Shown here: positions 1 through 13,816 of the stretch, piece by piece
How the letters are laid out: every line of letters begins with the position of its first letter
Position numbering within the stretch: the stretch's first letter is position 1
Assembly: GCA_040376505.1 (NCBI GenBank)
Contig: JBEIQK010000080.1
Coordinates: forward strand, 1-13,816
DNA from: Alphaproteobacteria bacterium
GTDB lineage: Bacteria; Myxococcota_A; UBA796; UBA2385
Direction: 5' to 3'
Length of the DNA: 13,816 bases
Translations under genes and position numbers: made by a program
Notes under the pieces: model-generated
Told to the model about the DNA's origin: nothing
Database searches by the model: none
The model's input: only the letters and a program-made list of their open reading frames with translations

Positions 1-1
1 C

Positions 2-154
2 GCCGACCTCCAAGATCTGATGCGACCGCGCAGCCTGCCAATCGGCCTCGGCCTCCTGGTCCTTCTGTGGACCATCAACAGCACGCCGCGCCTGTGGTCG
101 CTCCTCACCTTTGTCCTCCTGGCCCTCCTGTGGCGCCGCGGGAGCCGCTCATGA
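2..154 (+). CDS. 3' end of an upstream membrane-protein gene (partial, 5' end outside the window). The hydrophobic tail reads ...SLPIGLGLLVLLWTINSTPRLWSLLTFVLLALLWRRGSRS*
   Basis: Open frame from the window edge to a TGA at 152-154, with GC-rich third codon positions. The stop overlaps the ATG at 151 as ATGA. The peptide is strongly hydrophobic. The ORF track omits it because it has no start codon in the window. Confidence 0.4.
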   Translation, partial: ADLQDLMRPRSLPIGLGLLVLLWTINSTPRLWSLLTFVLLALLWRRGSRS

Positions 155-2382
155 TCGCCGCGCTCTTTGCCCTCCTCGGTTCGGTCGCCCTGGCCCAGGG
201 CGAGGCCGAGCTCCAGCAGGCCGCCGACGCCAATTTCGACGCCGTGATGATGCAGAACGAGGGCCAGGCCCTGGGCTATGTCAGCGGAGGCAACGCCGCC
301 GAGGCGCCGCCCCGGCCCGCGCCGCCGGTGTCGGATCCGGCGCCGGCCACCGAAGGCACCGTTCACCTGCCCCTGGCGCGCTACGACGCCCTGCGGGCCT
401 TGCTTGAACAGAGCGCTGCCCCCGCGCCCCAAACCGGCCTCGTGGTGCTGGGCTCCAGCAGCTACAGCGGGGAGGCCGTGCCCGGCGGCCTCTCCCTGCG
501 CCTGGAGCTGCAGATCACCCTGCGCGGGCCGGGGCGCTGGAAGACGGTGCCCCTGATCGGCGAAGAGGTGGCGGTGCGCTCGGCGCGCAGCCTGAACGGT
601 CCGATCGCGCTCGGTCACCAGTCGGGCTACCATGTCTGGGTCACCGACGCGGTGGGCGAGATCTCGCTCACCCTCGACCTCTTCGTGCCGGCCCGCGGGC
701 CGCGGGGCTCGCTGGAGTACGACTTTCTGGTCGCCCGCACGCCGATCACCCGCTTCGCCTGTCACTTCGACGCGGCCGGGCTGGAGCCTCGCCTCGAGAC
801 CGCCGTGCGGGCCGAGGTCACCGCCGGAGCCCAGGGCACCGACCTGATGGCCTGGCTCAATCCGACCAGCCGCATCCACCTTGTCGGCTTCAAGCAGCAG
901 AGCGAGAGCGCCGGGCTCACGGCCCGCCTCTACGCCGAGAGCCTGCACCTGCTCAGCCTGAGCGAAGATCGGGCCGATCTGTTCACGGTCATTCGCTACA
1001 ACATCCTGCAGGCCGGGGCCCAGCACTTCGACATCGCCATCCCGCCGGGCTGGAGCCTCGTCTCGGCCGAGGGAGCAGGCGGCCTGCGCGTCACCGCCGA
1101 GGCCCCCACCGCCGAGGGCACCCGCCTGCGCGGCGAGACGGCCTTCCCGATCCGCAGCGCCTACGAGATCTCCCTGCGCCTGGAGCGCGAGCTGCCCGAG
1201 CCCGGCGCGGAGCGCCTCTCCTTGTCGCCGCCCCAACCCCTGGGGGCCGAGCGGGAGTACGGCTGGATGGCCGTGGAGGCGGTGGGCAACCTGCGCGTCG
1301 AAGAAGAAGACCGCAGCGCCATCGCCGCGGTGGAGGTGCGCGAGCTGCCGCCCGAGATGGTGGAGAGCGCGGTGAGCCCGATACTGCGGGCCTGGCGCTA
1401 CCACCAGCCCGGCGCCCGCGTCTCCCTGCTGGCCACCCCCCTGCCCGAGAGCAAGCTGGCCAGCGGCTCGATCGACCGCCTGGAGGCCAGCACGGTGATC
1501 TCCCCCGAGGGCGGCTCGCTCACGGCCTTGCGGCTGGTGCTGCGCAACCGCCTGCGCCACAGCCTCGCCCTGCGCCTGCCCGGCGGGATGGTGGTCAAGT
1601 CCAGCCGCCTCGACGGCGAGCCCTTCACGCCCTCCCGGCGTGACGACGGCGCCCTGCTGGTGCCGCTGCGCCGTTCGGCCGGCGAGAACCGGCCCCGGCC
1701 CTTTGAGATCGAGCTGCTCCTGGCCGAGCAGCAGCCGGCCTTCTCGCTGCTCGGGGTCCGCAAGCCCCAACTGCCCACGGTGGAGCTGCCGGTCTCGGCG
1801 GTGGACTGGGAGCTTTGGGCCCCCGCCAACAACCGCTACTCGGCCCCCGACGGGGCGGTGCACAACGCCGCGGGGCCCGGCGCCCCTGCCCTCACCGTCG
1901 GCAGCACCCTGCCCCGCAACGGCACAGCCCTGCGCTACACCCGCAGCCACCTCGCCGCCGATCAGCACCTCGACGTCTCCTTCTGGTTCGCCCGGGGCTG
2001 GCTGCTGCTCCCCCTGCGCCTGCTCGCCGGGCTCGGCCTCCTGGCGCTGGGCGCCGCCCGCGGCCTCGCCACGCCACGGCGCCTCGCGGGGATGGTGCCC
2101 CTGGCCGGCCTGCTCTACCTGCTCGGCCACCGCGGCTGGATCGTCGCGCTGCCCCTCCTCGGCCTCGCCGGGGCGCGGCTGCGGGAGCTCGGCGTGGAGG
2201 GACTGCGGGCCGCCTTCTCCGCCGCCTTCGATCGCAGCGCCGAGCCCGCGCCGGGGAGCTGGCGGGCGGTGGGCTGGGGCGGCAAGCTCCTGCGCCTGGC
2301 GGTGGGGCTGCCCCTCGGTCTGGCCCTGCTGGGCGCGCTGCTCGACCTGCTGCGCACCGCCTTGCGCCCGGTGGGCGGCTGA
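151..2382 (+). CDS. Exported hypothetical protein (744 aa) with an N-terminal signal peptide and a C-terminal membrane anchor of several helices. Function unknown.
   Basis: The track ORF is 67-2382, but the in-frame ATG at 151 starts a classic signal peptide, MIAALFALLGSVALAQGEAEL. A GGGAG lies 6 nt upstream of it, and the ATG overlaps the upstream stop as ATGA. The last ~150 aa contain three or four hydrophobic helices (WLLLPLRLLAGLGLLALGAA..., MVPLAGLLYLLG..WIVALPLLGLAG, LLRLAVGLPLGLALLGALLDLL). High GC3 codon usage is maintained throughout. I recognise no catalytic motif. Confidence 0.7.
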   Translation: MIAALFALLGSVALAQGEAELQQAADANFDAVMMQNEGQALGYVSGGNAAEAPPRPAPPVSDPAPATEGTVHLPLARYDALRALLEQSAAPAPQTGLVVLGSSSYSGEAVPGGLSLRLELQITLRGPGRWKTVPLIGEEVAVRSARSLNGPIALGHQSGYHVWVTDAVGEISLTLDLFVPARGPRGSLEYDFLVARTPITRFACHFDAAGLEPRLETAVRAEVTAGAQGTDLMAWLNPTSRIHLVGFKQQSESAGLTARLYAESLHLLSLSEDRADLFTVIRYNILQAGAQHFDIAIPPGWSLVSAEGAGGLRVTAEAPTAEGTRLRGETAFPIRSAYEISLRLERELPEPGAERLSLSPPQPLGAEREYGWMAVEAVGNLRVEEEDRSAIAAVEVRELPPEMVESAVSPILRAWRYHQPGARVSLLATPLPESKLASGSIDRLEASTVISPEGGSLTALRLVLRNRLRHSLALRLPGGMVVKSSRLDGEPFTPSRRDDGALLVPLRRSAGENRPRPFEIELLLAEQQPAFSLLGVRKPQLPTVELPVSAVDWELWAPANNRYSAPDGAVHNAAGPGAPALTVGSTLPRNGTALRYTRSHLAADQHLDVSFWFARGWLLLPLRLLAGLGLLALGAARGLATPRRLAGMVPLAGLLYLLGHRGWIVALPLLGLAGARLRELGVEGLRAAFSAAFDRSAEPAPGSWRAVGWGGKLLRLAVGLPLGLALLGALLDLLRTALRPVGG

Positions 2383-2431
2383 GGGAGATACAGCAGCGCC
2401 CCCGTGCGTGGAGGATTCCGTGGCCCGCTAC

Positions 2432-2905
2432 ATGACCCTCGAAGGCTTTCAGGCGATTCAGGCCGAGCTCGACCGCCTGTGGAGCAAGGAGCGGCCCGAT
2501 GTGGTCGCCCAGGTCACGGCCGCCGCCGAGATGGGAGATCGCTCGGAGAACGCCGAGTACATCTACGGAAAAAAGCGCCTGCGCGAGATCGACAGCCGCC
2601 TGCGCTACCTCGGCAAGAAGGTGGAGGGCGTCACGGTGGTGAACCTCGCCGAGCAGGTGACGAGCCCGGTGGTCAAGTTCGGCGCGGTGGTGGTGGTCGA
2701 AGACGAGGACGGCGAAGAGAAGACCTGGCGCCTCGTGGATCAGGACGAGGCCGACGTGGCCCGGCGCCGCATCAGCGTGCAATCCCCGATCGGCAGGGCC
2801 TTATTGGGCAAGCGGGTGGGGGATGTCGTGGAGATCGACCTGCCCCGGGGGCGCACCTCGCTGGAGCTGCGCGGCCTGCGCTATGGGCCGGGGGAACCGG
2901 GCTAA
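2432..2905 (+). CDS. greB: Transcription elongation (transcript cleavage) factor of the GreB type in the GreA/GreB family
   Basis: Translation [60 protein letters not shown]...[18 protein letters not shown] matches E. coli GreB almost residue for residue ([35 protein letters not shown] ... SPMARALLKKEVGD). At 157 aa it has the expected length. The first 790 nt of track ORF 1640-2905 are a P/A/R-rich out-of-frame artefact overlapping the previous gene. In-frame GTG codons at 2420 and 2408 are alternative starts. A GGAGGA lies at 2411-2416. Confidence 0.9.
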   Translation: [157 protein letters not shown]

Positions 2906-2952
2906 ACCGTCTTTCTGCAATCGACATGGGGAGGGCCCCCCCGAAAGATCGG

Positions 2953-2971
2953 CGACCTGTGCTACAGGTCG
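2953..2971 (+). terminator. Perfect GC-rich hairpin (8-bp stem CGACCTGT/ACAGGTCG, 3-nt loop) about 50 nt after the greB stop, followed by GGGGGG rather than a U-tract. Candidate terminator or RNA-stability hairpin.
   Basis: The sequence cgacctgt-gct-acaggtcg is read directly from the window. There is no T-run downstream, so it is not a canonical intrinsic terminator. High-GC bacteria often use U-less hairpins. Confidence 0.3.
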
Positions 2972-2998
2972 GGGGGCTTGATTCCGACAGGAGATTCG

Positions 2999-3012
2999 CT
3001 GACCTCGGTCAG
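2999..3012. promoter_or_regulatory. 14-bp palindrome CTGACC-tc-GGTCAG, 76 nt upstream of the aer-like start. Candidate operator or protein-binding site.
   Basis: Perfect inverted repeat with 6-bp arms, read directly. It sits in the only sizeable intergenic region of the window (2906-3087). I could not place a convincing -35/-10 pair. The TTGACC at 3053-3058 has no good -10 partner. Confidence 0.2.
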
Positions 3013-3087
3013 GCGGCCCACACTTCCCCTTGGATTCAGGCGGCGTGTGTCCGTTGACCCGGTCCACCAGACAAGGAAGCCCCGCCC

Positions 3088-4605
3088 ATGCGCAACAACG
3101 GTCCGGTCACCCAACGGGAAGTCCCCTTCGGCGATGACGATCTGATCATCTCCCGCACCGACCTCAAGGGCCTGATCACCTTCGTCAACCCCACCTTCAT
3201 CCGCATCTCGGGCTTCACCTGGGAGGAGCTGCAAGGAAAGCCGCACAACATGGTGCGGCACCCCGACATGCCGACGGAGGCCTTCGCCGACCTCTGGGCC
3301 ACGGTGAAGAGCGGCCGGCCCTGGACCGGCATGGTGAAGAACCGCTGCAAGAACGGCGACCACTACTGGGTCTTCGCCGATGTGACCCCGCTGCGGCAGG
3401 ACGGGCAGGTGGTGGGCTACGTCTCGGTGCGCTCCAAGCCCACGCGCGAGCAGGTGCGCGACGCCGAGGCGCTCTACGCCCGGCTGCGACTGGGACAGGG
3501 CCCCAAGCGAGACCTCGCCTGGTTCCTGAACAATGTGCAAGCCGGCAGCTTGATGACCGGCACCACCCTCCTCGCCGGCGCCGCCGCCATCGCCAGCCTC
3601 GCCGGGGCGCCGATCCCCGCCGCCCTCTGCGCCGCCGGCGCCGCTGCGCTGAGCCTGTGGACCCGCAGCCGCACCCTGGAGCCCCTGCGCGAGCTGGAGG
3701 CGGCCCTGCTCACCGGCGGGCCGGAGTCGCGCCTCGAGAACCTGCGCAAAGACGAGGTGGGGCGCGCCAGCGCCGCCTACAACGTGTCCAGCGGTCGCTT
3801 CAACCGCGTCATCCGCGAGCTGGCCCGCACCAGCCGCGTCCTGGTCGATGAGGCGGCCCGGGTCTCGGCGGCGGCCGAGGAGATGAGCACCACCACCATG
3901 CACATCGCCCAGAGCTCCGAGCGACAGAAGGAGCGGGTGGAGACCCTGGCCAACGCCATGCAGTCGCTCACCGCGGCGATCGAGCAGGTGGCGATTCACG
4001 CCCGGGCCAGCGAAGAGCGGGCTGGCCTCGCCTACCGCACCACCCAGGAAGGCGAGCAGCGCGGCAACGAGCTCACCCGCAGCATCGGCGAGATCCGCAC
4101 CAGCACGATGAGCATGGTCTCGGCGGTCGACACAATTCACGATCTGGCCAGCCAGACCGGCCTCCTCTCCCTCAACGCCACGATTGAGGCGGCCCGCGCC
4201 GGTGAGGTGGGCAAGGGCTTCGCCGTCGTCGCCGCCGAGGTGCGCAAGCTGGCCGAGCGCTCTTCGGGGGCTGGCACCGAGATCCAAAGCCTGATCGAGC
4301 GCTGCGACACGGCGGTGGCCCAGGGGGTGCAGACCAGCCGGGCCACGGTCGACGACTGGAAGGGCGTGCGCGAAAAGGTGAGCGAGGTCGATCAGATGAC
4401 CCGGGAGATCAGCCGCACCACCCAGCTCCAGGCACAAACCACCAGCGACGTGGCCCGCCAGATCGCCGCCAGCAGCGAAGACATCGCCTCGGGCGCCACC
4501 GCCTCCAACCAGATGGCCTCGGCCGCCTCGGAGATCGCCCGCACCGCCGCCACCCTGGAGGATGTCTCGCGCGGCCTGCTGCTGACGGTTGAGCAATTCG
4601 CCTGA
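3088..4605 (+). CDS. aer: Aer-like aerotaxis / energy-taxis transducer: N-terminal FAD-binding PAS domain, membrane hairpin, HAMP domain and methyl-accepting chemotaxis protein (MCP) signalling domain
   Basis: The N-terminus [89 protein letters not shown] is nearly colinear with the E. coli Aer PAS domain (..[48 protein letters not shown]). A hydrophobic hairpin follows ([37 protein letters not shown]). The canonical MCP signalling core [34 protein letters not shown] is present. At 505 aa it compares with 506 aa for E. coli Aer. A good RBS, AAGGAAG, lies 8 nt upstream of the ATG. Confidence 0.9.
3127..3448 (+). other. PAS (FAD-binding, Aer-type) domain region of the transducer
   Basis: Contains the conserved NMVRHPDMP and [14 protein letters not shown] blocks typical of Aer PAS-FAD sensors. 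Confidence 0.8.
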
Positions 4606-4654
4606 TCGATGGTGTGTTGCAATGATACCAGGGGGCCCGCGTAGCGGAGTCCTC

Positions 4655-5446
4655 ATGGATTCACCCCTCCTCCTCGCCCTGCTGGCGCCCCCCACTGTGG
4701 CCTACACCATCCTGTTGGCGCTCTGCGCGCTCTACTGGTCGATGGTGATCATCGGCGTGGCCGATCTCGACGGCTCCGATGGCGCCAGCCACGGCGTTGA
4801 AGGGCTGGTGGGCGCCGCCAAGGGCAGCGGCGAGGCCCTCGACGGCATCGTCGGCGTCGCCAAAGGCAGCGGCGAGGTCCTCGATGGGGCCATCGGCGCC
4901 GCCAAGGGTGCCCACGCCGATCTCGGCGATGTGGGCGTGTTCAGCAAGGTCTTCAGCGCCTGGCGGGTGCGCGGCGTGCCGGTCACAGTCTCGCTCAGCC
5001 TGCTGGCCTTGGCCGGCCTCTTCCTCAGCACGTTGCTGCTCGATCTTCTCCGCCCCCTGCTGCCCAGCCTTGGCGCCCAGGCGGCGGCGGGGATCGGCTC
5101 GCTCCTCGGCGGCGGCGCCTTCGCCCGCCTCGCCGCGAGCCCCCTCGCCGGCTTCTTCGAGGTCCGCCATGGCACCCGGCGGGCCGCCCTGCTCGGCCAG
5201 ACCGCCACCCTCGCCACCGGCTGGGTCAACGCCGAATTTGGCCAGGCCGAGCTCAAAGACGGCGGCGCCGGCCTGCTGCTGGCGGTGCGCTTTGACCAGC
5301 CCAATGACCTCAAGAAGGGCGACCCCGTGCTGCTGGTTCACTATGACACCGCCCGCCAGGCCTACATCGTCGAGCCTTTGCACCCACCCTCCCCCGCCGC
5401 TTCGGCCACCCCCCTCCGCACCCCACCCCAACGGGAGCTCTCATGA
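4655..5446 (+). CDS. NfeD/YqiJ-like inner-membrane protein with a C-terminal OB-fold, the usual partner of flotillin/SPFH proteins
   Basis: The track ORF starts at 4589, but the ATG at 4655 has a GGAG 6 nt upstream and begins a TM helix (MDSPLLLALLAPPTVAYTILLALCALYWSMVIIGV). A second TM helix follows (VTVSLSLLALAGLFLSTLLLDLL). The C-terminal soluble beta-rich segment GQTATLATGWVNAEFGQAELKDGGAGLLLAVRFDQPNDLKKGDPVLLVHYDTARQAYIVEPL has the glycine/valine pattern of NfeD-type OB domains. Its stop (TGA 5444-5446) overlaps the flotillin ATG (5443) as ATGA. The same gene order occurs in yqiJ-yqiK and yuaF-floT. Confidence 0.75.
   Translation: MDSPLLLALLAPPTVAYTILLALCALYWSMVIIGVADLDGSDGASHGVEGLVGAAKGSGEALDGIVGVAKGSGEVLDGAIGAAKGAHADLGDVGVFSKVFSAWRVRGVPVTVSLSLLALAGLFLSTLLLDLLRPLLPSLGAQAAAGIGSLLGGGAFARLAASPLAGFFEVRHGTRRAALLGQTATLATGWVNAEFGQAELKDGGAGLLLAVRFDQPNDLKKGDPVLLVHYDTARQAYIVEPLHPPSPAASATPLRTPPQRELS
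4808..4933 (+). repeat. Three in-frame tandem copies of a 42-nt / 14-aa unit inside the NfeD-like gene (VGAAKGSGEALDGI / VGVAKGSGEVLDGA / IGAAKGAHADLGDV)
   Basis: The repeat is visible in both nucleotide and protein sequence. It lies between the first and second TM segments. Confidence 0.6.
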
Positions 5447-7614
5447 GTCTTGAACTTGTCGCTGTCCTCATCATCTTCTCGGCGCTGCTGCTGGTCGGCA
5501 TCGGCGTGTTGGTCGCCCGCTGCTACCGCCAGGTAGAGCAGGGCCAGGCCCTCATCATCAACAAGATGAGCGGCGAGCCCGTGGTGACCTTTGGCGGCGC
5601 GGTGGTGTACCCGATCATCAACAAGGCCGAGGTGATGAACATCTCGGTAAAGACAATCGAGATCGAGCGCCGCGGCCAGGAGGGCTTGATCTGCAAAGAC
5701 AACATCCGCGCCGACATCAAGGTCACCTTCTTCGTCCGGGTCAACAAGACCGTCGAAGACGTGCTCAAGGTCGCCCAGGCCATCGGCTGCGAGCGGGCCA
5801 GCGACCAGAACACCCTCGAAGCGCTCTTTGTCGCCAAGTTCTCCGAGGCCTTGAAGACGGTCGGCAAGCGGCTTGAGTTTGAAGAGCTCTACACCCAGCG
5901 CGACAACTTCAAGGATCAGATCATCGAGGTCATCGGCCGCGACCTCAACGGCTATGTCCTCGAAGACGCCGCGATCGACTTCCTTGAACAGACCCCCCTG
6001 TCCAAGCTCGACAAGGAGAACATCCTCGACGCGCAGGGCATCCGCAAGATCACCGAGATCACCACCCAGCAGAACGTGAAGACCAACGACCTTCGCCAGA
6101 CCGAGCGCAAGGCCCTGGGAAAACAGAACCTGGAGGCCGACGAGGCGGTGATGGAGCTCGAGAAGCGCCGGGCCGACGCCGCCGCCCGCCAGAAGCGCGA
6201 GATCGACTCGATCCAGTCGCGGGAGTCCAATGAGGCCGCCCGGGTGAAGACCGAAGAAGAGAAGAAGGCCAAGATCGCCGCCGTGAAGGCCGATGAGGAG
6301 CTCAAGCTCACCGAAGTGGCCCGGGCCCGCCAGATCGAGATCGCCGAGAAGGACCGCCAGCGCGTCATCGCCATCAAGTCCGAGCAGGTCGAGAAGGACC
6401 GCCAGCTCGAAGTGCTGGTGCGCGAGCGCGAGGTGGAGCTCAACCGCATCGACAAAGACAAGGCCCTCGAAAAAGAGCGCAAGGAGATCGCCGATGTGGT
6501 GCGCGGCCGCATCGTCGTCGACCGGGCGGTGGCCGAAGAAGAGGAGCGCATCAAGACCCTGCGCACCAACGCCGAGGCCGAGCGCAAGAAGCAGGTGACC
6601 ATCATCGCCGCCGACGCGGCGGCCACCGAGAAGCTGGTGGCCCAGATCAAGGGCGCCGAGGCCAGCGAGAAGGCCTCCGAGCACAAGGCCCGCGAGCGCA
6701 TCACCCTGGCCAACGCCGCCCTCGACGCCGCCACCAAGGAGAGCCAGGCCAAGGTGCGCTTGTCGGAGGGCATGGCCGCCGAGGCCGCCACGCCCGGCAT
6801 CGCCGAGGCCCGCGGCAAGGAGGCCCTGGCCCAGGCCTACAAGAAGCAGGGCTTGATCGAAGCCCGCGTCACCCGCGAGAAGATGCTGGCCGAGGCCGAG
6901 GGCTCCGAGAAGAAGGGCCTCGCCGAGCTGCGTGTGCGCGAGGCCGCCATCTCCCTCGAAGAGCGCGAGGGTGCCGTCAAGGCCGGCATCACCACCGCCG
7001 TCGGCAACGCCGAGTCCGAGTCCCTGCGCTCCCGCATGTTCGCCGAGGCCGCCGGTCGCGAAGCCGGCGCCGTGGCCATCGAGAAGGTCGCCCTGGCCGA
7101 GGCCCGCGGTATCCAGGAGAAGATGCGCGCCGAGGCCGTGGGTCTGTCGGAGAAGCTCACTGCGATGAAGCAGATGGAGGGGGCAGCCCGGGCCCACGAG
7201 GAATTCCGCCTCACCCTGGAGAAGGACCGCGCCGTGCAGCTCGCCACCGTGGACGCGCGCATCAAGATGGCCGAGGCCCAGGCCCGGATCCTGGCCACCG
7301 CCTTCGAGCACGCCCAGATCAAGATCGTCGGCGGCGAGAGCGCCTTCATCAACCAGTTCACCCGCGCCGCCGCCTTTGGTGAGACGGTGGAGGGGGTGAT
7401 GGATCAGTCGCCGGTGGTCAAGCAGATCGTCGAAGGTGTGATGGAGGGCGGCCCGGTGAGCGACACGCTGAAGACCGCGAGCCTCGCCGCCCTGCTCACC
7501 CGCTTCATCCAGGGCAGCGAGGGCCCCGCCAAGGAGAAGCTCGAGCAGCTCCTCGACAAGGCCCGCAAGCTCGGCGTGGACACCGTGACCGGTGGTGTTG
7601 ACCATGTCCGCTGA
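5443..7614 (+). CDS. Flotillin-family SPFH/band-7 protein (YqiK/FloT-like), 723 aa, with an N-terminal TM helix, an SPFH domain and a very long E/A/K/R-rich coiled-coil tail
   Basis: An N-terminal TM helix (LVAVLIIFSALLLVGIGVLVA) is followed by an SPFH core (ALIINKMSGEPVVTFGGAVVYPIINKAEVMNISVKTIEIERRGQEGLICKDNIRADIKVTFFVRVNK...LEFEELYTQRDNFKDQIIEVIGRDLNGYVLEDAAIDF). About 450 aa of heptad-like EA/KR repeats follow, as in flotillins (KAKIAAVKADEELKLTEVARARQIEIAEKDRQRVIAIKSEQVEKDRQLEVLVREREVELNRIDKDKALEKERKEIAD...). The start overlaps the NfeD-like stop. A GGGAG lies 5 nt upstream. Confidence 0.9.
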   Translation: MSLELVAVLIIFSALLLVGIGVLVARCYRQVEQGQALIINKMSGEPVVTFGGAVVYPIINKAEVMNISVKTIEIERRGQEGLICKDNIRADIKVTFFVRVNKTVEDVLKVAQAIGCERASDQNTLEALFVAKFSEALKTVGKRLEFEELYTQRDNFKDQIIEVIGRDLNGYVLEDAAIDFLEQTPLSKLDKENILDAQGIRKITEITTQQNVKTNDLRQTERKALGKQNLEADEAVMELEKRRADAAARQKREIDSIQSRESNEAARVKTEEEKKAKIAAVKADEELKLTEVARARQIEIAEKDRQRVIAIKSEQVEKDRQLEVLVREREVELNRIDKDKALEKERKEIADVVRGRIVVDRAVAEEEERIKTLRTNAEAERKKQVTIIAADAAATEKLVAQIKGAEASEKASEHKARERITLANAALDAATKESQAKVRLSEGMAAEAATPGIAEARGKEALAQAYKKQGLIEARVTREKMLAEAEGSEKKGLAELRVREAAISLEEREGAVKAGITTAVGNAESESLRSRMFAEAAGREAGAVAIEKVALAEARGIQEKMRAEAVGLSEKLTAMKQMEGAARAHEEFRLTLEKDRAVQLATVDARIKMAEAQARILATAFEHAQIKIVGGESAFINQFTRAAAFGETVEGVMDQSPVVKQIVEGVMEGGPVSDTLKTASLAALLTRFIQGSEGPAKEKLEQLLDKARKLGVDTVTGGVDHVR

Positions 7615-10600
7615 GAAAGAGGGCGGACCGAGCCTGGACGCCGGCGGCAATTACGCCGTCATTCGGGCTCGCTTGGAGCAGAACACCGCCGAGCTGCGGA
7701 CGCGGGCCGAGGCTGTCAACCAGCGTCGCCGCGCCCTCTTCGGCGGCCAGGAGCTGGCCATCATCGGCAACGAGCGCGTGCGCACCGAGCACAACTGCGC
7801 GCCGCGCAACCTCGTACAGGTGAACGGTCGGCTCCTGTTCGGCTACAATGTCCAGTTCGCCCTCAAGAAGCAGGTGGCGGTGAGCGATGTCTTTTCGCTC
7901 CACGCCTGCGCGGAGACCGAAGGGGGCCTCGATCTCTCGGCCTTGCCGGCCAGCGAGATCGGCGGCCTCCTCGATGATCCGCGCTTTGTGAATGAGTTCC
8001 AGGAGCTGTACCAGTATTACGTCGACGCCCGCCTCGTGGTGGTGCGCCACGTCGGCAGCAAGCTCCTGGCCGTCTTTCGAACCGGCAAGGGCGACAATGA
8101 CATCCGCGTCTTTCGCTGGAGCCTCTCGCCGGGCAGCCCCCCGGTCTACATCGACAACCGCGGCGAGAAAGACCACACCCGCCCCGCCCAGCAGGACTTC
8201 GCCTGGACCGAGGCCAGCCGCGACGACCACATCCTCGGCCGCCACCCGCACATCAACATCCTCGACACGGTCTTTGTCGAGACGATCGGCGGCGATCTGA
8301 CCATCAAGATCGAGGACAACACCAACACCGGCCAGGGCATCTACGCCGAGCCGGTGGACGACCGCACCCAGTCCCTCGACGACGCCAACGTGGCCTACGC
8401 CAAGGTGGGCGGGCTCATCCTGCTCAAGATCCGGCCCTTTGGCGAGGCCAACTTCCGCTACCTGGTCTACAACACCCGCAGCAAGTCGGTCACCCGCATC
8501 GACGCCATCGGCCGGGCCTGCCTGCAGCTCCCCGAAGAGCACGGCATCATCTTTCCGGGCGGGTACTATCTACAAAACGGCGCCGTCAAGCTCTTTGACG
8601 GCGACACCACCGGCCTGCGCTTCAAGCGCGTCGTCAAGAGCCCCAATGGCGAGGATGTTCTGTACATCTTCGATCGGGAGGAGGCCGGCACCTATGTGCT
8701 GCTGCCCTACAACCTGATCCGCCAGGAGGTGTCGAACCCCATCGCCGCCGCCGGCTACACCTTCTTCGACGACGGCCGGATGCTGCTCCTCAAGTCGGAG
8801 GGCGACGAGCCGGTGCGGGTTCACCCGATCCAGATCTGGCGCACCCCCTTCTGTTCAGAGACCTGGGCCGCCGCCCACAGCAAGGGCGACGGCAGCTACC
8901 TCGCCCGGGTGGGCAATGGCGACCTCGTGCGCGGCCTCTCCGAGCTGCTGGCCCTCGGGCGGGCGGTGGAGAACCTGAGCCCCAGCCGCCTCGTGTACGA
9001 AGACCTGATCAAGGCCGCCACCCGGGCGCTTGACAACCTGCACTGGCTCGGCCACGCCGAGGCCGGCGGCCTGCGCGACACGGTCGACACGATCCGCAAG
9101 AACGCCGAGCTGATCATCGACGAATTCGAGAAGCTGGTCGCGATGCAGCAGAGCGCGCGCAATCAGCTCGCCCGCGCCACCGAATCCTGGGCCGAGCAGC
9201 GCCGCGGCCTGCGCCCCGACGAGCTGGCCAGCGTCTCGGCCTTCATGGGTGCGCTGACCGGCCTGCGCCAGACCCGCGGTCACCTGATCAGCCTGCGCGA
9301 GGTGCGCCACATCGACCTCCCCGCGATCGACACAATGGAGGCCGAGGTCGTCGCCGCCTTTGACAGCGTCTCGGCCGCCGCCGTGGTCTTTCTCAGTCGC
9401 CCCGACTCCCTGGTGCCGCTCCAGGGCGAGCTCGATCAGCTCCTCACCGACATCGAGGCCACCACCAAGGTGGTCGACATCAAGCCCAAGGCCGCCCGCC
9501 TCGCCGAGGTGGCCACCGGCGTGACCCTGCTCATCGAGGTGGTGAGCGGGCTGCAGGTCGAAGACCCCACCGTGCGCACCGCCATCCTGGAGCGCATCTC
9601 CGACGTGATGGGGCATAACAACCGGGTGCGCGCCGTGCTGGAGGCCCGCGGCAAGGAGCTCCGGGGCAAGGAGGCCCGGGCCGAGTTCGGCGCCCAGTGG
9701 AAGCTGCTCGGTCAGTCCACCGCCAACGCCATCGCCAGCGCCGACACGCCTGAGGCCTGCGATGAACAGTTGGGCCGGGTGCAGGTCGCCCTGGAGGAGC
9801 TCGACGCCCGCTTTGGCGAGTTCGATGACTACCGCACCCAGCTCATCGACAAGCGCGAGGAGGTGCTCGAAGCCTTCTCCGCCCGCCGCCAGGCCCTGGT
9901 CGACGAGCGCAACCGCAAGGTGATGGGGCTCTTCTCCGCCGCCGAGCGCATCCTCGAAGGGGTCACCCGCCGCGCTTCGACCTTCAAGGACGACGACGCG
10001 CTCAACGCCTGGTTCTCCTCCGACCCGATGATCAGCCGCCTGCGCGGGCTGGGCGAGCAGCTCGCCACGCTGGGCGACAACGTGAAGAGCGAAGAGCTGC
10101 AGAGCCGGCTCAAGGCCGCCCGTCAGTCGGCCCAGCGCCTGCTGCGCGACAAGACCGATCTGTTCACCGACGGCAGCGACCTCATCTCGCTCGGCAACCA
10201 CCGCTTCAGCGTCAACCGCACCGCCGTGGAGCTGGTGGTGGTGCCCCGCGGTGAGGGCATGGCCCTGCACTTGAACGGCACCGACTTCTTCGAAGCCGTG
10301 AGCGACGCCGACTTTGTGCAGACCCGCGACTTCTGGGGCCAGACGATGGCCAGCGAGACCGAGACGGTCTACCGCGCCGAGCACCTCGCCGCCTCGCTGC
10401 TCTTCGCCGCCGAGCGCGGCGAGGGCCCCCACAGCATCGAGTCCCTCTCGGCCCTGCCCGAAGGGGATCTGGCCGCCTTCGTGCGCAGCACCGCCGCCGA
10501 GCGCTATGACGAAGGCTACGAGCGGGGCGTCCACGACGCCGACGCCGCTGCCATCCTGCGCAGCCTGCTCAACCTTCGACAGGCCGCCGGGCTGCTCCGT

Positions 10601-13003
10601 TTTCCCGCCGCCGCCCGCTCGCTCGCAGTGCTCTTCTGGGCCTTCTTTGACGAGCGCGAGCCCCGGGAGGCCTGGCACCGCCAAGCCCGCGCCATCGGCC
10701 GGATGTTGCAGGTGATGCGCGACGAGCGCGGCCTCACCGTGCTCGCCGCCACCCTGGCCGAGCGGATGGGCCGCTACTTCACCGCCGTGCTGCCGAGCCT
10801 CGCCCCCCTGGCCACCCCGCCCACCCTGGCCCTGGCCGGCCGCTACCTCGTCTTTGAGCTGATGGCCGAGCGGCCGCGCTTCCTCGTCTCCGCCGACGCC
10901 CTGGCCCTGCGCGACGGGCTCTTCGTCGCCCTCGACGGCGCCGGCCTCCGCCTCGCCTTTGAAGAAGACCTGCGGGCCCTGGAAAACAGACCCGACGAGC
11001 GGGTGGCCCTCTGCGACGCCTGGCTCACCGGCTGGCTGACCGACCCGAGCCGGGCGCCCCTGGCCCACGCCCGCCTCGAAGCCCTGACCCTGCTCACCGC
11101 CGCCCGCCGCCTGGAGCGCGAGGGCTCCGTCGCCGCCCTCTCCGCCGAGGTGCCCGGCCTGCTCGGCCAGCACCCGCGGGTGGCCAACCGCACCCTGTCG
11201 CTGCGCCTCGACGAGGCCCTCGACCGCCTCGGCCGCCACCTGAACGAACGGGTGCCCGGCTTCGCCCGCTACCGCGCCGCCCGCAGCGCCCTGCTCAGCC
11301 GCGAGCGCAAGCGCCTGCGCCTCGACGAATTTGTGCCCAAGGTGATGACCACCTTCGTGCGCAACCGGCTCATCTCCGAGGTCTACCTCAAGCTGATCGG
11401 CGACAACCTCGCCAAACAGTTGGGCGCGGCCGGGGCCAACAAGCGCACCGACACCATGGGCATGCTTCTGCTCATCTCGCCGCCCGGCTACGGCAAGACC
11501 ACCCTGATGGAGTATGTCGCCAGCCAGCTCGGCCTCATCTTCATGAAGGTGAACGGTCCCGCCCTGGGCCATGAGGTCACCAGCCTCGACCCCTCGGAGG
11601 CCCCCAACGCCACCGCCCGCCAGGAGGTGGAGAAGATCAACCTCGCCCTGGAGATGGGCAACAACGCGATGTTGTACCTTGACGACATCCAGCACACCCA
11701 CCCCGAGCTGCTGCAGAAATTCATCTCCCTCTGCGACGGCACCCGGCGGATCGAGGGCGTGTGGAAGGGGGTCACCCGCACCTACGACCTGCGCGGAAAG
11801 AAGTTCTGTGTCGTCATGGCCGGCAACCCCTACACCGAGTCCGGCGCCCGCTTTCAGATCCCCGACATGCTGGCCAACCGCGCCGACACCTACAACCTGG
11901 GCGACATCCTGGGCGGCCGCGAGGATCTGTTCGCGCTCTCCTACGTCGAAAACTGCCTCGCCAGCAACGCCACCCTCTCTCCCCTCGCCGCCCGCGACCC
12001 CAAAGACCTGCACCGCCTCGTGGCGCTGGCCCAGGGGGCCGAGGTCGACACCGCCACCCTGTCGCACGCCTATTCGGCCGCCGAGCTGGGCGAGATCGTG
12101 AGCGTGCTGCGCCACCTCTTCGCTGTGCGCAACGTGCTGCTCAAGGTCAACGCCGAGTACATCCGCTCCGCCGCCCAGTCCGACGCCTACCGCACCGAGC
12201 CGCCTTTCAAGCTGCAGGGCAGCTACCGCAACATGGCCAAGATCACCGAGAAGATCGTGGGCGCCCTCACCCCCGCCGAGGTCGAGCGCATCATCACCGA
12301 TCACTATGTCTCCGAGGCCCAAACCCTCACCACCGGCGCCGAGCAGAACCTGCTCAAGCTGGCCGAGCTGCGCGGCATCCAGTCGCCTGAACAAAAGGCT
12401 CGCTGGGAGGAGATCAAGGCCGGCTTCGCCCGGGCCCAGCTGATGGGCGGCAAAGAAGACGATCCAGTCACCCGCGTCACCGGCACCCTGCTGGCCCTCG
12501 GCAAGGAGATGGGCGGCGCCCGCGAGGCGATGACCAGCCAGCTCGCCGGCCTGCGCGAGGCCCTGCGCAGCCAGGGCGGCGTGGAAGACCAGCTCTCCGA
12601 GGTGTCGGGCGAGCTGCGCGCCCTGCGGATGGCCTACACCGCCCCCAAGCTGGCCCCCGAGGCCCCGACCGGGCCGGTCACCCCCGCCGAGCCCGCCTGG
12701 CCCGGCCCGCACCTCGAGGTGGCCGCCGAGGCCGATCTGCTGCTGCGCCACGCTGTGCTCCTCGAAGTACAGCGCGCCCTCGTCGCCCACGGCCGGATGC
12801 AGGCCCGGGCCGCCGAGCCCCTGCGCACCGCCGACCTGATCCTGGGCGCCACGATGCCGATCATGCGCGAGCTGACCGAACAGGTGGGCGAGCTGCTCAC
12901 CGACCGCCTCGCCCCCGCCGAGCGCGACCAGGCCATCGACGAGCTGCGCCGCCGGGTCGCCCGGGCGATCAGCCGGCTCAGCGAGGTCGCGCCGCGGGCT
13001 TGA
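7604..13003 (+). CDS. Giant hypothetical protein (about 1,799 aa) with a single MoxR/AAA_5-class AAA+ ATPase module near residue 1300. The ~1,290-aa N-terminal region and ~320-aa C-terminal region are unassigned.
   Basis: One uninterrupted high-GC3 reading frame of 5.4 kb. Walker A is LLLISPPGYGKTTLMEY (nt ~11471-11512). Walker B is AMLYLDDIQ (~11666-11692). The sensor/arginine-finger block CVVMAGNPYTESGARFQIPDMLANRADTY (~11812-11890) matches the NP...G...lP.AllDRF signature of MoxR/dynein-related AAA_5 ATPases. The likely start is the ATG at 7604 (MSAEKEGG...), which overlaps the last 11 nt of the flotillin gene. The track's GTG at 7592 is an alternative. The N-terminal region is predicted to be beta-rich (e.g. 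FRYLVYNTRSKSVTRIDAIGRACLQLPEEHGIIFPGGYYLQNG) and the central region alpha-helical. Confidence 0.8.
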   Translation: MSAEKEGGPSLDAGGNYAVIRARLEQNTAELRTRAEAVNQRRRALFGGQELAIIGNERVRTEHNCAPRNLVQVNGRLLFGYNVQFALKKQVAVSDVFSLHACAETEGGLDLSALPASEIGGLLDDPRFVNEFQELYQYYVDARLVVVRHVGSKLLAVFRTGKGDNDIRVFRWSLSPGSPPVYIDNRGEKDHTRPAQQDFAWTEASRDDHILGRHPHINILDTVFVETIGGDLTIKIEDNTNTGQGIYAEPVDDRTQSLDDANVAYAKVGGLILLKIRPFGEANFRYLVYNTRSKSVTRIDAIGRACLQLPEEHGIIFPGGYYLQNGAVKLFDGDTTGLRFKRVVKSPNGEDVLYIFDREEAGTYVLLPYNLIRQEVSNPIAAAGYTFFDDGRMLLLKSEGDEPVRVHPIQIWRTPFCSETWAAAHSKGDGSYLARVGNGDLVRGLSELLALGRAVENLSPSRLVYEDLIKAATRALDNLHWLGHAEAGGLRDTVDTIRKNAELIIDEFEKLVAMQQSARNQLARATESWAEQRRGLRPDELASVSAFMGALTGLRQTRGHLISLREVRHIDLPAIDTMEAEVVAAFDSVSAAAVVFLSRPDSLVPLQGELDQLLTDIEATTKVVDIKPKAARLAEVATGVTLLIEVVSGLQVEDPTVRTAILERISDVMGHNNRVRAVLEARGKELRGKEARAEFGAQWKLLGQSTANAIASADTPEACDEQLGRVQVALEELDARFGEFDDYRTQLIDKREEVLEAFSARRQALVDERNRKVMGLFSAAERILEGVTRRASTFKDDDALNAWFSSDPMISRLRGLGEQLATLGDNVKSEELQSRLKAARQSAQRLLRDKTDLFTDGSDLISLGNHRFSVNRTAVELVVVPRGEGMALHLNGTDFFEAVSDADFVQTRDFWGQTMASETETVYRAEHLAASLLFAAERGEGPHSIESLSALPEGDLAAFVRSTAAERYDEGYERGVHDADAAAILRSLLNLRQAAGLLRFPAAARSLAVLFWAFFDEREPREAWHRQARAIGRMLQVMRDERGLTVLAATLAERMGRYFTAVLPSLAPLATPPTLALAGRYLVFELMAERPRFLVSADALALRDGLFVALDGAGLRLAFEEDLRALENRPDERVALCDAWLTGWLTDPSRAPLAHARLEALTLLTAARRLEREGSVAALSAEVPGLLGQHPRVANRTLSLRLDEALDRLGRHLNERVPGFARYRAARSALLSRERKRLRLDEFVPKVMTTFVRNRLISEVYLKLIGDNLAKQLGAAGANKRTDTMGMLLLISPPGYGKTTLMEYVASQLGLIFMKVNGPALGHEVTSLDPSEAPNATARQEVEKINLALEMGNNAMLYLDDIQHTHPELLQKFISLCDGTRRIEGVWKGVTRTYDLRGKKFCVVMAGNPYTESGARFQIPDMLANRADTYNLGDILGGREDLFALSYVENCLASNATLSPLAARDPKDLHRLVALAQGAEVDTATLSHAYSAAELGEIVSVLRHLFAVRNVLLKVNAEYIRSAAQSDAYRTEPPFKLQGSYRNMAKITEKIVGALTPAEVERIITDHYVSEAQTLTTGAEQNLLKLAELRGIQSPEQKARWEEIKAGFARAQLMGGKEDDPVTRVTGTLLALGKEMGGAREAMTSQLAGLREALRSQGGVEDQLSEVSGELRALRMAYTAPKLAPEAPTGPVTPAEPAWPGPHLEVAAEADLLLRHAVLLEVQRALVAHGRMQARAAEPLRTADLILGATMPIMRELTEQVGELLTDRLAPAERDQAIDELRRRVARAISRLSEVAPRA
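11450..11900 (+). other. AAA+ (MoxR/AAA_5-like) ATPase module within the giant protein
   Basis: Walker A GYGKTT, Walker B hhhhDD (LYLDDIQ), and the NPYTESG...IPDMLANRAD sensor-2-like motif, all read from the translation. Confidence 0.7.
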
Positions 13004-13061
13004 CGAATCTGTTGCACAGTCGCCCCGCCCTCGGGCAACCTTGAGCGTGATCGAGGTGCCC

Positions 13062-13352
13062 ATGGCCGTTCCCCGCCCGCCCATCGCCGCCGACGCCCTC
13101 TGTGGCGGACCCCTCCGCCAGGTCCCCCACCAGCTCCCCGAGGCCCCCGACCTCGCCGACAAGCCGCTGCTGGCCCTCCTCGCCGAGCGTCACACGCTGC
13201 ATGCCGCCCGCCACGCCCCCCTCTCGGCCGCCGCCCGGGCCCGCCACACCCTGCGCACCGAGCAGCTCGACGACGAGCTGGCCCTGCGCAGCCTCTTCGA
13301 AGAGGCCGACCCGCGGCGCCTCGGCGCGCCCCTCGCCGGCCCCCAGGCCTGA
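13062..13352 (+). CDS. Small hypothetical protein (~96 aa), Pro/Ala/Leu-rich
   Basis: In-frame ATG at 13062 within track ORF 13041-13352. GC3 is very high (nearly every codon ends in G or C), as in the certain genes here. I recognise no motif. The overlapping alternative frame 13102-13401 reads as P/S/T/R-rich nonsense and was rejected. Confidence 0.35.
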   Translation: MAVPRPPIAADALCGGPLRQVPHQLPEAPDLADKPLLALLAERHTLHAARHAPLSAAARARHTLRTEQLDDELALRSLFEEADPRRLGAPLAGPQA

Positions 13353-13384
13353 GCGCCCCCCTCCCCGCGCCCGGGCCGAGGCCG

Positions 13385-13816
13385 ATGTCCAGCGCCCTTG
13401 ACCACCGCCTGCGCAGCCCGCGCGCCGCCGACCGCCTCGCCGCCCTGATGGCGATCGGCGCCGAGGGCCGCTTTGAGCTCGCCGAGGCCGTGCGCGCCCT
13501 CCTCGACGACGAGGCCCCCTACGTCTTCCTGCACCAAGGCGCCGAGACCCGCATCGCCGAGCTGCGCCTCGCCGCCCTCACCACCCTCCAGCAGCTCCAC
13601 CGGGCCGCCGAGCTGCCCCTCTCCACGCGCCCCATCGCCGTGCGCAGCGCCACCCCCACCGACGTGGTGCTCGGCCTCGGCGACCTCTGGCTGCGCCGAA
13701 TGGAGCCCGCCGCCGCCCGCGCCGCCCGCGCCGCCGCCGACGACTTCCTCGACGAGCGGGTGCGCCCCGACGCCGAAGAGCGAGCGGTGCTGCGGGCCTG
13801 GCGGGTGCTGGCCCAG
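13385..13816 (+). CDS. 5' part of a hypothetical protein with HEAT/PBS-lyase-like alpha-helical repeats (partial; continues beyond the window)
   Basis: ATG at 13385 with the frame open to the window edge, so it is absent from the track. The translation is MSSALDHRLRSPRAADRLAALMAIGAEGRFELAEAVRALLDDEAPYVFLHQGAETRIAELRLAALTTLQQL... It shows the D..VR..A..AL..IG pattern typical of HEAT-like repeats and high GC3. Confidence 0.4.
   Translation, partial: MSSALDHRLRSPRAADRLAALMAIGAEGRFELAEAVRALLDDEAPYVFLHQGAETRIAELRLAALTTLQQLHRAAELPLSTRPIAVRSATPTDVVLGLGDLWLRRMEPAAARAARAAADDFLDERVRPDAEERAVLRAWRVLAQ

Follow-up and report, generated by a model that had tools for sequence, protein, structure and literature searches.

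Three genes in the window, the 13,816-nucleotide stretch of contig JBEIQK010000080.1 analyzed here, encode a predicted YqiJ-type membrane protein (A), a YqiK-type flotillin recognized by homology (B), and a giant AAA+ ATPase (C). The association of A, B, and C is far beyond chance, and the three genes very probably constitute a conserved functional module. The best reading of this module is the one suggested in the initial annotation of this DNA, in which the flotillin scaffold is either remodeled by the ATPase or serves it as a platform. The association of these genes had already been reported from computational work in 2020 and 2024 and is not a discovery of this work.

Gene organization

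The GC content of the window is approximately 70%. The GC content at the third codon position (GC3) is 0.85–0.98 in exactly the frames of A, B, and C, which identifies all three as real coding frames (Table 1). The identical contig in ENA (ERZ27247984, k141_172754) carries an independent gene call that gives the same A, B, and C and the same start for C. The coordinates, the ATGA shared by A and B, and the 11-nt overlap between B and C that were reported in the initial annotation are borne out by this gene call and by a direct reading of the sequence. An alternative GTG start for C at 7592 would extend the B/C overlap to 23 nt. The initial annotation also called the genes translationally fused, and this description is incorrect: each overlap joins genes that lie in different reading frames, without fusion. 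A scan for promoters and terminators, which is uninformative in DNA of 70% GC, found no terminator-like site on the + strand between A, B, and C; this absence is weak evidence.

Table 1 Features of the A-B-C genes and of the ATPase, with positions in the window
Feature	Residues of C	Position (nt)	Strand	Description
Gene A		4655 (ATG)–5446	+	263 aa; predicted YqiJ/DUF1449-family (NfeD-like) membrane protein
GGGAG		5433–5437	+	5 nt upstream of the A/B ATGA
A/B junction		5443–5446	+	ATGA, formed by the ATG of B and the TGA of A; 4-nt overlap, read from the sequence
Gene B		5443–7614	+	723 aa; YqiK-type flotillin by homology
B/C junction		7604–7614	+	11-nt overlap; ATG of C at 7604, TGA of B at 7612–7614
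Gene C		7604 (ATG)–13003	+	1,799 aa; soluble giant AAA+ ATPase; NCBI name 'DNA repair ATPase'
DUF3686 domain	30–480	7691–9043	+	Pfam E 9e-191
Helical rod, spectrin-repeat-like	419–853	8858–10162	+	AlphaFold2 model
DUF7902	601–685		+	Pfam E 7e-24; within the helical rod
AAA+ module	~1285–1500	11456–12103	+	Walker A/B, sensor-1, candidate Arg finger

Upstream of A, the window encodes a 771-amino acid protein without an assigned function, a GreA/B-like factor, and a PAS-MCP protein. The open reading frame at 2404–3057 is not a gene, since GC3 places the real gene in another frame, and long antisense open reading frames such as 8855–13162 (− strand) are high-GC artifacts. The genes downstream of C on the source contig, which encode proteins of 96, 250, and 238 amino acids and a Metallophos protein, were rejected as members of the module; none of them recurs in the other 99 loci.

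Conservation of the gene neighborhood

Conservation of the neighborhood, which the initial annotation had named as the check on its proposal, is extensive. Loci were obtained from a single-protein scan of genome contigs (at least 8 loci), a tblastn search of plasmids, and an alignment-based metagenome scan (80 loci). The C relatives encoded by the sampled loci have identities of at least 41%, and a small number of loci occur twice (for example, L004 is L068, and L027 is L043). A homologue of B lies directly upstream of C on the same strand in 73 of the 80 loci whose upstream sequence extends over 2.3 kb or more (91%). An A-like open reading frame, recovered with an HMM built from the neighbors, is also present in 66 of the 68 B-C loci with enough room for one (97%). 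The loci are distributed over the Myxococcota, Gammaproteobacteria, Actinomycetota, Bacteroidota, and Deinococcota, the trio is inherited as a unit in at least five phyla, and the identity of C across phyla is fairly uniform at 41–60%. The correlation between the identities of B and C in a mirror-tree comparison (r = 0.74) was rejected as evidence for their co-evolution, because shared ancestry alone predicts it.

Genome loci L001, L004, L005, and L008 contain A-B-C, and L007 contains the end of B; the genome contigs with A-B-C belong to Lysobacterales and Myxococcota. B is located immediately before C in the plasmid or chromid records of P. fluorescens (pQBR103), Streptomyces, Hymenobacter, Deinococcus, and Nonomuraea, and in those of Proteus, Halomonas, Vibrio, and Photobacterium. 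A small open reading frame with multiple transmembrane (TM) segments lies ahead of the flotillin gene in all of the plasmid and chromid records except one from Streptomyces. A look-up begun from a B homologue gave the A-like gene, B, and C in the same order. About 9% of the C homologues are solitary and have no adjoining flotillin gene (L002, L003, L027/L043, L033, L073, and L083); therefore, C can exist without an adjacent B. Solitary C genes occur in, for example, the Lentisphaerae.

The spacing between B and C is more variable than their order. The distance from the stop of B to the start of C has a median of approximately 100 nt in 70 homologous loci and is zero or less in only 3 of them. 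The other case of overlap is found in Nonomuraea, which likewise has a high GC content. The initial annotation had deduced a matched stoichiometry from the tight overlaps. Overlaps are rare in the family, and therefore a fixed stoichiometry deduced from them does not generalize; co-directional adjacency does.

A and B are predicted to be a YqiJ–YqiK pair

The 263-residue A protein has N-terminal hydrophobic segments at residues 3–39 and 105–136, a Gly/Ala-rich repeat loop, and a conserved soluble domain at the C terminus (residues ~170–245). A homologue search retrieved only 5 database proteins because A evolves fast. A family of 21 members was gathered from the neighboring loci, and it aligns well. 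Comparison of the family profile with E. coli YqiJ using hhalign gave a probability of 95.2% and an E value of 2.5e-8 over 133 columns, and the match covers both the TM part and the C-terminal domain. A also matches a Hymenobacter protein annotated as DUF1449 (E 2.4e-8). The YqiJ alignment together with the DUF1449 annotation of the Hymenobacter member identifies A, at the level of sequence, as a YqiJ-type (NfeD-like) flotillin partner with multiple predicted TM segments. A had no match in Pfam or NCBIfam even at E ≤ 10, including the NfeD and YqiJ models. No PDB sequence was matched, whether the search started from A alone or from the family profile.

B is a clear homologue of YqiK, and its similarity places it in the flotillin branch of the SPFH superfamily. 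A tblastn comparison of B with E. coli yqiK gave 29% identity over 456 amino acids (residues 1–444 of B; E = 2.5e-37), and thousands of close relatives of B are labeled YqiK or 'flotillin family protein'. B has an SPFH region, a long helical region (residues ~210–600) with a combined E, K, R, A, and Q content of 60%, and a flotillin-type C terminus, and it is approximately 170 residues longer than E. coli YqiK. A single hydrophobic TM segment is located at the N terminus (residues 1–29; score 3.07) and is followed by Arg residues. Because these positive residues come after the lone TM segment, the SPFH and coiled-coil body of B is predicted to be on the cytoplasmic side of the membrane. We did not detect a match of B to the PDB sequences or, even at E ≤ 10, to NCBIfam or Pfam, including the Band_7/SPFH model PF01145. 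PF01145 is present in several B homologues at 53–57% identity, and for this reason the missing match is a gap in model sensitivity and not counter-evidence to the homology deduced from the alignments.

These comparisons sustain the NfeD-like/flotillin pair of the initial annotation through the hhalign match of A to YqiJ and the tblastn match of B to yqiK. The initial annotation had also proposed HMM searches of all three proteins. These were productive for C, which matched DUF3686, DUF7902, AAA, and AAA_5, and gave no Pfam or NCBIfam match for A or B.

Domain structure of C

C has more than 6,339 homologues. Two AlphaFold2 models of C were computed, each from a 56-sequence alignment. The model of residues 1–1000 (pLDDT 84.5) predicts a helix (residues 11–46), a beta-rich domain of approximately 30 strands (residues 52–413), the helical rod, and a small beta domain (residues 860–898). 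The beta-rich DUF3686 domain was termed a beta-propeller by Ravi et al. (PMC11237479). The model of residues 951–1799 (pLDDT 78.7) contains a well-predicted helical domain, the AAA+ core, a lid, and helices at the C terminus, with a beta-hairpin at residues 1383–1394 ahead of sensor 1. DUF3686 has 704 representatives at 50% clustering and is essentially confined to proteins of 1,600–2,000 amino acids. The full-length members fall in this same size range, and therefore the architecture is fixed. A hydrophobicity scan of C found no strongly hydrophobic TM-like segment; one 19-residue window exceeded the cut-off of 1.6, and its score of 1.67 (residues 580–598) is borderline. C also has no HExxH protease motif. 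The lack of a strong TM-like segment and of a protease motif suggests that C is recruited to the membrane rather than anchored in it.

The AAA+ module contains a Walker A motif (SPPGYGKTT, residues 1292–1300), a Walker B motif (MLYLDD, residues 1356–1361), sensor-1 residue Asn1408, and a candidate Arg finger, Arg1426. Gly1295, Lys1298, Thr1299, Asp1360, Asp1361, Asn1408, and Arg1426 are invariant across the C family. The sequence evidence for the AAA+ clade is ambiguous. Pfam detects a single AAA domain (PF00004) near residues 1288–1370 (E 6e-8, 33.6 bits) and, at a lower score, AAA_5 (E 1e-5, 25.7 bits; cut-off 22), and it gives no match to AAA_3. Weak matches to RuvB_N were found (E 2e-5). 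A comparison of the AAA+ profile with the PDB aligned the Walker A region only and favored classical AAA proteins, so it is uninformative about the clade. Some C homologues carry the JGI name 'MoxR-like ATPase', and by our own reading the motif NPYTESG...IPDMLANRAD of C resembles the motif that follows sensor 1 in MoxR proteins.

Structural comparison points to the MoxR family. The solved structures nearest to the AAA+ model of C are those of the MoxR-family proteins CbbQ and NorQ, followed by RuvBL1 (11.0) and p97 (10.6), and Foldseek concurs on the best TM-scores. With CbbQ and NorQ as the nearest neighbors, the 'MoxR-class' label of the initial annotation is supported structurally, and we describe the AAA+ module as MoxR-like on the basis of the predicted model. 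MoxR ATPases usually act with a VWA-domain adaptor. No VWA partner was found among the recurrent neighbors of the C loci. A single VWA gene is present in locus L101, four genes from the trio and outside the operon.

Accessory genes and earlier description of the operon

A gene for a DUF2170 protein (YjfI, CesT/Tir-like) and a gene for PspA/IM30 are located directly upstream of the trio in approximately 14–17 loci, and PspA adjoins the trio in the annotated records of pQBR103 and Hymenobacter. Downstream of the trio, a rhomboid protease gene is present in 6 loci and a gene for a PLD/HKD (PLDc_2) protein in 8. A Zn-ribbon protein is encoded nearby in 12 loci, and YaeQ in 5. A LexA-family regulator is encoded divergently, upstream of the Hymenobacter trio.

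The initial annotation presented the module as undescribed. The trio, including the form without PspA, was in fact described by Ravi, Anantharaman et al. (mSystems 2024, PMC11237479; bioRxiv version 2020) as YqiJ/YuaF, band-7/flotillin, and beta-propeller/coiled-coil/AAA+ genes within PspA–CesT/Tir operons. Their 'abbreviated operons' comprise only the flotillin and the YqiJ/YuaF protein, in some cases together with the ATPase, have a wide distribution, and were proposed to work with PspA encoded elsewhere (PMC11237479). The same paper reports a PLD gene in some Proteobacteria, lists a Dokdonia example with the identical gene order, and makes the same functional prediction as made here. The window shares the gene order of this operon class, YqiJ/YuaF, band-7/flotillin, and beta-rich/coiled-coil/AAA+, and the ATPase of its Bacteroidota example from Hymenobacter (L012) is 43% identical to C. 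Compared to the full operons, the window is without the CesT/Tir (DUF2170)–PspA dyad and without the PLD gene. The absence of the dyad upstream defines the window as an 'abbreviated operon'. PMC11237479 contains no structure, AAA+ clade, or frequency. The additions made here are the MoxR-like assignment, the spectrin-like rod, the linkage figures of 91% and 97%, and the finding that the gene overlaps are local.

Proposed function of the module

We lean toward C being an ATP-driven remodeler that acts at a cytoplasm-facing flotillin scaffold in membrane stress. B would form a cage or microdomain of the flotillin type, and A would be its NfeD-like companion in the manner of other SPFH–NfeD pairs. 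The N-terminal beta-rich domain and the rod of C may dock the ATPase onto the B/A scaffold, where an oligomeric AAA+ ring would use the energy of ATP hydrolysis to build, take apart, or reshape the flotillin lattice. Alternatively, the substrates of C may be proteins, or polymers of the PspA/ESCRT-III type, that reside at the scaffold and are remodeled or extracted there. The setting of this action would be an envelope or membrane stress response, and the recurrence of PspA/IM30, DUF2170/YjfI, and rhomboid genes next to the trio counts for the link to stress. The absence of the usual MoxR VWA adaptor, the ~9% of C homologues that are solitary, and the rarity of the overlaps count against the remodeler reading.

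A bolder form of this idea is possible, and we hold it only tentatively: C would act as the motor in a skeleton that underlies the bacterial membrane, in which the spectrin-like rod and beta-rich head sit on flotillin cages and a MoxR-type ring drives assembly, disassembly, or client extraction. If this is true, C would be the first energy-consuming remodeler in any organism that is dedicated to flotillin microdomains, and its action would account for the turnover of bacterial flotillin assemblies.

The PspA genes that adjoin the trio also suggest a different substrate. The flotillin–YqiJ pair could serve as a landing platform only, and the true substrate of C could be a PspA/IM30 (ESCRT-III-type) polymer whose gene is nearby or elsewhere, which would make C an analogue of Vps4 that takes PspA assemblies apart at the damaged membrane. 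This reading is favored by the PspA/IM30 and DUF2170 genes directly upstream of the trio in pQBR103, Hymenobacter, and the other loci counted above, and by the suggestion of Ravi et al. (PMC11237479) that abbreviated operons work with PspA from elsewhere. We consider it unlikely that the scaffold is a landing platform alone.

A defense function, on which the initial annotation had speculated, is less probable still. The trio would then be an anti-phage or conflict system in which C senses infection and the flotillin–YqiJ pair is the membrane effector. In favor of such a system, the module is distributed patchily among phyla and is frequently carried by megaplasmids and chromids, a PLD (HKD), YaeQ, or neighboring PIN gene accompanies it in some loci, and giant ATPases are common in defense systems. 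However, PADLOC returned only trivial P-loop matches for C (the best was IetA, E 8e-4 over 30 amino acids) and none for A or B, and there were 0 homologues in 50,697 phage records. The core is without a nuclease, protease, or NADase effector, the recurrent neighbors are membrane-stress genes, and the C sequences are fairly uniform across phyla, all of which argues against such a system. It is very hard to credit that C is a DNA-repair ATPase whose adjacency to a flotillin is functionally meaningless, as the NCBI/Pfam names 'DNA repair ATPase' and 'ATPase involved in DNA repair', the weak RuvB_N matches, and the divergent LexA-family regulator in Hymenobacter might suggest, because the RuvB similarity extends over only ~45 residues surrounding Walker A, C showed no DNA-binding domain, a literature search gave no paper that backs the name, and adjacency to a membrane protein in 91% of the loci and in five phyla is no coincidence.

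The name 'DNA repair ATPase', carried by thousands of proteins, has no visible basis, and these proteins should be read as membrane-associated MoxR-like remodelers. A dedicated ATPase that accompanies a single subfamily of flotillins at over 90% of the sampled loci is an experimental handle on what bacterial flotillins do and on how their assemblies are built and dismantled. Literature searches found no experimental work on the C ATPase family, a large and widespread putative partner of bacterial flotillins.

Relationship to known systems

E. coli yqiJ-yqiK, B. subtilis yuaF-floT, and S. oneidensis SO1376-SO1377 are two-gene NfeD-like/flotillin operons. A and B are homologous to YqiJ and YqiK, respectively, by the comparisons above, and have the same gene order. 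The two-gene operons stop at the flotillin gene, and in S. oneidensis SO1377 is followed by a terminator (PMC1468410). In the window, a third gene of 5.4 kb is added.

The AAA+ module of C differs from the proteins that it most resembles in structure. CbbQ and NorQ have the VWA partners CbbO and NorD, whereas the C loci show no recurrent VWA/MIDAS partner. Unlike CbbQ and NorQ, the AAA+ module of C is fused to approximately 1,280 N-terminal residues that are predicted to form the beta-rich, rod, and helical domains. The similarity of C to PDB entries at the sequence level is limited to Walker A, and the AAA_3 match is missing.

HflK/C–FtsH and prohibitin–m-AAA each combine a scaffold of the SPFH family with an AAA+ machine. 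The trio resembles them in pairing an SPFH scaffold with an AAA+ protein, and this resemblance is a functional analogy. Compared to FtsH, C has no strong TM-like segment and no HExxH protease domain, and its AAA+ module appears MoxR-like and not of the classical FtsH type. HflK/C faces the periplasm, whereas B is of the flotillin type and probably faces the cytoplasm. Because C has neither a TM anchor nor a protease domain and is not of the Vps4 type, the trio is homologous to none of these systems, and its likeness to HflK/C–FtsH, prohibitin–m-AAA, and ESCRT-III–Vps4 is a proposed functional analogy.

Composition of the trio across loci

The YqiJ-like membrane protein (A), the YqiK-type flotillin (B), and the giant AAA+ ATPase (C) are not always found together. 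The flotillin and ATPase genes are both present on the Streptomyces sp. 2P-4 plasmid (L019) and in locus L039, and a YqiJ-like gene was undetectable upstream in either locus. B and C thus form the tighter core, with A being dispensable in some lineages. The loop behind the first transmembrane segment of A is highly variable in length among homologues. In the window, this loop carries a Gly/Ala-rich repeat with a 14-residue unit (GAAKGSGEALDGIV...), encoded by a 42-nt tandem repeat. In the Lentisphaerae loci L003 and L002, the C homologue stands alone, with neither a flotillin nor a YqiJ gene upstream. These solitary proteins have an additional C-terminal tail with a double Cys-x-x-Cys that is zinc-ribbon-like.

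Locations of the features in the window and the compared loci
Feature	Location	Strand	Remarks
771-aa protein gene	window 67-2382	+	real coding sequence by GC3 (GC at third codon position)
GreA/GreB-type factor-like gene	window 2432-2905	+	recognized by eye
PAS + MCP-signal chemoreceptor-like gene	window 3088-4605	+	505 aa, soluble
Tandem repeat	window 4811-4905	+	inside gene A; 2.3 copies, 83% match
Four genes 3' of C	window 13062-13816; L100 (source contig) 9165-12074	+	co-directional
Solitary C homologue	L003 9956-15346; also L002		Lentisphaerae
PIN-like ORF	L003 8487-8906		near solitary C homologue
Trio	L010 85455-104449		P. fluorescens SBW25 plasmid pQBR103; region with the trio and the yjf-like cluster

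Genes flanking the trio

The 771-residue protein has a signal-like N-terminal segment and several hydrophobic stretches toward its C terminus, and it had no matches in Pfam or NCBIfam. The following gene encodes what we take to be a GreA/GreB-type transcript cleavage factor-like protein, which starts with MTLEGFQAIQAELDRLW and also contains RSENAEY. An ORF mechanically listed at 2404-3057 lies in a different frame and was rejected as noncoding by GC3. The PAS and MCP-signal gene ends 50 nt before gene A on the same strand, and the two could be co-transcribed; its adjacency to the trio is not kept in other loci. The genes downstream of C encode proteins of 96, 250, and 238 residues and a 355-residue Metallophos phosphoesterase, and none of the four was seen again near the trio in other loci.

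On pQBR103, a 425-kb environmental megaplasmid, the trio closes a complete yjf-like cluster, which comprises a glutathionylspermidine-synthase-like gene together with PspA, rhomboid, DUF2491, DUF350, and DUF1190. This plasmid places the trio in a culturable and genetically tractable host.

Follow-up and report, generated by a model that had tools for sequence, protein, structure and literature searches.

On the + strand of the window, by which we mean the whole stretch of 13,816 nucleotides that was analysed, positions 7604–13003 constitute a gene for a giant DUF3686-DUF7902-AAA+ protein of 1,799 aa, recognized by its ORF, its GC3 and its Pfam domains. The protein is a member of the DUF3686 family, with a beta-propeller-like domain and long helices in front of a single AAA+ module, and its gene is the last in a near-invariant triad with genes for a YqiJ/NfeD-like membrane protein and a flotillin. 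On balance we favour the interpretation that it is the ATPase subunit of a three-gene membrane module, remodelling membrane assemblies of flotillin (and PspA).

Gene order in the window and in 80 related loci

The frame of the giant gene runs from 7592 or 7604 to 13003, the ATG at 7604 giving 1,799 aa, as the sequence-only reading of this DNA had claimed and as both the ORF call and the GC3 along the length bear out. GC3 is 0.85–0.98 over the full length of the frame and the codon-position pattern is that of a + strand gene, and the antisense ORF at 8855–13162 (1,435 aa) is therefore a high-GC artefact. An identical protein is recorded on an ENA metagenome contig (P0001; L082).

The triad begins with the YqiJ/NfeD-like gene (4655–5446, + strand), encoding 263 aa according to the gene call on the source contig. 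Its product has N-terminal TM helices, seen as hydrophobic segments, an acidic and Gly-rich loop and a putative C-terminal OB-like domain. The family profile matches the single E. coli YqiJ sequence (hhalign 92%, E 5.7e-7, 135 columns), while BLASTP of a 285-aa reading (4589–5443) against E. coli YqiJ gave no significant match and Pfam YqiJ_N matched two homologues weakly and the protein of the window not at all. The stop codon overlaps the start of the flotillin gene in an ATGA at 5443–5446.

The flotillin gene (5443–7614, + strand) encodes a YqiK-type SPFH protein of 723 aa, with an N-terminal TM segment or hairpin, the SPFH domain, a long coiled coil rich in Ala, Glu and Lys, and a conserved C-terminal part of about 160 aa. 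Residues 1–210 scanned alone match Band_7 (PF01145, E 1.5e-12, 48.4 bits against a threshold of 23.6), the empty Pfam scan of the whole protein being a filter artefact, and BLASTP against E. coli YqiK gives E 6e-41. E. coli YqiK has no such C-terminal extension, whereas the last 163 aa are conserved in 76 loci, and the SPFH part shows a median identity of 68% across the loci compared with 33% to YqiK. Judged from its sequence, the partner flotillin is thus a distinct and highly conserved subfamily with a C-terminal extension of its own. Its stop overlaps the start of the giant gene by 11 nt, and no terminator-like site on the + strand was found between the three genes of the window.

The 80 related loci that were compared come from at least four phyla, namely Myxococcota, Actinomycetota, Gammaproteobacteria and Planctomycetota. 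A flotillin gene ends 500 nt or less upstream of the giant gene in 76 of them; among the other four it lies 3.4 and 6.4 kb upstream in two, and the upstream DNA is missing from the contigs of the remaining two. A YqiJ-like gene is located ahead of the flotillin gene in 72 of the 80, and tblastn with the genes of the reference locus detected no further conserved neighbour. The triad is kept even in a lineage with 36% GC, where the giant protein is just 33% identical. The flotillin and YqiJ/NfeD-like genes are therefore near-invariant partners of the giant gene. Some loci carry additional genes, all of them membrane-related: DUF2170 and PspA upstream of the module in 14 of 80, and phospholipase D and rhomboid genes in 9 each, nearly all of these just downstream. 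The DUF2170-PspA dyad is absent upstream of the triad in the window.

The window genes upstream of the triad encode GreA and a soluble PAS protein with an MCP signalling domain (3088–4605, + strand; MCPsignal E 6e-30, PAS_3 E 1e-18 in Pfam). The PAS-MCP gene lies directly upstream of the triad and is local context outside the conserved module; a homologue adjoins the module in none of the 80 loci. Three family representatives (P0221, P0259 and P0194) have flotillin-like or NfeD-protease-like N-termini, but these were not taken for Rosetta-stone fusions; they contain obvious out-of-frame stretches or internal deletions and were for that reason treated as artefacts of gene calling or assembly.

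Domain anatomy of the giant protein

All domains are given with their + strand coordinates. The DUF3686 region (residues 30–480, 7691–9043) is matched by PF12458 over its full length, profile positions 1–448 of 448, with E 8.7e-191 and 634.7 bits against a cut-off of 25. In the AlphaFold model a long N-terminal helix (16–46) is followed by a beta-propeller-like domain of roughly 7–8 four-stranded groups (strands 52–413, pLDDT 89.6) and by capping helices (419–478). The alignment of homologues places many invariant charged residues on the propeller, and DUF3686 itself contains no P-loop. The next region (481–853, 9044–10162) is a bundle or coiled coil of long helices; by DSSP of the AF2 model residues 490–853 are all helical, with helices of up to 58 residues and pLDDT of about 80–90. 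Within it lies DUF7902 (PF25472, residues 601–685, nt 9404–9658; E 6.7e-24, 84.3 bits against a cut-off of 26). A small five-stranded beta domain (860–898, 10181–10297; strands 380–418 in model numbering) with the conserved motif LGRHRFxVNT and a helical domain (924–1166, 10373–11101; pLDDT about 90–95), both from AF2 DSSP, precede the ATPase.

The models thus agree with the beta-rich N-terminus and long helical middle described from the letters alone, but the statement that everything before residue ~1290 is unassigned does not hold, as a Pfam scan for DUF domains accompanying AAA_5 returns both PF12458 and PF25472. Both are domains of unknown function, the N-terminal one representing a known family that has yet to be characterised. 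In the PDB, the sequence of the giant protein and a profile built from 25 sequences found matches to the P-loop region alone; outside the AAA module no PDB match was found, and there is no solved relative for residues 1–1270.

The alpha/beta core of the AAA+ module (1275–1435, 11426–11908) contains the only P-loop, with the Walker A motif SPPGYGKT at 1292–1299 and the Walker B motif MLYLDD at 1356–1361 (LYLDD at 1357–1361). A beta-hairpin is present between alpha3 and beta4 (1382–1395), and N1408 and R1426 are the likely sensor-1 and Arg finger. Walker B ends in Asp-Asp and not Asp-Glu; D1360 and D1361 are invariant in 65 homologues, so the module may work as a slow switch and not as a processive motor. 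Pfam AAA, AAA_5, AAA_22 and RuvB_N matches are confined to residues 1275–1411, AAA_5 with 25.7–28.3 bits against a threshold of 22. Invariant positions make up 116 of the 185 in the core, which is structurally nearest to the remodelling ATPases CbbQ, NorQ, midasin and dynein, the first two being the top matches. A check of the whole sequence found neither a second Walker A-like motif nor a TM segment, and the AlphaFold models, which cover residues 1–1680, contain one Rossmann-type module and no degenerate extra ones. A lone module near residue 1290, with no second ATPase domain and no TM helix, was also what the sequence-only reading had proposed.

The core is followed by a conserved helical lid and C-terminal region (1436–1625, 11909–12478), delimited by AF2 and conservation and containing the motif FKLQGSYRNM. 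The last part (1626–1799, 12479–13000) is a variable helical tail of low conservation, with a mean majority fraction of 0.36 and zero invariant columns, and it is much shorter in Actinomycetota, where the stop-to-stop frames have about 1,580–1,720 codons in most loci.

Relation to known families and systems

More than 6,339 homologues of the giant protein exist, the nearest on record being 61% identical, and the DUF3686 family occurs in at least 566 species representatives and makes up about 700 clusters at 50% identity. The same Pfam set is found in 120 listed homologues of 1,653–1,968 aa, and DUF3686 stands at the N-terminus of every full-length protein (1,590–2,036 aa) among the 150 best listed. 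The homologues go by the name "DNA repair ATPase" at NCBI, and the DUF plus AAA family that the sequence-only reading had tentatively mentioned as "ATPase involved in DNA repair" turns out to be PF12458, which bears exactly that description. The protein consequently belongs to an already catalogued family, corresponding to Pfam DUF3686 (PF12458) plus DUF7902 (PF25472).

Nor is the operon idea new. Comparative genomics has described the YqiJ-like/flotillin/ATPase operon (mSystems 2024, PMC11237479), naming the protein the beta-propeller + coiled-coil + AAA+ ATPase of YqiJ/YuaF-flotillin(-PspA) operons and proposing ATP-dependent membrane remodelling or chaperone-like assembly. The same study reports a full form of the operon, with a CesT/Tir-like gene and PspA as a dyad upstream, and an "abbreviated" form. 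Domain order and gene order are identical to those in the window, which carries the abbreviated form, lacking the CesT/Tir-PspA dyad and having the PAS-MCP gene in front instead. The full operon, with DUF2170, PspA and PLD, is seen in the Pseudomonas-type loci; DUF2170 is here taken to be the CesT/Tir-like gene. The partners upstream and their published operon were missed in the sequence-only reading. No experimental work on any DUF3686-AAA+ family member was found in the literature, and the present analysis contributes confirmation, a structural description and a hypothesis that is sharper and can be tested.

The ATPase fold is of the AAA_5/AAA_3 type found in the MoxR family (CbbQ, NorQ, RavA), but sequence similarity to any solved AAA+ protein is limited to the P-loop region. 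With 1,799 aa and one module the architecture differs, as had been pointed out, both from MoxR proteins of ~300 aa and from midasin and dynein with six concatenated AAA+ modules. Scaffolds of SPFH proteins are coupled to membrane AAA+ proteins in bacterial HflK/C-FtsH and in the mitochondrial prohibitin-m-AAA protease (PMC1468410, PMC13086221); the giant ATPase has no protease domain or TM anchor, belongs to a different AAA+ clade and, unlike the enzymes of those pairs, is encoded in the same operon as its SPFH protein. A parallel to Vps4/ESCRT-III and PspF/PspA is offered by the 14 loci where the operon includes PspA, of the ESCRT-III superfamily, and if the giant protein used ATP to turn over a polymer bound to the membrane, it would resemble Vps4 acting on ESCRT-III, but the giant protein lacks an MIT domain, is of another AAA+ clade than Vps4, and PspA is absent from most loci including the window.

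Possible functions of the module

If the giant protein is a remodeller of flotillin assemblies, the flotillin and its NfeD-like partner should build a large SPFH oligomer at the membrane, on the cytoplasmic side. The giant protein itself is soluble and would assemble through its single MoxR/midasin/dynein-type AAA+ module, presumably as a ring; with the beta-propeller-like domain at its N-terminus and the long helical arm it would bind the flotillin assembly, for which the C-terminal extension specific to the partner subfamily is a plausible docking site. ATP turnover would then cause the flotillin scaffold or its clients to be remodelled, opened or disassembled, and in Gammaproteobacteria the targets would include the polymer of the co-encoded PspA, a role comparable to that of Vps4 on ESCRT-III or of FtsH within HflK/C. 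The data show the anatomy of the domains, the family to which the protein belongs and the near-invariant triad of genes; that the proteins interact physically, how they oligomerise, what the substrate is and in which direction the reaction runs are inferred.

We lean towards remodelling because the giant gene is linked to flotillin (76/80) and YqiJ-like (72/80) genes and to no other conserved neighbour, because the triad persists at 36% GC and its genes overlap in the window without a terminator-like site, because Band_7 and YqiK homology and the YqiJ profile match identify the partners, because the flotillin subfamily is distinct and conserved and the added genes are membrane-related, and because the strongly constrained AAA+ core is nearest to remodelling ATPases. 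The predicted combination of a beta-propeller and long helices is typical of proteins that engage substrates or partners, and SPFH proteins are paired with AAA+ machines elsewhere, e.g. HflK/C with FtsH. Against it we count that gene adjacency indicates a functional link but not which protein acts on which, that Walker B has the invariant Asp-Asp of a possible slow switch, and that a propeller with invariant charged residues could be a ligand-binding or catalytic site instead of a docking platform. In addition the YqiJ-YqiK operons of E. coli and Shewanella, among many, work without a DUF3686 ATPase (PMC1468410), which shows that the ATPase is not a general requirement of flotillins. A narrower version, which we put forward tentatively, is that the DUF3686 protein is a dedicated ATP-driven motor that opens or disassembles flotillin (SPFH) cages, and PspA/ESCRT-III polymers where these are co-encoded. 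It would then be, in function, a bacterial counterpart of Vps4 or NSF based on one dynein/midasin/MoxR-type AAA module, with the propeller as the grip and the long helical arm as the lever.

The same linkage data fit a model that we regard as rather unlikely, in which the flotillin/NfeD pair merely anchors the ATPase at the membrane and the real clients are other proteins, possibly misfolded or stalled membrane proteins or secretion or respiratory complexes, so that the ATPase would correspond to p97 at erlin complexes or, minus the protease, to FtsH inside HflK/C. The MoxR-clade fold is one that chaperone-like proteins remodelling particular client complexes typically have, the large propeller with its many invariant polar residues could recognize a client, and the lineage-specific PspA, PLD, rhomboid and TelA genes suggest that membrane clients vary. 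However, no candidate client gene is conserved beside the module in the 80 loci, and the conserved flotillin subfamily with its module-specific C-terminal extension fits a direct partner or substrate better.

It is improbable that the triad is a defence system of the abortive-infection or envelope-stress kind that spreads horizontally, where the propeller of the AAA+ protein would sense the invader and the flotillin would trigger effects on the membrane. Horizontal transfer would agree with the patchy spread over distant phyla at roughly equal identities of ~45–60%, defence systems often contain large single-ATPase proteins with sensor-like repeats, and PLD-family genes accompany the module in some Proteobacteria, but the core triad is devoid of nuclease and toxin domains and its neighbours are housekeeping genes (GreA, CoA-transferase, FtsH) and not defence or mobile genes. 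No PHROG match was found, and PADLOC-DB 2.0 gave no significant match for any of the three proteins; IetA matches of the giant protein (E 8e-4 to 7e-3) are limited to the P-loop, and the flotillin and the YqiJ-like protein had none.

A canonical MoxR-type, metallochaperone-like ATPase that matures a metalloenzyme together with a VWA/MIDAS partner, as in NorQ/NorD and CbbQ/CbbO, is already disfavoured and has a very low probability. AAA_5 scores above its Pfam threshold and CbbQ and NorQ are the closest structures, but the protein is six times as large as a MoxR protein, with about 1,270 extra N-terminal residues, its Walker B has DD where the canonical MoxR motif is hhhhDE, and its conserved partners are SPFH and NfeD proteins. 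The sequence-only reading had suggested looking for an adjacent VWA gene, and no such gene lies in the window or within the 3.4 kb that follow the giant gene on the longer source contig, nor is one conserved near the module in the 80 loci.

That the database name is correct and the protein is a DNA-repair ATPase is hardly credible, since besides the Pfam description and the NCBI product name there are only weak RuvB_N/RuvB matches of ~45 residues around Walker A (22–25 bits against cut-offs of 282–299), no full-length match to RuvB or to SMC/Rad50/RecN-type repair ATPases, a DUF3686 with a beta-propeller-like fold and no P-loop, no nuclease, helicase or DNA-binding domain in the domain scans, and no repair gene conserved nearby in the 80 loci, where all conserved partners are membrane proteins. 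The name has no support in these results and is probably a misleading annotation.

For the role of bacterial flotillins and the turnover of their assemblies, a giant, highly conserved ATPase whose gene shares an operon with one flotillin subfamily provides a concrete handle. If the DUF3686 protein does act as an opener or disassembly motor of flotillin cages, it would be the first defined enzymatic regulator of bacterial flotillins.

Reading frame and domains of the giant protein

The window has a G+C content of about 70%, and a GC3 frame plot shows a single unbroken coding signal on the + strand between about 7600 and 13000, with a G+C of 0.85–0.98 in the third and about 0.4–0.5 in the second codon position of the frame of the giant gene. 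The ORF 7592/7604–13003 (+) is therefore a genuine gene, and the ATG at 7604 gives a 1,799-aa translation. An antisense ORF of 1,435 aa (8855–13162, -) runs across most of it, but since the codon-position G+C pattern backs the + strand frame only, it is rejected as a base-composition by-product of the high G+C. An identical protein (P0001) is encoded by an ENA metagenome contig (L082), and the closest non-identical relative among the matches listed shows 61% identity.

The sequence-only reading left everything ahead of about residue 1290 unassigned. Pfam does match this region, with DUF3686 (PF12458) end to end over residues 30–480 (E 8.7e-191) and DUF7902 (PF25472) at residues 601–685 (E 6.7e-24), and the description stands in so far as both are DUFs. 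AAA, AAA_5, AAA_22 and RuvB_N match weakly at residues 1275–1411, and NCBIfam gives RuvB matches only, limited to the P-loop and far under threshold. The search scored over 6,339 homologues, and the 120 listed (1,653–1,968 aa) have the same Pfam set; NCBI names them 'DNA repair ATPase', JGI 'MoxR-like ATPase' or hypothetical. The tentative link made in the sequence-only reading to a DUF + AAA family called 'ATPase involved in DNA repair' agrees with the NCBI names and with the Pfam description of PF12458.

Searching 1.84 billion representatives by phmmer with residues 1–490 yields 717 clusters at E ≤ 1e-3, of which 524 also pass ≤ 1e-10 and 245 pass ≤ 1e-30. All full-length proteins (1,590–2,036 aa) among the best 150 matches have DUF3686 N-terminally, the shorter ones are probably mostly fragments from truncated contigs, and the region was seen in no other architecture among the matches listed. 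Four apparent metagenomic fusions of flotillin or NfeD-protease sequence with DUF3686 (P0194, P0221, P0259, P0262) contain long out-of-frame stretches rich in Arg and Pro, or internal deletions; they look like artefacts of gene calling or assembly in high-GC contigs. Two Sorangium homologues (P0037, P0041) have an additional PilZ domain (PF07238) in the precomputed Pfam list, hinting that in such lineages c-di-GMP feeds into the ATPase.

Predicted structure and the ATPase module

The model of residues 1–490, from a 65-sequence alignment, has a pLDDT of 89.6 and a pTM of 0.87. It predicts a long N-terminal helix (residues 16–46), about 28 strands mostly in groups of four (52–413) and capping helices (419–478). 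The model of residues 481–1680 (pLDDT 86, pTM 0.64) consists exclusively of long helices, each of up to 58 residues, at 490–853, followed by a small five-stranded beta domain (860–898), a helical domain (924–1166), three short strands (1173–1201) and a long helix. At residues ~1287–1431 the model has the AAA+ alpha/beta core, in which a beta-hairpin lies between alpha3 and beta4, and a helical lid follows to about residue 1613. Residues 490–1250 have no match in the PDB by sequence or by fold.

The models contain one Rossmann-type module, indicating that no degenerate extra AAA modules are hidden in the protein. The sole P-loop is SPPGYGKT (residues 1292–1299), which opens with Ser, and a scan of the protein detected neither a further Walker A-like motif nor a TM segment, as had been described from the sequence; the finding is real and its interpretation holds. 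Over 25 homologues the AAA+ core is most conserved, with 116 of 185 positions invariant; conservation is substantial in the propeller (76/366) and absent in the C-terminal tail. The single AAA+ module of the giant protein is under strong constraint and belongs to the MoxR/midasin/dynein clade. In the Walker B region (MLYLDD, residues 1356–1361) the acidic pair is Asp-Asp (LYLDDIQH, residues 1360–1361, nt 11674–11679), invariant in 65 homologues, where AAA+ proteins normally have Asp-Glu. Judged from the motif, hydrolysis may be slow and switch-like.

The triad and its neighbourhood

The decisive evidence on the giant protein is its gene neighbourhood. The gene upstream (5443–7614, +) encodes 723 aa that align with E. 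coli flotillin YqiK (E 6e-41). Scanned whole, the protein has no Pfam match up to E ≤ 10, nor does its sequence match the PDB, and the automated annotation of the source contig gives '-'; residues 1–210 scanned alone match Band_7/SPFH (E 1.5e-12), the HMMER filters evidently being tripped by the long Ala/Glu/Lys coiled coil. This flotillin forms a subfamily of its own. Its SPFH part has a median identity of 68% across the phyla of the loci against 33% to YqiK, and 76 loci share a conserved C-terminal region of about 160 residues that YqiK lacks. The YqiJ-like gene (4655–5446, +) encodes 263 aa with N-terminal hydrophobic helices and the conserved C-terminal motif G..C.V.TG.V...FGQA...DGGAGL.L.VR....L.RGD. 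A 13-homologue profile reaches E. coli YqiJ, the NfeD-type partner of YqiK (PMC2636767), with an hhalign probability of 92% (E 5.7e-7), and two homologues weakly reach Pfam YqiJ_N. The genes overlap stop to start (ATGA at 5443–5446; giant start 7604, flotillin end 7614), and no + strand terminator-like sites were found between them.

A one-genome-per-species scan gave at least 566 encoding loci, and 80 were kept for comparison, from Myxococcota, Actinomycetota, Gammaproteobacteria, Planctomycetota and others. Of the 80, 76 have a flotillin homologue whose end is no more than 500 nt upstream of the giant gene; two have it at 3.4 and 6.4 kb upstream, and two are contigs without upstream DNA. The YqiJ-like gene was detected in 72. 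Even a giant protein of 33% identity, in a genome of 36% G+C, has the same triad. Co-encoding with this flotillin subfamily and the NfeD-like partner is near-obligatory. DUF2170 and PspA genes precede the triad in 14 loci, 13 gammaproteobacterial and one of the betaproteobacterium Lampropedia (L043, L045–L047, L052, L054, L057, L059, L062, L063, L067, L071, L074, L077), and genes for a PLD-family protein and a rhomboid protease occur in nine loci each, nearly all immediately 3' of the giant gene. The distant low-GC locus L083 has TelA directly downstream.

Among other genes in the window, one for a soluble 505-aa PAS and methyl-accepting-chemotaxis signalling-domain protein (3088–4605, +; inspection of the Pfam layout by eye showed no TM segment) lies on the same strand, 49 nt ahead of the YqiJ-like gene. 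Its homologue is beside the module in 0/80 related loci, indicating a lineage-specific, possibly regulatory association. GreA (~2390–2905, +; GreA_GreB_N and C-terminal domains, E about 1e-22 to 1e-24) is unrelated housekeeping context. The 771-aa ORF at 67–2382 (+), with strong coding GC3, shows by eye a signal-like hydrophobic N-terminal stretch and hydrophobic C-terminal segments, and as its product has no Pfam or NCBIfam match it is taken as an uncharacterised envelope protein. Downstream of the giant gene are a 96-aa gene (13062–13352, +; sub-threshold DUF6158, E 3e-4) and a partial gene running off the window end (13385–13816, +; 250 aa on the source contig, no Pfam match), beyond which that contig has a gene of 238 aa and a Metallophos phosphoesterase; none of the four is conserved alongside the module.

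Published operon and proposed function

A study of phage-shock-protein system evolution (PMC11237479, mSystems 2024) describes an operon of CesT/Tir-PspA and three other genes, one a 3TM YqiJ/YuaF protein, with phospholipase D added in some Proteobacteria; abbreviated operons of just flotillin and the YqiJ/YuaF protein, with or without the ATPase, are distributed more widely, and Dokdonia has a row in its Table S3. ATP-dependent membrane remodelling or chaperone-like assembly was proposed there. Our Pseudomonas-type loci reproduce the full operon around DUF3686 proteins, and the DUF3686 family is therefore that paper's ATPase family. No publication turned up under DUF3686, PF12458 or 'DNA repair ATPase' with flotillin, nor any experimental study of the family or operon; both are already catalogued and discussed computationally, and experimentally uncharacterised.

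On balance we lean towards a soluble ATPase that would oligomerise through its AAA+ module, engage the membrane-bound flotillin assembly with propeller and helical arm, and spend ATP on remodelling or taking apart this assembly or its clients, PspA among them where the two are co-encoded. The flotillin might instead be a platform only, with the ATPase acting on some other substrate; no other conserved genes were found around the module in the 80 loci, and we regard this as possible but doubtful. That the triad is a conflict or stress module is unlikely. A canonical MoxR-VWA system would suit the clade of the AAA+ module; the VWA neighbour suggested by the sequence-only reading is found neither in the window nor in the 3.4 kb past the giant gene on the source contig, and such a system is very improbable. 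A true DNA-repair function, as in the family name, is the least credible of all. The DUF3686-flotillin system, large and widespread, is clearly mis-named and offers a sharp, testable hypothesis on flotillin biology.
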